Program-made: the position numbers and the translations under genes
The notes under the pieces: model-generated
The model's input: the letters and a program-made list of their open reading frames with translations, nothing else
Told to the model about the DNA's origin: nothing
Database searches by the model: none
Virus record (IMG/VR): IMGVR_UViG_3300035182_000826
Span: 32,001-96,000 of that record
Direction: 5' to 3' (one strand)
DNA: 64,000 bases
Source of the DNA: a virus
Shown here: positions 1 to 64,000 of the stretch, in pieces
Position numbering within the stretch: position 1 is the stretch's first letter
How the letters are laid out: every line of letters starts with the position of its first letter

Positions 1-1274
1 GTGAGTTCGTTTCATTCACTCCATCAAATGCTGACATCAAGGAGGCAGTAGCCGCCCAATTGACTCTGAACAACGGAACTGTGATTGACCGTTATTCAAC
101 AACATGGGGTGATTGGACAGTTCACACTGACAAGTACTTCAAGACTGTCGCTACCTCATCAACAGCTGATGTTGACATTGGTGAAATCGTTCATGCAAGC
201 CGAGTAGCTGTATACGTGAACGGTGTTGCTCAACTATCAAGTACTTTCACGATCAGTGGTTCCGTAGTGTCAATCTCTACTTTGTCAACTGGTGATTACA
301 TCACTGTAATCCTCAGAGCGTATTCACCAACTGCTGATGAGCTAAGTTTTGACCCAACTGTTGAAGATGACTTGACGGTTCAAGAACAGTACAAAGAGGA
401 TTACCAGTATGTGTCAGTGCCTGTTCGGTCAGCCGATGACGGCACTATCACGAGTACGTTGTACTATTTCTGGGTAACTGGAAGATCTGTTGCGGCAAGT
501 GGTAAGACGCTCTCAACAAAGGCAATTACCTCATTGTTGACCAATGGCCCATCTACCTACATGACTTTGCAACACTTAACTCCTGATTCTGATTTGCCAA
601 CAGGCACAGTTCTGTCAAGCCCAGTCTATGACTCAATTGCCTTGTCTGGTCTGTCATACTTGGTGACCAAGGACAGCACGTTCAAGCTTCGGTTGATGAA
701 TGACAATACACTGCGTGATGATCCAGAGGGGTTGAACCTCAAGGACACACATGCTGAGTGGACACTCATTAGACCTGGTCAACGCACAAGAATCCCAGAG
801 GCTCTTTGGAACAAGTTAACTGACACTGCATGTGGTGCTGATGTTGCGGGAAATCCATTGCCTGCTCCAGAGCGCGTTGCCTATGACGAGCGGAATGGAA
901 CACGTACGCAGTACGGTTTTGGCAGCGATCAAATCCTTGCTCCTTCAGATTTGGTCACTTCGACTATCCTGTACACGATTCTAAATACCACGGTTGTAGA
1001 TGATTCTGATGACACGGCGGCGCCATATTACATTCAGTTCCTTGACTTTAATGAGAGCGATACGTGGTTTGCTACAGCAGAAAGTACACGAAATATTCTC
1101 ACGAGAATCTGGAATGAAGCTGAGGTTTCGCAAGTGAATGAAATTTTCTTTGCAGTGCTGAATGATATTTGCGCCGCAAACTATGAACTCACGGATTTGT
1201 TCAAGACATCTCGACTAAGTGCGTATTCTGTGAAGGTGATGAACTCATCACCTGTGCAGCCAACTTATGAGTAA
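1..1274 (+). CDS. Virion structural protein (baseplate-associated), 5'-truncated by window edge
   Basis: Frame is open from position 3; T/S/V/D-rich beta-type composition; in an operon with structural genes. Confidence 0.55.
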   Translation, partial: EFVSFTPSNADIKEAVAAQLTLNNGTVIDRYSTTWGDWTVHTDKYFKTVATSSTADVDIGEIVHASRVAVYVNGVAQLSSTFTISGSVVSISTLSTGDYITVILRAYSPTADELSFDPTVEDDLTVQEQYKEDYQYVSVPVRSADDGTITSTLYYFWVTGRSVAASGKTLSTKAITSLLTNGPSTYMTLQHLTPDSDLPTGTVLSSPVYDSIALSGLSYLVTKDSTFKLRLMNDNTLRDDPEGLNLKDTHAEWTLIRPGQRTRIPEALWNKLTDTACGADVAGNPLPAPERVAYDERNGTRTQYGFGSDQILAPSDLVTSTILYTILNTTVVDDSDDTAAPYYIQFLDFNESDTWFATAESTRNILTRIWNEAEVSQVNEIFFAVLNDICAANYELTDLFKTSRLSAYSVKVMNSSPVQPTYE

Positions 1275-1276
1275 CC

Positions 1277-4200
1277 ATGACAACATCCAATAAGAACTCT
1301 ACGTATGTTGCGGCCTTGGTGTCGTTTTTGAATGACACCAAGCCGTACAGCCGAAAGCTAACAGAGGTTATCGAGGAATATCGGTTTAGCGACAGCATGA
1401 ATGTCGCTATGTCTGAGAACATGAACAGCACTGTGCTAACCAAGTCTGCTTGGACTTATGAGTATTACTCTGGTGGCACGTCCTCATCGAACCCAACAGT
1501 GCTTTCTCACCGGCTGGTAATGCCTGAGTTCAGGGATCTTTACGTGAACACCGATCCTCTAAATCTTGGAGGTTTCAAGGTAGGTAGAGATGAAATCACT
1601 GACATCTCATTGGTTCCAAATGTCTTTGACCCAAAGTCTGGGACGACATACGGTTTCTCGGACGCCTTTGTGCAGCGCAGCTCTGGCGGGTTCACACCAC
1701 TACTGGAAGCACATGACATTCACCTGTCACATGGGGCTTACACATTCCAAATCAAGCGTACTGCTGGTGATCAAGCAACGATCACTGGTCGGTTTTCTGG
1801 TACTTACACTGCCTTAGAAACTTACCCACTCACGGTAACACTGTCATTCTCTTCATACGAGATGATTGTGTCTGGTCCTGCTGTTCAGGCTTCATCAAAC
1901 ACGATCACTGTCACCGGGCCTGGTGTCGTTTCCGTGATTGGATACTCGGACGCACCAGCATACAGTCCACTCTTTTCTGATCAAGCTAAGAGCGGCATGA
2001 TGGCCCAGGCCACAGCGACAATGCAGCAGAACGCGCTTGATGAGTCCAATCCAGATAGTCTAATCAGCAAAATCAGAGCAATGATGGCCCTTGTCCAGGC
2101 AGCCATCGATAACCTGCCTGCGCCAAATGTAGAATGTCAAACTGCGTTGGATGCAGTAATGGCAGTTCTTGACAGTGGCACGCTTCCTAATGACTACAAA
2201 GCGCTGATGTCTTCGCTTGAGGCTGCAGGCGCGGTGTGCCCAGCACCTTACGTAGCATGGCGTGGGCAAGACGTTACAGAGCCATTTACAGATCAGTACT
2301 TTGAACTCGAACTGGCTGCACTTTCGCCAAGCTTGTACTTCAACGCTTATACTGACTTAGCGCTTCGTGAAGATGGCACATTGACTTATGAGTCAGTGAC
2401 AGATAGACCGGATGTTGTCATCAGTGGCATCACTGCTGATTACACCAGAGAGAATTATGAGGAATTCACGGTTCTCCTTTACCCTTCATCATTCTTAGTG
2501 AAGGGTTCAGCCTCTGGGACAATTGGCAGTGGGGTGTACAACACTCTGTTTTCTTCAACTCAAGTGTCAATGCTCGTGACTCTGATTGACGCAAGCAGCC
2601 TTGTGCCAGGCACTGAAATCACGTTGACGCCTGCAGCGAAGATCACAATTCATGAATCAGCACCACTTGAAACATGGAGTCTAATCAAGGTCAATCCAAA
2701 GGCTTATAGCCGTCCAATGCTGAATAGCACAAGGTATGGCTACATCATTGATCAGACAGGTCATCTAGGCTTTGTCACAATTCTGAATCAGACAGTTCCT
2801 GGTGGTGTGTTAGTGCTCACTGCTACATCAAGCACAACATTCAGTGTTTCACTCACCTCTTCACCAGCGTATTCAGGAGTTGCAACTGTTGGCACTCCTT
2901 TCAATGATGGGGTGTTTGCCTTTACAATTGTTGCTGGATCTGCTTACACTTTCGAAGAGCATGACACGTTCTTCATCGAGATTGTAAATGACGCGCCAAA
3001 GTACATTGACTTCGCGTTGGTGTATGGCTATGACGCTGATCCATATGATGCATTCAATCTTGTCTATGACAATGTGAACACGGCCGTTACAGATTATTTG
3101 GTGGAACTTGGTTTTGGTTATGACTCAAGATTCTCTTCACTAGATGAAGCTAGCTTCAACTTGACACTTGCACCAAATGTTCAATCAGGTCGCAAGTGGA
3201 TCATGCGTGCTATTCCAGATCAAAGCAGACCACTGTTCTTGCAGAACAGCGTGCCATCAAACATTCTGAATTTGCTTGGTACAGATGACCCAGAAAATCC
3301 AAACGCTGCCGTACAATTTGATCTGGCTTCTCACATGCAGATCTGGTACGCGTCATCTTTCACATTGGAGTTCTCTGATAATGATGGATCAACATGGACT
3401 CAAGTTGGAACCATTCCAGTTGGCAGTTCATATTCAAGCACTACTTATGGAATTTCATTCACCCTGGTGGAACCAATCAAGCCATACATTGCGGTGACAC
3501 TAACAGACCCAATTGACGGTTCGTCTTTTGCCGGTGGTGACATCATCACATGGGAGGTGCTGAACAACCCGCCAGCTCAGGTTGACGCGGCAGGTCTTTC
3601 ATCTGTGAATGTGCCACGACTTGTGATGTTTGCGGATTCATACCACAGAGCAGTGAACGCCAAATGGGTGTTGACTGCGACTGGAATGAATACTTACACG
3701 CTGCAAGGTGTCGACACTTCGACTGGTAATCCAATCTACCCAGTGCCTAAGACATTTTCAGTTCAAACTGACGGCAGATACTACCAAGACCAATACCTTC
3801 ATTATGGGCTGAAGGTTGGTAAGGCAGGCTTTAGCACGAACGATACAATCTCGTTCTACACTTACGAATCTAGCCCAGCCGTCTTGGTTCATGGTACAGT
3901 ATCTGGCTTTACGGATCTTGCTTACTACGACACATGGTATTGGAACGGAAAGATTGGTTTCAAGCTTCAGGCGCCAGAGGTATCTCTCTTTGAGAATGAT
4001 GAGCTGCTCTCAAACATGGTATCGTCTGTTGGTCAAGTAGTACTTGACTACGTGAGAAACGACCATGAGTCAGCAGTGTACCAAATCAAATCTCATGTTG
4101 ATGGGTATTGGACGCTGTACAGAAACAGCGATGCTGTGGCTGGTGGAGTAAGTAAGCTTGACAACGGCTACATTGGCTTTACGATGCCGCCAGCTGTTCA

Positions 4201-5620
4201 GGGAACAGTGATTACTGTCAAGATCGTCGGTGCTGACATTGACTTCACCTTTGGTCAAGATGCGGCCATTGTGCTAACTGATGCTGGGCGCGCGCCACGT
4301 GCTGGTGATTTCATCCAGATTGAGCGGGCCGTGAATGATAAGTTCGACGTGTCTATCACGCCTCAGAACTCCACGCACTCAGCGACCCTTTCAGTTCTTG
4401 CGTTGCACACGACTGACGTGAATGTGGTTGATCACACTGTACTTTCTGGTGCTGAACTGTCTACTACGAGTCCAGAGACAGGGGTCCTCCAGGGGTGGTT
4501 CCAGACACTTCTTGAGCCAAACGTTGTAGGAACTACACCAGCCTATTTCAGTGAAACCGGGGTGAACGTCGTGGTCCGGGCCGCTGCTACGGGTGAAACT
4601 GTTGGAACACTTGCTAGCACAGCGGCTGATCCATCAGAGAATGTGTACTTCAACTGGGATGTTGACTTCCACACAAAGTACCTTCCACTGAACACTGAGA
4701 CGTTGATTGTGACACGCAGCGGTGGCATGAATGAAAACATGAAGGTGTCAATCACAGAGGTGCTGACTACTTGGATTAGCGGTGGTTCACTCACTGACAG
4801 CTCGCTTTTCATTGATAGCGCTTCGGTGAACTTCACAGATGACAGTGTCTTAAACATCACCACCACGAATAATGACTCTCTGGCAGCTCAATTCCAAGAT
4901 GGGTTCACTGGTTTCTTGCCAGGCTATGATAACTTACCATTTGATGCAGAGATTGACGTTAACACTGCGTTCTATGGAGCTGGTCAACCTTACACAGCAT
5001 GGTTTGATAGAGCTAGAGTGTTGCACGCGCTTGGCACTTCTAGAACTGAAGCTCAAACAAATGAGCTCCTCACCCTTGAGGCGCACCTCTCTTCGTTCCT
5101 TGTGAACGAGGATATTGGGCAAACGACTCTTGAGGACTTCTTGGCTGCTTTGGCTGCTGATACCGGTCCATCATCAACTACTGATTTTGGTGTACCAATT
5201 CAAGGCCTTGGCATCAGTGTTGATGAAAAGCCGGAAGGTACAGCGGCAACATCAGTCGTTGACGCGATGACAATGATGATTACGGATTATGGAACATCAT
5301 TGGACATGAACTTGTTGGACGTTGGTTTGCTAGATGCTCCAGCAGACACCATCGCAATGATCACCACGAACAGCAATATTCCAATTCCTGCTGTGATGCC
5401 AACAGGCACCTATGAGGAGTTCGACGCAGCGCTGATGGTACCAGCGCCAGGTGCTCACACGATCAATGTTGTGTTCATGTCTCCTCAACCAATGCCATCA
5501 GCGGTTTATGTCTGGAGAGCATCGCAACCAACACCTGACCCTGTGATTTTCACATTCACCAACCGCACCATTTCATTCACGATGTCAAATCTTGAAGAAT
5601 GCAAGATCATTGTGACGTAA
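1277..5620 (+). CDS. Large virion structural protein (1447 aa)
   Basis: Long ORF, T/S/G/V-rich, repeated beta-sandwich-like segments, N-terminal FLNDTKPY motif of the kind seen in large-myovirus baseplate proteins; late operon. Confidence 0.55.
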   Translation: MTTSNKNSTYVAALVSFLNDTKPYSRKLTEVIEEYRFSDSMNVAMSENMNSTVLTKSAWTYEYYSGGTSSSNPTVLSHRLVMPEFRDLYVNTDPLNLGGFKVGRDEITDISLVPNVFDPKSGTTYGFSDAFVQRSSGGFTPLLEAHDIHLSHGAYTFQIKRTAGDQATITGRFSGTYTALETYPLTVTLSFSSYEMIVSGPAVQASSNTITVTGPGVVSVIGYSDAPAYSPLFSDQAKSGMMAQATATMQQNALDESNPDSLISKIRAMMALVQAAIDNLPAPNVECQTALDAVMAVLDSGTLPNDYKALMSSLEAAGAVCPAPYVAWRGQDVTEPFTDQYFELELAALSPSLYFNAYTDLALREDGTLTYESVTDRPDVVISGITADYTRENYEEFTVLLYPSSFLVKGSASGTIGSGVYNTLFSSTQVSMLVTLIDASSLVPGTEITLTPAAKITIHESAPLETWSLIKVNPKAYSRPMLNSTRYGYIIDQTGHLGFVTILNQTVPGGVLVLTATSSTTFSVSLTSSPAYSGVATVGTPFNDGVFAFTIVAGSAYTFEEHDTFFIEIVNDAPKYIDFALVYGYDADPYDAFNLVYDNVNTAVTDYLVELGFGYDSRFSSLDEASFNLTLAPNVQSGRKWIMRAIPDQSRPLFLQNSVPSNILNLLGTDDPENPNAAVQFDLASHMQIWYASSFTLEFSDNDGSTWTQVGTIPVGSSYSSTTYGISFTLVEPIKPYIAVTLTDPIDGSSFAGGDIITWEVLNNPPAQVDAAGLSSVNVPRLVMFADSYHRAVNAKWVLTATGMNTYTLQGVDTSTGNPIYPVPKTFSVQTDGRYYQDQYLHYGLKVGKAGFSTNDTISFYTYESSPAVLVHGTVSGFTDLAYYDTWYWNGKIGFKLQAPEVSLFENDELLSNMVSSVGQVVLDYVRNDHESAVYQIKSHVDGYWTLYRNSDAVAGGVSKLDNGYIGFTMPPAVQGTVITVKIVGADIDFTFGQDAAIVLTDAGRAPRAGDFIQIERAVNDKFDVSITPQNSTHSATLSVLALHTTDVNVVDHTVLSGAELSTTSPETGVLQGWFQTLLEPNVVGTTPAYFSETGVNVVVRAAATGETVGTLASTAADPSENVYFNWDVDFHTKYLPLNTETLIVTRSGGMNENMKVSITEVLTTWISGGSLTDSSLFIDSASVNFTDDSVLNITTTNNDSLAAQFQDGFTGFLPGYDNLPFDAEIDVNTAFYGAGQPYTAWFDRARVLHALGTSRTEAQTNELLTLEAHLSSFLVNEDIGQTTLEDFLAALAADTGPSSTTDFGVPIQGLGISVDEKPEGTAATSVVDAMTMMITDYGTSLDMNLLDVGLLDAPADTIAMITTNSNIPIPAVMPTGTYEEFDAALMVPAPGAHTINVVFMSPQPMPSAVYVWRASQPTPDPVIFTFTNRTISFTMSNLEECKIIVT

Positions 5621-5650
5621 ATAACGAACAACCTACTCCAGAGGAAAGAT

Positions 5651-6289
5651 ATGAAGGAATCCATCCAAACTAAGGTCCACGGACATGTCATGATCAAGGA
5701 TCAAGATGGAAACGTCTTGCTTGACAAGGACAATGCAATTCACACTGGGAACATGGCAGTCGCTATTGCACGTGGATTGTCAAACACCGCGCACTACCAG
5801 ATCTACAAGATGAAGCTTGGCAATCAAGGTACGTATGTTGACTCATCACTTCAGATCGTTTTCAGACCGCCAAATGTGACTGGAACATCTGCTGATTTGT
5901 ACAACCCAACATATGTTGAAGTTGTAGATGACAGTGACGCAAGCGTTGGATCAGGGAACTCAGTGACCTTCACGAACGTGGCAGGTACAACTAGCACCCG
6001 CGTCATTGTGACTACTGTGATTTCAGCGAATGAAGCTGTGAATCGCGCAACTGACCAAGCAGACACAACAACAAGCTCAAATGGTGGTCTTGACGGCGTG
6101 TCTTCAACTGCCTCAGAAGGGCAGTACTTCTTTGACGAGCTTGGTCTGTTTACGCAAGGCACTGGCTCTCCTGATCTGCTGAACGAAACAGATGAGCTGA
6201 TGCTATCACACTTGATCTTCTCTCCAATTGAACACACTGGAAACCGTGAACTGACAATTGTTTACACCATCACGATCACCGTGTCATAA
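5651..6289 (+). CDS. Virion structural protein (baseplate/tail associated)
   Basis: RBS GAGG, TAAATA at 5618; FDELGL...LSHLIFSPIEH..NR.....YT motif typical of myovirus structural proteins. Confidence 0.5.
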   Translation: MKESIQTKVHGHVMIKDQDGNVLLDKDNAIHTGNMAVAIARGLSNTAHYQIYKMKLGNQGTYVDSSLQIVFRPPNVTGTSADLYNPTYVEVVDDSDASVGSGNSVTFTNVAGTTSTRVIVTTVISANEAVNRATDQADTTTSSNGGLDGVSSTASEGQYFFDELGLFTQGTGSPDLLNETDELMLSHLIFSPIEHTGNRELTIVYTITITVS

Positions 6290-6291
6290 TC

Positions 6292-6906
6292 ATGAATCTG
6301 TACAAGTACCATGAGAAGCCAACATCACTGCTACACCATGGCATAGCTCATGACTCAGTTCCATTATTATTATGGGAGAAGTACAAGGGCAATAGGACAC
6401 AGCTGAAGAAACGAGAACACGTGATTGCTACAAGTGCAAAGTACTCGTATGAGTACGCGAAAGATGTCCTCAATGGCCCATTTCCGGCTGGCAAAGCCGT
6501 AATTGCAAGAGACTCATATTTTGCATACCTTTACGCAAGAGATGTTCTTCATGGCCCATTTCCGGCTGGCGAAGCCGCAATTGCGAAGGACACACAATAT
6601 GCCTACCTTTACGCAAGAGATGTCCTCAATGGCCCATTTCCGGCTGGCGAAGCCGTAATTGCGAAGGACACACAATTTGCCTATTATTATGCCAAGGATG
6701 TTCTAAAAGAACCATGGCCAAAGGGAGAGGACGCGATTGCGAAGACACCAGCATCTGCATACATGTACGCGAGAGCTGTCCTCAATGGCAGGTTTCCAAA
6801 AGGAGAAGCCGCAATTGCGAAGGACCCAAACTTAGCACATGTGTACGCAAGAGAAGTTCTCAATGCCGACTTCTATTATGATGGTAAGTTAGTTGGAAAT
6901 AAATAG
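6292..6906 (+). CDS. 26-aa tandem repeat protein, family copy 1
   Basis: Leader MNLYKYH..P..LLH...AHDSVP then repeats AKDxxYAYxYARDVLxGPFPxGEAxI. Confidence 0.85.
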   Translation: MNLYKYHEKPTSLLHHGIAHDSVPLLLWEKYKGNRTQLKKREHVIATSAKYSYEYAKDVLNGPFPAGKAVIARDSYFAYLYARDVLHGPFPAGEAAIAKDTQYAYLYARDVLNGPFPAGEAVIAKDTQFAYYYAKDVLKEPWPKGEDAIAKTPASAYMYARAVLNGRFPKGEAAIAKDPNLAHVYAREVLNADFYYDGKLVGNK

Positions 6907-6963
6907 TGTGACTCGCAGCACCGTGCCATCGTCTAAATAAAAGAAACTCACCGAGGGCACAAC

Positions 6964-8604
6964 GTGAAGTTGTCATTCAGACAAGGCATTGTCAAGCATC
7001 AAACTGATGCCAACGGCAATCCAATTTTTCTACAGAACGGATCAGGTCAATTCATTGACCTGGTTGTTTCACCCGACACCACAGTGGTGTCATTTGCGCA
7101 TCGGTCTTCAACGTATCTCATTGAAGAAGTCAAGACTGTAAAGAACGCATGGGGGCCAATCACTGGTACTGGCACAAAGTACCTGTACTGGGATGTGAAC
7201 CTATTGAATGGTGAAGTGACGCGCGGCGTGACACTGTTGCCACCAATCTACACGTCTTCAGCTCCTACATCGCCACTGCCAGATCAATACTGGTTTGACA
7301 CTGTGGAAAATGTTTCACGCGTTTGGAATGGCGCTAAGTGGGTTGAGAAGATCAGAGCGTTCGCCGGTTACATCACATCGAACAGCATCATCAAAGCCGC
7401 AAGAATTGGATCAGAGGCCGGCATCACTGGAACGTTTGATGCCGGTTTCTTGGTGCTTGACAGCTTTGGAATGCCGCTCAGACAGAGTGATGGTTCTCTG
7501 TTGACGACAGTGGCGAGTATGAAGATTGTGAATCTTGGCACTACGACGGCTAGACTTGAGCAACCATTGATGTCAGCAATGGCAGCCGAGGAAATTCCAA
7601 TGTACTCATTGGTTCAGTTGAAGCGTGGTCGTAAGATGGTGCTTGCTAGATCAACTGATTACACCACTAGAGTCGCTGGGATTGTTGCAAGCGACATGTA
7701 CGAGGGTGAAGTAGACAACATCATCACGACTGGCGTAGTGAAGAATCAGAACTGGTCATTCACTGATGATCAAATCAGTAAGCCTGTATTTTGCGGCCCA
7801 ACCGGTCAGGTGTCTATCACCCCACCAACACAAGGTGTGAACCAGATCATTGGCTTTGTGTATGACACAGATTCAATCTTCATGAGCATCAAGCCTGTTG
7901 TGGTTCTTGATGTTCCAACAGTAATTACCCCACCACCGCCACCACCGCCAGTCGCTGCGCCAATTGCAAACTTCTATGGTGATGTGATGACAGGCGTGGC
8001 ACCGTTCACGGTGCAATTCACTGACACCTCCACTGGTGCAGAATTCAGAGAGTGGGATTTCACAAATGATGGGTATGTTGATTCAACAGACACAAACCCA
8101 AGCTATACTTTTGCAGCGGCCGGTCTTTACACTGTTCGCCTACGAGTAACGAACTCATTCGGCGCCGATGAGGAAATCAAGGCGAACTACATCACTGTGA
8201 CGGCTCCACAACAGAGCACTGAGGTGAATGTTGGCGTGTCGTTCGGAGCGCCAGTGAACGTTTCAGGCGGTCAAGCCTTTAGCTTCCAAGTCATCACTTC
8301 GAACGCTGGTGGAATTCAAGCTACGAATGTGGTGAGAGTACTCAAGCTGAGAACAAACAACACTACACCAGTAACTATTCTGAATCCTCCAGCCGGTGTC
8401 ACTGTTGAAACTCAAGGTGTGCTCACTGTAGTGACTCTTCCAACGACAGTAGTTGCAGGCGGTGGCACTGATGTGATTGTGCTTCAGGCATCAGCTGCTG
8501 CCACTGCAGGTACCATCCTAATCACTGGTACAGTTTCTTGCGCTGAAACCGATAACACACCACAAGATAACAGCGCAAGCCTTTCTATCACGGTGACACC
8601 ATGA
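6964..8604 (+). CDS. Virion structural protein with PKD (Ig-like) domain
   Basis: PKD signature APFTVQFTDTS...WDF...NPSYTF...GLYTVRLRVTN after a poly-Pro linker; TAAATA at 6934. Confidence 0.7.
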   Translation: MKLSFRQGIVKHQTDANGNPIFLQNGSGQFIDLVVSPDTTVVSFAHRSSTYLIEEVKTVKNAWGPITGTGTKYLYWDVNLLNGEVTRGVTLLPPIYTSSAPTSPLPDQYWFDTVENVSRVWNGAKWVEKIRAFAGYITSNSIIKAARIGSEAGITGTFDAGFLVLDSFGMPLRQSDGSLLTTVASMKIVNLGTTTARLEQPLMSAMAAEEIPMYSLVQLKRGRKMVLARSTDYTTRVAGIVASDMYEGEVDNIITTGVVKNQNWSFTDDQISKPVFCGPTGQVSITPPTQGVNQIIGFVYDTDSIFMSIKPVVVLDVPTVITPPPPPPPVAAPIANFYGDVMTGVAPFTVQFTDTSTGAEFREWDFTNDGYVDSTDTNPSYTFAAAGLYTVRLRVTNSFGADEEIKANYITVTAPQQSTEVNVGVSFGAPVNVSGGQAFSFQVITSNAGGIQATNVVRVLKLRTNNTTPVTILNPPAGVTVETQGVLTVVTLPTTVVAGGGTDVIVLQASAAATAGTILITGTVSCAETDNTPQDNSASLSITVTP

Positions 8605-9545
8605 GCACAGTTTACGAAATTGTCTTTCTTGACAATGACCCAGCATCAGATAGCTATGGCGAAATTGCCAGACTGCCAGACTTAGGGATCATTAACGCTG
8701 GTGGAACTGTTGGTCCAACTTTCTATGTTGGTGATAAACCGCTCTTGTTCGCTGATGGAACTGCTACTGATGGTAGTGCATCGGCAGTCCTGTCAATCAC
8801 CCTTCAGAGTGCCTATGACAAAGGGAACAACATAAATCTGACAGCCGGTCGTGATTTGGTTTTTACCAGCACTTCTGGAAAAAAGGTTGTCGTTGATTCG
8901 AACACTGGCAAGGTCACAATTGACGGTGACCTTGCGGTAAAGGGTGACAGTACTACAGTTGAAGGCACGATCTACAACGTTGATCAGGTTGACATCAACC
9001 CGCCTAATGGGGCCATTACAGGGCTGATCATCAAGCCTGAAGCTGGTGTCACAATGACATCAGACCTTGTCCAGATTTCAGTGCAGAATGCCGGACCAAC
9101 AGTTTTTAGCATTGATGCTGCCGGTGTCACCCATATCGCCTCTCTTGATGTAGGCATAGTGAATGGGTATGACTTCTCATTGCTCGCGGCCAGCATCACT
9201 GATCACTTAAACGGATCTGGCATCAAGCACACTGGAACTGAAATCTCAGTTGCAGGCCCCTTCACAACATTGGTTGGCACGAATGTTGAAGAGGTGCTTG
9301 AATCCATTGATCAACACCTTGTAACACAGGCGGCTGAAATCCGCACATATGAGCATGTGCAAACCGTGAGCGCTGCGCATTGGCTCGTACAGCACAACAA
9401 GGCAAGCACACGACCAACGGTCACAATTTATGGTGATGATGGTTTTCAGTTCTGGCCTGATGAGATTCAAATTGTTGATCAAAATACCATTTCGATTTTC
9501 TTCAACTCACCAACTACCGGAAGAGCAGTAATTTTGTTGTTCTAA
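8601..9545 (+). CDS. Virion fibre-associated protein with C-terminal W..xHN module
   Basis: ATGA overlap with upstream gene; C-terminal WLVQHNK...PTVTIY module shared with neighbouring genes. Confidence 0.55.
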   Translation: MSTVYEIVFLDNDPASDSYGEIARLPDLGIINAGGTVGPTFYVGDKPLLFADGTATDGSASAVLSITLQSAYDKGNNINLTAGRDLVFTSTSGKKVVVDSNTGKVTIDGDLAVKGDSTTVEGTIYNVDQVDINPPNGAITGLIIKPEAGVTMTSDLVQISVQNAGPTVFSIDAAGVTHIASLDVGIVNGYDFSLLAASITDHLNGSGIKHTGTEISVAGPFTTLVGTNVEEVLESIDQHLVTQAAEIRTYEHVQTVSAAHWLVQHNKASTRPTVTIYGDDGFQFWPDEIQIVDQNTISIFFNSPTTGRAVILLF

Positions 9546-9589
9546 TTTAGATTCTTGGTAAATACCATATATGAATAGCAGTACAAGAC

Positions 9590-9817
9590 ATGAAAAGAAA
9601 TATCGAAACCGATGACATCGTCCTAGCCGCAACCCTGCGTGTTAAGGGATACTTGTTGGATCGTATTGAAAAAGATGGAAAACGCGGGAAGTTTTGCTTC
9701 AATGATGTTGAGCATAATATCCTGCAGGAATATGACCTCGGTCAAGCGTTGGTGGAGCCGGTGACATTCAACAACGCGGTTAAGGCACTCACCACCGCTG
9801 CAAAGCGTATCGTTTAA
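9590..9817 (+). CDS. Small protein resembling DUF5659
   Basis: Pattern TDD..LAA.L...G......F.F......Y.....VEP..F...VK.L; TAAATA at 9559. Confidence 0.5.
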   Translation: MKRNIETDDIVLAATLRVKGYLLDRIEKDGKRGKFCFNDVEHNILQEYDLGQALVEPVTFNNAVKALTTAAKRIV

Positions 9818-9834
9818 TCTCTTAGGAGTTCACA

Positions 9835-12144
9835 ATGAAGATTAATGGCTCACTCGTATTTGACGCATCGGCCGCATCAGAAATCCAGAACCTACGCGTT
9901 CAGAAGGTTTCTTCACTGCCAACGTTCGACACAAACTCAGACCCTGGTCGTCTGGTCTATGTCACTGGCACCGCGTCTCTGTACTTTGGTACAGCATCAA
10001 GCTGGCTGGCTGTTGCAACAGGCGGTAACGCTGCTGCTCTGCAAACTGAAGTCGACAATCTCGAAACATCACTTGGCGCTATCGTTGATGGCTCTGGTAC
10101 TTTCGTGGTCGGCGCAGTTACTGGTCCAGCTTTCACCGGTTCAGAAGCATCAGTTACAGAGCTGTTGCAAGCACTCTCTAACTACGCGAACGCAAACAAT
10201 GAATTGTCAGAACTTGATGATGTCGCTATCACCTCAATCGCCAACAAGGATTTGCTGGAATTTAACAGTGTCTCTGGTAAGTGGGTGAACAAGGCAATCG
10301 GCTCGGCATCAGGCGTTCAGGCTTGGGACGCTGGCCTTGACAATCTGGCCGCGCTCGCTGGCACCGGTGTCGTCGTTGAAACTGCTGATGGTCAGTTCGC
10401 TAACCGTTCACTAGTTCCACCTGCAGCCGGTCTTACAATCACTAATCCAGACGGCGTCGCTGGTAACCCAACATTCGCCCTTGCTAATGATCTAGCTGCT
10501 CTCGAGGGTTTGACAACCACTGGTTATGTCATTCGCACAGGTGACGGTACTGCTACAACTCGTTCAATCACTGGTACTACTGGTGACATCGTTGTGACGA
10601 ACGGTAATGGTGTTGCATCTGACACAAGCATTGACTTGGCTGATGTGGTACAAGCCTCTTCTGGTAACTTTGTCAAGGTCACTCTTGATGGCAAGGGCCG
10701 TGTTGTTGGTAACACCGCAGTCGTTGCGTCTGACATCACTACTTTGGTTGACTCAACCTACGTAAATGTCGCTGGCGACACAATGAACACCAATGCTAAC
10801 TTGGTGTTCTCTGGTGCTGGTACTGTCAAGGGCATTCCACTACCAACGGCTGACACTGACGCTGCTAACAAGGCCTATGTTGATGCAATGTCCAATGGTC
10901 TGTCATGGAAGCAAGCCGTTCGTGCTGCTTCAACGGCAAACATTAACGTCGCTACTGGTGGTCTGCTTTCAGTTGACGGTGTTGCACTTGTTGCTGGTAA
11001 TCGCGTGTTGGTCAAGAACCAAACCGCTCCTGCTGAGAACGGCATCTATGTTGTTGCTGCTGGTGCATGGACCCGCGCAGCCGACATGAATGACGCTGCT
11101 GAATTCGACGGTGCTGCTGTCTTCGTTCAAGAAGGTACGACACAAGAGGGGTCTGGCTGGACTGAAACCGCCACTGTTACTACTGTTGGTACTGATGCAG
11201 TTGTATTCTCGCAGTTCACTGGTGGCGCACTTTACACATGGGGTGTTGGTCTAAGCAACACAGGTAACACCATCAACGTGAACGTTGGTGCTGGTATCAC
11301 TGAACTCCCAACTGACGAAGTTGGTATTGACTTGTACGATTCCGCTAACAGCGCACTGATTCTGACTTCTGACGGTACAACCCGCACTACGAACTCAGCT
11401 GGTCAGCTGCACCTCTTGCTTGATGCAGCTGGTGCCCTTGCACAAACTTCAGCTGGCTTGAAGATCAGCAATGCTTCTGTCACGAATGCAATGCTCATGA
11501 ATGATCACGTCGGTCTGAATGGTGACGCTGGCACATCAACACTTGCGCTTGGTCAAACACTCCAAGTTAAGGGTGATTCAGTGCAAGGTGTTGCAACATC
11601 AGTAGCAGGTCAAAACGTTACGGTCACTGCAGTTGATGCAACTTACACTCAGAAGGGTGTCGCATCATTCAACGCTGACTTCTTCAGCGTTACTGCTGGT
11701 GTCGTCAGCCTTGCCGCAACCTTGGATGATCTAACCAATGTTTCAACTGCTGATGCAGCTGCAACTGGTTCTCTCCTGCAGAAGAGCGCAACTGACTGGG
11801 TCTCTGTTTCTCCAGCAACAGTGTTGAACGGCACATCGATCGATAATCTCGGTGATGTTACTTCAACCTCCCCAACTGCTGGTCAAACACTGGTTTACAG
11901 CCCAACGTCTTCAACCTATACCAACAGAAGCATCTACTTCCTGTATAACGGTTCAACGGCGGCTACAACCCACACCGTGACTCACAACCTTGGCCAGAAG
12001 TACTGCAACGTGACGGTTGTTGACGCTTCTGATGAAGTTGTGATTCCACAATCGATCACTTACGATAGCGCGAACGGTCTGACCGTGGTATTCAACACGT
12101 CGATCGCTTGCAAGGTGATTGTCATGGGTGTTAACCTGGCGTAA
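9835..12144 (+). CDS. Fibre-like virion protein
   Basis: RBS AGGAG; DAANKAYVD and RVLVKNQT..ENGIY...WTRA.D fibre motifs; C-terminal THNLG module. Confidence 0.7.
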   Translation: MKINGSLVFDASAASEIQNLRVQKVSSLPTFDTNSDPGRLVYVTGTASLYFGTASSWLAVATGGNAAALQTEVDNLETSLGAIVDGSGTFVVGAVTGPAFTGSEASVTELLQALSNYANANNELSELDDVAITSIANKDLLEFNSVSGKWVNKAIGSASGVQAWDAGLDNLAALAGTGVVVETADGQFANRSLVPPAAGLTITNPDGVAGNPTFALANDLAALEGLTTTGYVIRTGDGTATTRSITGTTGDIVVTNGNGVASDTSIDLADVVQASSGNFVKVTLDGKGRVVGNTAVVASDITTLVDSTYVNVAGDTMNTNANLVFSGAGTVKGIPLPTADTDAANKAYVDAMSNGLSWKQAVRAASTANINVATGGLLSVDGVALVAGNRVLVKNQTAPAENGIYVVAAGAWTRAADMNDAAEFDGAAVFVQEGTTQEGSGWTETATVTTVGTDAVVFSQFTGGALYTWGVGLSNTGNTINVNVGAGITELPTDEVGIDLYDSANSALILTSDGTTRTTNSAGQLHLLLDAAGALAQTSAGLKISNASVTNAMLMNDHVGLNGDAGTSTLALGQTLQVKGDSVQGVATSVAGQNVTVTAVDATYTQKGVASFNADFFSVTAGVVSLAATLDDLTNVSTADAAATGSLLQKSATDWVSVSPATVLNGTSIDNLGDVTSTSPTAGQTLVYSPTSSTYTNRSIYFLYNGSTAATTHTVTHNLGQKYCNVTVVDASDEVVIPQSITYDSANGLTVVFNTSIACKVIVMGVNLA

Positions 12145-12174
12145 TGAGTAATGGGCAACATGCCCAACTATGAG

Positions 12175-12199
12175 TGGGCAGCCAATGGCTGCCCATTTT
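12175..12199 (+). terminator. Rho-independent terminator
   Basis: TGGGCAGCCA-A-TGGCTGCCCA hairpin followed by TTTT. Confidence 0.6.
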
Positions 12200-12228
12200 C
12201 ATTCTAAATACTCGAAAGAGGGGATGTC

Positions 12229-12831
12229 ATGAAATTTTTTGGCCACGCTAATCTGCAACAGAACGAACTACAGCGTGCGGTTATTCCGCTGAATACAAAC
12301 TTTCCAACCACACCTGTTGTTGGTGAGCTTGCATTTACAAACAGCATCCTATACATTTGCGTATCAGTAGCTGATGACCTACCAGTCTGGGTTCCACTGA
12401 CGCGCGAAATCACACTCTATACCCATAATCAATCAACATCAAGTGCTAAATGGACCATCACACATGATTTGAACACTACTTCAGTCCTGGTGAATGTCTA
12501 TGATGCGGCGAACAAAATGGTAATTCCTAGTGACATCTCTGTTGACAGCCCATCACAGATCACTGTTTCGCTGAACACCGAGATGACGGGCCGTGCTGTA
12601 GTCTTGAGTGGGCACTTTGATGGAAATGTGAAGCCAACATATGCCTTCACGTACTATCAAACTGATTCCTCAACAACATGGACAATTGTTCACGGTCTTG
12701 GCTATCAACCAATCGTTCGTGTATTCATTGGCAATCAAGAAGTTCAACCACTTTCTATCGTTCATGATAGTGTCAATCAGGTAACTATCACCTTTACTAC
12801 TCCACAAGTTGGTGTTGTGCGTTTGATCTAA
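12229..12831 (+). CDS. Structural protein with two THNLG-type modules
   Basis: WTITHDLN and WTIVHGLG modules; TAAATA at 12205. Confidence 0.6.
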   Translation: MKFFGHANLQQNELQRAVIPLNTNFPTTPVVGELAFTNSILYICVSVADDLPVWVPLTREITLYTHNQSTSSAKWTITHDLNTTSVLVNVYDAANKMVIPSDISVDSPSQITVSLNTEMTGRAVVLSGHFDGNVKPTYAFTYYQTDSSTTWTIVHGLGYQPIVRVFIGNQEVQPLSIVHDSVNQVTITFTTPQVGVVRLI

Positions 12832-12838
12832 GGAGCTT

Positions 12839-13063
12839 ATGATGGATCATAGAGTTGCTACGAATTACAAACACGTGCAAACTGATCCATCAGACACATG
12901 GGTAATTGAACACAACTTGTTTGGTTACCCTGTGATTGATGCGTTCGTTGACGTTGATGGGACTATTCAAAAAGTCATGCCGGCTTCAGTGACATATACG
13001 TCAAACAAGATTTGCACACTTGTGTTTGTTGTGCCAAGAGCTGGATTTGCGGTGGTATCATGA
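12839..13063 (+). CDS. Stand-alone THNLG-type module protein
   Basis: RBS AAGGAG; WVIEHNLFGYP...MPASVTY single module. Confidence 0.6.
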   Translation: MMDHRVATNYKHVQTDPSDTWVIEHNLFGYPVIDAFVDVDGTIQKVMPASVTYTSNKICTLVFVVPRAGFAVVS

Positions 13064-14658
13064 ATCTTTTAGCCCCTTTCTCTTACACAAAAACCCAATC
13101 AGATCCTTCTGGAACCTGGGTAGTAACACACAACTTAGGTCGCCCAGTAAATGTTGATGTGATGATTGACAATGTGATTCCTGGAATCACGGAGACAGTC
13201 ATAACTAATGAAACTGACAATGGCACCTCCAGTTCCACGACTGTGTCAAACACTATCAAGATCACTAATCCAACTGTGATCTATGATTCATTTTCAGCTA
13301 ATGGCGGAATTGCAAGTCATCCTGCCGATGTTGGATCTACTTGGGCCGCGATATCATCCATGAACACCATGTCCATGGATGGTGCATTACTTCACCCCGG
13401 TGAAACGTCAGATTCAATTCTGAATGGTGCTGTGAACAATCTTGTGATTGATTCAGACTACGAAATGATTGTTTCTGTTCAAGACAATCGCGGCAGCGGT
13501 GAAGACTATACGTTTCATTTCATTGCTAAATTCAATAAGCAAAATGGATATGGGTTTGCAATGGGCATCAACGTCTCTGATGTTGGGGCTCAACCAACGC
13601 TCACCTATGGTGTCTTCAGAGTTCAAGGTGGATCTGTTACATCATTTGACAATACTTCGTTAGACTTGCCTGCGGGTGGACCACAAGTTTTGAATGGGAA
13701 CTACAAGCTTACGTTCAAATTGAAGGGCAATGACGCGCTTTTCTACATTGATTCTCAGTTCATTGCGATGGTTGATATTTCAACACTTCCAAACTTTGGA
13801 ATGCTTGCAAATCTATGCGGTTTTGGATTTAGCAGTAACTTTAATTTTGCGGTTGATGAACTTTATGTGTATGAGAAAACCAATGGAGTAAGTTTGTCAA
13901 CTAAGGCTGATCCAGCAGATACTTACATGGAACAAATTTCGTCTCAGTATCCAAATGGCTTTTCATTCGTAAATGACACCTATGGAACATGGATTCGTGT
14001 ACCAGCTGGTGGAATGCTTTCTGTTCAAGGTGTTGATCTAGACGAAACCGGTGATTTCACTATTGAAGCAACACTGCGCAGATCATTCTTCACTGACCCA
14101 TTTGCCGAAGGTGCACCAGACGTCGGCTTAACAACTTTTGGTTTCGGTGGTGGTTATTACCCAGTCTTTCAGTACAAAGAAAATCAGGGATCAACACCAG
14201 TTGGCGGTGGTTTGCTTCTTTATTACGGCACATCTGGACTCGACGCTGTTCAAGATGAAACCTTGCAAGATGCCATCATTTACCCAGATGAAACACCATT
14301 TAAGCTTGCGTTCTACAAAGTTGGATCAATGCTTTACACGGCAATCAATGGACACATTGTTTCGTCTGTTGATGTGACTGCATATGAAGTAAGTGCGCAG
14401 GATAATTTTTACATTTTGCATGATCAATCTACTTGCTACAACTTTGACATTCTGAATATGAAGATCACAAGTGGTGTTTCACTTTACGGTGGAACTGATT
14501 TTTCACAAGGCAATATCATAAGCACCAGCTATCAGACCCAGGGGCCTAAGCTTGTTCTTGAAAAGGCAATGCCATCTAGCATTGCTTACAACTCAGACAA
14601 TGAGGTCCAAATTGAATTCTCATATTCCCAGTACACTGGGGTTGTGCGAGTGTTCTAA
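13060..14658 (+). CDS. Putative receptor-binding protein: THNLG module split by a ~460-aa beta-rich insert
   Basis: Start taken at the ATGA overlap (13060); N-terminal WVVTHNLGRP and C-terminal KAMPSSIAY halves of one module. Confidence 0.55.
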   Translation: MNLLAPFSYTKTQSDPSGTWVVTHNLGRPVNVDVMIDNVIPGITETVITNETDNGTSSSTTVSNTIKITNPTVIYDSFSANGGIASHPADVGSTWAAISSMNTMSMDGALLHPGETSDSILNGAVNNLVIDSDYEMIVSVQDNRGSGEDYTFHFIAKFNKQNGYGFAMGINVSDVGAQPTLTYGVFRVQGGSVTSFDNTSLDLPAGGPQVLNGNYKLTFKLKGNDALFYIDSQFIAMVDISTLPNFGMLANLCGFGFSSNFNFAVDELYVYEKTNGVSLSTKADPADTYMEQISSQYPNGFSFVNDTYGTWIRVPAGGMLSVQGVDLDETGDFTIEATLRRSFFTDPFAEGAPDVGLTTFGFGGGYYPVFQYKENQGSTPVGGGLLLYYGTSGLDAVQDETLQDAIIYPDETPFKLAFYKVGSMLYTAINGHIVSSVDVTAYEVSAQDNFYILHDQSTCYNFDILNMKITSGVSLYGGTDFSQGNIISTSYQTQGPKLVLEKAMPSSIAYNSDNEVQIEFSYSQYTGVVRVF

Positions 14659-14666
14659 GGAAAATC

Positions 14667-15005
14667 ATGACAAAACTATACGCATACCTCATAGTCATCG
14701 CTTTAGTCTTCGGAGGAACCTGGGCAGGAGTGGAATATGTTTCCAATCTCCAGTCCTCCGTTGAGAAGCTTAAAAAATCAAACAAAGAGCTAAGTGATGC
14801 AATTGCTGTGCAAAACGAAGCAGTTAAGAAATTGAAGTCTGATGCTGACGAACGCTTAGCTAAAGCAGCAGCTGATTTAGCTGAAGCGAAAAAGCAATCA
14901 GCGCAAAAGACAACACAGGCAACAATCATCTACAAGACAAAGCCTGCTGATCCAAATGACCTTTGCGCTTCGGCTCTTACTTTGATGAACGGAGCTCAAA
15001 AATGA
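14667..15005 (+). CDS. Inner-membrane spanin (Rz-like)
   Basis: Single N-terminal transmembrane helix plus coiled coil; directly upstream of a lipoprotein gene. Confidence 0.75.
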   Translation: MTKLYAYLIVIALVFGGTWAGVEYVSNLQSSVEKLKKSNKELSDAIAVQNEAVKKLKSDADERLAKAAADLAEAKKQSAQKTTQATIIYKTKPADPNDLCASALTLMNGAQK

Positions 15006-15247
15006 GAGTTCTAATCTGTGCACTCGCAGTGATGCTACTTGCTGGATGTCAAACAGTGACAAAGACAGTGACTGTTGAGGTCCCAGTCCCAGTTGCCTGT
15101 AAAACGCCAGACCCCTCTGAACCAACACTTGCTTTCAATCCACCTTACCAAGACGTGTTTTCAGGAACACGTGATTTACTTGGTGATCGTGAGCTCATGA
15201 AAGGCTACATAATCGAATTGAAAGCCGCGCTTAAAAGCTGCAAGTGA
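15002..15247 (+). CDS. Outer-membrane spanin lipoprotein (Rz1-like)
   Basis: MRVLICALAVMLLAGC signal peptide with LAGC lipobox, Pro-rich VPVPVAC; start at ATGA overlap. Confidence 0.8.
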   Translation: MRVLICALAVMLLAGCQTVTKTVTVEVPVPVACKTPDPSEPTLAFNPPYQDVFSGTRDLLGDRELMKGYIIELKAALKSCK

Positions 15248-15254
15248 GGGGTAA

Positions 15255-16883
15255 ATGAGTTGCTGTCCTAAAGTAGATCCAGCTGCCGTCATAGGCGGTG
15301 CATTCAACGACAGCTTAGGACCTGAGAGCGATATTCACAAAGGTGAATCAGTCCCATGCTATATGAGCCGTGGAGGTAACACCTCTGGACTGCACGATGA
15401 TGCGAATGCTGACGCACCAGACAAGATTGACAACACAACTATTCCAATCAAGAAAAGCGGAACGAGCGTTTCTGTCGGAACTGATGGAGCTGGTGTCACC
15501 TTTAAACTGACAAGCACCTCTACTAAGACGGCGGTTTCTTGGTCAATTGATGCTACGCCGCCAGGGCTTTCATTCAACACTAGCACAGGTGTTTTGACTG
15601 GCACTTTCACTACACTGGACACAACGTACAACATCACCATATCGGCATATGATTCAACCGTTCAGGATGATTCACACCTGATTGACTCAAGAGCTTTTTC
15701 AGTGACGCCAACGCTGCAAAAGGATGGAGACATCAAGCTTAAAAGCCCACTACCAGGTGGAATCATTAACAGCAGGTTCGGACCACGAATGCACCCAATT
15801 CAGGGCGTCATGAAGCCGCATACCGGCATTGACATGAAGTACGCTGACAGGTCTGTTAAGGATGTTGTTGCGGCCGCTGATGGTGAGGTAATCCTACAAG
15901 GCGGCAATCCTGAATCTGGGTATGGATACCGAATCTGGCTGAAGCACACTGATGGTTCAGGTGCGCATGTGTGCACTACCACCTATAATCACTTGGCAAA
16001 GATCTATGTGAAGGATGGTCAGAAGGTCATGTGTGGCCAGGCTATTGGTCTTGAAGGGTCCACTGGCGCGAGCACTGGTAACCACTTGCACTTTGAAGTG
16101 AAGTTGCCAGATGGAAAGTTCATTGACCCTGAACCATTGATCAATGGTGAAGTCACAGTCGTGACTGCAAATGACTCTACTGGTACAGCTACAGCTCAAG
16201 AAACACGAACTGTTTCTGGTGCTTCCCTTTCAAAGGCAGAGGCTGATGGCACCATGAGTTCATGTGCACAATTCGGCTCTTCATATCCAGCGCCTAGCAC
16301 ACCAAATGGAACAGGCGTACCACCTGGAGGCTCAAGTGATCCATTTGAATTGGCATGGTACTTCACTATGAAACATGAGGTGGGCTCTTGGTGGAGCGTC
16401 AATCCAGGGGAAACACCATCCGACAATGACATTGCGGTTGGGGCAATTGACACACGTGATCAACGAAAGAAGGTTGGCTATGTGAATTTGTCAAATGACC
16501 CAGGTGGTGAGACAAAATTTGGCGTTGCTCAACGTCCAAACCCAAATATTGTCGTGAAGACGATTCAATACAGTCCAGCAAAAACCACAGGGTATCAAAA
16601 CTATTGGCAATCAGCAAAGTCACCCTGTGGCGACAAGTCAAAATTGGTTTCCATCATGCTGTTTGACATGAACTACATGCATGGCGCGGGAAATGCAAAG
16701 ACGATCTACTCAAGAGCAGGCATCTCAAGCTCAACATCAGATAGTCAGGAAAAACAACTTGCTGATGTTCAAGCACTGTATGAAGCACGGTTGGCATTCA
16801 TCAAAGCCATTCCAAGGCCAGAGTTTCAACGCGGTTGGCAGGCTCGTGCCGCTGAGTGTCTAGCATACGTCAAGTCACTGTAA
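15255..16883 (+). CDS. Ig-like + M23 peptidase + GH108-like peptidoglycan hydrolase
   Basis: M23 motifs HTGID, YNHL, HLHFE; GH108-like GYVN..NDPGGETKFGV and F..GW..R; PPGLSFN.STGVLTG Ig repeat. Confidence 0.8.
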   Translation: MSCCPKVDPAAVIGGAFNDSLGPESDIHKGESVPCYMSRGGNTSGLHDDANADAPDKIDNTTIPIKKSGTSVSVGTDGAGVTFKLTSTSTKTAVSWSIDATPPGLSFNTSTGVLTGTFTTLDTTYNITISAYDSTVQDDSHLIDSRAFSVTPTLQKDGDIKLKSPLPGGIINSRFGPRMHPIQGVMKPHTGIDMKYADRSVKDVVAAADGEVILQGGNPESGYGYRIWLKHTDGSGAHVCTTTYNHLAKIYVKDGQKVMCGQAIGLEGSTGASTGNHLHFEVKLPDGKFIDPEPLINGEVTVVTANDSTGTATAQETRTVSGASLSKAEADGTMSSCAQFGSSYPAPSTPNGTGVPPGGSSDPFELAWYFTMKHEVGSWWSVNPGETPSDNDIAVGAIDTRDQRKKVGYVNLSNDPGGETKFGVAQRPNPNIVVKTIQYSPAKTTGYQNYWQSAKSPCGDKSKLVSIMLFDMNYMHGAGNAKTIYSRAGISSSTSDSQEKQLADVQALYEARLAFIKAIPRPEFQRGWQARAAECLAYVKSL

Positions 16884-16892
16884 GGAATTCAA

Positions 16893-17189
16893 ATGGGGAA
16901 CGTGGTAAGAATTGGCGACTCTGTTTCATGCGGTGCGCACTCAGCAGCTGGTTCATCAAATGTGTTTGTGAATGGCTTGCCTGTCACACATGAAGGTAAG
17001 AGGAACGTGACAGGACATGGGTGCTTTGCACCAACTGTGTTCAACGGGCCTTGGACAAGTACAGTCTTCGTGAACAATGAACCAGTTGCACTTAAGGGTG
17101 TCACCATCATCGTGCCACATAAATGCGGTCATTCGGCGCACAAGGGAACAGCAAGTTCTGGTTCACCAGATGTATCGTTTGAAGAGTAA
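16893..17189 (+). CDS. PAAR-domain spike tip protein
   Basis: RIGD..SCG...GSSNVFVNG...GSPDV pattern with Cys/His ligands. Confidence 0.85.
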   Translation: MGNVVRIGDSVSCGAHSAAGSSNVFVNGLPVTHEGKRNVTGHGCFAPTVFNGPWTSTVFVNNEPVALKGVTIIVPHKCGHSAHKGTASSGSPDVSFEE

Positions 17190-17191
17190 TC

Positions 17192-18115
17192 ATGCTGAAT
17201 GATCCTAAAACCTACACGTATTCACCACGGTATGCCGGTGGTGACGTGAAGTTGCTTACCAGATCTAGTCGTAGATCAAAGCTGCTGGCTGGTGGTACGT
17301 ACTTCAGGTCTGTTCAGCGTGGTGAGCTATCGAACTTGATTAGCTGTGCTGTGCTCGAGGACGGGAACACCGGCGTGTTCATTCAGGTTCATGATGTGTT
17401 GAACTCGGCTGAAATGGTGACTCTGACTGGATTGAGCGCTCAAGTTCAAGTGCTGAGTTTTGATAGACCATTTGATAATGGGTATGAGACAGGCGTCTTA
17501 ATTCAAAAGAGTGGTGGTGAGGTGCGCGCACACATAATACGCATTAGGTGGCAGATAGCGGGTTCAACACTCACGTTCACATCAGAGACCATCACTGATC
17601 TTGGAACTATTCAGCTAAAGCAGTTGAACACTATTGGTGGAGTGCGATTTACCTTGTCAAACACCGCCTGGTCAGATGGTGACTCGCTTATGATTCATGC
17701 AAGATCGCAGTACACCATGCTGTCACAAATCACCGTGCAGGTAACTGACCCAGTCACTTCTGTTGTTACGCCAGTGACAGGCTGGAATATTGGCGCGCTT
17801 AGATCAGCATTGGCTAATTCGGCTACCACATGGGTAAAGATGCCTTCGCGTGGAACGACACAGACGCCAGCAACACCAGAGGATGTGTTAGACACAGGGG
17901 TGGATGAAGTTGTTATGACGGCGTTTCAGAAGACGTACATGAACGGTGGAGATGGCTTGCCAGCATCTCCTGATCTTGTTCTGACTGGCCCTGAACGTGC
18001 GCTGATTCACTTGAACTATGCTGAGTTAGATGACGGCTCACTAGGTGAGCACAACAAGGTGTACGAGTGGGTGGGTGAGTCATCTGCAGCCGGCTCATGG
18101 CAGATCTATGCTTAA
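17192..18115 (+). CDS. Hypothetical protein, likely structural
   Basis: 307-aa ORF continuing the operon. Confidence 0.55.
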   Translation: MLNDPKTYTYSPRYAGGDVKLLTRSSRRSKLLAGGTYFRSVQRGELSNLISCAVLEDGNTGVFIQVHDVLNSAEMVTLTGLSAQVQVLSFDRPFDNGYETGVLIQKSGGEVRAHIIRIRWQIAGSTLTFTSETITDLGTIQLKQLNTIGGVRFTLSNTAWSDGDSLMIHARSQYTMLSQITVQVTDPVTSVVTPVTGWNIGALRSALANSATTWVKMPSRGTTQTPATPEDVLDTGVDEVVMTAFQKTYMNGGDGLPASPDLVLTGPERALIHLNYAELDDGSLGEHNKVYEWVGESSAAGSWQIYA

Positions 18116-18225
18116 CCGGGTGTCGCCGGCTCACACCAAAATGCTCACCTATAGAACTTTATGTATTTTGAGACCGGTGTGAGCCGGGCCTCACCGGTGT
18201 CGCCGAGGGTGTACCCCGCTTAAGG
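18116..18225 (+). repeat. Palindromic element, variant copy with unrelated centre
   Basis: CCGGCTCACACC ... CCGGTGTGAGCCGGGCCTCACCGGTGTCGCCGAGG arms around an AT-rich centre. Confidence 0.8.
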
Positions 18226-18320
18226 TCGCCAGTTTCTGAGAAGGTGGCGCTTAGGAAGGAAGCACTGCGTTGCAGTTGCTTTATTGGCTGAACTGGCGTA
18301 CGCCTCACCACAAAGAACAC

Positions 18321-18523
18321 CTTCTAATTTGACACCTTTAAGTGCGGCACAAATGGCGCCCCACCTTAAGCGATAGAGCACACCCTCGGCGACACCGGTG
18401 AGGTCCGGCTCACACCGGCTAAGTGCTGTGCATAACTTATTGGCTGACCTGTCTGGTTTGAGCCGGCGTCGCCTCGTGTCGCCGGATGATGTTGAACCCG
18501 CTATCTGTCGGCTAATGCGCTCT
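18321..18523 (-). repeat. Palindromic element (flip centre) with 32-bp motif and tail
   Basis: Reverse complement closely matches 61096-61290; core 18386-18485, centre 18419-18452, 32-mer 18492-18523. Confidence 0.9.
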
Positions 18524-18561
18524 ATGGGCACGCACTGTGAATGAAGATCGTGCAAATTCGT

Positions 18562-18704
18562 TTCTTTGCCTTTGCAATCAACTTACCATCGTGGTAGAAG
18601 TCAGGTTGCGTAGGCCTGGTTGGACGCGGCCTCACCTTTTGATCAAGGACCGATGATGCAATTGTCACTTCACCTTTAGGAAATGGCCGGACATCTTTGT
18701 AGAG
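18562..18704 (-). pseudogene. Deleted relic of the 26-aa repeat gene
   Basis: Minus strand reads fragments YKDV, PFPKGEVTIA, KGEAA, DFYHDGKLIAK matching family repeats and C-terminus. Confidence 0.7.
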
Positions 18705-18706
18705 AT

Positions 18707-21700
18707 TTACTTCACCTGTCTGATAACGGTTGATGTAAGCGCATCCACAATTTCAATGTCAGAGAGCTGTGCGCTTGAGAGCAGAATTTCATCAAACCCA
18801 CTTTCAACAGTGAAAAGGTCTCCAAAGGAGTTTGTTCCATATAGTGGAACCAACACAACGGACGCGACATCTACTGGCAGACGCTGGTGCATCAGTGACA
18901 ACAGATCAGTTGCATAGAACGTCTCACCGAAATCCCAATTCTTGATGTCAAAGTACGTGTTCACTACGTACAGCAGCTCTTCCTTGATGCGTTCATCGGT
19001 CAAGGTGCTTGATTGTGTCTTCACGACCTTGAACTTGGCTCTGTACTGAGGCTCAGCCAGTGATCCAAACAAGAGTTTGAACTTGCCAGAGTGAAGAACC
19101 ATTGTGTCGCTCATCATTTTGTTCTTCAATAGCGCTGAGTACGAGGTCTTTAGTTCAAGAGGAGTTGGCACATCTGGGGCGCTCGATTGCTCACCATTGA
19201 TGTATGAAACCATGCCGTCATAGTACCCCTGTGTAATCAGGTAAGCATCATGAATGTTCGTTGGTGAAGGATCAATCATGTTCGTGTATGGTGCAAAGTG
19301 CTGCCACATGAAGTCAAGACCGGTGTCATCACTTGAGATGGCTGGCATGCGCTGTCTTCTACCGAACACGGTTCCGTCTGTGCCCCATGCGGTAAACGAG
19401 CCGGCGCTCACACCACTGAATGCAGCCGCGGCCGTTGCAATGTCAGTGCTTGAGGTCAATAGGGTGATCGTTGAGGATGAAGGCTCAATCACGTAGTACT
19501 CGTAGCTACCAGCACTGAATGTCTCAAACTGCAACATGTAGTCTGGTGTCAAATCGCCAGAAGTGCTTGTTTGCAACATGTCACTTGGCATGATTTGGAG
19601 CTTATTGAAGTTTGTGACGCCGGTGCTGTCTTTGATTGGTCCTACCACATCATAGATCTGGTTCTTTTTCAAGACTGTGTTGTTCACATCGAGATTAGAG
19701 CGAAGGATCTTGATGTTGTCAAACACCCGCTTTTGAGTGTCATTGTCAATGAGTTGATCAACTTCATTGTACCAGAAGTTTGTTGTGTTAGATTCAACTG
19801 CCAATGACAAGTTCCGATAGTGGATTTCATAGCCAACGGATAGCTTCTTGATGAAAATCAACCAGCTGTATTGAGTGACATCTTGCGTGAACAAGAGCTC
19901 TTGCCCAACTGAAATCGTTCCACCAGCAAAATCTGGGAGCTGTGAGTACCCTAGGATCTCCCACCAACCGTTTAGATTGATCACTCCCGTGCTGTTGTAG
20001 TTCACATGATAAGCTGACGTGCGAGGTGTCAACACGCCATTGATAGTGTCAATCACGAAAGCGTCACCAGGTTCAAATGGAACACTACCAGCTGTAATCG
20101 TGAAGAAGCTCACAGATGTTTGGCTGCCTGGAGGTTGAACTTGGTATGTGTTGCCAACGACGCCGGTACTCAGTGTGCCCTGAATGCTTGAGCGCACATA
20201 GAAGGTTTCACCGTCAGCCGCGATTTCAATCGTCCACACGTCTGCATTTGGGACAGTTGTTAGGACACCACCAACGTAAGTTGTGTAAGTGCCGTTGATT
20301 ATCGCAGCATCTGTTGTTGACAATGTCAACGTACCAGAGCCAATGCCAAGCATGGTTCTATTGAACTTCAGTGCGAAGTAATCTTGTTCAGCAATTGGCT
20401 GCAGCCCAGAGCCAACGTCACCAGGTGGATACTTTGTAACACCGTCAATTGTGCGAGGCACAGTAGATTGATAGATCCGTGAGTCATCCTTTGGATAGAG
20501 CGCTGGGTCAGGAATCACGGCCCAAATCTGATTGTTCGTGCCTTCGACGTAGGAAAGTGGTTCACCATACCAGTGTCTGTCAATCAGACCTTGCATGGCG
20601 GTTTTTTCTTTCAATGATCCATCTGGAGTTGTACCGTCAATCAGCTTCACGTAACCATTTGATGATGAGAACAATCCAGACCTGTTGTCCTCAATGAAGG
20701 AGGTTCTTGGCGTTGACACAACACCGACAGTTGCAGCATCTGTAGCAGACAAGTGAGTAAGCGCTGTGATCATTCCATTTGTCGACAACAGTGGTTCGAT
20801 CACAGAGTCGATAAGGGCTTGGCCAGAAACCGTGGTCGTCAGTGAGTCAAGACCAAGCTCATATCGCGTCACCAAATCATCGCCGAACAGCTTCACATTT
20901 TCATATGACCCAGATGCATCGTTCCAGTCGATGTACTTTGGTTGGCCAGCAAAGGTTCTGTTGATCGTCTTCAACCGAAGGATTGATGGGTCCTTCAACA
21001 GGAACGTGTTGTAGTCCTGTCCATTCACCATTCGGTTCTGTGAATAGTAAGTGGCTGGAGCTGATTGTCTGATGTGTTCAATCGTTTCAGAGCCAGAGCC
21101 GTTCTGAAGAGTAGAGCACAAGCTGAACGTGAATGTGCACGTCTCGCTGTTGCCAGTGCTTGACTGATAAGTCACTGGCATTGCCGTGTTCACAATCTTG
21201 TTCTTTGCGATGACAATTGATCGGTTAATCGACTGTCTCATCCAAAATCTGAACAACCCCTGCGGCATATCAGCAAAGTCGCCATCACCGAACAGAACTG
21301 AAATCTGATCATTTTCGAGAGTGTCAACTTCGTACTTTGCACGAGTGGTTCTGTCAGTGTTGAAGATCAAGTTCTGTTCACTGATAGTGTCTACTTGAGC
21401 CCATCTTGCGGCAATGTCACCGTTTGAATTTACCTGCTGAACCCACACGTCAGTGTCATTCACGTTGTTTGGCAGGAATGTCAACTTACGGTTTGGTAAC
21501 TTGTCTTTGATGTTCAGATCAACCTTTGTCAGGGTGCCCTGCTTTGTGTAGCCAAGGAAGCCCGTGTAGTCAGACCCATCACCAATACCGTCATCAGCGT
21601 ATAAGATTGAGAACGAAGCTGATAGATCTGGCTCACGTTCAAATGGGCCATCTGCATCAAGATCAGCCGGAACTAGTTCCATCGGAAAGCTGTCCAGCCC

Positions 21701-22303
21701 TGTGTTTGCGGTGTAAGGAAAAACGCCATTCGTGAACGATGTCAGATCAGCGTCAAGCGAATAAAGATCCAAGTTCACATCATTCACTTGGAATGACTTT
21801 TGTGGTTGCCCATATCGTGTAGTCAAAACACGGTTCATAACCAAGAAGAACTGTTCCTTCCAGTTGCTGTTGTTCGGGTCATTCCACGTGATTGTCACAC
21901 CAGACAAATCAATACCACGGCTATCAATGACATGCTCAGTGGTTGTCACTGATGTGAACTTAACAAGCCCTCGCACAGGGATGTTTCTGGTCGCCTTGTA
22001 TGAAATCAGCTTTGCAAGTCTGAGAATGCTTTGCTTACGTTGTGCAGTCGTAATGAAGTTCTCATGTGACAACATGTCAACACGATATGAGAGTTGCTCA
22101 GCCACGTAGGCGAACATTTCAATCATTGCAATGAGTTCACTCGACTCTGTCAGGTCATTGAAGATTTCAGAGTAGTAAATCCGAAGGTAGTCAATGAGAG
22201 ACTGCTTGATCGTGTCAAAGTCGTACGCAGTAAAGTTCACCTCGCTAAATGCTTGGTAGATTGATTCCCACGTTTCGGCTGAATATGAAGTGCGAAGTGA
22301 CAT
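18707..22303 (-). CDS. gp6: Baseplate wedge subunit (T4 gp6-like)
   Basis: DFDTIK.SLIDYLR, ENFITTAQRKQSILRLAKLISY, FGDG, ETIEHIR..AP..Y..QNRMV...DY; adjacent to gp25. Confidence 0.85.
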   Translation of the reverse strand: MSLRTSYSAETWESIYQAFSEVNFTAYDFDTIKQSLIDYLRIYYSEIFNDLTESSELIAMIEMFAYVAEQLSYRVDMLSHENFITTAQRKQSILRLAKLISYKATRNIPVRGLVKFTSVTTTEHVIDSRGIDLSGVTITWNDPNNSNWKEQFFLVMNRVLTTRYGQPQKSFQVNDVNLDLYSLDADLTSFTNGVFPYTANTGLDSFPMELVPADLDADGPFEREPDLSASFSILYADDGIGDGSDYTGFLGYTKQGTLTKVDLNIKDKLPNRKLTFLPNNVNDTDVWVQQVNSNGDIAARWAQVDTISEQNLIFNTDRTTRAKYEVDTLENDQISVLFGDGDFADMPQGLFRFWMRQSINRSIVIAKNKIVNTAMPVTYQSSTGNSETCTFTFSLCSTLQNGSGSETIEHIRQSAPATYYSQNRMVNGQDYNTFLLKDPSILRLKTINRTFAGQPKYIDWNDASGSYENVKLFGDDLVTRYELGLDSLTTTVSGQALIDSVIEPLLSTNGMITALTHLSATDAATVGVVSTPRTSFIEDNRSGLFSSSNGYVKLIDGTTPDGSLKEKTAMQGLIDRHWYGEPLSYVEGTNNQIWAVIPDPALYPKDDSRIYQSTVPRTIDGVTKYPPGDVGSGLQPIAEQDYFALKFNRTMLGIGSGTLTLSTTDAAIINGTYTTYVGGVLTTVPNADVWTIEIAADGETFYVRSSIQGTLSTGVVGNTYQVQPPGSQTSVSFFTITAGSVPFEPGDAFVIDTINGVLTPRTSAYHVNYNSTGVINLNGWWEILGYSQLPDFAGGTISVGQELLFTQDVTQYSWLIFIKKLSVGYEIHYRNLSLAVESNTTNFWYNEVDQLIDNDTQKRVFDNIKILRSNLDVNNTVLKKNQIYDVVGPIKDSTGVTNFNKLQIMPSDMLQTSTSGDLTPDYMLQFETFSAGSYEYYVIEPSSSTITLLTSSTDIATAAAAFSGVSAGSFTAWGTDGTVFGRRQRMPAISSDDTGLDFMWQHFAPYTNMIDPSPTNIHDAYLITQGYYDGMVSYINGEQSSAPDVPTPLELKTSYSALLKNKMMSDTMVLHSGKFKLLFGSLAEPQYRAKFKVVKTQSSTLTDERIKEELLYVVNTYFDIKNWDFGETFYATDLLSLMHQRLPVDVASVVLVPLYGTNSFGDLFTVESGFDEILLSSAQLSDIEIVDALTSTVIRQVK

Positions 22304-22354
22304 GTTGTATCTTTGTCGTTGGACCTTGTGGTATTTACATTGATGGCCGATGCA

Positions 22355-22738
22355 TCAGGTCATGCTGAATTCAAGCTTCAGCGTTTCAGTGATGTTCAAT
22401 TCCACATAGTACAAGTCCATGAATGCAGCGATCATGTTGTTGTCTGGCAGCACCTGAATTGACAGATCCTTGAGCTGTAGTCTAGGGTCGTAGTCAACCG
22501 CCTTTTGCAAATCAGCCTTGATGATTTCCAATGTCTTTTGATCAGCCTGTTCAAAGGTAAGGAGTGGAATTCTCGTGCCAAATGATGGCATTCCAACACG
22601 CTCACCTGGTACAGTGTAAATGAAGTTCAACAAGTCCTGCTTTACAAGCTCAAGGTTCGTAAGCATGAACCCAGCCTTCTTGTCCTGCAAGAAGTTAGCC
22701 GTGCTGAACCCGCGATAAAGTGGTAGTGCTCTAGCCAT
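22355..22738 (-). CDS. gp25: Baseplate wedge subunit (gp25-like)
   Basis: YRGFS...L.N...T.PGER...P.FG..I..L.FE...YDPR; start taken at MARALP. Confidence 0.85.
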   Translation of the reverse strand: MARALPLYRGFSTANFLQDKKAGFMLTNLELVKQDLLNFIYTVPGERVGMPSFGTRIPLLTFEQADQKTLEIIKADLQKAVDYDPRLQLKDLSIQVLPDNNMIAAFMDLYYVELNITETLKLEFSMT

Positions 22739-23823
22739 CATGCTTTCCAATTCTTGTTTCTTGTCATAGATGAAGCAGCTCTAGTCCATGGCTCGTGTGT
22801 TGGCACGATCGTTGGGCTTTCAGGGCAGCTCGCGCTTTCAGCGGTTGGCCCATTCAGGTGAATGTTTGCTCCAGTCTGAATGATGTTCCCGCCGGCTAAC
22901 AAATTCATAGCTGCGCCAGAATCAATATTTACCCCCTTACCTGAGATGTTGAAATCATCACAGGCGGCTTGGTACATGCTACCGGTTGATTGAAGGTGAA
23001 TGTTTGCCGCTGACACTTTGAAGTCACCAACACAGGTGATGTTCATGTCACCACCAGTGCTGACACCAATGTCACCCTCGGCGTAAACATGGACACGTCC
23101 ATCCTGATCAAGTTCAATCCACGACCTGCCTTGAGCGGTTGAAACGTAAATCCGCTCATTAGCGTCGTCCATAATGAGCTGATGTCCAGCTGCGGTCTTG
23201 ATTCTGACTCTTCCAGTTGCAGGATTATCCTGCATGATGATTGAGTGCCTGCCGGGTGTTGTGATGCAGTATGTTTGCGGATCAAGTGCCGCAGAGTCAA
23301 CTACATCAGTCTGATAGCCTTCAGTTCCATCTTTCTCAGTCTTGTCCTGCGCGACGGCGCGCTCATAGACGCCACGAGTCTGTGCTTCACTGGCCGTAAG
23401 CTTGTTGTTGAACTGCACTTTCAGATTTGCAGCAGCAGGCTGAACTGGCTCAAACGTGTCAGTCAACGGGCCTGCTGCAATGTCAGGTCTGTTCCGCCCA
23501 GCAGGCAGTGATCTGTTTCCGTGGTCTCTGAAATATGAACCAACGTAGACACGGCGGTTTGGATCATTGTATAGGAAATCGACGTAGCAGAGGGCACCAG
23601 CCTTTGGTGGTGCCCAGAAGCCATATGAGACAAGTCCAGATGAAACTGTTCCGGCTGGACCGGCCGGGAAATCACGTGTCTGCCCCCCAATTGGGGTTGC
23701 GTACGAAGCCCATGGCAAATCTTGAATGGAGTATTCATCACCATCAACCGACGGCACCCAGATTTTTAGACGCCCCATTTGCTGGGGATCATTAGTGTCA
23801 AGCACAACGCCTTCACGCAGCAT
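22738..23823 (-). CDS. gp5: Baseplate hub/spike (gp5/VgrG-like OB-fold and beta-helix)
   Basis: G.V....DP...GRLK......LPWA, PP..G...V.F, GH...MDD...ERI, C-terminal IHLNG. Confidence 0.8.
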   Translation of the reverse strand: MLREGVVLDTNDPQQMGRLKIWVPSVDGDEYSIQDLPWASYATPIGGQTRDFPAGPAGTVSSGLVSYGFWAPPKAGALCYVDFLYNDPNRRVYVGSYFRDHGNRSLPAGRNRPDIAAGPLTDTFEPVQPAAANLKVQFNNKLTASEAQTRGVYERAVAQDKTEKDGTEGYQTDVVDSAALDPQTYCITTPGRHSIIMQDNPATGRVRIKTAAGHQLIMDDANERIYVSTAQGRSWIELDQDGRVHVYAEGDIGVSTGGDMNITCVGDFKVSAANIHLQSTGSMYQAACDDFNISGKGVNIDSGAAMNLLAGGNIIQTGANIHLNGPTAESASCPESPTIVPTHEPWTRAASSMTRNKNWKA

Positions 23824-25937
23824 TACACGTCCTTCACGGTTGACGAGGTTGCGCCTTGAACTGTTTGCCCAGGGTAACCAAACACACTGAACGAGTGAAG
23901 TTCAACCTCTTGTGTAAATCTTGATCCACTGATTAGGCTCCTGATTGTGCCAGCCCAGTAGAAATTGTCGTAGAACAGCTGTGCTGAGTAATCACCGCTG
24001 AGCTGCTCATTTGTTCTGAAATCAACATTTGGACCGTACACATTCACCTTGAAGAATAATGGTGAAGTGGTAAAGCTTGGGCCGGTGAAGGCCTTTGACG
24101 TCAGGGTGAAAGTGCCGTCGCCATTGTTGGTGGCGCCAGAGGTAATGCCAAGCGACTTCTCGAACGCCGCTCTGTACTCTGACTTGACTCCAGTATTCAC
24201 AGAACTAGTGCCGGATGCACCGGTTGTCACCGAGTTCACATGCTGCTGAATGGTTGGTAGAGTCACACCAACTAATATGTCAGGGTTGCCGCGGAGCTCT
24301 AATTTAGCCGTGATTGGACCCGCGTTGTAGAACGCTGAAATGTTTCTTGTGTACTGCTGAGCCACAGACTGTGGCGTTTCACCATCTGTGTCACCCGCGA
24401 TCGCGCTGTAATTTGAAAAATTCTGACGCTCCAAGTGCGTTCTCTTTGGCAGCAGCATTGGGTCCTTTGCACGCATGCCATACACGTTCCGTTTGTCAGT
24501 GCTTGTTGTGTTCCCATCTGTTTGATTCTGCCCCTCATCAGCCGTGACGAACAACTCACTCTGCCCAAGCTTGACGCCTTGCATTAGCATGATGTTCAAG
24601 TTCTCAATTTTCAGATCAAGAGACAAAACATCAAGGTTCTTTCCAGAGAAGATGTAGTCATATTCAACAAAGTTCTTCGGCACTGATTTCACGACCCCGT
24701 TCTCTGTTGTTTGGGTGAACAGATTTTGAGGGTAATCACCGCTCGAGTTCTCTTTGGTTGCCATGTCGACGTTTGGCACAATGAACTCAACCACATCAAC
24801 GTGCACAGTGAAGTTCGTGTCATCACTGGTGATTGACACGATGTGCTTGTAGAACTTCACAGCTGTGGTCTTGTTCGTCTTTGAGAAGTTACCAAGCTTA
24901 GCTACTTCGATTGTCTGCTCAAAGATTTTGTCAAGCACTTCAGTTAGCGACAGCTCGGGGTCTACCGCAACATAGCTGTCCTTGGCGGTAGCAGGTGAGT
25001 TCTTGTTCGCTGCCTGTTTCTTAGTGGCTTCGTTCTTACGCTTGGCCTCTTCATTCTCAAGTAAGGTCTTGAAGTTGATTTCAGTGGCCGCCCCAGTTGT
25101 CGGACCAGCAAAGGTAAAGTTCTCCCAAGATGCTGGGATGGTGATCATGTACTGGACAGGTCGCCCAAAATTGCTGGTGGTCTCAACTGTTGTTGCCCCT
25201 GGTGTTGGGTTGATCTGAGCATTCAGCTGCTTGTACCGAACCATTGACAGATCGTTCAGCTGCTTTTCAAATGATGCAACCACTGCACCAAGGGTGTTCG
25301 CACTCTTGCCAGTGAAGTACGAAGAGGCCGTGCCAATTGAACTCCAGGCAAAGTTGTAATTGGAGTTCGTGCTAACACCGATCATTGGGTAGCACTTGCA
25401 CTCATAAATGCCACGCACCTCATTCAAATCAACTTGGATCTGAGAGAAGATGCATGGAATGCTTGTTGATTGAATCAACGAAGTTGACCCGTCTGGCTTG
25501 TGCCCAATGAACAGAATCTTCAGCAGTAGTGTCATGCCTTGGTATGACACCTGCAGCTTCTGATCCATAATGTACTGAAGAAAGTTCGCAAAGGAAATGC
25601 CAACACTGTCAATCACATTGAATGACATTTCTAGCCCAACAGCGTTCGGTGATCTTGAGCCGGGCACATTGAACCCAGCAACACTGGTCGTTAGCGCGAA
25701 GTTATCGATCGTGAATTGCGAGAACCGACGGGTGTCAATGACCAAGAACGCTGAGTTGTTGTCAATCGTCTTTATCTCAGATCCAAGTGCCGTTGCGCTA
25801 TCAATTCGAGCCAGCATCTCTTGATTTGACGCTGGCTCAGTAAAGCTTCTGACAGCTTCAGTGGATCTAGCTGCTAAGAGCACGTAATGAATACTGTGTG
25901 ATTGGTATTCATCAAGGGGGTTTTTGATCTTTGCCAT
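23823..25937 (-). CDS. Putative baseplate hub protein
   Basis: 704 aa between gp53-like and gp5-like genes; LELRGNP and FTQ.VEL hub-type motifs. Confidence 0.5.
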   Translation of the reverse strand: MAKIKNPLDEYQSHSIHYVLLAARSTEAVRSFTEPASNQEMLARIDSATALGSEIKTIDNNSAFLVIDTRRFSQFTIDNFALTTSVAGFNVPGSRSPNAVGLEMSFNVIDSVGISFANFLQYIMDQKLQVSYQGMTLLLKILFIGHKPDGSTSLIQSTSIPCIFSQIQVDLNEVRGIYECKCYPMIGVSTNSNYNFAWSSIGTASSYFTGKSANTLGAVVASFEKQLNDLSMVRYKQLNAQINPTPGATTVETTSNFGRPVQYMITIPASWENFTFAGPTTGAATEINFKTLLENEEAKRKNEATKKQAANKNSPATAKDSYVAVDPELSLTEVLDKIFEQTIEVAKLGNFSKTNKTTAVKFYKHIVSITSDDTNFTVHVDVVEFIVPNVDMATKENSSGDYPQNLFTQTTENGVVKSVPKNFVEYDYIFSGKNLDVLSLDLKIENLNIMLMQGVKLGQSELFVTADEGQNQTDGNTTSTDKRNVYGMRAKDPMLLPKRTHLERQNFSNYSAIAGDTDGETPQSVAQQYTRNISAFYNAGPITAKLELRGNPDILVGVTLPTIQQHVNSVTTGASGTSSVNTGVKSEYRAAFEKSLGITSGATNNGDGTFTLTSKAFTGPSFTTSPLFFKVNVYGPNVDFRTNEQLSGDYSAQLFYDNFYWAGTIRSLISGSRFTQEVELHSFSVFGYPGQTVQGATSSTVKDV

Positions 25938-26317
25938 TAGACGATCGGGGTAATTGGATTAGTCGGCACTGTTCGTGTGCTTGTGTACCCACCAAGTCGG
26001 CCTTGCATTAGCTGTTGTGCTCTTGACTTGGTTGGAATACGAAGAACTCGACCAACTGAAACCTCCTGTTCAGGATCAAGAATTGCGTTGTACTGAGCAA
26101 TTAGCCACCACATTGACCACTTGTCTTCTCCATAGTAAGCAGCTGCAATCAGATCGATTCTGCCTGCAGTTAGTGAATCCACAACATAGATCAAATCAGT
26201 TTCATCAGTCTGGAACTGGGTTCTCTCCCACCATTCCAATGCTGAACTGTTCACCTCGGTCTGGCCACCAGCTGTATACCGTGACGATGAAAGTAAAGTT
26301 GAGTTCTTTTCAGCCAT
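25937..26317 (-). CDS. gp53: Baseplate wedge subunit (gp53/LysM-like)
   Basis: GRIDLIA..YYG....WWLIAQYN.I.DP.....G..LRIP. Confidence 0.75.
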   Translation of the reverse strand: MAEKNSTLLSSSRYTAGGQTEVNSSALEWWERTQFQTDETDLIYVVDSLTAGRIDLIAAAYYGEDKWSMWWLIAQYNAILDPEQEVSVGRVLRIPTKSRAQQLMQGRLGGYTSTRTVPTNPITPIV

Positions 26318-26697
26318 TATTTATTTCCACGAGGTGTGAGGTGTTTCTTCCAATCTGGGTCACCTAAGAATTTTCCGTATTCAAATGAGAACCCGTTGCT
26401 CTTCGCGATTGCTGGTTCGCCAGGTGGCCATCTGCCCTTGATGACATTTTTAACATAAAGATATGCACACACGGAACTTTTTGCAATCGTGTCTTCGCCC
26501 TTTGGAAATGGGCCGTGGAGGACATCTGTAGCATAAAGATATGCATACACTGGGTCTTTTGCAAGCGCATTTTCCCGCTTCTTCAGCTCACTTGGGTTAT
26601 TCTTATATTTCTCCCAAACCAATTTTGGCACAGCTTCATGCGCCGCGTCATAATGCTTAAGAGACTTTGGGTCTGAATGGTGCTTGTAGATGTTCAT
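26317..26697 (-). CDS. 26-aa tandem repeat protein, short family copy
   Basis: MNIYKHHSDP..L.HYDAAHEAVP leader; AKDPVYAYLYATDVLHGPFPKGE repeats; inserted in the baseplate operon. Confidence 0.85.
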   Translation of the reverse strand: MNIYKHHSDPKSLKHYDAAHEAVPKLVWEKYKNNPSELKKRENALAKDPVYAYLYATDVLHGPFPKGEDTIAKSSVCAYLYVKNVIKGRWPPGEPAIAKSNGFSFEYGKFLGDPDWKKHLTPRGNK

Positions 26698-27899
26698 GGT
26701 GTGTTTGGTGTGTTTGAGACGTCCATTCCATACTCTTGGGATGGTTTCTTAATTGCATCAGCCCTAGATGCTAATCCTGAGTTGTTATAAACGGTTTCAG
26801 ACGTACTGGTGGTTGAACTTGTGGTAGCTGATTCAACACTCACCGTTGATCCATCACTTGTAGTAACAACAGAACTTGTTGATGTGTATGCGCTGGCGGT
26901 TGAACTTGATGTTGACTCTGACACGTACTCGTTCGTGCTTGTTGACTCTCTGAATGCACTCACCATGTCTCCATTTCTGAATGACACCAAATCGAAACCG
27001 TTGAACTGAAGTGGAGAGAATGATTCAATCAAGTCAATGTTCACATCCATCACTGTTGGAAATGGAATGAACTCACCATCTGCATCCTTGATGCTAGTTG
27101 GAATCCAGTCAACATCTGTTGGCCATGTCCAGTTCAGGCCAGTGATGACGGTCGGTACTTCACCAACGATCCCTCGCCAGCCGCTGAACATCACGATTGG
27201 TGGTGGCGCTCCTAGCTTGTTCTGGAATTGCACGCGTTGCTTTTCTCCAAAGTAAGGCATCACCCAACCACGAAGTGTGTTCAGCATGATGAAGTTCCGC
27301 TTTGCTTCATCACTAGTTCTGCAGGTGAACTTAGCAGTGATCTGCCATCCCGTTGACTTTGTACCCTTGTACTTTTGAAATTCACCAGGCATTTGTGGTG
27401 GTGAAATTGCCTCGTACTCAGCGTTTCGACGTTCACCTACTTGTGGCATGTTATCGAACTCAACAACATCTTGTGTAAACGGGTCAACTGGAAAATTAAC
27501 ATTTGCAACGATTGCCGATGCAGCTCCATTTGACGCAGCTGAGGTGAGCTTCACCTTGTGACCGGTGAGATTAGTGACAGCATTTCCAGAAGACGCATTC
27601 ACAGCAGTTGCGCTGACTTGTGACACGCTGGCCGATGCAGATGCAACAGAGCTTCCAACTGAGGAGTACGTGTTGCTCAGTGTACCAAGGTCATACCCAG
27701 TTGAAATTGACTTGAATGATTCAGTAGCGCTTGACAGGCCAGTGAATGAATTCAAGTTTCCATACGATGACTGGATCTTTTCGAATGACTCGCTGAGTGC
27801 TGTAGACACGTCAGACGATGTGTTGTTCACCAAAGAATCTGAAACTGTGCCAGTTCCAAATGATGGAAGTGAGCCTGAAAGACTGCTCATTAAGCTCAT
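26694..27899 (-). CDS. Putative tail-tube initiator/baseplate protein
   Basis: Central tube-like domain (LR.W.MP...LGAPPP.V.F, V.T...WTWP.D) flanked by Ser/Thr-rich tails. Confidence 0.5.
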   Translation of the reverse strand: MSLMSSLSGSLPSFGTGTVSDSLVNNTSSDVSTALSESFEKIQSSYGNLNSFTGLSSATESFKSISTGYDLGTLSNTYSSVGSSVASASASVSQVSATAVNASSGNAVTNLTGHKVKLTSAASNGAASAIVANVNFPVDPFTQDVVEFDNMPQVGERRNAEYEAISPPQMPGEFQKYKGTKSTGWQITAKFTCRTSDEAKRNFIMLNTLRGWVMPYFGEKQRVQFQNKLGAPPPIVMFSGWRGIVGEVPTVITGLNWTWPTDVDWIPTSIKDADGEFIPFPTVMDVNIDLIESFSPLQFNGFDLVSFRNGDMVSAFRESTSTNEYVSESTSSSTASAYTSTSSVVTTSDGSTVSVESATTSSTTSTSETVYNNSGLASRADAIKKPSQEYGMDVSNTPNTP

Positions 27900-28501
27900 G
27901 ATGCTGGTCCTTTGATTTTACGGATGATCTTTGTGGCAATCTCTGGAGAAACGTGAACCAACTTTGACACTGCCGCTACGTTATCAGACTTTGCTGCATG
28001 TCTAACAAGTGATCCAGATACCAAGTGCACTGGAAAATCATCATCAAGAAGTTTCAGCATTTCATTTGCTGAGTCTTCGTTGAACTCTTCATTTCGATTG
28101 AGCTCGATGATTGTGTGATCAATCTTTGACCCGTCCTCTGCAGTGTTGTACTTGTCCAACAACTTCTTGTAAGCCTTGATCCGATCAGAGCCACCAGCGA
28201 TCACTGTTGGCGTTAGTCCTTCAGCTTTAACTTTTTTCACGGCGTCCATTACCGAGTTTGCGACAATGATCTTCATACCATCGGCACGTTTCGAGGCATG
28301 CATAATTGCCTTGCGCTCCTCAGGGCTCAATGGGTTTCTGGTGTGGTCTTCAGAGGTTTTCTTACCATTGATGATGGCACAGATGGGAACTACTTCCATA
28401 TCTGGATTCTTTCTAACGTACGCCTTGACCTTATCAAAGAGTGCGTAATGCCCAATTGTCGGTGGTTGAAATCTACCAAAGATGATTGCTACTTTTTTCA
28501 T
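27896..28501 (-). CDS. Cytidylyltransferase-family nucleotidyltransferase
   Basis: FGRFQPPTIGH (HIGH-type), NPLS, GSDR, SGS.VR; start at MKKVAII (28501) downstream of a minus-strand TAAATA at 28527-28532. Confidence 0.8.
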   Translation of the reverse strand: MKKVAIIFGRFQPPTIGHYALFDKVKAYVRKNPDMEVVPICAIINGKKTSEDHTRNPLSPEERKAIMHASKRADGMKIIVANSVMDAVKKVKAEGLTPTVIAGGSDRIKAYKKLLDKYNTAEDGSKIDHTIIELNRNEEFNEDSANEMLKLLDDDFPVHLVSGSLVRHAAKSDNVAAVSKLVHVSPEIATKIIRKIKGPAS

Positions 28502-28635
28502 TGCACTTTTCTTAAGGGTGACCTCATATTTAGCCAGCAGTGAAGTTCGTCGATTTGATCCTGAGAGCCCCAGTCTTGTGCTGCATAACCCAAATACAAT
28601 ACCTATTAGAGCCGTTTCTTCACCTAGGTAGTTCA

Positions 28636-29100
28636 ATGACGGCACCCAAAAAAGTTAAACCAGCAAAACGTGAGCGCTCAACATCAACAAAGGGGCATTA
28701 CGTTGACAACAAAGATCTTTTAGCAGCATTCCTTGAGGCAAGGGAAAAGGGCGTTCTTACTGATCGCCTTGCAAAGTACTTGATGCTCATTGCAGAGCGG
28801 TACTCATATCACCCTTGGTTCGCATCATTTTCATGGCGTGAAGACATGGTGGCGACAGCTGTGTTGAACCTCTGTTCGAATTGGCACAAGTTTGATCCGA
28901 CTAAGAGTGACAGTCCGAATCCGTTCTCATACTACAGCACTGCTGTTTACCGCAGTTTTCTCTCATATCTTGACACTGAGCGTGGTGAGCGAAAGGTCAA
29001 GGACCTGTTGCTGATTGCTGCTGGAGCAAATCCCTCATTCAATTTTGATGGTGGCATGTCGTCTGATGATTCGGCCTTTTCGAGTAGAAGTGACGAATAA
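28636..29100 (+). CDS. gp55: Late-transcription sigma factor
   Basis: HYVDNK.LL, F..FSWREDM, FDP.KS..NPFSYY......F; upstream of gp47/gp46 as in T4-like phages. Confidence 0.88.
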   Translation: MTAPKKVKPAKRERSTSTKGHYVDNKDLLAAFLEAREKGVLTDRLAKYLMLIAERYSYHPWFASFSWREDMVATAVLNLCSNWHKFDPTKSDSPNPFSYYSTAVYRSFLSYLDTERGERKVKDLLLIAAGANPSFNFDGGMSSDDSAFSSRSDE

Positions 29101-29177
29101 CCCAATCATGAAAAGTCGGGCTTGCCCTGATAGCTAAAATAGCATTAGGCCGTTCAACACCACTTGAAATACGGCCA

Positions 29178-30221
29178 ATGAAATTTGACATCAAACGTTT
29201 ACTTTGTTTCACTGACATCCACTTTGGCGCTAGGCTGAATTCAGAGCAGCATCTTCAAGACTGCTCTGAATTCATTGCTTGGTTCATTCGGAAAGCCAAA
29301 GACACAAAGGCAACCCATATTGCCTTTCTCGGCGACTGGTTCGAGAACCGATCAGCCATCAATGTCAGAACGCTTCAAGTTGCATCAGAGTGCGCCGATG
29401 CGCTGAACGCGCTTGGCCTACCAGTGTTTTTCATTGTTGGTAACCATGACCTATTCTTCAGACACAATAGGTCAGTGTTCAGCACTGCACCCTACAAGAG
29501 CCTAGAGAACTTTCACTTGATCAGTGATACCACTGAGCTCAGTGACACGGTGCTGGCGGCTCCATTCCTGTTCAAGCAAGAATACATTGATCAGGCAGAG
29601 CAGATCAACAAATACAAGTTCGTGCTTGGGCACTTTGAGTTCAAGAACTTCGTCGTCACTGGACAGACGAAGATGCTTGATCATGGGCCAGATGCTGATC
29701 TGTTCTTCGGCCCGAAATACATTCTCTCTGGTCACTTCCACAAGCGTCAGGTAAACAAGAACATCGTGTACATTGGGAACACATTCCCAACCAACTACGG
29801 TGATGTGTGGGACACGGAGCGCGGTTGCGCATTGCTTGACCTAGAGTCTGAGACCATTGAGTTCTTCGACTATGATGGGCCGACCTTCTACTCAATGCTG
29901 CTTTCAGACATGCTGATGAAGGCGCCAGTGTTCAAAAATGGTGGTCGTGTTCGATGCATTCTTGATGTTGATATGACCTACTCTGAGGTTCAGCTCTTGC
30001 GAGATGAGTTCACTAAGCAATTCAATCTTCGTGAGTTCTGCATTGAGGAAGACATCGAGACCAAAATGTCAACGCTGAACGATGGTATTGAATTGGCAAC
30101 GGAACTTGACACTTCCTCTTTAGATGCCACTGTTCAACAGTTGATTGCCGAGGGCGTTCAGCCATCACCTAATATCAGTCCAGTAGAGCTCATCGCGATT
30201 TACAAGGAATTGGACCAATGA
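29178..30221 (+). CDS. gp47: Recombination endonuclease subunit (Mre11/SbcD-like)
   Basis: TDIHFG, LGDWF, GNHD, GHFE, SGHFH phosphoesterase motifs. Confidence 0.92.
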   Translation: MKFDIKRLLCFTDIHFGARLNSEQHLQDCSEFIAWFIRKAKDTKATHIAFLGDWFENRSAINVRTLQVASECADALNALGLPVFFIVGNHDLFFRHNRSVFSTAPYKSLENFHLISDTTELSDTVLAAPFLFKQEYIDQAEQINKYKFVLGHFEFKNFVVTGQTKMLDHGPDADLFFGPKYILSGHFHKRQVNKNIVYIGNTFPTNYGDVWDTERGCALLDLESETIEFFDYDGPTFYSMLLSDMLMKAPVFKNGGRVRCILDVDMTYSEVQLLRDEFTKQFNLREFCIEEDIETKMSTLNDGIELATELDTSSLDATVQQLIAEGVQPSPNISPVELIAIYKELDQ

Positions 30222-31957
30222 AGCAGTTCGATCTTCATTTCATCAGTCTTGTTCTTCAGAACTTCATGTCATTTGGGAATTCACCAATTGAGGTGAACTT
30301 GAGTGAGCCTGGTACCATTCTGGTTGAAGGCGTTAATCTTGACAAGGGCGGATCAAACGGATCTGGCAAGACAACAATTTTGAATGCAATTTGTTACGCG
30401 CTGTTCAACAAGCCGTTTGACAATATCAGTCTACAGCGGCTGATCAACAACACGAATGCTACCAAAAACACCAAGATGGAGGTCTCCCTGACCTTTATCA
30501 AATCAGGCATAGAGTACACGGTGACTCGTGTACGTGGTGAAACAAATAACATCAACATCACACGAGATGGAGAGGACATCACTCCTGGAAAGGGTGTGAC
30601 TGAATGTGATGCAATGATCCAAGACATCATTGGAATCTCATTCGAGCTGTTCGTGATCATGGTGATCTTCTCTGGGTCATCATCACCGTTCCTAGATCGG
30701 CCAATTGCGCAGCAGCGTAATCTGATCGAAGAGCTGTTCAATATCTCAATGTTGTCAGAGAGGGCAGTGAAGCTTAAGGAGCTGATCAGAGCGACTGAGA
30801 CAGACATTAAGGTCCAAGAAGCCATCATCAAGCAACAGCAGATCGCGAATGAGCTTCATGTGAAGCAGATCAAGGACGCTGAGAACCGAATCCTTACGTG
30901 GGAATCACAGCGCCAAGACAAGATCTTCCGTATGGAACACGATCTGAAACGCATCGGCGACATCGACTTTGTGGCTGAACAGGCTCTACACCAACAAAAG
31001 GCAGAACTCACTGCGGCACTGTCTAGTGCAAAGCAGCGGTATAAGACCGTGATGCAGGAGCATCATCGAGTCAGCACCGACTTGGACCGGCATTTGTTTG
31101 AGGGGGAAAAACTCAAGAACTCAATATGCCCGTACTGCGAACAGCACCTTGCCTCAGCCAAGGAAAAGCTGGCCATTACACTAGGTAAGATTGACCAGAT
31201 GGCAGTTCAGTTCGAGGGCCTTTCAACAAATGCTGAAGCGCTCAAGACTGAGGTGCAGCGTCTTGAAAGTGAACTGAACGAGGTGACCAGCAAGATCAAG
31301 CACCAAGATCTGATTTCACTGCTGTCAATCCGCGAGAACTCCACACTGACCCAAACAAAGCTTGACGAGTTACGTGTTGCAGTAAACCCGCACACCGAGG
31401 CGCTGCAAGCGCTCATGGAGCAGGAACAAGTAAAGGTTCAGACGGAGGAGTTTGACGCTCTGAAGCGCCGCCAGGAACACCAGCAATTCTTGCTAAAGCT
31501 CTTGACAAGTAAGGACTCATTCGTGCGTCGTCGGATTTTGAATTCATTGATTCCATATCTGAACCAGCGGTTGAACTTCTATGCAACAATTCTTGGTTTG
31601 CCGCACCGCGTCACCTTTAACCCAGACCTATCATGCACATTGAGTGAGTATGGTCGCGAGCTTGACTTTGGGAACTTATCAAATGGCGAGAAGAAGCGAG
31701 TGAACATCGCAATGGCACTTGCCTTCAGAAATGTCACACACAAGCTCCACATGTCCGTTAATCTGTTCTTTGTCGACGAGCTAGAGGGTGGTGCTCTTGA
31801 CACACCAGGCATTGATGGTATCATCAAGATTCTGAAGGATCTGGCAAGAGATGAAGACATGACTGTGTTCGTAATCAGTCATAGCCCACAAATCATTGGC
31901 CGTCTTGATCGAACAATGACAGTCACAAAGCAATTTGGGTTCAGCACCATCTCCTAA
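30218..31957 (+). CDS. gp46: Recombination ATPase subunit (Rad50/SbcC-like)
   Basis: NFMSFG, Walker A NGSGKTT, CPYC zinc hook, LSNGEK signature, FVDE, ISH. Confidence 0.93.
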   Translation: MKQFDLHFISLVLQNFMSFGNSPIEVNLSEPGTILVEGVNLDKGGSNGSGKTTILNAICYALFNKPFDNISLQRLINNTNATKNTKMEVSLTFIKSGIEYTVTRVRGETNNINITRDGEDITPGKGVTECDAMIQDIIGISFELFVIMVIFSGSSSPFLDRPIAQQRNLIEELFNISMLSERAVKLKELIRATETDIKVQEAIIKQQQIANELHVKQIKDAENRILTWESQRQDKIFRMEHDLKRIGDIDFVAEQALHQQKAELTAALSSAKQRYKTVMQEHHRVSTDLDRHLFEGEKLKNSICPYCEQHLASAKEKLAITLGKIDQMAVQFEGLSTNAEALKTEVQRLESELNEVTSKIKHQDLISLLSIRENSTLTQTKLDELRVAVNPHTEALQALMEQEQVKVQTEEFDALKRRQEHQQFLLKLLTSKDSFVRRRILNSLIPYLNQRLNFYATILGLPHRVTFNPDLSCTLSEYGRELDFGNLSNGEKKRVNIAMALAFRNVTHKLHMSVNLFFVDELEGGALDTPGIDGIIKILKDLARDEDMTVFVISHSPQIIGRLDRTMTVTKQFGFSTIS

Positions 31958-31980
31958 ATAGAGAAAACAAGGAGAGATTG

Positions 31981-32433
31981 ATGAAGTTATCAGATTTTGG
32001 GGTACGTCTGTTTGAAGAGGATCTTGAAAAGCTCACAGCTGAAGAGTACTGGAAGTCACACAGCACAGGTGCTAAGAAGTACACTAGCGCTGAGGTTTAC
32101 GAAGTAAAGGCGAATGGTGACAAGTACGACGTGTTCACAACATCAAGTGGATCCCGTAAGAAGTTCGGTTCGTACACAGCTGTTCAACTGAAAGATCTGT
32201 TCAAGCCACTTCAACCATCGCAGACGCCAGACGTTGAAGGGTTTATAAAGTACACTGATCCAACCGTGAACCGCGCAATTCAACACTCTGGTGATCCTCT
32301 TCAGATTGACTTAGGTGACCAAACGAAGGTGCTGAATGACGGTGATTACTTGATGCAAACAGTGAATGGCACCAAGTTCGTGTATGTGGTGGTTCCATCT
32401 GCTGAGTTCGAAGACACATTCAAGCCTGTCTAA
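31981..32433 (+). CDS. Hypothetical protein, possible internal head protein
   Basis: RBS AGGAG, TAAATA at 31955, N-terminal MKLSDF...LFEE. Confidence 0.55.
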   Translation: MKLSDFGVRLFEEDLEKLTAEEYWKSHSTGAKKYTSAEVYEVKANGDKYDVFTTSSGSRKKFGSYTAVQLKDLFKPLQPSQTPDVEGFIKYTDPTVNRAIQHSGDPLQIDLGDQTKVLNDGDYLMQTVNGTKFVYVVVPSAEFEDTFKPV

Positions 32434-32455
32434 CTGGCTCAGCTAAATAAGGTTC

Positions 32456-32848
32456 ATGAATGAACCTAAAAAACTAAAAGCAAAAGACGTTAAGACGGTA
32501 CGAAAAGCCTTGCTCGAAAAGCAAGGCTTTTTCTGCGCTATTTGCAAGTTGCCTTGCACAGAGGAGCAGGCTGTTTTAGACCATGATCACACTCACGGGC
32601 ACGTCCGTGCTGTGCTGCATCGGGGGTGCAACGCCGCCGAAGGCAAGGTCATGAACACACTGCGTCGATATGGTATCAAAGCGCCAGAGGAGTTCTTGAG
32701 GGGACTTCTAGCATACCATGATTTACATTCCACCAATCAATCTGGGTACATACACCCAGCTCATCGAACAGAAGATGAGAAAAAAGAATTGGCTAAGAAG
32801 CGGGCTAGACGCAGAAGAACCGCAATAAAGTTGAAATCTAAGGAGTAA
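32456..32848 (+). CDS. gp49: Recombination endonuclease VII
   Basis: Q...CAIC....LDHDH..G.VR..L...CN..EGK. Confidence 0.85.
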   Translation: MNEPKKLKAKDVKTVRKALLEKQGFFCAICKLPCTEEQAVLDHDHTHGHVRAVLHRGCNAAEGKVMNTLRRYGIKAPEEFLRGLLAYHDLHSTNQSGYIHPAHRTEDEKKELAKKRARRRRTAIKLKSKE

Positions 32849-32851
32849 TTC

Positions 32852-33433
32852 ATGACACCTCAATGGACAACACGCACTGACGTAGAACTTGCGTCTGGTG
32901 ATTACGGGCCTTTGCTTGGTTTGGTCGCTGTAAGCTACCACGTGTACAGCAAAGCCGAAGAGTTTCTTGGGCCATTCAACGCGAAGCAACGTGGACATGG
33001 AATTTACACCCCTCCAACTCGTGATCAACTCAGGGCGGCCATTCCACAGTACAGAATGAATCCAGTTTCGTACTCAGCTTTTTTGTCAAGTCTCATTGCT
33101 TTCTGCGAACGCACTAAGGGCATGCAAGCCCTACCAACACCACACCCATCAATCATTCACTCAATTCAGCTTCAGCCGTCAACCTTTGAAATCAAGTGCC
33201 AAAACGGTAAAGTTCACTTGTTCTTGGCTGGTATGGATGAACCGCTGAAGCTGAAATTTGCAAATCCAAAGACAGCAGAAACGACGAAGTTCATTATTCT
33301 TCGTCCAAAAATCAGTACTGTTGGAACAGCATCAGCAACACGCTGGGAAGTGTTGCTCTTTGACAAGGCGTATGGCTACATCCCAAATTGGGTTGACGCA
33401 AATCTGAACCCACGTTGGAGTGGTGTAATGTGA
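32852..33433 (+). CDS. Hypothetical protein
   Basis: 193-aa ORF in the operon; no motif recognised. Confidence 0.5.
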   Translation: MTPQWTTRTDVELASGDYGPLLGLVAVSYHVYSKAEEFLGPFNAKQRGHGIYTPPTRDQLRAAIPQYRMNPVSYSAFLSSLIAFCERTKGMQALPTPHPSIIHSIQLQPSTFEIKCQNGKVHLFLAGMDEPLKLKFANPKTAETTKFIILRPKISTVGTASATRWEVLLFDKAYGYIPNWVDANLNPRWSGVM

Positions 33434-33481
33434 CCTAAGTTGAGGTCGCATGGGTTATTGGCGCTAGGTACAATAACCCAT

Positions 33482-34750
33482 ATGGAGCACTTAGAAAAAA
33501 GCAGCATTCTTCATTGGACTCGGTTCTATCCGAATCTGAAGCGCGTGCATTCTGAAAAAGTCAAAGATCGGCAAGAGATGATCTTGCATGTTGCCGCTCT
33601 TTGGAAACACTCACAGGCAAAAATGACCCCAAACGGGCTTTGTTCAATCAAAGTCCCTTTGACACAACTCAGAGAAAATCTAAGAGACTATCGAGCTGTT
33701 GTTGATCACTTCTTCGATGTTCGACAGCTAGGCTTCAAGATTGAAGACACATTTGAGTTGTCTACACTGACACCAAAGATTCTTCCACCTACAGAGGAAG
33801 ATGAGATTTGTGGGATTGTAAATGAACTCCAATACCACGTCCCACCAAGGCCTGATGATTGCGTCATCAGCAAGGTCTATCTGCAAGAAAACATTGATTG
33901 GGACTACATCTTCGAGCGGCTGAGCCGTTCACCTCGTCCTGACATTATCTTGCAGTTGAAGTGGCTACGACACCAGCCACCTGAACTAAACTTTCACTTC
34001 AAACCAGCTGGCAAGTTGGGCCTGCGCGACACCTCTGTGTGGCCGATCAAGGGCATTGAGAACTGGCCAACATGGCTTCGTGAGCGATTGTTTGGGACAG
34101 CAGTCGATCTTGACTCTGCTTACGTGCAGTTCCTTGTGAACACGCTTCGAAAAGAGATTCCAGAAGATCAACTCGGGGCGCTGTTTCCTGATCTGCTGAA
34201 GCTGTTGGCAGACAAAGAGGCGTTCAGACGAGAGCTCTGTGAAGAAATCCTGATGGTGGAATACACCAAGGAACACAAGGGCGTCATGAAGAACATCTTG
34301 ATGTCACTTGCGAATGGATCTCGCATTTCAGCCAGCGTGATCTTGAATGCTGCTAGGCACTCTGCGGTGGCTGAAATGATCCTCGATATTGTCCCAACTG
34401 CAAGCGCTGATGATTTGATAAGGATTGGTGATAGGTTGAGGTCAATCAGCAGACAGTTTGACAATGCCAGAAAGATGATCTGCATTGCGCTGTTCAAGAA
34501 AGCCCCAACAAACGAGAACAAAAAGTCAGTGTTCAGTTCGTATTTCATGTGGGAGCGTGAAGCGCGATACATGATTTGGGAGGCCTTTGAACGGCATGGA
34601 ATTATGGCACACGACGGGCTAGATGGTATTCCTGCAAAGTACCTGACTGATCTGCCAAAGGTCATGAATGATCTACACCTTAAGCTCAGTGTTAAAGGTA
34701 TGGCCGGTGCCACCGAGGCGACGCCGGCTCACACCGAACAGAAAGAATGA
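33482..34750 (+). CDS. Putative minimal family-A/T7-RNAP-like polymerase-fold protein
   Basis: Candidate motif A VDLDSAY, motif B KGVMKNILMSLANGS, motif C IMAHDGL in the right order; start taken at MEHLEK. Confidence 0.5.
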   Translation: MEHLEKSSILHWTRFYPNLKRVHSEKVKDRQEMILHVAALWKHSQAKMTPNGLCSIKVPLTQLRENLRDYRAVVDHFFDVRQLGFKIEDTFELSTLTPKILPPTEEDEICGIVNELQYHVPPRPDDCVISKVYLQENIDWDYIFERLSRSPRPDIILQLKWLRHQPPELNFHFKPAGKLGLRDTSVWPIKGIENWPTWLRERLFGTAVDLDSAYVQFLVNTLRKEIPEDQLGALFPDLLKLLADKEAFRRELCEEILMVEYTKEHKGVMKNILMSLANGSRISASVILNAARHSAVAEMILDIVPTASADDLIRIGDRLRSISRQFDNARKMICIALFKKAPTNENKKSVFSSYFMWEREARYMIWEAFERHGIMAHDGLDGIPAKYLTDLPKVMNDLHLKLSVKGMAGATEATPAHTEQKE

Positions 34751-34756
34751 TAGGCT

Positions 34757-35782
34757 ATGAAGTTCACATCGCTGATTGACCTGGTGGAGGCCAGGGTGAG
34801 CATGGGTGCACTAGGCGGCACTGGATTTAGGGGTGTGAAATGCCCTGTTTGCAATGATCACACTCAGCGGGCCGGCTTCAAAATTGATGATGCTGGTATG
34901 TTTTACGGGTGCTTCAACTGTGGCGAAAAGTTCAGCTATGAACGAGACTCAGCAAAGCTTTCAAAGAATGGCTACCGGATTTTAGAGTGCTTTGGTATTT
35001 CCAGAGATGAGATTAGCCAGGCACTAGGTGGCAGCTTTTTTCTGAGAGAACGTGAAATCATCACTGTAGAGGATCTGAAGCCGAAGTACAGCCTTGCAAC
35101 TCCAGAAGTTCAACTGCCGCCAAGATCATATCCAATTGGGTCGCCTGAAAAGCCAGAGTTCCAAGCACCAATCATTGCTTATCTGCAGAGACGTGGTGTA
35201 GATCCACTTGCCATTAACGCGCATTTCAGTCTTGACCCGCAGTTTCTGAACCGAGTTATTCTGCCATGTTATCGCGAGGACAAGATCATTTTTTGGCAGG
35301 CGAGAGCCATAAATCCTGATGATCGACCGCGGTTCAAATCACCTGCTGTTCCTAAAGAGGCCGTGCTTTGGGGGTTCAACAACATCCATCACTCAAAGAC
35401 ACAACCGCTGTTCATTTCAGAGGGAATTTTCAACGCGTATTTTCTCGATGGTGTAGCATTACTTGGGTCAAAGCTGAACCAAGCAAAGGTTGAGCTGTTG
35501 AACAAAACACGAAGAGACAAGGTCGTAATTGTCGATCGCGACACACCTGGTGGTGCGCTTGGTCATGCTGCGATCAGCAATGGCTGGAAGGTTTCATTTG
35601 TCCCAGTTGGGTGTTCAGACGTAAACGACAGCGTTTTACAATTTGGGCTTCTTTACACAATACGATACGTGGTTTCGCACATTACGGAGGCGAGTACCAT
35701 AAAGACAACAAGTGGTGTTTCTGTGCAAAGCACACTTGCGCTTGACATGGAACTTGCACTAGCAAAATTGCAAAGGATCTGA
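34757..35782 (+). CDS. gp61: DNA primase
   Basis: Zn finger CPVC..H...CFNC, YL..RG, WQAR, TOPRIM-like SEG.F and DRD; upstream of helicase. Confidence 0.85.
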   Translation: MKFTSLIDLVEARVSMGALGGTGFRGVKCPVCNDHTQRAGFKIDDAGMFYGCFNCGEKFSYERDSAKLSKNGYRILECFGISRDEISQALGGSFFLREREIITVEDLKPKYSLATPEVQLPPRSYPIGSPEKPEFQAPIIAYLQRRGVDPLAINAHFSLDPQFLNRVILPCYREDKIIFWQARAINPDDRPRFKSPAVPKEAVLWGFNNIHHSKTQPLFISEGIFNAYFLDGVALLGSKLNQAKVELLNKTRRDKVVIVDRDTPGGALGHAAISNGWKVSFVPVGCSDVNDSVLQFGLLYTIRYVVSHITEASTIKTTSGVSVQSTLALDMELALAKLQRI

Positions 35783-35784
35783 TT

Positions 35785-37104
35785 ATGATGATTGACCAAG
35801 AGTCACAGACGATGTTTATCAGTGCGATGCTTGGAAATCCTGGGCTGTTTGCGCGCGTTCAGCACTTGCTACAGCCTGTGTACTTTGACGCCAAGTACCA
35901 AGATGGTGTGAAGTTCCTAAAGACGTTCTTCGCAGAGAACCGAGGTGTACCGTCGCCTGAAATCTTCAAGACCGCAACGAAGATTCAACTACCTCAAATC
36001 ATCACAAATATTTCTCAAATTGACATGAACTTCCTAGCGTCTGAAATCGCTAAGTTCTGTCAGATCAGAGCTGTCACCCAAGCGGTACTGCAATCACCAA
36101 AGATGATTGAGAATGGTGATCTCGGTAAAATGCTCGAGATGATCAAGAACGCAGTTCAGATTCAACTGCACACTGATCTTGGTATCAACTATTTTGACGA
36201 CCCGGCCGCCCGCCTGACCGAAGAGGAGACAGAGCAAATCATCAAGACTGGTTGGGATGATCTTGATCGGGTTATTGGCGGCGTTCAGACTCAGGAATTG
36301 ATCCTGTTCCTAGCGAACTCTGGTGGTGGTAAGTCGGTTGGTATGACTAATTTGGCGTACAACTTGCTATCACAAGGCAAGAATGGTGTCTACATTTCAT
36401 TGGAAATGAAGGACAAGCTCGTTGCTCGCCGACTTGACTCGATGATCTCTCGAATCAGCGGCTTCATCATTCGCGATCACAAGATTGAGGTGTGTGAGCA
36501 GATTGAGAGAGCTAAGGCCGCTGGCTTCGGTGACTTTCACATTAAGCGCATGCGTGAAAGTACAACCACCTCAAATGAAATCTTGAGCTACTGCAATGAG
36601 GTTCAAGACAGAACTGGCAAGAAAATCGACTTCGTGGTCAGTGATTACCTTGATCTAATGGCAACAAATGGTAAGACCAATGACAATGGGAACATGTTCC
36701 TAAAGGACAAGATCGTTGCAGAGGAGTTGAGAGCTGTCGGTTTTGACCTTGACGCAATCATGATTAGCGCGTCTCAACTAGGCCGTGGGGCCCTTGTCGC
36801 AACTCGTGAAGAACGCAAGATCGAACAAGACCACATTCAGGGTGGCATCTCAAAGATCAACACCTCTGACCTTGCGATCGCAATGGTCAAAGACGAAGCA
36901 CTTGATGCTGCCAATGAGTACCGCTTTGACATTGTCAAATCACGTAACTCTGGTGGTGTCGGTAAGTCCGTCCATCTTGGATGGGACCCTATCAGCCTGC
37001 GAATCAGCAACATTCAACGAAAGCAGGCTGCGAAACTAGAGCTGAAGATCCCCGGTGTTAGAAAGCCCGGTGATTCAGACGATGGCCTTGGCTTGCTCGG
37101 GTGA
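35785..37104 (+). CDS. gp41: Replicative DnaB-type helicase
   Basis: TGW..LD, A.SGGGKS, YISLEM, DYLDLM, SASQ, KSRN. Confidence 0.92.
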   Translation: MMIDQESQTMFISAMLGNPGLFARVQHLLQPVYFDAKYQDGVKFLKTFFAENRGVPSPEIFKTATKIQLPQIITNISQIDMNFLASEIAKFCQIRAVTQAVLQSPKMIENGDLGKMLEMIKNAVQIQLHTDLGINYFDDPAARLTEEETEQIIKTGWDDLDRVIGGVQTQELILFLANSGGGKSVGMTNLAYNLLSQGKNGVYISLEMKDKLVARRLDSMISRISGFIIRDHKIEVCEQIERAKAAGFGDFHIKRMRESTTTSNEILSYCNEVQDRTGKKIDFVVSDYLDLMATNGKTNDNGNMFLKDKIVAEELRAVGFDLDAIMISASQLGRGALVATREERKIEQDHIQGGISKINTSDLAIAMVKDEALDAANEYRFDIVKSRNSGGVGKSVHLGWDPISLRISNIQRKQAAKLELKIPGVRKPGDSDDGLGLLG

Positions 37105-37125
37105 TAGCCGGCCACAATAAATACC

Positions 37126-37401
37126 ATGTCCATTCCTAAGGAGAACACTTTGACAACTCAAACACAAACCCTCACTGTTGACGGAATCACTTACGCTGTT
37201 GATCAGTTCAGCCAGCAAGTTCAGTCAGGCGTCCAGATGTACTCGGCCTTCCAAGCTGACTTGCAAAAGGCACAACTTGAGGTTGCTAAGACGCAGGCCG
37301 CAATGGCCATGCTGTCTGGGCAGATTCAGGAAGCTGTCAAGGCTGAATTGGCTGCGAAGGCGGCTGATGCCAAAGCGGCAGCTGAGCCGCAACAAGAGTG
37401 A
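37126..37401 (+). CDS. Small coiled-coil hypothetical protein
   Basis: TAAATA at 37118; real start may be the TTG near 37150 after AGGAG. Confidence 0.55.
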   Translation: MSIPKENTLTTQTQTLTVDGITYAVDQFSQQVQSGVQMYSAFQADLQKAQLEVAKTQAAMAMLSGQIQEAVKAELAAKAADAKAAAEPQQE

Positions 37402-37419
37402 TGATTTTTGATCACTGAA

Positions 37420-37454
37420 AAGAAAAAGGGAGCCACATGGCTCCCTTTTTTCTT
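37420..37454. terminator. Bidirectional intrinsic terminator
   Basis: AAGAAAAAGGGAGCCA-CA-TGGCTCCCTTTTTTCTT. Confidence 0.85.
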
Positions 37455-37469
37455 ATGCCTACGAGATCA

Positions 37470-37625
37470 CCTTCTAATTTGACACCTTTTCTTAAGTGCA
37501 GCGCGTCTTAGGCGATAGAGCACACCCTCGGCGACACCGGTGAGGCCCGGCTCACGCCGGACAGTTCAGCCAATAAGTTATGCACGGCACTTAGCCGAGG
37601 CGAGCCGGTGTCGCCTCGTGTCGCC
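37470..37625 (-). repeat. Palindromic element (flop centre)
   Basis: Same arms and tail as 18321-18485 but centre 37561-37594 is the reverse complement. Confidence 0.9.
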
Positions 37626-37639
37626 AAGGGTAACAGGCG

Positions 37640-37698
37640 CGGCGGCCTCGCCTTTTAGAAACGGGCCATTAAGAACCTTTCGCGCATACCAAAATGAG
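37640..37698 (-). pseudogene. Relic of a 26-aa repeat unit
   Basis: Minus strand reads SFWYARKVLNGPFLKGEAA. Confidence 0.65.
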
Positions 37699-38013
37699 TA
37701 ATGTGCGGTTCTTGCAATTGCATCTTCACCTTTTGGCTATGGTCCTTTGATGAAGTCTCTTGCATGCAAGTGCACTTTCATGCTGATCACTCCACCCAAC
37801 GAGTGTCACACCAAGATGATCTCACCTTTTCTTTGGCAGCGTTTTGGTTACTTGCGCTACAGAGTCGGCAAGAGGCTGGTGTGACTGGTAATCGACTGTG
37901 GCGACCCCGAACTCGGGGAACACGCCCTTCATGTGCTAGAACGACAGATGTGTCTGGTTCAAGCCATAGATGAAAACGATCGTTTGGCTCATGCCCGTAT
38001 CGGGCCACGGCGG

Positions 38014-38200
38014 TCACCGCGGATTGTGACCCCAGATCTTGAGTGACAGCGGCTTTCGGGTTGGCTCGCCGTTCTCGTCGTACAGCGCACCTGAGTTCCC
38101 CTTCATGCGTGACACAAAGGCACATTGCTTGCCAGCCCACTTCCACATCTCTGGCGTCCACTGCTCGACAGGAGTGCGCTTCATCTTGACGATCCACTCA
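38014..38200 (-). pseudogene. C-terminal fragment resembling DUF3140
   Basis: WT.....F.SRM....TR..LSLKIWGHNP; 5' end replaced by the end of the repeat-gene cassette. Confidence 0.45.
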
Positions 38201-38223
38201 GATCCATCACTTCTCCTTTGCAA

Positions 38224-38727
38224 TCAGTTTACCTTTAGGACATCTTTTGCATACAAACGGGCATAATCTGGGTCTTTCGCAATTGCGGCTTCGCCTTTAG
38301 GAAATGGCGCCTTTAGGACATCTCTCGCGTAGAAATACGCATAATATGAGTCTTTCGCAATTGCGGCTTCGCCTTTAGGAAATGGCGCCTTTAGGACATC
38401 TCTCGCGTACCAATACGCATACTTTGGGTCTTTCGCAATTGCGCCCTCGCCTTTAGGAAATGGCGCCTTTAGGACATCTCTCGCGTACGCAAATGCAAAC
38501 CCTGGGTCTTTCGCAATGGCGGCTTCGCCTTTAGGAAATGGCGCCTTTAGGACCTCTACCGCGTACGCATATGCATACTCTGGGTCTTTCGCAATTGCGT
38601 CCTCCCTCTTCTTCATCTCTTCTGGGTTGTTCTTGTACTTCTCCCAGATGAATTCAGGAACGGAATCATGAGCTGCATCATAATGCAGCAAGGTCTCAGG
38701 TTGTGAATGGTATTTGTACAGATACAT
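38224..38727 (-). CDS. 26-aa tandem repeat protein
   Basis: MYLYKYHSQPETLLHYDAAHDSVPEF leader plus about 5 near-identical 78-bp repeats. Confidence 0.88.
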   Translation of the reverse strand: MYLYKYHSQPETLLHYDAAHDSVPEFIWEKYKNNPEEMKKREDAIAKDPEYAYAYAVEVLKAPFPKGEAAIAKDPGFAFAYARDVLKAPFPKGEGAIAKDPKYAYWYARDVLKAPFPKGEAAIAKDSYYAYFYARDVLKAPFPKGEAAIAKDPDYARLYAKDVLKVN

Positions 38728-38751
38728 TTTAGTTTTCCAACTAGGTTCAGA

Positions 38752-38925
38752 TTAGAAGTCAGCAGCCTCGCCTTTAGGAAATGGCGCCTTTAGGACTTCT
38801 CTCGCGTACAAACGCGCATACCTTGTGTCTTTCGCAATTGCGTCCTCCCTCTTCTTCATCTTTTCTGGGTTCTTCTTGTACTTCTTCCAGATCAATTCAG
38901 GAATAGAGTCATGAGCTGCATTATG
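38752..38925 (-). pseudogene. 5'-truncated repeat-protein gene
   Basis: AAHDSIPELIWKKY...one repeat...GEAADF stop; leader replaced by unrelated GC-rich sequence. Confidence 0.7.
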
Positions 38926-39140
38926 TCCTTGATCAGGCGCACTCGATCGGTGGGATGTACCCATCACGAACGGCACCGCGCGAGAAGCGGCCGATCATGA
39001 CGTCGTTCTCGTAGATCTCGCCCTTGAGGGCTGGGCCAGCGCTTGTCCTTGCCCCTGTACGTCAGCTGTCGTTCAGGTCCAATGTCAGAAACGTTCAACA
39101 TTGTGGCAGCTTCACGCTATACTTGTGTGGCGCGACGCTG

Positions 39141-39506
39141 TCACTGGGTGTGTGGCTTACCTTCAGCCAGCCGCTTCTTGGCCTTCTCAGCCTTCAGCTT
39201 TGCCTTCACTGTTTCAAGCTTTTGCTTGTCTTCAGCTGATAGGTTCTTTCCGGCGCGGTTGATGTAAAAGTTCAAGCGCGACATTGCTTGTGCTTCAGAT
39301 TCACTGTTGCTACGAAGCGTCTTCGCGATCTCATCCGCTGACTTTGTGAAAAGCCCTTCTGGTGGTGTCCACTTCGTGTCAACATCAGCGCTCCATTGCT
39401 TTTCAGCGAGGATTTCTCTGGCGCGTTCAGTGATGTACTGCTTTGCTAGCTCAGAGGCGTTACCCTCATTGATGATTACGTTCACTACGTCTTTCAACAT
39501 GGTCAT
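39141..39506 (-). CDS. Protein resembling DUF3175
   Basis: WSA.V, IA..L, AMS.LNFYINRAGKNL. Confidence 0.7.
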   Translation of the reverse strand: MTMLKDVVNVIINEGNASELAKQYITERAREILAEKQWSADVDTKWTPPEGLFTKSADEIAKTLRSNSESEAQAMSRLNFYINRAGKNLSAEDKQKLETVKAKLKAEKAKKRLAEGKPHTQ

Positions 39507-41341
39507 TCTCCTTGAGGGTTTTGAGTTGATTGAGGTGTCTGTGATGATTGGGTTGTCTGTGATGATTGGGGTGTTTGTGATGATTGGGGTGTTTGTGATG
39601 ATTGAGGTGTCTGTGATGATTGGGTTGTCTGTGATGATTGGGTTGTCTGCTTTGTGCCAGCTGTGATAATTGATGTCAGCGCCCGAATTTTCTGTAGGAT
39701 TACTCCAGGGCTGGTAAGTGTTTGCTTCTTAGCACGAAGCGCCGTGACCAACTGAGTCTTTTGGTAATTCAAATTCGCGTCTGGCACTCCAAGCACTGAC
39801 AACAATGATGAGATGGCTTGGAAGTATGTATCAGTTCCGAGCCGCACATCTTCAGTGACAGGCTCAATTGATGTTGACGCTGAAATGTTCAATCTGCTTG
39901 CAAGGCGTCTGAGCAGCATTTCCAACGAGGGGTCATCCTCAATTGACAATGCGACACGGCGAAGGAATGTGTTCACGACAGCTGGGCCACCTTGAACAAC
40001 GAGTTCCTCTGGCAAGCCAAGCTTAACAAGGATAGCTTCAAGCAAACGTTGAACAGCATCTCCGCGGCGATGATTAGCTGCTTCACTCAACTCAAACCCT
40101 GCCTCTTTTCCAAGTGCCTTGTACAAATTGATGAACGCTGTCTTCGCTGCCGCGTGCTGGCGAAGGTATTCAGCACCAGCAGTAACAGAATCGGCTGCAG
40201 CAGCAGTGTTGTAGAAGCGTCCAGGAATTCCAACTAATTGGAAGAACGCAGCAATTTGCTTTGCCATAGGCAACTTCAGACGAGAAACAAAGGCACGACC
40301 CTGAGCGTCAAGCTTCATTGACAGCCCGTCGCGAACGCCATCACTCAAGTCATTCGCTTCTCTGATCAATGATTCCTCAAGTTGCGGTTTTACTTCAAAA
40401 GTTGACTTAGCACCAATTACGTTCTTTTGCTTTGTGAGCTCAGCTGCCATGCGCTCAGCTTCTTCAAGTGATGGGTACTTCACAATTTTTCCTTCACGGG
40501 TGTACAGATACTCTTTCAGGCCATTTACGCCGCCAGAGCTCTTGATTTTTAGAACCCATTTCTTTGCGTTCAGCGCAGAGGCCATATGGGCTTTCACATC
40601 ATCCGATAGAGATTCCTTAACTTTAGCAGGCTTTTTTTCATCTGTTGAAGCTTCTTCCTCTCCTTCCTTCTTTTCCTTCTTCTTTTTCTTCTTGTCGTTT
40701 TCGTCTACTTCATCCTCATCTGATTCTTCATCAGTTTCGTCATCAGCTGTGTTAGGATTTGTTTTGTCGTCGTCATTAGGCGTCAACAACTTGTTTTCAA
40801 TAGGTTCCTCTGGGTTTAGTTCAGCGAGATCAGCACCAGAATCAAATGACGCGGCTGGTGAATCCTTGTCGATAAACGAATCAAGTTCAGGAGTGTCAAT
40901 GTTATCTTCATCACCGCTTTGCGCGACGCTCTGATCACCTTGCTCAGTTGGCCAAACCACATCAACAATGTCGAACTGTGTTGCCATCTGATTGATTGCG
41001 CTTTCGATGTCATTGTCCATGCCAAGCATGTTCGACAATGCCTTCTCAAACTCATCAGCTTCTTGCGCGTTCACATAGATTTCGATGTAGTCACCATTGT
41101 CAGTCTTGACAACGAAACCAACAGAATCAACTTGGTCATTCAGCTCAGCCGCACGCTCAAGATAGTTGTTCACATCAGAACCTGTGACGCTACCATCAGT
41201 GCCATGGTTGATCATGTTCCGCATCAATGAGAATCTAACATCAGACTTATTGGAAGCGGTGTCAGTTGAGCCAGCATCAGTTCCATCAGACATCTTGAGT
41301 TTGGTTTGAATGTGGTTTTCTAGTTCAGAAAGTAATTTCAT
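39503..41341 (-). CDS. Acidic hypothetical protein, possible internal head protein
   Basis: 612 aa with D/E and K tracts, several L/I-x-E sites, C-terminal QSSQT(P/T) repeats. Confidence 0.6.
   Translation of the reverse strand: MKLLSELENHIQTKLKMSDGTDAGSTDTASNKSDVRFSLMRNMINHGTDGSVTGSDVNNYLERAAELNDQVDSVGFVVKTDNGDYIEIYVNAQEADEFEKALSNMLGMDNDIESAINQMATQFDIVDVVWPTEQGDQSVAQSGDEDNIDTPELDSFIDKDSPAASFDSGADLAELNPEEPIENKLLTPNDDDKTNPNTADDETDEESDEDEVDENDKKKKKKEKKEGEEEASTDEKKPAKVKESLSDDVKAHMASALNAKKWVLKIKSSGGVNGLKEYLYTREGKIVKYPSLEEAERMAAELTKQKNVIGAKSTFEVKPQLEESLIREANDLSDGVRDGLSMKLDAQGRAFVSRLKLPMAKQIAAFFQLVGIPGRFYNTAAAADSVTAGAEYLRQHAAAKTAFINLYKALGKEAGFELSEAANHRRGDAVQRLLEAILVKLGLPEELVVQGGPAVVNTFLRRVALSIEDDPSLEMLLRRLASRLNISASTSIEPVTEDVRLGTDTYFQAISSLLSVLGVPDANLNYQKTQLVTALRAKKQTLTSPGVILQKIRALTSIITAGTKQTTQSSQTTQSSQTPQSSQTPQSSQTPQSSQTTQSSQTPQSTQNPQGE
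39528..39649. repeat. 18-bp coding tandem repeat (~7 units)
   Basis: GATTG(A/G)G(G/T)TGT(C/T)TGTGAT units. Confidence 0.9.
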
Positions 41342-43605
41342 TTTTTATCCTTGCGTGGATCTGGGTACTTGAGCAACATACGGTGAATGTTTGGGTTTCT
41401 CTTCCGTTTGATGATCTTGGAATTACCAAGGCGCTGTGGAAAAGTTGCGATGTTCGCGCTGGTGGTCATTGACGATGTGTTCATAGGCGCAGCATTTGAG
41501 GTGCTTGGGTCAACACCTGCGAAAGGCGCATCATCTTCCTCAGCGAGCTTTACCACATCACGCAAAAGACCTTCTTTGAGTGCCATTTGATTTTCTCCTG
41601 CGGTTGAGGCATTTAGCAACACGTTCTGCTGAATCACCTTAAACCGTCTGAATAGCTGACTGTTCCCGGCGTACTGCAGACCTAGCATGAACACCAAGTT
41701 CATTGCAGTGACTTTGTCTTCGAATGAAAGCTCAGCCCAATGTGGAACAAGACTGATCAACATATTTAGCTTTTGGTTTCCAATCCCAGACAGTCTCCAG
41801 AATCGATCTAGCATGAACTGATGATTCTTCCAATTAATGGAAACTTGCTTATCCCATGATAGCTCCAAGTGCATACGTCTCCAGAGAATGTCATTCACCT
41901 GAGAAGTCGCTCTCTTGATGATTCTCTTGGCATCCATCGACAATCCAATCTTTGGATCATTGAAATGCCAGATTGCGTAACCCCAGTGGTTCAACTCACT
42001 CATACCAACATCCCACTTCTTAAGATTTGAGAGATTATGGTTCCGCAGCTTTCTCATGCCAATGATGTCATGCTCTTGAATAATGATCATCGAAATGAAT
42101 ACGATTGTGAGGTACGTGCTGATCATCTGAACGCCGTCTTTGCCAGCGAAATCAGCGATTGCGATGTCATTTCTGAGAGTGTTCTTCTTGTGCGTTTTCT
42201 TCTTTGCTTCAGTAAGGCTTTCAAGTGCAAGCGCGTATCCACCAAAGATGACTGCAGCCAATTGAGCTGTGGTGGCCGTTTTTGAAATCTGGTCCCTTAA
42301 CCGTTGAACGCTCTTCTTTGCCTCAGCAAAGATTGTGAGTGTTCTTGCTATCACGTCCTTGCTCAGTGAGACCTCTGTGCCGTCAGAAAGCTTCTTCTTC
42401 AGTGTGCTGGATTTGCTCTTGAACTCAGCCAAGAGGTTTTCAATGTCAAGTCTAGCACGCTCTACGATTGCTAACGCATGCTTCTTTGTGGCTATGATGT
42501 CATTAGCAGTTCTTGACGCATCGGCGAACTGCTGAATAGTTCTGGCTGGAGTGTCACCTTTGAATTGTTCAAGGGCCTTCTTGGCATTGGCTGGCTTCGC
42601 CAGCTCACGGTTTCCAAACAGCTCAGCAAGCTTGATTCGCATTTCACCAATGATGCCACCGCGATCAATAAGATCAGCGTTCTCATCCGTGGTGGTCAGC
42701 CCTCCCTGAACCATGTTCCGATAGTACTGATTGAACTTGTTCATCTCAAGGAAGACACCCTTGTCCACAACCTTGATCTGCTCTCCATTTTCATCGCGTA
42801 GAACATACCCCTCAATAGGGCCTTTGCTGATCGAGTTTGGTTTTTTGGCGTTCAGTGCCTTTAGGAGTTCATCCTTGATTGGCAGTTTGTACTCTTCAAG
42901 AATCTGTCCAATCAATGCTTCTCTGAATTCCTTGAAGGCGTTCCGGCTCTCCTTAGGAATTTTGTTCAGTGATATGGTGAGCGTTTCACCATTTGTCATG
43001 CCCTGCTCATTTTGTGAATTCAGGAACTTTTGGAATTTGGACAGCAAGGTGTCATTGACCTTGATCTTACTTGCGTCAAGTTCAGCTGGTTCAATGAACT
43101 TGACGTCAAGATCCTTATCAACCACCTGAACTTCCTCTCCATCTGAGCTCTCAATTGCTTGAATTGACACGCTTACCTGGCGACCAGTCAACTTTGTCTT
43201 GAGCCTGTCAAAGTTCTCAGCGCTACCTTCAACTGGGCGCAGGAGGGCGACGTAGGACACCGGTTCCACTGAGTATGAAACACTATTAGGCTGTTCACCG
43301 TACAACACCTCGGCCTCACCGGTGTCGCCAGGGGATAGTGTCTCCAACACAATGTCCTTCACTTTTTCAAGAGCGGCATGGGCGGCCCTGAATTGATTGA
43401 AGTCACTAACTGGTGCCCAATCATCTGGACTGTACATCTTCTTGGCGCCATTTCTCTTGCCTTCACGTGACGTGAAGAATTGCCCTTCTTGATCAACGCC
43501 AAACCAGAGTTGAGCGCCATCAAGCTTCTCCTGAATCTGCATCGAGGAGATTTTCTTCACAAGGCTGATGAACTGTTCTGGCTTTAGGTCTTCAATGTGA
43601 ATCAT
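41338..43605 (-). CDS. Protein with N-terminal ligase-type nucleotidyltransferase domain (DUF6267-like)
   Basis: Motif I EKLDG, FFTSR, GEAEVL, motif IV EGYVL, motif V KVVDK; minus-strand TAAATA at 43626-43631. Confidence 0.65.
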   Translation of the reverse strand: MIHIEDLKPEQFISLVKKISSMQIQEKLDGAQLWFGVDQEGQFFTSREGKRNGAKKMYSPDDWAPVSDFNQFRAAHAALEKVKDIVLETLSPGDTGEAEVLYGEQPNSVSYSVEPVSYVALLRPVEGSAENFDRLKTKLTGRQVSVSIQAIESSDGEEVQVVDKDLDVKFIEPAELDASKIKVNDTLLSKFQKFLNSQNEQGMTNGETLTISLNKIPKESRNAFKEFREALIGQILEEYKLPIKDELLKALNAKKPNSISKGPIEGYVLRDENGEQIKVVDKGVFLEMNKFNQYYRNMVQGGLTTTDENADLIDRGGIIGEMRIKLAELFGNRELAKPANAKKALEQFKGDTPARTIQQFADASRTANDIIATKKHALAIVERARLDIENLLAEFKSKSSTLKKKLSDGTEVSLSKDVIARTLTIFAEAKKSVQRLRDQISKTATTAQLAAVIFGGYALALESLTEAKKKTHKKNTLRNDIAIADFAGKDGVQMISTYLTIVFISMIIIQEHDIIGMRKLRNHNLSNLKKWDVGMSELNHWGYAIWHFNDPKIGLSMDAKRIIKRATSQVNDILWRRMHLELSWDKQVSINWKNHQFMLDRFWRLSGIGNQKLNMLISLVPHWAELSFEDKVTAMNLVFMLGLQYAGNSQLFRRFKVIQQNVLLNASTAGENQMALKEGLLRDVVKLAEEDDAPFAGVDPSTSNAAPMNTSSMTTSANIATFPQRLGNSKIIKRKRNPNIHRMLLKYPDPRKDKK

Positions 43606-43686
43606 GAGAGCGGTTTCCTTTAGCCTATTTACAGCAGCAGATAAACGGATTTGTAAATAGTGAACGCCAGATCTTAGGCAAGAAAA

Positions 43687-43996
43687 ATGAACCTGTACTT
43701 CTTACACAGCAATCTAGCATCATTGCTTCATCATGAGGCCGCCCATGAGTCAATTCCTGAGCTCTTTTGGTATGACTACATTTTTGATATTCATGATTTG
43801 GACTGGTTAAAGAAGCGTGAAGGCGCCCTGCTAAGGATCCAAAGTTTGCATACCTATACGCAAGTATTGCGCTCAAAGCACCATTCCCAAAAGGCGAAGC
43901 TGCGATTGCAAAGACCACAACTTATTCAAAAGAGTATGCAAAAAAAGGTTCTTCATGCCGTACCATGATGGTAAACTGATTACGAAGGCGAAGTGA
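43687..43996 (+). pseudogene. Frameshifted repeat-protein gene
   Basis: Family leader, frameshift near 43829, then AKDPKFAYLYASIALKAPFPKGEAAIAK in another frame and a YHDGKLI terminus. Confidence 0.75.
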
Positions 43997-44532
43997 TGTA
44001 TCTGTACAAATACCATTCACAACCTGAGACCTTGCTGCATTATGATGCAGCTCATGATTCCGTTCCTGAATTCATCTGGGAGAAGTACAAGAAGAACCCA
44101 GAAAAGATGAAGATGAAGAAGAGGGAGGACGCAATTGCGAAACACCCAGGGTATGCATTTGTGTACGCGAGAGATGTCCTAAAGGCGCCATTTCCTAAAG
44201 GCGAGGACACAATTGCGAAAGACACAAGGTATGCATTTGCGTACGCGAGAGATGTCCTAAAGGCGCCATTTCCTAAAGGCGAGGGCGCCATTGCGAAAGA
44301 CACAAGGTATGCGTATTTGTATGCGAAAGAGGTCCTAATGGCGCCATTTCCTAAAGGCGAGGGCGCCATTGCGAAAGACCCAGAGTATGCGTATTTGTAC
44401 GCGAGAGATGTCCTAAAGGCGCCATTTCCTAAAGGCGAGGGCGCCATTGCGAAAGACTCATATTATGCGTATTTGTATGCGAAAGATGTCCTAAAGGCAC
44501 CATTTCCTAAAGGCGAGGCTGCTGACTTCTAA
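43993..44532 (+). CDS. 26-aa tandem repeat protein
   Basis: Leader plus 5 repeats of 78 bp; ends GEAADF. Confidence 0.88.
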   Translation: MMYLYKYHSQPETLLHYDAAHDSVPEFIWEKYKKNPEKMKMKKREDAIAKHPGYAFVYARDVLKAPFPKGEDTIAKDTRYAFAYARDVLKAPFPKGEGAIAKDTRYAYLYAKEVLMAPFPKGEGAIAKDPEYAYLYARDVLKAPFPKGEGAIAKDSYYAYLYAKDVLKAPFPKGEAADF

Positions 44533-44556
44533 TCTGAACCTAGTTGGAAAACTAAA

Positions 44557-45261
44557 ATGAATCTGTACAAGTACTATTCACAACCTAACACCTTGCTGCA
44601 TTATGATGCAGCTCATGACTCCGTTCCTGAATTGATCTGGAAGAAGTACGAGAACAACCCAGAAAAGATGAAGAAGAGGGAGGACGCAATTGCGAAACAC
44701 CCAGGGTATGCATTTGCGTACGCGAGAGATGTCCTAATGGCGCCATTTCCTAAAGGCGAGGACACAATTGCGAAAGACACAAGGTATGCGTATTTGTATG
44801 CGAAAGAGGTCCTAAAGGCGCCATTTCCTAAAGGCGAAGCCGCAATTGCGAAAGACCCAGAGTATGCGCGTTTGTACGCGAGAGAAGTCCTAAAGGCGCC
44901 ATTTCCTAAAGGCGAGGACGCAATTGCGAAAGATCCAGGGCCTGCATTTGGGTACGCGAGAGATGTCCTAAAGGCACCATTTCCTAAAGGCGAGGCTGCA
45001 ATTGCGAAAGATCCAGAGTATGCGTATTGGTACGCGGTAGATGTCCTAATGGCGCCATTTCCTAAAGGCGAAGCCGCAATTGCGAAAGACCCCATGAAAT
45101 CATATTTGTACGCCAGATTCGTGATTAGGGGCCGTTGGCCTAAAGGTGAAGCCGCGATTGCAAAGAGCCAAACGCAATCACAACTCTACGCAACCTACGT
45201 GCTCCACGGTGACTTTATCCTGAATGGGAAAACAATTTACAAAATGAACAAGGAATCATGA
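44557..45261 (+). CDS. 26-aa tandem repeat protein
   Basis: Leader plus 6-7 repeats with a divergent capping repeat. Confidence 0.88.
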   Translation: MNLYKYYSQPNTLLHYDAAHDSVPELIWKKYENNPEKMKKREDAIAKHPGYAFAYARDVLMAPFPKGEDTIAKDTRYAYLYAKEVLKAPFPKGEAAIAKDPEYARLYAREVLKAPFPKGEDAIAKDPGPAFGYARDVLKAPFPKGEAAIAKDPEYAYWYAVDVLMAPFPKGEAAIAKDPMKSYLYARFVIRGRWPKGEAAIAKSQTQSQLYATYVLHGDFILNGKTIYKMNKES

Positions 45262-45614
45262 TGTTCAAAACACTACGCATGCTAACTGAAGCCTTTTCAG
45301 CATTGGAGGCAATTCCAAATAGTTACCTTGATGAATTCAAGGTCAAGGAGCCATCATACGGCCCCGCGCTGATGGCAAAACATGAAGGGTCAGCTTCGCA
45401 TAAGGACACAATCATTGTTGTTGGCATCATTGAAGACCCTGAAGATGAGGATCTACCATTAGCAGTGATGATGAAATCTGATTGGGATGGCATCATCCAT
45501 GAGAAGTTCTTCAATGACACTAAGGATGGTTACAAAGCTGCGTTGGATTATGCGAACATTCTGCGCACGGCCAATCTGACACGTGGTGGCAAGCCAAAAG
45601 GTTGGAAAGACTAA
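45258..45614 (+). CDS. Hypothetical protein
   Basis: ATGA overlap; MMFKTLRMLTEA leader. Confidence 0.55.
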   Translation: MMFKTLRMLTEAFSALEAIPNSYLDEFKVKEPSYGPALMAKHEGSASHKDTIIVVGIIEDPEDEDLPLAVMMKSDWDGIIHEKFFNDTKDGYKAALDYANILRTANLTRGGKPKGWKD

Positions 45615-45619
45615 AAAAA

Positions 45620-45752
45620 GAATCTGTACAAGAAGAGGGAGAACGCAATTGCGAGGACGCAAAGTATGCGTATTAGTACGCGAGAGATGTCCTAGGGGCG
45701 AAGCCGCCATTGCATGATGGTAAACTGATTGCAAAAGGCTGCTGACTTCTAA
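45620..45752 (+). pseudogene. Deleted relic of the repeat-protein gene
   Basis: Concatenated pieces AATCTGTACAAG, AAGAGGGAG, GCAATTGCGA, TACGCGAGAGATGTCCTA, GGCGAAGCCGCCATTGC, GATGGTAAACTGATTGC, GCTGCTGACTTCTAATC. Confidence 0.8.
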
Positions 45753-45799
45753 TCCCTGTAATATTGGGTTCTGGTGTATAAGATTTCTTAAAATATCAA

Positions 45800-46471
45800 A
45801 TGCACTTCGACTACCAATCATTCGACACTGAAACTCATTACGGGCTTCGGTTCTACAAGACTCCTGTTGGGCTGTTGCCGTCAATCACGACGGTGTTAGG
45901 GCTGTCTGCTTCAGAAGAGAAGAAGCAGTCCCTACAACAGTGGCGGGATTCGATTGGTCATGCTGAAGCTGATGCCATTTCCAAGCATGCCACTGATCAT
46001 GGCACTGCAGTTCACTTGCTTGCTGAGAGATTCCTAAAGGGTGAGGCAGTTGATCAGGGTGATGTGGGCCAAGAAGATTTAGCTGCCTTCAATTCCATTA
46101 GGCTGCTGCTAAAGAACATCAATCCCTGGTGCCAAGAGCAGTCGATCTACTCTCCATCTCTCGAAATTGCTGGGCGATTCGATTGCATTGGGGAGTTCAA
46201 TGAAAAGCCAAGCATCATTGACTTCAAAACCTCTAGAAAACTGAAGGATTGGGGGCATGTTCATGACTACAAACTTCAGCTAGCGTTCTACGCATTTGCC
46301 CACAACGAGCTCTTCAAAACCAATATCAGGCAGGGCGTGATCATCATGGCCTCTGGTGATGGTTTTCCTCAAAAGTTCATAATTCCAGATGTGTACGTCT
46401 TTCTGGATGAGCTCTGTGACAGAACTGAACGTTTTTGGCAGGTTCTTGCTAAACAAGTTCAAACGTCTTAA
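45800..46471 (+). CDS. PD-(D/E)XK exonuclease
   Basis: PSITTVL, GTAVH...E, AGRFD, IIDFKTS, QL..YA. Confidence 0.85.
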   Translation: MHFDYQSFDTETHYGLRFYKTPVGLLPSITTVLGLSASEEKKQSLQQWRDSIGHAEADAISKHATDHGTAVHLLAERFLKGEAVDQGDVGQEDLAAFNSIRLLLKNINPWCQEQSIYSPSLEIAGRFDCIGEFNEKPSIIDFKTSRKLKDWGHVHDYKLQLAFYAFAHNELFKTNIRQGVIIMASGDGFPQKFIIPDVYVFLDELCDRTERFWQVLAKQVQTS

Positions 46472-46496
46472 ATAGAACGAAATAAGGAGACACCGT

Positions 46497-47048
46497 ATGA
46501 ACTTCACACTTCCAATCATTGGGCCTACTGAAAATGTTCCAGTGCCAGACGCCCCAATGGAAACACATGAACTGACAATGGATGTAAAGGCCGAAGCATT
46601 GCCTGAAAATGTATATCTTGATAACGCGCAAACCACACAATCATGTGATCAAGATTATCTAGGCATTGATCTGACGATCTGTGTTGATGGTGTGAAGCTG
46701 ATCAAGCGCGTCTTGATTTGCAAGCGTGGTCTGGCCGAGCAAGCAAAGCTTGCAAAGGCATCTGCTACTGTCGTTGAATCAGATGATCCAGATGTAACAG
46801 CTGCTGAAGACGCAGTGTTCGCTGAAAGAGAAACCCTCAGAAAGATTGCAGGGTTGAAAGAATCTGCCGGCAAAAAGTGCTTTGATGTGTTGTTCAGCTA
46901 TGCGGACAAAGACGGGTCTCGTGCGTCAAGGACAGTAAAGATCAGCCATGTGACAGACGCAGCTCATGCTAGACAGATCTTTAACAACAACGTTGCCAAG
47001 AAATTCAACGACACAAAGATCACAAGAACAACAGAAGTCAAGGAGTAA
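46497..47048 (+). CDS. Hypothetical protein
   Basis: RBS AAGGAG, TAAATA at 46469; LRKIAGLKE motif similar to the scaffold C-terminus. Confidence 0.6.
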   Translation: MNFTLPIIGPTENVPVPDAPMETHELTMDVKAEALPENVYLDNAQTTQSCDQDYLGIDLTICVDGVKLIKRVLICKRGLAEQAKLAKASATVVESDDPDVTAAEDAVFAERETLRKIAGLKESAGKKCFDVLFSYADKDGSRASRTVKISHVTDAAHARQIFNNNVAKKFNDTKITRTTEVKE

Positions 47049-47053
47049 GCGCT

Positions 47054-47608
47054 ATGCACCCAGTTGTGATCATGGCTCATAAAAAATCAGACGCCATCAA
47101 CAAGGCAGTACAAGCACTTGAGGATGCAGGTCTTGAAGTGGTTGTCCTAAATTCTGAGAAGTCAAAGCTGATTGACTTCCTCGGCGCCTTGGCTGGTCTA
47201 GACCCAGCTGAGCTTGAGGATAAGGGTGGTGAAGAGAATCTTGACACTCCCCCAGCAGACAATGCTGATGATACTCCCCCAGCAGATGACGTCACTACGA
47301 CCGAGGACACTCCTTCAGATGATCTTGATGATGAAGGCAAGCCAAAGAAGAAAAAGAAGGGGCCAGATGTTCAAGATGAACCTTCTGATTTGGAAGAAAC
47401 TCTGAAGATTGAAGACCAGCTGTACAAGATTAAGCTTGTTCAAGAGTTGACAGAACCACGCGTCACACTGCTTCCATCAAACATTGGGTGTGAGTCTGAT
47501 CGCGCCGTAATCTCAATCAATGAGAAGCTTACATTGGTTTCACTTTGTGGTGGAAGCGAGCCCATTATTGAGCTCACCTCTGAGATGCTTAAAACACTAA
47601 GGGGCTAA
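47054..47608 (+). CDS. Hypothetical acidic protein
   Basis: RBS AGGAG; low-complexity D/P linker. Confidence 0.55.
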   Translation: MHPVVIMAHKKSDAINKAVQALEDAGLEVVVLNSEKSKLIDFLGALAGLDPAELEDKGGEENLDTPPADNADDTPPADDVTTTEDTPSDDLDDEGKPKKKKKGPDVQDEPSDLEETLKIEDQLYKIKLVQELTEPRVTLLPSNIGCESDRAVISINEKLTLVSLCGGSEPIIELTSEMLKTLRG

Positions 47609-47609
47609 T

Positions 47610-47798
47610 ATGCTAGTGCCTTATACTAAACTGTCAGAATTGTCGCAAGGCGAACTTCAAATGTTGAAGGAGTCAGTGCCGACTATGAATTTGTCAGACA
47701 CAACTGTCCAGTTCGCTGGAAAGATCTTGTTGACAAAGGAAATTCGGATGCAGCTACAGTCTTGGCAAAACCCTTCAAGGAAGATTCTTCTTGGTTAA
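47610..47798 (+). CDS. Small hypothetical protein
   Basis: Fills the gap in the operon; ATG follows the upstream stop. Confidence 0.4.
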   Translation: MLVPYTKLSELSQGELQMLKESVPTMNLSDTTVQFAGKILLTKEIRMQLQSWQNPSRKILLG

Positions 47799-48432
47799 TT
47801 CACCTTTCATCGTCATTGAAGAGTTCATTTCTCCACTAAGGGCTGGGCTCATTAGAGACAAGTATTCATTGGCAAGACCTTCGTATCGGAAAAATCCAGA
47901 TGGATTAACCGTGCCAATCCCCCATGAGTGCTTCCTAAAAGAACAGGACATCGCGACACGGTTCAGTTCAATCATTCCAATGATCGAGGAAAAGTACAAC
48001 GCTCAAGTTGTTGCGGTGAACGCACCGCACTTCCAACAGTTCTGGCCATCTCAGGTTGTACCAGCTCAGCTTTATGGGTGTGAGTCTGCTAAGTACACGA
48101 GGAAAAAGTGGGTCAAAACAAAGGACGTTGACATTGTCGGGTATCTCTGGCTAAAGTCATACCAGCCCTCAGTTCCATTCGATCTTACGAATGAAGTGTA
48201 TGGTGGAAAGCTTGAATTTCCATCCTTTGATCACAGCCTTACACCAGAAGCAGGAACGCTTGTGCTATTTCCCGCGATTCCAAGCTTTGCAATGGCGATC
48301 AGCCATGTGCTCGTTGGAACACTTGAACAGATCAAATTCACTGTGTCATTGCGGGTAGATGGTGCTCGGTGGGTCTATAAACCTGAGCAATATCCAGGAA
48401 CTTTCATACAGTGGATGATTCCAGCAGAATGA
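47791..48432 (+). CDS. 2OG-Fe(II) oxygenase-fold protein, degenerate
   Basis: YGGKLEFP....TPEAGTLVLFP pattern; canonical HxD...H ligands not evident. Confidence 0.6.
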   Translation: MVNSPFIVIEEFISPLRAGLIRDKYSLARPSYRKNPDGLTVPIPHECFLKEQDIATRFSSIIPMIEEKYNAQVVAVNAPHFQQFWPSQVVPAQLYGCESAKYTRKKWVKTKDVDIVGYLWLKSYQPSVPFDLTNEVYGGKLEFPSFDHSLTPEAGTLVLFPAIPSFAMAISHVLVGTLEQIKFTVSLRVDGARWVYKPEQYPGTFIQWMIPAE

Positions 48433-48434
48433 AA

Positions 48435-48457
48435 AATGGGGAGCATTGCTCCCCATT
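48435..48457. terminator. Hairpin between convergent genes
   Basis: AATGGGGAGCA-T-TGCTCCCCATT. Confidence 0.6.
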
Positions 48458-48701
48458 ATCTTTTCGCTCGTGATTTAGATGTTGACTTCCTCAAGGCTGC
48501 CTTTTCAGCCTCTGCCTTCTCATTAATCAGTTCAACCACAATGTCACGCTCAACTGCGGATATGCGCATTGCGGTTTCATAAGACACAGCGCTTTCACTG
48601 CGCATCGCAATCTGGAATGCTACCTTTACCAGATTGCGGCTTTCGATATTCAGCTGATCGATCATCTTTATGATCTTGTCACGATCACCCGACAAGATCA
48701 C
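48456..48701 (-). CDS. Putative baseplate hub assembly protein (gp51-like)
   Basis: Downstream of the gp26-like gene; SYE.......ERDI pattern. Confidence 0.5.
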   Translation of the reverse strand: MILSGDRDKIIKMIDQLNIESRNLVKVAFQIAMRSESAVSYETAMRISAVERDIVVELINEKAEAEKAALRKSTSKSRAKR

Positions 48702-49483
48702 TCTGTGAAAAAACTCACTGGGTTCAGTGGTAGCTCAACCATCATATCCTCACCGCAGTCCTTGCACTTCAATGTCACGTTTGGTGAAGGGCCCCAATCA
48801 TTGAGTACCTTAGATGACTCAATGATCCGGTTTATTTGTGGTGATGTCAAGCGGCGAACCCACTCCTCAATAAATTTCTGATCTGAAACACCATCAACAT
48901 TGTCAATCATTGACAGGATGTTTACGACGGCAATCTGCTTCAGATCATCTTCATTGAGTGAGTCTTTCTTCATACCGCTCAGGGTGAAGATCTTCACCAA
49001 GTCCACATACTTCAGTGGGCGGGTCACAACTGCCTGATCGCCAATCTGGACCTTGTTCATGACCGTGATCATGGTTGGATCAAGCCGCTTCATGTTCATG
49101 ACTTGGTTTTCAACGTTCACCACGTAAGAGTGGCTCTTAGCCTCTTTGCAGGTGTGCTTCACATCCACCTGAAAGTTAGGTCCATATGTTGAGATGCGTA
49201 AGAAGAACAGAATCGCATCAACGTCTCTAGCGAACAGTTCAAGAGGCTTCTTGATTGATGGGACACATTCTGCAAGTACCTTCTCAAGTGCCTGCCCGTT
49301 AAACAATAAATCAGGGTTCTTTAGGTTGATTTCATCCATCGCTGACATTGGATGAACTTGAATTTCGCCATTCTGAACTGACTCGTCAAACACTCCATCT
49401 TGATAAAGCGCGCCTGCCGAAGGTAGTTGAAAAACACGGCCTGGTAGCTTAAGCTTTGCAAGAAGTGGGTTCATTTCAGACAT
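48698..49483 (-). CDS. gp26: Baseplate hub assembly protein (gp26-like)
   Basis: NPL......LPS.G..Y, PM...DE, D.DAIL..LRI.TYG, CKDCG...LNP..FF. Confidence 0.75.
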   Translation of the reverse strand: MSEMNPLLAKLKLPGRVFQLPSAGALYQDGVFDESVQNGEIQVHPMSAMDEINLKNPDLLFNGQALEKVLAECVPSIKKPLELFARDVDAILFFLRISTYGPNFQVDVKHTCKEAKSHSYVVNVENQVMNMKRLDPTMITVMNKVQIGDQAVVTRPLKYVDLVKIFTLSGMKKDSLNEDDLKQIAVVNILSMIDNVDGVSDQKFIEEWVRRLTSPQINRIIESSKVLNDWGPSPNVTLKCKDCGEDMMVELPLNPVSFFTE

Positions 49484-49547
49484 AAAGAATCTCCGATAAA
49501 TATGGGTATTGTGATCTATTTATCATTCCGAAAGTGCACCTCGAACC

Positions 49548-52307
49548 ATGGACGAAGAAATCCTAAAAACCCTTGAGAGCATCGAGGGGCTCCTGAAGAA
49601 GGCGTTGCCAGCAACGAGCAACAAGGAGCTGTACTCCAAGAAAACAGCTAACCAGAAGCAGGACAAAGTGACGCTGCGCGCAATGCGCGCTGTTGCCACA
49701 AACGCAAAGCAAGCAGCAGACGAGCTGTTGGGTGTGTCGTCAGAGTTGAAGGATTTGTCGTCAGAGCTTTCTGATACCACAAAGAACTTCAAAAGCCTGA
49801 ACACTTCAATCGCTGGGCTGATCAGCACTCTTGCGCAAGTCCCAGCGCCTGCTGAGCCAACAGCTCAAGCAGCCCCAACAAAGAATCCACAGCAAGGTGG
49901 CGTGCTTCGCGCAATCGCCAACATCCCTTCAATGCTCAAGGGCGCTGTACAGCGCGCCTTGACACCTAAACCTGCCGCCACGGCGGCTGCTCCAAACGCT
50001 GAACCAGCTCAAACAGACGCCGAGGTAGTGGAGGCAGTTGCGCCAGTGAATGCAGCAAGTAATGGTCTATTGAATGGATTGAAGAACCTTGGAAGTGGCA
50101 TCACAGCTATGACTGTTAGTGTGCTTTCAGCTGACAAAGCGTTCGCGAACATTGTCACTGCTGTGAAGATGGTCACTAAAGACTACTTCATGCTAGCACA
50201 AGTTGGTCTTGGGTCTGTTGAGAACCTAAAGTCGATGTCACTCGCAGCTATCAGATCAGGCATGTCATTGGAAGAGTACACGAAAATGATTCGTGGAAAC
50301 ACGGCTGTTGTGACACGTATGGCCAGCCTTGAGCAGTTTGATCAGATCACATCGGCAGCGAACAAACAACTGGCAGCTATTGGGGTATTTGGCGATGAAG
50401 CGAAAACGTTTCAGGCATCCCTAGCTAACAGTGCCACAGTCATGGGAACTCGAACAAGTGACTTAACACAGAGCATTGCTGGCCAAATCAACATATTTGA
50501 TGAGCTTCGTAAAACAACGAACATGACAGCGCAAGAGTTTGCGAATCTGGTTGAGAATCTGTCGCAGAACGGGCAGGTCCAAAATGAACTGCTCGGGTTG
50601 TCAGGCCAAGAGCGCCAAGCAAGACAGCGTGAGCTGCTCCAAACTGTCACCATCGGTCAGCGCATGGGTATGACAGCTGAGGCGTCTAAACAACTCGCTG
50701 ACGCACTGCTCGCTCAGCGAGCCGCGACTGTGAAAACCAGAATTGACCAAGGCGGTGTGCTGAGACAATTGGCTGCGTTCACTGGGAACGCAGCCGCTGG
50801 TGAAAGAGCAGCTCAGCTTAGCATGAAGGGACGGAACAGAACTGCTGCTGAAGAACAGGAATTCACCCAATTGCTTGGCACTTTCCAGCAATCATCTCAA
50901 CAGATGTATGAGAAGGGAACTCTTGGTACACAGAACGTGCTTGATCAATTGAACTCATCACTGGGCCAGAACGGCCTTGAGGGATTGATGAAAACTGCCG
51001 GTGAAGGCAGATTGGCCCAAGAGGCAGGTCCGGCCGGAGCTAACAAGGACTTTGGTAAGCATGTTGGAGAGTTCGGCCAGTTCGTTGGCCAACTGCTCGC
51101 TTGGACTAAAGGTATTACTGAAGGTATCACAGGTCCGCTCATTGTAGCACTAGGATCTGGCATTGCTTACATGTTCAAGAACCAAGTGTTCAGTGGTGTG
51201 AAATCAATCTTTAGCTCAGCAGGTAGCGCATTAAGCAGTGCCGCGGCTGGGGTGAGATCATTCATCAAAGGTATTTTGGAGCTGCCAAAAACGCTGATGT
51301 CGTATGGAGCAGATCTGATAAACATCTTCAAATCAAATGGCGCATTTGGTGTTCTCAAAACAGTTTTCACTGACACTGTTGGTGTTGTCAAGAACGGTTC
51401 ATCATTCTTGATTAATGGATTGCAAGGCCTTGTAAAGGCCTTCGGGCCGGCGGCCGCAATCATTGGCGGATTAGTTGAGGCGTTCACCGGTGAAATCAGC
51501 GAAGCACTTGATCCGGAAGGCGGCGTCTTTGCCAGAATTGGTGGCATCATCACAGCTGCAGTGACTGCCGTTCCGAATATGATCATTGACGCAATCTCCT
51601 TTGTGTTTGGTGACAACTTTGGTGTGATGGTGCAGAACATGTTCGATCGCGTTGTGGCTGGTGCGAACGCTGGTGTGAAGTACTTGTTGGGTGGGCTCAC
51701 CGGTGCTTTGCTTACACCGTTCAAAGCAATTCTGCCTAGTGACAGTGGTCTCGTGAAGACACTTGAGAGCTGGACTGATGGGTTGTTTAGCTCTGCTGAC
51801 AAGAACGCAGACACACTCATGAAACTGTCTGATGATCACACAAAGACACTGAAGTCAATTTCAGCCGAGAACACAAAGTCAGCCGAATCAACAGAGCAAT
51901 CAGCTAAGGATGCAACAGTAAAAGCCACAGCGGCCCAAGCAAAATTCAACAATGCCCAAATGGGCATGATGAATGCAGGTGCAATTCTTGGTGATGCTAA
52001 GGCAATTCTAGGCACTCCAGCACAAACAGCGCCTGTTGTGCCAACACAGCAAACGGCTCCTGAAGAGATAAATACCTCTAACCAACAGAACGCTCAACAA
52101 ACAAGTCAAACGACATCAGATCAAAGCACAACGCTAGTTTCTAATGTCATGAGTCAAAATACTGATGTGCTGAACAAGGTTTTGGTGGTTTTGCAAAACA
52201 TCTTAGTTGAAATTCAAAGTCAGGGGAATGAACTGCCATCTAGAGCAGTCTCATTCACTTCAGCTGAAACGTTGACTAACCAACTTCTGAGAAGAGATAC
52301 AGCATGA
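49548..52307 (+). CDS. Putative tape-measure protein
   Basis: 919 aa, Ala/Gly/Gln-rich helical with amphipathic hydrophobic C-terminal half; divergent from gp26. Confidence 0.55.
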   Translation: MDEEILKTLESIEGLLKKALPATSNKELYSKKTANQKQDKVTLRAMRAVATNAKQAADELLGVSSELKDLSSELSDTTKNFKSLNTSIAGLISTLAQVPAPAEPTAQAAPTKNPQQGGVLRAIANIPSMLKGAVQRALTPKPAATAAAPNAEPAQTDAEVVEAVAPVNAASNGLLNGLKNLGSGITAMTVSVLSADKAFANIVTAVKMVTKDYFMLAQVGLGSVENLKSMSLAAIRSGMSLEEYTKMIRGNTAVVTRMASLEQFDQITSAANKQLAAIGVFGDEAKTFQASLANSATVMGTRTSDLTQSIAGQINIFDELRKTTNMTAQEFANLVENLSQNGQVQNELLGLSGQERQARQRELLQTVTIGQRMGMTAEASKQLADALLAQRAATVKTRIDQGGVLRQLAAFTGNAAAGERAAQLSMKGRNRTAAEEQEFTQLLGTFQQSSQQMYEKGTLGTQNVLDQLNSSLGQNGLEGLMKTAGEGRLAQEAGPAGANKDFGKHVGEFGQFVGQLLAWTKGITEGITGPLIVALGSGIAYMFKNQVFSGVKSIFSSAGSALSSAAAGVRSFIKGILELPKTLMSYGADLINIFKSNGAFGVLKTVFTDTVGVVKNGSSFLINGLQGLVKAFGPAAAIIGGLVEAFTGEISEALDPEGGVFARIGGIITAAVTAVPNMIIDAISFVFGDNFGVMVQNMFDRVVAGANAGVKYLLGGLTGALLTPFKAILPSDSGLVKTLESWTDGLFSSADKNADTLMKLSDDHTKTLKSISAENTKSAESTEQSAKDATVKATAAQAKFNNAQMGMMNAGAILGDAKAILGTPAQTAPVVPTQQTAPEEINTSNQQNAQQTSQTTSDQSTTLVSNVMSQNTDVLNKVLVVLQNILVEIQSQGNELPSRAVSFTSAETLTNQLLRRDTA

Positions 52308-54010
52308 GTCAAATGACCAGTTACTGGAAATTGATTGCCCCAGCAACGCGGAAAGAACTTTACACCGCGGTTGTTCAGGATCCATATGATCCAAGAGGTG
52401 GTGATCGAACAACCATGGCATCAGTGTCATGGTTCTCCCAGCTCATGAAGGGCCCTGGTAGTCGGATGGCGTCATATCGTCAGTACGATGCCATGGACAA
52501 TGACGTTGACATTGCGCGATCGCTCGACATCATTGCCGAGGAAATGTCATCTAAAGACGAGAAGACAGGTCTCCCTTTCATTATTGAATGGGAGAAGGAA
52601 GACAACCAAGATATTTCTGATACGACAATCGTCACAGTCCGAGCAGCGTTGAGACAGTTCTCACAGCTGCAAGATCTCAAAAAGCGAATTAGATCGACTG
52701 CACGACACTTGGTCAAGTATGGTGATTGCTTCTTCAGAAAGACGTCTGACACAAAGAAGTGGGTGCCAATTGACCCAATGCGAGTGGTTGGCATTCACGT
52801 TGATGAAGAAGGGAACAAAATCGCCTATGAGGTGAAGAAGTTCTCGGTGAAGCAAGCAAACTTTTATGGAACCTCAAGCGTTGAAGAAACGGAGACGATT
52901 CCAGCAGCCGCAATGATTCACTTCAGCATGGCTGATGATATGGGTGACTCAGCTATCTTTGGGCAGTCCATTTTGCGCCCAATCATGCGTGTGTATCGTC
53001 AGCTGACAATGCTGGAAGACGCGATCATGATCTACAAGATCGTGCGCGCCCCAGAACGCCGTGTGTTCTACATTGACGTTGGTAACATGAACCAAGCGCA
53101 AATCAAGCGCTACATGGAGTCGATCAAGATTGAAATGCGTCAGAAGCGCGTTCCTGGCACGCAAACATCTGGCTATAAAGACACAGTTGACGGTCAGTTG
53201 GACCCAATGTCGATGCAGGAAGACATCTTCTTCCCAGTTACTGCTGGTGGCAAGAGTGGCCGTGTTGAAACCCTGCCCGGTGGCTCAGAGGACTTTGGCA
53301 CAACACTGCTTCGTGAGTTCACAAACAAGATCTCAAGAGGTTTGAGAATCCCAACGTCTTACATGGGTTCTGGCGCAACTGCAGGTGGTGAAACTCCAGC
53401 ACAGTACAACGACGGTAAGGTTGGTATTGCGTACATTGAAGAACTCAGATTCGCCAAGTTCATCATGCATCTGCAAGAGCGTATGAATGATGTGTTCGAT
53501 CAAGAGTTCAAAGTGTATCTGAAGGTCTGTGGTTTGATCGTTGATGATGAAGTCTTCACGATCAGACTACCTGACCCTGCGAACTTCGCACTGTATCGTC
53601 AAGCTGCGCTTGACGCTGATCTGATTAACGCGTTCAAGAACATTGAAGACACCGATCTGCTGTCTAGACGCATGATTCTGAAGCGTTACCTTGGCCTGAC
53701 AGATGATGAAATCCAGATGAACGAAGTTCAGTTGAAGGAAGAGCGCAACCTCAAGGAAAACAGCAAGGTGCCTATGCTGCAGCAGTTGTATGACAAGAAC
53801 GTTAAGTTCCCAACTGTTACTGTTGATCCAAATGATACTGTTGATTCAAATGATACTGTTCCTGAAGAGGGCGCAGACACTGGTGAATTTGGTGATGAGG
53901 ACATGAGTAGAGCCCCTTCAGGGCTATTGAGTGGTGAAGGTGATCACCCTCCAGCAGACAATTCCGCTGGAGCCGAAGAAGCACCGCCAGCAGCTGAAGA
54001 AACCCCATAA
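52304..54010 (+). CDS. gp20: Portal protein
   Basis: QL.MLEDA.MIY.I.RAPERRVFYIDVGNM, SM.ED.F.P, ETLPGG, EELRF.KF. Confidence 0.96.
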   Translation: MSQMTSYWKLIAPATRKELYTAVVQDPYDPRGGDRTTMASVSWFSQLMKGPGSRMASYRQYDAMDNDVDIARSLDIIAEEMSSKDEKTGLPFIIEWEKEDNQDISDTTIVTVRAALRQFSQLQDLKKRIRSTARHLVKYGDCFFRKTSDTKKWVPIDPMRVVGIHVDEEGNKIAYEVKKFSVKQANFYGTSSVEETETIPAAAMIHFSMADDMGDSAIFGQSILRPIMRVYRQLTMLEDAIMIYKIVRAPERRVFYIDVGNMNQAQIKRYMESIKIEMRQKRVPGTQTSGYKDTVDGQLDPMSMQEDIFFPVTAGGKSGRVETLPGGSEDFGTTLLREFTNKISRGLRIPTSYMGSGATAGGETPAQYNDGKVGIAYIEELRFAKFIMHLQERMNDVFDQEFKVYLKVCGLIVDDEVFTIRLPDPANFALYRQAALDADLINAFKNIEDTDLLSRRMILKRYLGLTDDEIQMNEVQLKEERNLKENSKVPMLQQLYDKNVKFPTVTVDPNDTVDSNDTVPEEGADTGEFGDEDMSRAPSGLLSGEGDHPPADNSAGAEEAPPAAEETP

Positions 54011-54043
54011 TCGGTAAATAGCCCATTAGTGAAAGGATCACAC

Positions 54044-54661
54044 ATGTCAGAAAAGCTAATTCTTAGCGAAATGCTTACACCTATCAGTGCTTGCATCACT
54101 GAATCAAAGGACCAAACTGGTGCTTTGTACATGTCAGGCATCATGATGCAAGCGGCTATCAGGAACGGAAATGGCCGTGTTTACCCTGTGAATGAAATCA
54201 GGCGTGCTGTTGATGAATGCAACGCAAAGCTGAGCAAGGGTGTTTTCATTATGGGTGAGTTGAACCACCCTGATTCATTGCAGATAAATCTTGCAAATGT
54301 TTCTCACGCCATTACTGAAATCAGAATGGATGGAAACAACGCAATTGGCAAGATGCGTCTGCTGAATACACCAAGTGGCCAGATTGCTCGCGCGATCATG
54401 GAAGGTGGTGTGAAACTTGGCGTGTCTTCACGTGGTACTGGTGCCGTGAATGAGAGCGGCGAGGTTTCAGACTTTTCATTCGTCACGATGGACATTGTGT
54501 CGGTTCCATCGGCACCTGATGCAATGCCAAATCTGGTGACCGAGGCACTTGGGTCAAAGAAGATTATGACTCTCGCTGAGGCGGTTGTGAATGATCCAAA
54601 GGCTCAGAAGTATTTCAGAAAAGAAATCTTTAATCTAATCGACGTGATCACAAAGCGCTGA
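54044..54661 (+). CDS. gp21: Prohead core protease
   Basis: GIMMQ...N.NGRVYP, GELNHP, VSH.I, TP.G.I, LGVSSRG.G, D.V..PSAPDA. Confidence 0.95.
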   Translation: MSEKLILSEMLTPISACITESKDQTGALYMSGIMMQAAIRNGNGRVYPVNEIRRAVDECNAKLSKGVFIMGELNHPDSLQINLANVSHAITEIRMDGNNAIGKMRLLNTPSGQIARAIMEGGVKLGVSSRGTGAVNESGEVSDFSFVTMDIVSVPSAPDAMPNLVTEALGSKKIMTLAEAVVNDPKAQKYFRKEIFNLIDVITKR

Positions 54662-54703
54662 TTCGACGCTGACGACGCTATATATTCTTGAAAGGAGATA
54701 CTT

Positions 54704-54859
54704 GTGGAAGACCAAAAAGAAATTCTGAAATCTATGCTCAAGAATGTCATCGCTGGCAATGAACAAGAGGCTGCTGATGAGCTGCAAACTTACTTGCTAG
54801 TTAAGTCACGCGAGACTCTAGGAGTTGAGGCTGAATCTCAACAAGCTAGCGCTGATTAA
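54704..54859 (+). CDS. Small prohead core protein (51 aa; not in ORF track)
   Basis: AAGGAG RBS then GTG start; VEDQKEILKSMLKNVIAGNEQEAADELQTYLLVKSRETLG; between gp21 and gp22. Confidence 0.6.
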   Translation: MEDQKEILKSMLKNVIAGNEQEAADELQTYLLVKSRETLGVEAESQQASAD

Positions 54860-54864
54860 CAATA

Positions 54865-54900
54865 TAACCCACCAAAAAGTGCACAATTTTTGGTGGGTTA
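54865..54900. terminator. Intergenic hairpin upstream of the scaffold promoter
   Basis: TAACCCACCAAAAA...TTTTTGGTGGGTTA 14-bp stem. Confidence 0.5.
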
Positions 54901-54913
54901 TCTTGCATCTGCG

Positions 54914-54919
54914 TAAATA
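54914..54919 (+). promoter_or_regulatory. Late (gp55-type) promoter core TAAATA for gp22-gp23; representative of about 17 sites
   Basis: TAAATA recurs in intergenic gaps shortly upstream of late genes on both strands. Confidence 0.7.
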
Positions 54920-54992
54920 CCACACCGAAACATGTTTTTAACATGCCACGGAATTTAGGAACATCGGGCAACCGATAAAAAAGGAGATAGCT

Positions 54993-55877
54993 ATGGACGA
55001 AATCCTAAAGAAGCTGCTTCAAACTGATCTTCTCAACGAAGAAACCAAGCAGCAAATCTCCGAACAATGGACAAAGGCAGTTGAAACCTTCAAGCAGCAA
55101 GTGCGCGAAGAAACAACGTTGGAAGTTCGTTCGGAGCTTGCTGAACAATGGATTCAAGAACGTGATGATCTGGTCTCGAAGGTAGATGCACTGGTTGCTC
55201 AAACCCTTGAGAATGAGCTAAGCGAGCTTCATGAAGAAATTGAACGCGCACGCACCCAAGAGGTTCGTTACGCTGAACAGCTTATCGAGCAAAAGCGTGA
55301 AATGGCTGAGCAAGTTGACGAAGAGCTTGATCGCCTCGTTGACAATATCGATAGCTTCTTCACACAGCGCCTCGAAGAAGAATTTGCAGAGCTCAATGAA
55401 GATCTCGCATTTGCACGTCAGAACGCCGTTGGCATGAAGATCTACGAAGCCTTTGCTTCTACCTTCGCTCAAGTCAATCGCAATGATGACAGCGCATCTT
55501 CTAAGGCACTTCGCTTGGAAGCACGTGTTGCTGAATTGGAAGAAGCTCTCACTGAATCTGAACAACAACGTCTGCAAGCAGCACGTACTGTTCAGATGGA
55601 AAAGCTACTTGGTAATTTGGCCGGCCAAAAGCGCGAACAAATGGAAATGCTTCTCCGTGGCGTTGAAACTAGCCGCCTGGAAGAATCATACAAGTATTTC
55701 ATTGGTAAGGTTCTGAAGGAAGATAAGCAGCAAGCTACCCAAGCAGCTACTACTCTGTCTGAAGGTCTTTCCACCCGTAAGACTACGCTTGTGACTGGTA
55801 ATACTCAACTAGCGGAATCTGTTCAAGGCGATGACTTCGCCGAAAATCTGAAGCGCCTTGCAGGCCTCAAGAAGTAA
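54993..55877 (+). CDS. gp22: Prohead scaffold protein
   Basis: Acidic coiled coil directly upstream of the major capsid gene. Confidence 0.85.
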   Translation: MDEILKKLLQTDLLNEETKQQISEQWTKAVETFKQQVREETTLEVRSELAEQWIQERDDLVSKVDALVAQTLENELSELHEEIERARTQEVRYAEQLIEQKREMAEQVDEELDRLVDNIDSFFTQRLEEEFAELNEDLAFARQNAVGMKIYEAFASTFAQVNRNDDSASSKALRLEARVAELEEALTESEQQRLQAARTVQMEKLLGNLAGQKREQMEMLLRGVETSRLEESYKYFIGKVLKEDKQQATQAATTLSEGLSTRKTTLVTGNTQLAESVQGDDFAENLKRLAGLKK

Positions 55878-55901
55878 CCTGTCAACTTTTAGGAGACACT
55901 C

Positions 55902-57182
55902 ATGAATCTATTCGAACAAAAGCAATGGGATTCCGGTAAGGAAATCATGCTCGAGGGCCTGGAAGGTACCAAGCGTGACGTTGTTGCAATCCTTATGGAA
56001 AACCAACGTAAGCACCTGATGGAAACAGCCGCAGCTACTGCTGTTGACAGCACTGCAATCGGCAACTTCCAGAAGATCGCAATCCCAATGATCCGCCGTA
56101 TCATCCCTGGCACTCTGTCTACTGACCTGGTTGGTGTTCAGCCAATGCCTGGTCCAGTCAGCCTGGTGTACTCAATGCGTTTCGCCTTTGGTGAATCCGC
56201 TGACGGTAACGGCAGTGCTTCAAACGACATCACCGCTGGTGACGAAGTCTTTGCTAACAACAGCAAGATGAAGCGCTTCTACTCAACCGCTAACGTTGGC
56301 ACAACTGGCTACCCACCAGCTCTGACAGCCACAACTTCAACTGGTCTTGCTGCCAACACAGCTGACTATGAAGGTTACGGCGGTCGTGCAATGCGCCTCT
56401 CAGTGTTGAAGCAAACCATCACTGCTGGCTCACGTAAGTTGCAAGCTCGTTGGACCATGGAAGCTGCTCAAGACATGAGCGCACAACACGGTCTGAACCT
56501 CGAGAACGAACTGACAGCTGCTTTGTCAGCCCAGATCGCTCACGAAATCGACAACGAAATTCTGACTGACCTGTTGGCTCTCGCTGGCACGGCTTCTACC
56601 TATGACTTTGCAGCAGCCCCAGCTGGCTTCGCTCCAAACTTCATCGGTGACCGCTACGCTGAACTTGGTATCCTTGTGAACAAGCTCGCTAACGAAATCG
56701 GTGCTAAGACCCGTAAGGATCCAGGTAACTGGCTCGTCGGTTCACACCTCATCACCTCTATCCTGCAATCAGCATCGAAGTCTGTCTTCGCACCAACCGT
56801 GCAAGGTAACTTCTCTGATCCAACAGGAAACAAGATGGTTGGTGTCCTGAACGGTCGCATCAAGGTCTATTCTTACAACTGGGGTCTGAACGATGCTTGG
56901 TCATTCGACCCAGCTAACGTTGCAACCGCTACCGGTACAACTGGTGAAGACATCCTGATCGGTCTGAAGGGTGGCAACAGCGAACTCGACGCTGGCTACT
57001 TCTACTGCCCATACATCCCATTGGTTTCTTCCAATGTGGTCATGGATGCAAATACCTTCTCACCAGCAGTTTCGCTGATGACCAGATACGGTAAGGCAAC
57101 CTTCACCAACACCTCAACATCCCTCGGCAACAGTGCAGATTATTACGCTCGCGTCCGTGTGATGAACATCAGCTTCAGCTGA
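55902..57182 (+). CDS. gp23: Major capsid protein
   Basis: LMENQ, VGVQPM.GP, SRKLQARWT.E.AQD...HG, EI..EI, DAGYFYCPYIPL, TRYG. Confidence 0.97.
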   Translation: MNLFEQKQWDSGKEIMLEGLEGTKRDVVAILMENQRKHLMETAAATAVDSTAIGNFQKIAIPMIRRIIPGTLSTDLVGVQPMPGPVSLVYSMRFAFGESADGNGSASNDITAGDEVFANNSKMKRFYSTANVGTTGYPPALTATTSTGLAANTADYEGYGGRAMRLSVLKQTITAGSRKLQARWTMEAAQDMSAQHGLNLENELTAALSAQIAHEIDNEILTDLLALAGTASTYDFAAAPAGFAPNFIGDRYAELGILVNKLANEIGAKTRKDPGNWLVGSHLITSILQSASKSVFAPTVQGNFSDPTGNKMVGVLNGRIKVYSYNWGLNDAWSFDPANVATATGTTGEDILIGLKGGNSELDAGYFYCPYIPLVSSNVVMDANTFSPAVSLMTRYGKATFTNTSTSLGNSADYYARVRVMNISFS

Positions 57183-57215
57183 TCGTAAGTTGTTGCTCTG
57201 CAACAACTTTTTATA

Positions 57216-57240
57216 AAGGGGACCATTGGTCCCCTTTTCT
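57216..57240 (+). terminator. Intrinsic terminator after gp23
   Basis: AAAGGGGACCA-T-TGGTCCCCTTTT. Confidence 0.85.
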
Positions 57241-57311
57241 ATTTCTCTGATTCCCAATCACCATAATAATACGCGCAGTTTCTGATTACAATAAATACCT
57301 TGGAGGTTTTT

Positions 57312-58601
57312 ATGGCAATGAAACGACTGCGTGTTTGCGCGCAATGTAAGACAGAAGAATACACCTTCTCAAAGTCTGAAGTATGTGCTACTTGCGTATT
57401 AGAAAACAAACGCAGTGAGCAACTTGCTTTTGAAAAGCGCACGCTAGAGTCATATGGGTATAAGGTAATTTCAGGACCAACTGTAGATGCACACAACCAT
57501 CGAAAATGGAAAGTCATAACACCATGTTGTGGACAAGAATATGAGCCACTTTTCATTAGTGTTCAGGCAATGATGGATCGTCGCGGCCGGCCTCCATGTA
57601 ACCATTGTGGTGGCAAAGAGCGAATGAGTAAGGCGCTTGACGCTTATGTTGAGCGATACGGTGTAAATTATGATCCGCGTGCGTTTAAAGATTACACCTC
57701 AATCGTGAGAAAAGTAAGTGAAATCTCTTACGCTAGTTGGCGGCACCTCATAAATCCTGAAGGTGTTACTAGAGGTCAGCATGATTGGCATTTGGACCAC
57801 AAGGTTCCAATTAGTTGGTGTTTCAAGAACGGAATCTCTCCTTATCACGTTGGTTTGTTTACCAATCTGCAAATGCTGCTTGGTGCTGAGAACATTTCTA
57901 AACATGACAAGGTGCCAGAAAATGTGAATGATATTCTTTACGGCAATGTCTTGAATGTCTTAAGTTATCACACCCCCGTTTTTCAGGTGGGCCGATTAAA
58001 TCTATGGCCGCATGATCTTCATAAAACAGAGGTCGTAAACTCAATGTTGGCGTACAGACTAGGGTTTACAAGAAAGCTAAATGCTCGTGACTTAGAGATT
58101 AAGGAAGTGCCAAAGTCAATGGCAAAATTGTTTCTAGATAAGAATCATCTGGCTGGTGTTGCAGGCTGCTCATATGCTTTAGGTTTATTTGAAAGCAATC
58201 AGCTAGTGATGTTGGTGACACTTGGAAAGCCAAGGTTTTCATCAAAGGCAGATCTGGAAGTGGTTAGACTAGCCGTTGCTAGCGGAACATCAATTCGTGG
58301 TGGCGCAAGCAAACTTTTCAGCTTTATCAAGAAAGAGCTGAATTGCTCAATCTTGACTTATTCAGATAAGCTTGTTGGATCGGGGGCCGTGTATAAGTTA
58401 TCAGGGTTTGAACTCGACGGTGAAACTGGCCCCGGTTATTTTTGGGAACGACGCGGTGAAATCTTAAGCAGGTATGAATCTCAAAAACATAAGCTAGCCA
58501 CAATGGAAAACTTTGATCCATCTAAATCTGAATCTGTTATTATGGAAGAAGCTGGCTGGAGAAAGGTGCTGACACCTGGAAATTTGCGTTGGATATTGTA
58601 A
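57312..58601 (+). CDS. Putative homing endonuclease (Zn ribbons + HNH + Hef-like C-terminal domain)
   Basis: CxxC pairs; HLDH.VP...NLQML...EN..K; ARD..I.E....FL..NHL.G, GGASKL, YSD...G.VY..SGF. Confidence 0.7.
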   Translation: MAMKRLRVCAQCKTEEYTFSKSEVCATCVLENKRSEQLAFEKRTLESYGYKVISGPTVDAHNHRKWKVITPCCGQEYEPLFISVQAMMDRRGRPPCNHCGGKERMSKALDAYVERYGVNYDPRAFKDYTSIVRKVSEISYASWRHLINPEGVTRGQHDWHLDHKVPISWCFKNGISPYHVGLFTNLQMLLGAENISKHDKVPENVNDILYGNVLNVLSYHTPVFQVGRLNLWPHDLHKTEVVNSMLAYRLGFTRKLNARDLEIKEVPKSMAKLFLDKNHLAGVAGCSYALGLFESNQLVMLVTLGKPRFSSKADLEVVRLAVASGTSIRGGASKLFSFIKKELNCSILTYSDKLVGSGAVYKLSGFELDGETGPGYFWERRGEILSRYESQKHKLATMENFDPSKSESVIMEEAGWRKVLTPGNLRWIL

Positions 58602-58620
58602 ATACGGCACGGGGGATGCC

Positions 58621-58974
58621 ATGTCGCAATTCAAATTACTGTTCGAAGCAACTAGCAAGTGGGCGCCAATGCCATCTAAGGAAAACCATGCATCATGGTA
58701 CAACCTCAGTGAAGGCGTTGTAAAGCGTGATGGCGAAAATGAGACTTATCGCGCTAGACCTGGCTGGCCAGAAGAAAAGCCAGCAGCTCCAGCAGCTAAG
58801 CAGAAGCCAACTGGCTTTGAGACAAGAATCAAGAACTTGGCCAAGGCAGCTAATGTGTCTGAAACCGAGGTTCTGAACATTTACACTGATGAACATGAGA
58901 AAGCGCAGCACATTGACAAGAGCCGCCGAGCTCAGTTCATTTGGGCCGCCGTAAAAAGACGACTTGGCGTCTAA
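58621..58974 (+). CDS. Hypothetical protein
   Basis: TAAATA at 58599; MSQFKLLFEA leader. Confidence 0.55.
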   Translation: MSQFKLLFEATSKWAPMPSKENHASWYNLSEGVVKRDGENETYRARPGWPEEKPAAPAAKQKPTGFETRIKNLAKAANVSETEVLNIYTDEHEKAQHIDKSRRAQFIWAAVKRRLGV

Positions 58975-59044
58975 AGTGTGTTTGGTCCATCAAGCCCTGA
59001 AGAACTCGCAAGAATGGCTTCTGGCTTGAAGTCACGGAAAGACA

Positions 59045-59074
59045 AAGGGGCTCAGTGAGCCCCCTTTTCTTTTT
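59045..59074 (+). terminator. Intrinsic terminator
   Basis: GGGGCTCA-G-TGAGCCCC followed by T tract. Confidence 0.8.
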
Positions 59075-59124
59075 GTCCCGTGCGAAAAGTAATCCTCTGC
59101 CTTGTGCAGGTGTATGATTCACAA

Positions 59125-59430
59125 ATGAAGAGCACTTACACTGTTAGATTGTCATCTCACAAAATGGCGATTCTTGATACGGTGGATTACTACGGCCGTG
59201 GCCGTATCATCACCAGAATCAATGTGCCTGTTGAATTCACTGGTAAAGGTCATGGACGAGACCTTCTGGCGCAGGTCATCGCGGATGCTGATCGAGACGG
59301 GGTGACGTTGTTCCTGGAAATCTTCAGTACAGGAGCGATGTTATATGATGAGCTTGAGGCATGGTATATGCGTCATGGTTTCAAGCGGTGGAAGGGTGTG
59401 TACAGACGGGTTCCTGAGGTGAAGAAATGA
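59125..59430 (+). CDS. GNAT-family acetyltransferase
   Basis: INVP.EF.GKGHG..LL acetyl-CoA motif; WY.RHGF. Confidence 0.75.
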   Translation: MKSTYTVRLSSHKMAILDTVDYYGRGRIITRINVPVEFTGKGHGRDLLAQVIADADRDGVTLFLEIFSTGAMLYDELEAWYMRHGFKRWKGVYRRVPEVKK

Positions 59431-59876
59431 AACTGAAGAACGTCAAGAACACGAGAGGCGCCGTCCAAGTCCGGCGGCCGCGAAACCTTCAGCAAACAAA
59501 GATGTCACTTGTTTCTCGGATCGCCAATGAGACACGTATCTGGGCTGAACGCACGAACGAAAAGCTTGACGATCCATTTGATTCAAATCTAACGGGCATG
59601 TGTGCGATCGCCGCGGCACGCCTGTTCCTGAATCTGCAAAAAGAAAAGATTGATGCACGGATCGTTGCGAACAATCTTCACTGCTTTGTGACATGTGATG
59701 ACATTGTGGTTGACGTGACTGCATCGCAATTTGGCTATTCTGATGTCACGGTCATCAAGCGCGATATCGCAGAAAAGATCGACCATTGGAAGACAGTGCA
59801 TGTCTTTGAAGATGTTGATGCACTTGTGAAGTGGCAACTTGATTCCCGTTGGCCGCCGAACCAGATTGCTGACTAA
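59427..59876 (+). CDS. Hypothetical protein with papain/transglutaminase-like Cys-His-Asp pattern
   Basis: GMCAIAA...HCFV...VDVTASQF. Confidence 0.5.
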   Translation: MKLKNVKNTRGAVQVRRPRNLQQTKMSLVSRIANETRIWAERTNEKLDDPFDSNLTGMCAIAAARLFLNLQKEKIDARIVANNLHCFVTCDDIVVDVTASQFGYSDVTVIKRDIAEKIDHWKTVHVFEDVDALVKWQLDSRWPPNQIAD

Positions 59877-59894
59877 ACACTTCCATAGGAGTGA

Positions 59895-60116
59895 TTCAAG
59901 TTCATCAAGAACTTCGACGCATACCCGTTTGACGTTGAAATCAGGGGCGAATTCTCCGTGTACTTGTAGAACTGGATCGTGTTCTGGCCGTTCTACCTGA
60001 TCGATCTTTTCATTGGCCGAGGCCTGCGTGAATGGTCAAGGCGGATTTCCACCCACTTTGGCAAGATCTTCCAGTACATGCTGGACTCATCTGCCTCGTC
60101 CAAGTTCAAGAGCTAA
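59895..60116 (+). pseudogene. Gene fragment with internal TAG (membrane-protein-like)
   Basis: FKFIKNF...SVYL*NWIVFWPFYLIDLF...KFKS*; no start codon. Confidence 0.4.
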
Positions 60117-60134
60117 TCCATCACAATCAGGATT

Positions 60135-60157
60135 AAAAGGGCCATTTGGCCCTTTTC
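60135..60157 (+). terminator. Intrinsic terminator
   Basis: AAAAGGGCCA-TT-TGGCCCTTTT. Confidence 0.8.
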
Positions 60158-60364
60158 TTGTTTCTGAGATCTAACATCTCGGACATTACATGTGGCTTGC
60201 ACATCATCTCTGTCAAGTTCTGATGTCAACCAAATCAATCACTGCCGAGCATGGTGCTAGGCACCTGATTTGTGTGCCGTACTCGATCGACAATCTTCAT
60301 GTCAAATCCGCGCGTATCACAGAGATTGAGAGCCAATGACGGATTGTTAGCTCTAGAGTCATTA

Positions 60365-61690
60365 TGCGCATTAGCCGCGCGGGTTCAACGCGGGCCGGCG
60401 ACACGAGGCGACGCCGGCTCACCTCGACTAAGTGCTGTGCATAACTTATTGCCCGCACTGTCCGGTGTGAGCCGGACCTCACCGGTGTCGCCGAGGTGGT
60501 GCTCTATCGCTTAAGGCGAGCTGCACTTAAGCAAAGGTGTCAAATTAGGTGGTGTTCTTTGTGGTAAGGTGTTCTTTGTTTGTGTGCAGTGTGCGCAGAG
60601 CGCATTAGCCGACGAATAGCGGGTTCAATGGATTCTTCAATGGATTCTTCAATGGATTCTTCATTGGAGAGAGGTGATCAGTTCTTCATTGGAGTCAGTC
60701 ATAGTCGCTCTCACAGCGCGTGCTCATAGAGCGCATTAGCCGACGAATAGCGGGTTCAACGGGTTCGTAGGTGACCAGTTCTTCAGGTTCTTCATTGGAG
60801 TGAGGGTGGTGCTCTTAGTGGTGAGGCGTACACAGAGCGCATTAGCCGACGAATAGCGGGTTCAATGGGTTCAATGGGTTCAATGGGTTCAATGGATTCA
60901 ATGGATTCAATGGATTCAATGGATTCAATGGATTCAATGGATTCAATGGATTCAATGGATTCAATGGATTCAATGGATTCAATGGATTCAATGGATTCAA
61001 TGGATTCAATGGATTCTTCATTGGAGTAGGTGGTCAGTTCTTCAGGTTCTTCATTGGAGTAGGTGGTGTTCTTTGTGTTTGTGTGTGGTGCTCATAGAGC
61101 GCATTAGCCGACGAATAGCGGGTTCAATATCATCCGGCGACACGAGGCGACGCCGGCTCACACCGGACAGTACAGCCAATAAGTTATGCATAGCACATAG
61201 CCGGTGTGAGCCGGACCTCACCGGTGTCGCCGAGGCTGTGCTCTATCGCTTATGGCGAACTGCACTTAAGAAATGTGTCAAATTAGGTGGTGTGCTCACA
61301 GTGCGCGCTCATAGAGCGCATTAGCCGACGAATAGCGGGTTCAATGGATTCTTCATTGGAGTAGATGATCAGTTCTTCATTGGAGTGGGGGTCAGTTTTT
61401 GTGGTGAGGCGTTCACAGAGCGCATTAGCCGACAGATAGCGGGTTCAATGGATTCTTCAACAAGTTCTTCATTGGAGTGGGTGGTCAGTTGCTCACAGTG
61501 CAGTGTGCGCAGAGCGCATTAGCCGACGAATAGCGGGTTCAATGGATTCTTCACGCAGTGTGTACACAGAGCGCATTAGCCGAGCACCACCTCGGCGACA
61601 CGAGGCGACGCCGGCTCACCCCGTATTAGCGACTCAATAAGTTATGCACCACATAGGCCCGGCAATTGCCGGGCCACCACCGGCAAAACC
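60365..61690 (+). repeat. Non-coding repeat complex: seven 32-bp direct repeats, three palindromic elements, 9-bp microsatellite; candidate origin
   Basis: AGAGCGCATTAGCCGACGAATAGCGGGTTCAA at 60597, 60728, 60834, 61096, 61313, 61417 (variant), 61511; palindromes at 60395, 61134, 61592. Confidence 0.92.
60864..61016 (+). repeat. 9-bp tandem repeat, 17 units
   Basis: (AATGGGTTC)3(AATGGATTC)14. Confidence 0.95.
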
Positions 61691-61724
61691 CAAGCACAGT
61701 GTGCTAAGGTGCCTAGGTTTCTTA

Positions 61725-61862
61725 AAATGTCACTATGACATTCGAAGCCTGGCTGGACGACTACTACGCATGAGCAAGTTCTGGTACATGATCGGCATTG
61801 ACCAATTTCTGCATATGCTCACGTATCTGGGTTTCGTTGCGTTTTTGTGTGGAGTACATTAA
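61725..61862 (+). pseudogene. C-terminal fragment resembling DUF3307 membrane protein
   Basis: HYDI...FWYMIGIDQFLHMLTY; 5' part runs into the repeat complex. Confidence 0.45.
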
Positions 61863-62182
61863 TGGTTTCGATTGCAAAGACAATTGACCAAGAGGTCGAA
61901 AGAATTGTTCTTGAACATGTCAGGTATCAGACATCTGATGATGATCTTGAGCTAATTGATCTTCGGCGTCCATTTGAGGATCTGACAATTGACAGTCTAG
62001 ATTTGATTGAGATTGTCATGATGTGTGAAGATGATCTGGACCCCCTGATCACCCGTTTGAATAACGCTGGAGAAAATATCAGCCACGAAGTTTCTTACAT
62101 CCCAGAAGAAATTGTTGAAAATTTCAAGACCCCTTATGACATCATCGTTTACGCGCAAAACAAATTGAAGGAGAATTTGTAA
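61862..62182 (+). CDS. Acyl carrier protein-like
   Basis: F.DL.IDSLDLIEIVM..ED...IPEE..E.F.T..DII.Y; acidic; GGAG RBS before ATG 61862. Confidence 0.75.
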   Translation: MVSIAKTIDQEVERIVLEHVRYQTSDDDLELIDLRRPFEDLTIDSLDLIEIVMMCEDDLDPLITRLNNAGENISHEVSYIPEEIVENFKTPYDIIVYAQNKLKENL

Positions 62183-62324
62183 TGATCCATGGAACACGCT
62201 CCCACTCAGTTAAGAAGAACCGTGAAGTTCACGTTGCTGAATATGCAGAGGCACTTGTCGAATATCACACTCGACTGCTCCAAGATCTGGAACTTGGTTC
62301 TTCTCTCTCCTTCTGAGGTTACCT

Positions 62325-62849
62325 ATGATTGAATACAACAGCATTGATGAACTTAATCGAAAGCTCCGGGAAGCAGATGCTTCCCCGGTCAATGACTGGG
62401 CTGATGACATTCGTGCAATGCATGTGAAATTTGGTGTCCGTGAAGTCATTCAGAAGCTTGACAATGAAAAGCTCATGGCGTTCATTGAGTTCCGATTGAA
62501 GTTCCTGGCTGAAGAACTCACTGAGGCCCAGGACGCATTCGCGAAGCTGAAGAGCCTCCAGGCAGCTGAGCTGACACCGAACGCAAAGTCTGAAGGTCTG
62601 AGCGCTGCTGATGACATTGTTGACGCAATGATTGACCTGTGTGTCGTTGCGATTGGCACGCTCGACGCGCTGAGTGTTGACTCATACCTAGCTTGGCGTC
62701 GTGTTCATGGCGCCAATATGGCTAAGGAACCTGGTGTGAAGGCAACTCGACCAAATCCACTAGGATTACCAGATCTGATCAAGCCTGAGGGTTGGACAGC
62801 CCCAACACACAGTGACAACATTGGCCAGCTTAAGCAGCTGATTGGTTGA
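62325..62849 (+). CDS. MazG-like all-alpha NTP pyrophosphohydrolase
   Basis: EEL.E, D...DL.VV, V..ANM.K, L.KPEGW..P. Confidence 0.85.
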   Translation: MIEYNSIDELNRKLREADASPVNDWADDIRAMHVKFGVREVIQKLDNEKLMAFIEFRLKFLAEELTEAQDAFAKLKSLQAAELTPNAKSEGLSAADDIVDAMIDLCVVAIGTLDALSVDSYLAWRRVHGANMAKEPGVKATRPNPLGLPDLIKPEGWTAPTHSDNIGQLKQLIG

Positions 62850-62916
62850 TGAAAGAGATGGAGAGTCACTGACTCTCCATCTTTGTAAATAGGACTCAAT
62901 GTTCAGGTGAGGAACT

Positions 62917-63765
62917 ATGCGTTCTTACAAAATCTCTTCCATCATTCCATCGACATCAGAGCCGTCAATCATTGTTCTTGATTCAAGTGTCGGTGACGTG
63001 TCTGCTTATTTCCATGGCAAGGTCTGGGTAAGCAATGACTACAGTTCGATTTACCCATTCTATGAGTCTGGCGACAAGCTCATTGTCGCAACAACGTTTG
63101 ACATCACTGGAAACGCAAAGTTCAACGGCACGTACACGGTGTACACGTCACTCTCGGCTAGTGATTATCAAAGCACTGTGTTTGATGGGGCACACACGAA
63201 GATCAGAATTCAAGAGGCACTTGACACCTCAGCCAGTGGTACTGATCTGACTGACGGATCGCTGGTGAACTTTTCCACGTACGTGTTCACTATTGCAGGT
63301 CAATCGCCACTAGTGATCTATGAAGGGCAGTCACATGATCCATTGATTGTGACTCTGCTAGGTAAGTACAAGGCTGGCTGGGCTGAACAGTTCATGCAAA
63401 GCATGATTAACATTTCACAGCATGGCTACGGCTCGTCACCGCCAGCAAATCCAGTACCTGGCCAGTTCTTTGTGAACTCAGCAGACCAATCACTTTCATT
63501 CTTTAACGGAACTTCTTGGGTTGTTCCTAACACAGCCACAGCGGGGCAGCGAGTGATCATTCATCAGACCGTAGCGCAGTCTTCATGGACGCTATCTCAC
63601 GGTCTTGGACTAGCTGCTCCGTACATTGCTGAGACTCAGTTCTTCGTGAACACATCCAATGGTGTGAAGGCAATCATTCCACAAGACATTACGTTCACGG
63701 ATTCGAACACCATCACCGTCACCTTCTCAAATGCAGAAAGTGGCTACGCCATCATTCGTGGTTAA
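62917..63765 (+). CDS. Virion structural protein with C-terminal THNLG-type module
   Basis: TAAATA at 62886; PPANPVPGQ.F motif; WTLSHGLG...IIPQDITF. Confidence 0.65.
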   Translation: MRSYKISSIIPSTSEPSIIVLDSSVGDVSAYFHGKVWVSNDYSSIYPFYESGDKLIVATTFDITGNAKFNGTYTVYTSLSASDYQSTVFDGAHTKIRIQEALDTSASGTDLTDGSLVNFSTYVFTIAGQSPLVIYEGQSHDPLIVTLLGKYKAGWAEQFMQSMINISQHGYGSSPPANPVPGQFFVNSADQSLSFFNGTSWVVPNTATAGQRVIIHQTVAQSSWTLSHGLGLAAPYIAETQFFVNTSNGVKAIIPQDITFTDSNTITVTFSNAESGYAIIRG

Positions 63766-64000
63766 GGGTTCATTTGCTGTGCTGTGAAGGCAGAGCCACT
63801 GGTCGACGAGTCTACAAGCTCCTTGATGGTGAATCACTATGGTCGATGGCGAGATCCAAATCCAAAATGCGCAGGTGTACAAGTAGACACATGTGAACCA
63901 TCCCAGCAATAACTGGACGCGTGAGCCAATTGCAAATTACAATTGGCTCTTTGCGTTGTTCGCTGCCTGACCTGACGAGTACACATTCAGACATGACCGT

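What the first reader, a model, noticed from the sequence alone, without database searches (positions are those of the whole stretch)
38224..45752. Multicopy 26-aa repeat proteins with a fixed scaffold and a variable helix face: a possible phage repertoire of binding proteins
Seen: at least 10 copies in 64 kb. Intact at 6292, 26317, 38224, 43993, 44557; broken at 38752, 43687; relics at 18562, 37640, 45620. Each intact copy has a conserved leader (MxLYKYHxxPxxLLHYDAAHDSVPE) and up to about 7 repeats of 78 bp. In the 38-45 kb copies VLKAPFPKGExAIAK is nearly invariant at DNA level, while positions 2, 3, 6, 7 and 10 vary (DPEYAYAYAVE, DPGFAFAYARD, DPKYAYWYARD, DSYYAYFYARD, DPDYARLYAKD, DTRYAYLYAKE, HPGYAFVYARD, DPGPAFGYARD). 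Half-units such as DPE, DTR, DSY, YARL and YAYW recur in new combinations. Inference: spacing 3/6/7/10 is one face of a helix, rich in aromatic and charged residues, as in alpha-solenoid binders (HEAT, ankyrin, PPR/TALE logic). Repeat shuffling could reprogram specificity for host defence proteins or nucleic acids. I do not recognise a named family.
Basis: partly seen in the sequence, partly recalled or inferred. Interest (0 to 1): 0.88.

Follow-up and report, generated by a model that had tools for sequence, protein, structure and literature searches.

The report
Variable helical-repeat proteins of a jumbo phage
A giant phage carries five intact and several decayed genes for small helical-repeat proteins with a fixed scaffold and one fast-changing surface; they belong to a very large, unnamed phage family and are predicted to plug, through their shared front end, into one constant phage protein, which looks like a built-in set of interchangeable binders whose targets are still unknown.

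Summary
The window is part of a 161-kb fragment of a roughly 350-kb jumbo myovirus. It has 5 intact genes (A 6292, B 26317, C 38224, E 43996, F 44557), 2 broken ones (38752, 43687) and 2-3 relics. All are built from a 43-aa leader plus 78-nt units.

AlphaFold models F as an alpha-solenoid (pLDDT 96.4) with a 7-residue and a 12-residue helix per unit. The variable positions lie on one face of the long helix. When sites are defined on unrelated family members, their dN is 2.2 times the overall dS. The scaffold has dN/dS 0.17, and the units are mosaic (PHI-like P=0.007).

No named family fits. The Pfam HTH_35 and SfsB hits are summed short-motif matches. The family is very large (6,489 clusters at 50% identity) but nearly absent from cultured phages.

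New here: the leader and a fused 'GTxWC' domain are mutually exclusive N-termini (84 vs 60 of 250 proteins, none with both). This phage encodes that domain as a separate 255-aa protein outside the window. A complex prediction places the leader on its C-terminal helices (ipSAE 0.76, best control 0.00).

Targets and function are untested. This scan found the same family before on other phage DNA. The order of units inside the arrays is not confirmed by the short-read contigs.

The parts
6292..6906 (+). Gene A, 204 aa: 43-aa leader, 6 units, C-terminal cap. It starts 3 nt after the stop of the preceding gene.
18668..18698 (-). Possible relic of half a unit (weak).
   Evidence: nhmmer E 0.002
26317..26697 (-). 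Gene B, 126 aa: leader plus 2-3 units. It lies inside the baseplate operon with overlapping start and stop codons. The syntenic site of a related 277-kb phage (L001) has no such gene.
37644..37772 (-). Relic of about 1.6 units, with an in-frame TAG.
38224..38727 (-). Gene C, 167 aa: leader plus 5 units, the last truncated, and no C-cap.
38752..38976 (-). Cx, a truncated copy. The leader lacks its first ~46 nt, and there is one unit with an E-type ending (AADF*). With C it forms the inverted duplicate of E-F.
39141..43605 (-). Segment of about 4.7 kb between the inverted copies, with three genes: 121 aa (DUF3175), 612 aa (unknown), and 755 aa (KxDG motif, weak RNA-ligase hit).
43687..43968 (+). 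Dx, a broken copy: diverged leader followed by two frameshifted units.
43996..44532 (+). Gene E, 178 aa: leader plus 5 units, ending AADF*.
44557..45261 (+). Gene F, 234 aa: leader, 7 units and a C-terminal beta-hairpin cap. This is the protein that was modelled. Its stop overlaps the start of a 118-aa gene.
45645..45722 (+). Relic of one unit.
   Evidence: nhmmer E 1e-12

Best explanation
These genes encode small cytoplasmic alpha-solenoid proteins of a very large, unnamed phage family.

Each 26-aa unit is a short helix (unit positions 22-2) and a long helix (positions 6-17). Conserved Y12, A13, V16, L17, F21 and G24-E25 build the stack. Positions 6/7, 10/11, 14/15 and 18 form one solvent-facing stripe along the long helices. 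That stripe is kept diverse by selection and by recombination between units and gene copies.

The shared 43-aa leader caps the solenoid. It most likely also docks the protein onto the C-terminal helices of one constant phage protein. That protein is the 255-aa 'GTxWC-domain' (distantly PcfJ-like) protein at G000:C1:9518-10285, about 22 kb before the window. Other phages fuse the same repeats covalently to this domain.

The system would therefore work as one constant hub plus a small repertoire of exchangeable binding arms. The most likely ligands are proteins of the host or of the infection process, such as takeover or counter-defence targets.

Shown: the gene anatomy, the site-specific excess of amino-acid change, the mosaicism, the family size, and the fusion, neighbourhood and mutual-exclusion pattern.

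Predicted only: the fold and the hub-leader contact.

Inferred: that the stripe is the binding surface.

Unknown: the ligands.
For: Fold:
- AlphaFold2 with 46 sequences gives pLDDT 96.4 and pTM 0.88. The model has regular 7- and 12-residue helices per unit, and the leader is folded (pLDDT 87-97).
- The Atlas's own model has pTM 0.78.

Variable face:
- Local entropy peaks at positions 6, 7, 10, 11, 14, 15, 18 and 26.
- In 392 units from 167 outside proteins the most variable positions are 11, 7, 8, 14, 15, 23 and 6. Y12, G24 and E25 are near-invariant.
- With these outside-defined sites, local dN is 0.36 against an overall dS of 0.167. The ratio is 2.16 (bootstrap 1.73-2.81), and the remaining sites have dN 0.057.

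Shuffling.

Family:
- 6,489 representatives at E<=1e-3 and 1,347 at E<=1e-30.
- The Atlas neighbour clusters are 80-100% viral (Uroviricota).
- Other phage contigs hold tandem arrays of 4 to about 28 genes.

Hub link:
- Of 250 family proteins, 84 have the leader, 60 have the hub domain fused, and none has both. Of the 93 proteins of <=260 aa, 75 have the leader.
- This phage encodes the hub as a stand-alone protein.
- A stand-alone hub gene lies directly beside leader-type repeat genes in L001, G001 (hub, then about 28 genes), L019, L033, L079 and L088. Fourteen of the 17 neighbouring repeat ORFs have the leader.
- Complex prediction of hub plus F: ipSAE 0.76, 0.51 and 0.77 in three runs, with a best control of 0.00. 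In the tool's calibration this mark was reached by 58 of 80 solved complexes and 2 of 110 mismatched pairs, and those counts hold only roughly with my own alignments. Partner pLDDT is >=89 and the runs share >=70% of contacts. The interface is hub residues 204-250 against F residues 1-26 and 43-47, which is the leader, so the variable stripe stays free.
- The hub fold recurs in phage proteins fused to other repeat types: WG_beta_rep, DUF4116 and LRV.
Against: - No experiment exists for any family member, and the ligands are unknown.
- The complex pass may only reflect the fused forms that exist in sequence databases. It is then a likeness to the fusion, not proof that the split proteins bind. 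The alignments were my own and unpaired.
- The hub family is much wider than the repeats. Of 119 hub loci, 108 have no unit fused or nearby.
- One complete 479-kb phage has leaderless repeat genes and no hub.
- In this phage the hub and the repeat genes are 28 kb or more apart.
- Exposure of the variable residues was not computed on coordinates.
- A dN/dS above 1 among paralogous units can be inflated if gene conversion lowers dS.
- Several copies here are decaying (Cx, Dx, relics), so not every copy is needed.
- The internal order of units is not confirmed by the short-read contigs.
Confidence: 0.55

Rival explanations
1. Sequence-reading nucleic-acid binders. Each unit would read one base of DNA or RNA through its 2-4 variable residues, as in TALE, PPR or PUF proteins.
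For: - The units are modular, with few hypervariable positions on one helix face.
- The proteins are mildly basic, pI 7.7-9.4.
- PUF domains appear among the weak fold matches (Z 4.2-5.5).
Against: - There are only 3-7 units per protein.
- The variable face holds many acidic and aromatic residues. In outside units it is E 9%, D 8%, Y 12%, against K+R 25%.
- The net charge is small.
- The fold matches are at chance level for helical repeats.
- The variable positions take more than 15 residue types rather than a small code.
Confidence: 0.12
2. Virion-associated or injected proteins. The hub would anchor the solenoids in the particle, so that they are delivered with the DNA or displayed on the virion.
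For: - The PA5oct homologue of the hub's N-half (41% identity, E 5e-39) is annotated 'structural protein, ESI-MS/MS'. The PA5oct paper reports 93 virion-linked products (PMC7318152).
- Copies A and B sit in structural operons and are translationally coupled.
Against: - PA5oct gp205 lacks these repeats.
- Copies C, E and F and the hub gene lie among DNA-metabolism genes.
- The leader is predicted to be folded, not a cleavable tag.
- No proteome exists for any member.
Confidence: 0.2
3. Winged-helix transcription regulators of the Ner/Nlp (Pfam HTH_35, SfsB) type, as automatic annotation names many relatives.
For: - Whole-protein scores of 26.6-42.7 bits against a cut-off of 25 for HTH_35.
- An SfsB hit at E 6e-8.
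- A hit to phrog_769, 'transcriptional repressor'.
- JGI names such as 'lambda repressor-like regulator'.
Against: - No single stretch passes on its own (0 stretches).
- Only profile positions about 19-49 of 75 are matched, once per unit, so the score is a sum of a short WPKGE..IA-like motif.
- The SfsB score is 32.7 bits against a cut-off of 150.
- The model is a solenoid, not an HTH domain.
Confidence: 0.02
4. Programmed diversification by a dedicated machine: a diversity-generating retroelement, or a shufflon-type invertase acting on the inverted clusters.
For: - Variation is site-focused.
- Two inverted clusters flank a 4.7-kb segment.
Against: - No reverse transcriptase, serine recombinase or tyrosine recombinase occurs in the 161 kb held. 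That is only about 45% of the genome.
- The substitutions are not restricted to adenines.
- No inversion joint appears in the contigs of four runs, although those contigs break inside the arrays.
- Ordinary homologous recombination explains the mosaics.
Confidence: 0.05
5. Assembly artefact. The arrays or their unit order would be a product of collapsing or chaining near-identical 78-nt repeats.
For: All Logan short-read contigs end inside the arrays (38296-38613, 44025-44530, 44685-44890), and depth rises there.
Against: - Four runs hold 71-92% of the sampled words.
- Unique flanks and gene junctions are covered at 100% identity: 37526-38296 reaches into C, 39613-44025 reaches into E, and 44530-44685 bridges E to F.
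- The reading frames are intact, and the family occurs in thousands of other assemblies.
Confidence: 0.06

Closest known systems
Designed and natural alpha-solenoid binders (HEAT/armadillo, LRV, Sel1/TPR, designed helical repeat proteins)
   Same: Stacked helix-turn-helix units, N- and C-terminal caps, and a conserved core with a variable surface stripe. The best structural neighbours are of this kind: Atlas LRV/HEAT clusters at TM 0.55, and designed repeat proteins, HEAT and PUF at Z 5-6.
   Different: The unit is 26 aa with its own signature (IAxD..YA..YA..V(L/I)xG(P/R)(F/W)PxGE). No Pfam repeat model reaches its threshold. There is no significant solved-structure match.
TALE / PPR / PUF repeat codes
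   Same: Near-identical units that differ at a few fixed positions on one helix, with units recombined between copies.
   Different: The units are shorter and fewer, the variable face is chemically mixed rather than basic, and no nucleic-acid link has been shown. See the first rival explanation.
[quoted passage not shown]
   Same: Multicopy paralogues in a jumbo phage. Relatives of this family form arrays of 4 to about 28 genes.
   Different: Here the copies are few, dispersed and partly decayed, and two clusters are inverted. The review does not describe this repeat family or a hub partner.
Phage proteins with the GTxWC (distantly PcfJ-like) N-domain, e.g. Pseudomonas phage PA5oct gp205 and Salicola phage SCTP-2 gp435
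   Same: The same N-domain as this phage's stand-alone hub. SCTP-2 gp435 carries two units of this repeat after it.
   Different: PA5oct gp205 has a different C-terminal half. The window's proteins lack the domain and carry the leader instead. The Pfam PcfJ model does not detect the hub.
Ner/Nlp (Pfam HTH_35, NCBIfam SfsB)
   Same: A short helix-loop-helix motif resembling ...WPKGE..IA...
   Different: The fold and architecture differ, and it is not a member.

Membership tests
Unnamed 26-aa-repeat phage family (defined here by profile A1) | Tandem 26-aa units with near-invariant Y12, A13 and G24-E25 | tested here: met
   401 full-length units were found in 167 outside proteins with the window's unit profile.
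Unnamed 26-aa-repeat phage family (defined here by profile A1) | N-terminus is either the 43-aa leader or a fused GTxWC domain | tested here: met
   All five intact window genes have the leader. Among the 250 relatives, 84 have the leader, 60 have the hub fused, and none has both.
Alpha-solenoid structural class | Repeated antiparallel helix pairs stacked into an elongated superhelix | tested here: met
   Prediction only: AlphaFold2 pLDDT 96.4 with 18 regular helices, and the Atlas's own model at pTM 0.78.
Pfam HTH_35 / NCBIfam SfsB (Ner-Nlp regulators) | One domain-length match to the winged-helix profile above the curated threshold | tested here: not met
   No stretch passes alone, and only profile positions ~19-49 of 75 are matched. 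The SfsB score is 32.7 bits against a cut-off of 150.
Named helical repeats (HEAT, ARM, TPR, Sel1, LRV, ankyrin, PPR) | Profile match at the family's gathering score | tested here: not met
   The only hit is TPR_17 at 19.6 bits against a cut-off of 24.4 in one protein. Structural matches are generic.
TALE/PPR/PUF-type nucleic-acid code | One unit contacts one base, with a basic binding groove | not testable with these tools
   Only composition is available: pI 7.7-9.4 and a mixed acidic, aromatic and basic variable face.
Diversity-generating retroelement target | Reverse transcriptase plus a template repeat, with adenine-specific changes | tested here: inconclusive
   No RVT_1 match in the 161 kb held, which is about 45% of the genome. 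The changes are not adenine-specific.
Shufflon / invertible segment | Site-specific recombinase and both orientations present in the population | tested here: inconclusive
   No resolvase or integrase in the held part. No inversion joint was seen, but the contigs break at the repeats.
PcfJ (PF14284), for the hub protein | Match to the Pfam model | tested here: not met
   No match at E<=10 in this phage's own genome and none at E<=1 for three hub domains. The only link is a language-model likeness of 0.91 to clusters where 17-33% of members carry PcfJ.

The most novel reading that the evidence does not exclude
A two-part, phage-encoded binder repertoire. One constant hub protein would accept, through a 43-aa docking leader, any of a set of small solenoid arms. 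The recognition stripe of those arms is diversified by selection and unit shuffling, giving the phage several specificities against variable host proteins (for example defence systems). Other phages hard-wire the same parts into single fused proteins or expand them to arrays of about 28 arms.
Probability: 0.3. Interest if true: 0.85.

Novelty: new variant of a known kind. Interest (0 to 1): 0.62.

Why it matters
If the reading holds, this is one of the largest undescribed protein families of large phages: thousands of clusters, almost none in cultured phages, and none with a paper that I could find.

The family has the hallmarks of a natural binder library. It has a rigid, highly designable 26-aa scaffold, a short list of recognition positions under diversifying selection, and a predicted plug-in connection to a constant partner.

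That makes three questions directly testable:
- What large phages use multicopy repeat genes for.
- Whether they target host defences.
- Whether the scaffold can be used as a new binder platform.

It also corrects a widespread automatic annotation ('winged-helix DNA-binding', 'lambda repressor-like').

Tried and rejected
- Megablast of 36-47 kb against GenBank phages gave no match.
- tblastn of F and of the relative P0012 against 50,697 phage records gave no match. The family is close to absent from cultured phages, or too diverged for BLAST.
- phmmer of F against PDB sequences found nothing at E<=10.
- Foldseek of F against PDB found nothing better than E 0.1. VIA-align wide gave a best Z of 6.2, which is chance level for helical repeats.
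- The weak Pfam hits to T4 Frd.3 (Phage_FRD3) in relatives were checked. The T4 protein shows only a short 'RYPE' resemblance, so I dropped it.
- Pfam scan of 81 longer relatives found no named partner domain beyond sporadic hits.
- Hub fold: Foldseek E>0.5 and a VIA best Z of 5.5 to partial GNAT-like chains. No function could be assigned.
- The search for related loci with the 755-aa neighbour gene found no relatives.
- The genome search on L001/L002 failed because those records are not held.
- tRNA and Rfam scans of the window found nothing.
- Sequencing runs: the Logan contigs of four runs do not bridge the arrays. They therefore neither confirm the unit order nor test inversion of the 4.7-kb segment. 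The X4 variants at 44224 and 44228 fall on variable codons, but they may be a contig from another unit laid at 90% likeness, so I did not use them.
- Literature: there is no paper with the motif strings. Nothing on this family turned up in searches for jumbo-phage solenoid or paralogue terms or in the 2026 jumbo-phage review.
- A capsid-targeting, cleavable-leader reading from earlier scan notes was considered. I found no evidence for it here, and the leader is predicted to be folded and to form an interface.
Full report
**What is there**

The window is bases 32001-96000 of a 161-kb IMG/VR viral contig that CheckV rates 45% complete. It encodes baseplate and virion genes, a gp46/SbcC-like nuclease subunit whose nearest cultured relatives are the jumbo phages Ralstonia RsoM2USA (38%) and Pseudomonas PA5oct (34%), and a PD-(D/E)XK nuclease. 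It is therefore a fragment of a roughly 350-kb myovirus. Four sediment and microbial-mat runs hold it.

- A, 6292-6906(+), 6 units
- B, 26317-26697(-), 2-3 units
- C, 38224-38727(-), 5 units
- E, 43996-44532(+), 5 units
- F, 44557-45261(+), 7 units

Each begins with a 43-aa leader followed by 78-nt units. A DNA-profile search confirms the broken copies Cx (38752-38976) and Dx (43687-43968). It also confirms relics at 37644-37772 and 45645-45722. The relic near 18.6 kb is weak (E 0.002). The rest of the contig has no further copy.

[Cx-C] is an inverted duplicate of [E-F]: 616 nt at 87% identity, with identical 45 nt upstream of C and F. The two clusters flank about 4.7 kb with three genes.

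**Fold**

AlphaFold2 on F with 46 aligned relatives gives pLDDT 96.4 and pTM 0.88. The model has an N-terminal cap of short helices (the leader, pLDDT 87-97). It then has seven units, each a 7-residue helix (unit positions 22-2) and a 12-residue helix (positions 6-17), and a C-terminal beta hairpin.

No solved structure is close by sequence. Foldseek finds nothing better than E 0.1. An exhaustive structural scan gives a best Z of 6.2 to designed repeats, HEAT and PUF, which the tool's own notes rate as chance level for helical repeats. The fold is a generic alpha-solenoid with no named family.

**The database label is wrong**

Pfam HTH_35, NCBIfam SfsB and phrog_769 appear, but no single stretch passes its threshold. 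Only about 15-30 profile positions are matched, once per unit. The SfsB score is 32.7 bits against a cut-off of 150. The whole-protein score is a sum of a short WPKGE..IA-like motif. Many relatives carry names such as 'lambda repressor-like regulator' for the same reason.

**The variable face**

Among the 17 units of C, Cx, E and F, entropy peaks at positions 6, 7, 10, 11, 14, 15, 18 and 26.

To avoid choosing sites after the fact, I took 392 distinct units from 167 unrelated family proteins. There the most variable positions are 11, 7, 8, 14, 15, 23 and 6, while Y12, G24 and E25 are near-invariant.

With these outside-defined sites, the 15 regular local units have dN 0.36 against an overall dS of 0.167. 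The ratio is 2.16 (bootstrap 1.73-2.81). All other codons have dN 0.057. With the locally chosen sites, dN is 0.48 and the scaffold dN/dS is 0.17.

On the 12-residue helix, positions 7, 11, 14 and 18 (with 6, 10 and 15 at the edges) lie on one side. The conserved A9, Y12, A13, V16 and L17 lie on the other. This follows from the DSSP register and helix geometry.

One caveat applies. Gene conversion among units can depress dS. However, conversion tracts cannot skip interleaved codons, so selection for diversity at the stripe is needed either way.

**Shuffling**

Half-units recombine. C2 and E2 have identical 3' halves behind different 5' halves. Cx1 joins an E3/F2-type 5' half to an F3-type 3' half. 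Fifty of 105 informative site pairs show all four gametes, and incompatibility rises with distance (PHI-like permutation P=0.007).

No reverse transcriptase, resolvase or integrase is present in the 161 kb held. Ordinary homologous recombination is therefore the simplest cause.

**The family**

A profile search of 1.84 billion representatives finds 6,489 clusters at E<=1e-3 and 1,347 at E<=1e-30. The neighbouring ESM Atlas clusters are 80-100% viral, commonest Uroviricota.

GenBank phages give essentially nothing. The exception is Salicola phage SCTP-2 gp435, which has two units.

Other large viral contigs hold tandem arrays. L008/G001 has about 28 genes, L002 has 8, L012 has 6, and L013 includes a 12-unit gene. 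A 2026 review mentions arrays of more than 30 similar genes in some jumbo phages but not this family (PMC13282480). No paper contains the motif strings.

This scan had already met the family on other phage DNA. I treated those notes as leads and re-tested what I use.

**The hub**

Many longer relatives carry an N-terminal domain with an invariant GTxWC motif.

Among 250 family proteins, 84 have the leader and 60 have this domain. None has both, and 75 of the 93 small proteins have the leader.

This phage encodes the domain alone, as a 255-aa protein at G000:C1:9518-10285, outside the window. It is 41% identical to the N-half of PA5oct gp205, which is annotated as a virion protein found by mass spectrometry.

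In six other contigs a stand-alone hub gene sits next to leader-type repeat genes. In G001 it heads the array of about 28 genes. Fourteen of the 17 neighbouring repeat ORFs have the leader.

A complex prediction of hub plus F scores ipSAE 0.76, 0.51 and 0.77, against 0.00 for the best of three controls. In the tool's calibration this mark was reached by 58 of 80 solved complexes and 2 of 110 mismatched pairs, and those counts hold only roughly with my own alignments. Partner pLDDT is >=89 and the runs share >=70% of contacts. The contacts join hub residues 204-250 to F residues 1-26 and 43-47, which is the leader.

No similar complex has been solved. However, the fused forms exist in sequence databases, so the pass may reflect likeness to the fusion rather than independent evidence of binding.

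**Limits on the hub reading**

- The hub family is far wider than the repeats. Of 119 hub loci, only 6 are fused to units and 5 have repeat neighbours.
- The hub's other C-terminal partners include coiled-coil regions and other repeat types: WG_beta_rep, DUF4116 and LRV.
- A complete 479-kb phage has leaderless repeat genes and no hub.
- The hub's own function is unknown. There is no solved-fold match. The Pfam PcfJ model does not detect it. Only a language-model likeness points to PcfJ-containing clusters.

**Assembly**

Contigs of four runs match the unique parts at 100%. They reach into C and E and bridge E to F. All of them end inside the arrays and show no inversion joint. The genes are therefore real, but the exact unit order and any inversion remain untested.

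**Verdict**

The alpha-solenoid and variable-face reading is supported, and the shuffling is supported. Function and targets are open.

The most likely mechanism is a constant hub with exchangeable, diversified solenoid arms that bind proteins. Nucleic-acid reading, virion delivery and programmed diversification are less likely rivals.

This window holds a small, dispersed and partly decayed representative of a very large, unnamed phage family.

Noticed in passing
window 26317-26697 compared with L001:5594-7162: Gene B sits between a baseplate-wedge-like gene and a virion-protein gene, with overlapping start and stop codons. In the related 277-kb phage these two genes are directly adjacent and its repeat genes lie elsewhere. 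Copies therefore seem to be inserted at gene boundaries like morons.
   Followed up: partly
window 41338-43605 (-): A 755-aa protein with an N-terminal EKLDG (KxDG nucleotidyl-transferase-like) motif. It has only a weak RNA_ligase hit (E 0.003), no PHROG family, and no relatives in viral contigs with the patterns used.
   Followed up: partly
window 39503-41341 (-), tandem repeat 39527-39649: A 612-aa protein of no known family, with an acidic and lysine-rich middle. Its C-terminal tail is made of an 18-nt tandem repeat (about 7 copies, TQSSQ-like).
   Followed up: no
window 37500-37640: Summed contig depth is about 100x in three of the runs (18x in the fourth), against about 5-11x for the neighbouring phage sequence. 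The region 37.4-38.0 kb is GC-richer and has no convincing ORF, tRNA or Rfam match. One contig in run X1 joins 37560 to 38269, skipping 708 nt.
   Followed up: partly
window 60624-61553: A dense set of short tandem repeats: 9-nt TTCAATGGA x17 (60861-61016), a related 12-nt repeat (60624-60668), and a 94-nt unit x2 (61371-61553). These may be iterons or a regulatory region.
   Followed up: no
proteins P0125-P0127 (1464-2253 aa, metagenomic): Giant ORFs made of many concatenated [leader + units] modules, as if a whole gene array were read as one polyprotein. This could be real fusions or another genetic code.
   Followed up: no
window 38014-38223 (-) and 45258-45614 (+): The genes directly coupled to the ends of C (69 aa, weak DUF6321 hit) and F (118 aa, no family) differ from each other. 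The inverted duplication therefore ended at the repeat genes.
   Followed up: no
L018:306-1508 (G000:C1:7305-8507): Near the hub gene lies a 400-aa protein with a KxDG-type motif (MDKRDGSM) that looks like an RNA ligase. A DnaQ-like exonuclease gene follows the hub. The hub thus sits among nucleic-acid enzymes, not structural genes.
   Followed up: no

Follow-up and report, generated by a model that had tools for sequence, protein, structure and literature searches.

Short inverted repeats are a documented source of small inversions. Template switching between such repeats was, as cited in PMC8604942, first proposed for phage T4, and the inversion of spacers and loops by this route has been documented (PMC8604942, PMC8794818), with spacers of 2 to 8 nt in the yeast and rRNA studies and loop inversions of 4 to 8 nt in rRNA hairpins (PMC8794818). 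In quasi-palindrome mutation of the Ripley type (PMC8604942, PMC8794818, PMC7202029), the spacer is exactly reverse-complemented with its length and the arms unchanged, imperfect arms are made perfect by templated patches, no recombinase is involved, and the events recur and are reversible; the small hairpin-associated inversions of plastids (PMC12371153) belong to the same class. Two further systems are related by architecture. The PeSL (promoter-early stem-loop) elements of T4-type phages (PMC2839356, PMC4122927) are composite intergenic repeats that combine a stem-loop with a conserved promoter-like box, cluster in variable regions, and exchange sequence between copies by homologous recombination. 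The BIME-1 elements of Escherichia coli (RIB/RIP; PMC3333891) consist of two unlike inverted REPs separated by a long, conserved linker in which an IHF site is often found. Here we describe a 98-bp imperfect palindrome, dispersed in the genome of a T4-related phage, that shares the above features of quasi-palindrome mutation. Unlike the described template-switch cases, its main spacer is 34 nt long and the events are nested at three scales in a dispersed multicopy repeat, so that copy-to-copy conversion is an added route. The two orientations in which its center is found are most likely the fixed footprint of DNA-copying errors at inverted repeats rather than a genetic switch.

The window (the whole stretch of 64 kb that was analyzed) comprises bases 32001-96000 of a 161,452-bp IMG/VR virus record (contig G000), which is estimated to be 45% complete; positions below are those of the window unless the contig is named. 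The major capsid protein shares 52% identity with its counterpart in Ralstonia phage RsoM2USA and 45-52% with those in Xanthomonas phages Xoo-sp13 and XacN1, and the phage genes include a T4-type baseplate wedge protein, a DnaB-like helicase, a primase, and an endonuclease VII homologue. An earlier note, made from the sequence alone, had spoken of a T4-like phage, which is right in the broad sense of an uncultivated jumbo T4-related phage.

Anatomy and orientation of the palindrome

In the palindrome, the outer stem is 9 bp long and is followed by an asymmetric 9x9 internal loop, an inner stem of 14 bp (CCGGCTCACACCGG/CCGGTGTGAGCCGG), and a loop of 34 nt, the first arm reading CCTCGGCGACAC-CGGTGAGGT-CCGGCTCACACCGG and the second CCGGTGTGAGCCGG-CGTCGCCTC-GTGTCGCCGG. 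In some copies, the outermost 12 bp form perfect inverted repeats, and the inner stem of copy D has three mismatches. The predicted ssDNA fold contains the same 9-bp outer stem, 9x9 internal loop, 14-bp inner stem, and open loop, with energies of -28 to -30 kcal/mol and z scores of -2.9 to -6.0 (DNA MFE -27.9 kcal/mol and z -2.9 for copy A; -30.3 kcal/mol and z -6.0 for copy B). Within the center, a 14-nt core (CAATAAGTTATGCA) is flanked on either side by 10 variable nucleotides, the variable columns numbering 8/10, 1/14, and 4/10 from one side to the other. The window contains 5 occurrences of the core, where 0.66 would be expected, and 10 of the 14-bp inner arm, where 0.29 would be expected. 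The window holds four full copies of the palindrome (A to D; Table 1), and counting across the 161-kb contig, as the earlier note had proposed, gives 11 full and three half copies at seven loci. The full copies span 98-99 bp in 11 of 11 cases in the contig, and the inversions described below are thus length preserving.

The hairpin is one module of a larger noncoding cassette made up of a 32-mer, a short spacer, a tail, the hairpin, and a further 32-mer. The order within the unit is tail, hairpin, a 5- to 6-nt spacer, and the 32-mer GTTGAACCCGCTATTCGTCGGCTAATGCGCTC, and the tail has the consensus CTAATTTGACACC ... CTTAAG ... GCGATAGAGCAC. The 32-mer is present in 28 copies in the contig, twice the hairpin count, with examples at window 60598-61543 and 18491-18522. 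In most cases, a GCGC-based mini-hairpin and a CTCCAATGAAGAAC box come after it. The cassettes occur singly or stacked in three ORF-free arrays of 1-2 kb, the isolated palindromes being C, D, and one at contig 156.5 kb. In the arrays that lie upstream of genes (n = 2), the cassette is directed toward the downstream gene, namely, a 2,893-aa ORF at contig 24593 in one case and an ORF at contig 122506 in the other; the cassette of the window array is directed leftward, and the 32-mer of copy C runs into a convergent baseplate gene at the 3' end of that gene. In the half copies at contig 8635-8700 and 22683-22740, one arm and the core are followed 8 nt later by an intrinsic terminator (AAGGGCACC...GGTGCCCTT and a T-run). 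The core together with a terminator may be an older unit around which the palindrome grew.

Table 1. Features of the palindrome family and its surroundings, in window coordinates except where the contig is named
Feature	Position	Strand	Details
Copy A	60395..60496	+	left arm 60395-60427, majority center 60428-60461, right arm 60462-60494
Tail module of copy A	60497..60555	+	GCTCTATCGCTTAAGG ... GTGTCAAATTAG
Shortened 32-mer adjoining copy A	60357..60390	-	sigma-70 scan: TTGAAC-16-CATAAT
Copy B	61134..61235	+	left arm 61134-61166, minority center 61167-61200, right arm 61201-61233
Tail module of copy B	61236..61290	+	
32-mer abutting copy B	61097..61128	-	GTTGAACCCGCTATTCGTCGGCTAATGCGCTC family
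Half copy	61590..61676	+	left arm, minority core 61635-61648, unrelated hairpin GGCCCGGCAATTGCCGGGCC replacing right arm
Copy C	18387..18484	-	minority center 18419-18452; tail 18320-18386; 32-mer 18491-18522 (+)
Diverged relative	18118..18206	+	inner arms and right arm as in the palindrome; left arm truncated; loop of 36 nt unrelated; back to back with copy C
Copy D	37529..37626	-	majority center 37561-37594; tail 37470-37528; no 32-mer
Terminator hairpin	37428..37445	+	GGGAGCC-ACAT-GGCTCCC
Isolated left-arm fragment	34714..34737	+	GAGGCGACGCCGGCTCACACCG, 22 nt; in last codons of ORF 33440-34750
Array 1 of hairpins and 32-mers	contig 22.55-24.59 kb		ORF-free
Array 2 of hairpins and 32-mers	59876-61847		ORF-free
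Array 3 of hairpins and 32-mers	contig 121.4-122.5 kb		ORF-free

Each copy was oriented by its asymmetric outer arms and its tail. Relative to these, the centers of copies B and C read in one orientation and those of A and D as the reverse complement, as the earlier note had described; its coordinates and sequences for the element are correct throughout, and the flip/flop anatomy is real. In the whole contig, the orientation of B and C is the minority one, seen in 2 of the 11 full copies and in two half copies (window 61590-61676/contig 93635 and contig 8635). The center equals its own reverse complement at just 4-8 of 34 positions, i.e., it is not self-complementary, and the two minority centers match the other nine at 25-32 of 34 positions after reverse-complementing against 4-8 of 34 as they stand. 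The orientation of each center is therefore unambiguous. Orientation of the core relative to the genome strand shows no significant bias (11 of 14 on the + strand). The earlier note had also pointed to a CCTCG variant of the inner left arm as shared by A and D and compatible with their descent from a single old inversion. The variant is indeed present in both copies, but it does not mark the orientation class, since the canonical arm is found in six of the nine majority copies, and CCTCG-related inner-arm variants occur also in two half copies of the minority class.

Inversions, templated patches, and exchange among copies

Inversion is also seen in shorter segments, and the inverted stretches of 34, 6, and 4 nt have different boundaries. 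In the middle of the inner arm, the 6-nt CTCACA is replaced by TGTGAG in contig copies 22982 and 122399. The centers of copies 122399 and 156498 are identical, and the two copies differ in the 6-nt loop and one stem base; thus, the flip in 122399 is recent. The flipped loop of this copy lies between perfect 12-bp stems, GGTGAGGTCCGG and CCGGACCTCACC. A still smaller flip concerns the terminator hairpin near copy D, where one metagenome contig (L133) carries TG in place of CA at 37436-37437 as the sole difference in 1,155 bp. As a result, the loop, which is enclosed by perfect 12-bp stems, reads ATGT, the reverse complement of ACAT. The ATGT state is found in one of five metagenome contigs, and ACAT in the four others and in the window, making this flip a polymorphism among environmental samples of the phage.

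The arms have also left their imprint on the centers. In five copies (23458, 24424, 122036, 122399, and 156498 of the contig), the first 8-11 nt of the center are the complement of the adjacent arm, and these arm-templated patches produce perfect palindromes of 12-15 bp around CTCACA. In copy 24424, a stretch of 15 nt (CCGGACCTCACCGGT) exactly matches the arm's opposite strand, so that a quasi-palindrome has been made perfect by about 5 substitutions clustered in 10 nt. Such patches are the classic signature of quasi-palindrome correction (PMC8604942, PMC7202029).

Contigs of the same phage (99.4-100% identical), found by exact-protein look-up of the flanking genes, came from five JGI samples, namely, 3300035180, 3300035181, 3300035661, 3300036715, and 3300037010, and from two SRA runs, SRR11723144 and SRR11727985. 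Each locus shows a single orientation in them: copy D is oriented alike in five contigs (L129-L133) and copy C in two (L134 and L135), copies A and B show no difference in L225, the one contig to span both, and the half copy at 61590-61676 is unchanged in L226 to L228 and in the part of it covered by L229. Hence, among the 1-5 other spanning contigs per locus, none presents the alternative state of the 34-nt center; these orientations are those of consensus assemblies, which cannot show minority orientations, and contigs often end within the arms, as expected of repeats.

The same comparison catches the copies in the act of exchange. In one contig (L132), the tail of copy D has been overwritten with the variant of other copies, with seven changes in 24 nt relative to window 37502-37525. 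Ectopic gene conversion among the dispersed copies is thereby seen directly, and the copies exchange sequence on population timescales. Center identities are 32/34 for C and D, 31/34 for B and copy 23902, and 30/34 for B and C (D and 23902 being majority copies), and B and C carry different tail variants. This hints at two separate inversions behind B and C, although a single inversion followed by conversion is also possible because the separating differences amount to only 1-2 nt.

Three further differences between the window and these contigs lie outside the palindromes. Substitutions clustered at 38332-38518 relative to L132 and L129 fall in a 167-aa repeat-protein gene (38224-38727) and match paralogues at 43996-45049 with 88-93% identity, which looks like gene conversion among multicopy genes for proteins with 26-aa repeats. 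A 20-bp insertion (TAGAGGTACTTTGGATCAGT) at a TGCA/TGCA junction is present relative to window 37765 in the contig of one sample only (L130). In one sample (L227), a complex multinucleotide replacement at 62214-62222, inside a small ORF, converts AGAAGAACCG to CGTCTCACGTCT; it may be another templated mutation, for which we identified no source.

Origin of the two orientations

Template switching at inverted repeats, which the earlier note had listed among the possible generators of such isomers, fits these data best, and taken as a whole, inversion of the spacer mediated by the inverted repeats and free of any recombinase is the probable origin of the flip/flop. We infer that the isomers, fixed and specific to each locus, were made in this way. 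During replication, the nascent strand would jump to the complementary template in one 14-bp arm and return in the other; an equivalent route would be a short-homology exchange between the two arms or with an oppositely oriented copy. A dedicated recombinase would be unnecessary for either. The same process would flip the 6-nt loop nested in the inner arm as well as ordinary terminator loops and would write the arm-templated patches into the loop. Two marks of the template-switch class are found here: the spacer is an exact reverse complement with its length and arms kept, and clustered changes that perfect the palindrome are templated from the other arm. The nesting of the events and the 4-nt flip that still segregates agree with this class as well. 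Ancestral and derived states at one orthologous locus are seen for the 4-nt terminator loop; the 34-nt center is monomorphic per locus in the contigs found, and its ancestral and derived states are read from copy counts only, since no locus was caught in both. The 34-nt spacer, much longer than those documented, is the weak point of the template-switch reading, and the large flip may in fact have come about by short-homology recombination or antiparallel gene conversion, a serious alternative.

Antiparallel ectopic gene conversion would have an opposite-strand copy donate its center through the two 14-bp homologies, whereby it is installed flipped; such an event would be recombination as opposed to template switching by a polymerase. 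Both inner arms do read alike when the donor is aligned in reverse, copies are present on both strands, ectopic conversion between copies is seen directly in L132, and T4-type phages recombine very actively according to the discussion in PMC2839356; moreover, a 34-nt spacer is long for a template switch. However, no exact donor of the B or C center exists in the 161 kb, 14 bp is a very short homology, and conversion fails to explain the flips of the 6-nt and 4-nt loops and the arm-templated patches. We regard it as unlikely.

It is rather more doubtful that the palindrome is a REPIN/BIME-like or MITE-like element moved as an ssDNA hairpin by a HUH enzyme of the RAYT type, with the isomers arising during mobilization. 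The dispersal over seven loci at constant length, the perfect outermost inverted repeats of some copies, and the pairing of two unlike inverted arms with a long, conserved linker between them, which BIME-1 of E. coli also has (PMC3333891), would suit such an element, and the earlier note had entertained a REPIN-like mobile unit. Against this, the contig has no match to the Y1 transposase profile (PF01797), no target-site duplication or empty site was identified, and the copies lie within a larger shuffled cassette that has 32-mers at its bounds. Since the 32-mers frame copies on both sides, spread and loss by homologous recombination are suggested instead, a mode known from PeSL cassettes (PMC2839356, PMC4122927). 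The nearest homologues of the flanking 307-aa gene (38-41% identical) have neither an intergenic gap nor the element, but this comparison is no true empty-site test because synteny on the far side is lost.

Searches for relatives of the element were negative, and its absence from prokaryotic genomes and from IMG/VR also speaks against mobility. Neither of two scans of 185,579 bacterial and archaeal genomes found a related hairpin or arm, and a host REP source was thus not found. In IMG/VR, a 20-mer of the arm retrieved three coding look-alikes in which the remainder of the element is missing, both exact and degenerate forms of the 32-mer as well as a degenerate hairpin pattern had 0 matches, and protein-based locus searches yielded nothing usable. 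The 14-nt core alone gave single chance matches only, and a metagenome scan with a 19-mer gave 87 chance matches in GC-rich contigs, none with other modules. A blastn search of 60300-61750 against 50,697 phage records had no match, the three nearest isolated phages (RsoM2USA, Xoo-sp13, and XacN1) contain neither the core nor the 32-mer, and Rfam at gathering thresholds found nothing in the window.

A programmed switch, in which a phage or host recombinase turns the center and thereby toggles a promoter, an origin, or a packaging signal, was among the readings favored by the earlier note. Both orientations do exist, the core is strongly conserved (1 of 14 variable columns against 12 of 20 in its flanks), and the element adjoins the conserved promoter-like 32-mer. 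Yet every locus keeps one orientation across all spanning contigs; such fixation had been named in the earlier note itself as evidence against the switch, and finding it in the spanning assemblies weakens that reading. The contig also lacks the further occurrences of the core that a promoter would have. Like the earlier note, which had recognized no recombinase or HUH transposase in the window, we found no match to PF00589 (Phage_integrase), PF00239 (Resolvase), or PF01797 (Y1_Tnp) in the 161 kb, and control genomes did match; the searches cover about 45% of the phage genome, and a recombinase could lie in the other 55% or so. Inversion by a recombinase requires the DNA to loop, and the segments known to be inverted in this way measure hundreds of base pairs. 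To our knowledge, 34, 6, and 4 bp are far below the length of any segment inverted by a recombinase, and one enzyme acting at defined sites does not fit flips of these sizes, because their boundaries differ between events. We thus hold a switch to be very improbable. Hairpin-primed (rolling-hairpin or telomere-like) replication, with flip/flop by hairpin transfer as at parvovirus termini, can hardly apply even though flip/flop of an asymmetric hairpin is its hallmark and the contig encodes an endonuclease VII homologue putatively able to cut cruciforms, for terminal-hairpin flip/flop is inapplicable to copies that are internal, at seven loci and in tandem arrays rather than at genome ends, the arms do not flip along with the center, and the phage has T4-type replication genes.

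Spacer inversion at inverted repeats would make this T4-related phage a clear, internally controlled case of one process inverting hairpin spacers at 34, 6, and 4 nt, with one of the events still polymorphic among environmental samples. Flipped hairpin loops are of a known kind, and the element is notable mainly for its long flipped spacer and for the three nested scales within one element. It extends the size range of apparent spacer inversions well past 2-8 nt. If the phage can be isolated, it would provide a natural substrate to measure template switching against short-homology recombination in T4-type replication. For annotation, the case warns that flip/flop isomers in dispersed repeats need not mean a switch, a hairpin telomere, or a transposon.

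Likeness to PeSL and BIME-1 and possible roles of the cassette

The invariant 14-nt core in both orientations suggests that its recognition would be independent of orientation. A reader of the loop would then be indifferent to the flip, for instance, by recognizing duplex or cruciform DNA, and the flip would be nearly neutral because the loop would be read regardless of its orientation; this could account for the persistence of both isomers.

Like PeSL, the element is a composite intergenic repeat of a stem-loop and a conserved promoter-like box, found in a T4-related phage, which clusters in variable regions and whose copies exchange sequence, as seen in L132. In contrast to PeSL, the 32-mer is no sigma-70 consensus promoter: a consensus scan of 59000-62400 called 0 standard 32-mers and only the shortened variant beside copy A, the standard form showing by eye TTGAAC, a 15-nt spacer, and TAATGC. 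Further differences are the size of the hairpin (~100 bp), its large conserved loop, and the absence of a U-tract (it is predicted to be stable, with no T-run after it); the arrays are ORF-poor, essentially devoid of ORFs, instead of flanking ORFans, and the sequences are not similar. By this comparison, the element would resemble PeSL somewhat but appears to lack the promoter that defines it.

The resemblance to BIME-1 lies in the nonidentical inverted palindromic arms around a conserved long linker and in the intergenic position, often at gene ends; two inverted palindromes with a linker, in many copies, agree with REPIN/BIME elements in architecture only. Unlike BIME-1, the element resides in a phage rather than a chromosome and has neither a GTAG foot motif nor a RAYT. 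The central portion of the IHF consensus, CAAnnnnTTA, is present in the loop core, and WAT is absent; this partial match is only a lead because WAT is missing and about 4% of loops are expected to match by chance. A role as a cruciform-forming, BIME-1-like architectural site, whose core would be bound by an IHF-like bender of the host or the phage either way round and whose enzyme-free flipping, ongoing in the phage population, would alter the reading of the adjacent 32-mer unit as a form of recombinase-independent phase variation, appears improbable.

Several minor features accompany the cassettes. On the minus strand, the shortened 32-mer faces a bidirectional terminator (AAAAGGGCCAAATGGCCCTTTT) at 60135-60156, about 220 nt off, making the minus strand of 60135-60390 a candidate for a small transcript, possibly with an ORF of 21 aa. 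Two tandem repeats, one with 17.3 copies of a 9-bp unit (TTCAATGGA) at 60861-61016 and one with 3.8 copies of a 12-bp unit at 60624-60668, amplify the bases with which the 32-mer starts (CCATTGAAC). The minus-strand ORF at 60842-61021 is an artifact of the 9-bp repeat. The 32-mer contains GGTTCAA, which was considered as a tRNA T-arm and rejected; ARAGORN finds nothing in the window. Finally, the isolated left-arm fragment in the last codons of the gene at 33440-34750 raises the possibility that the C-terminus of its product was built on a relic of the palindrome.
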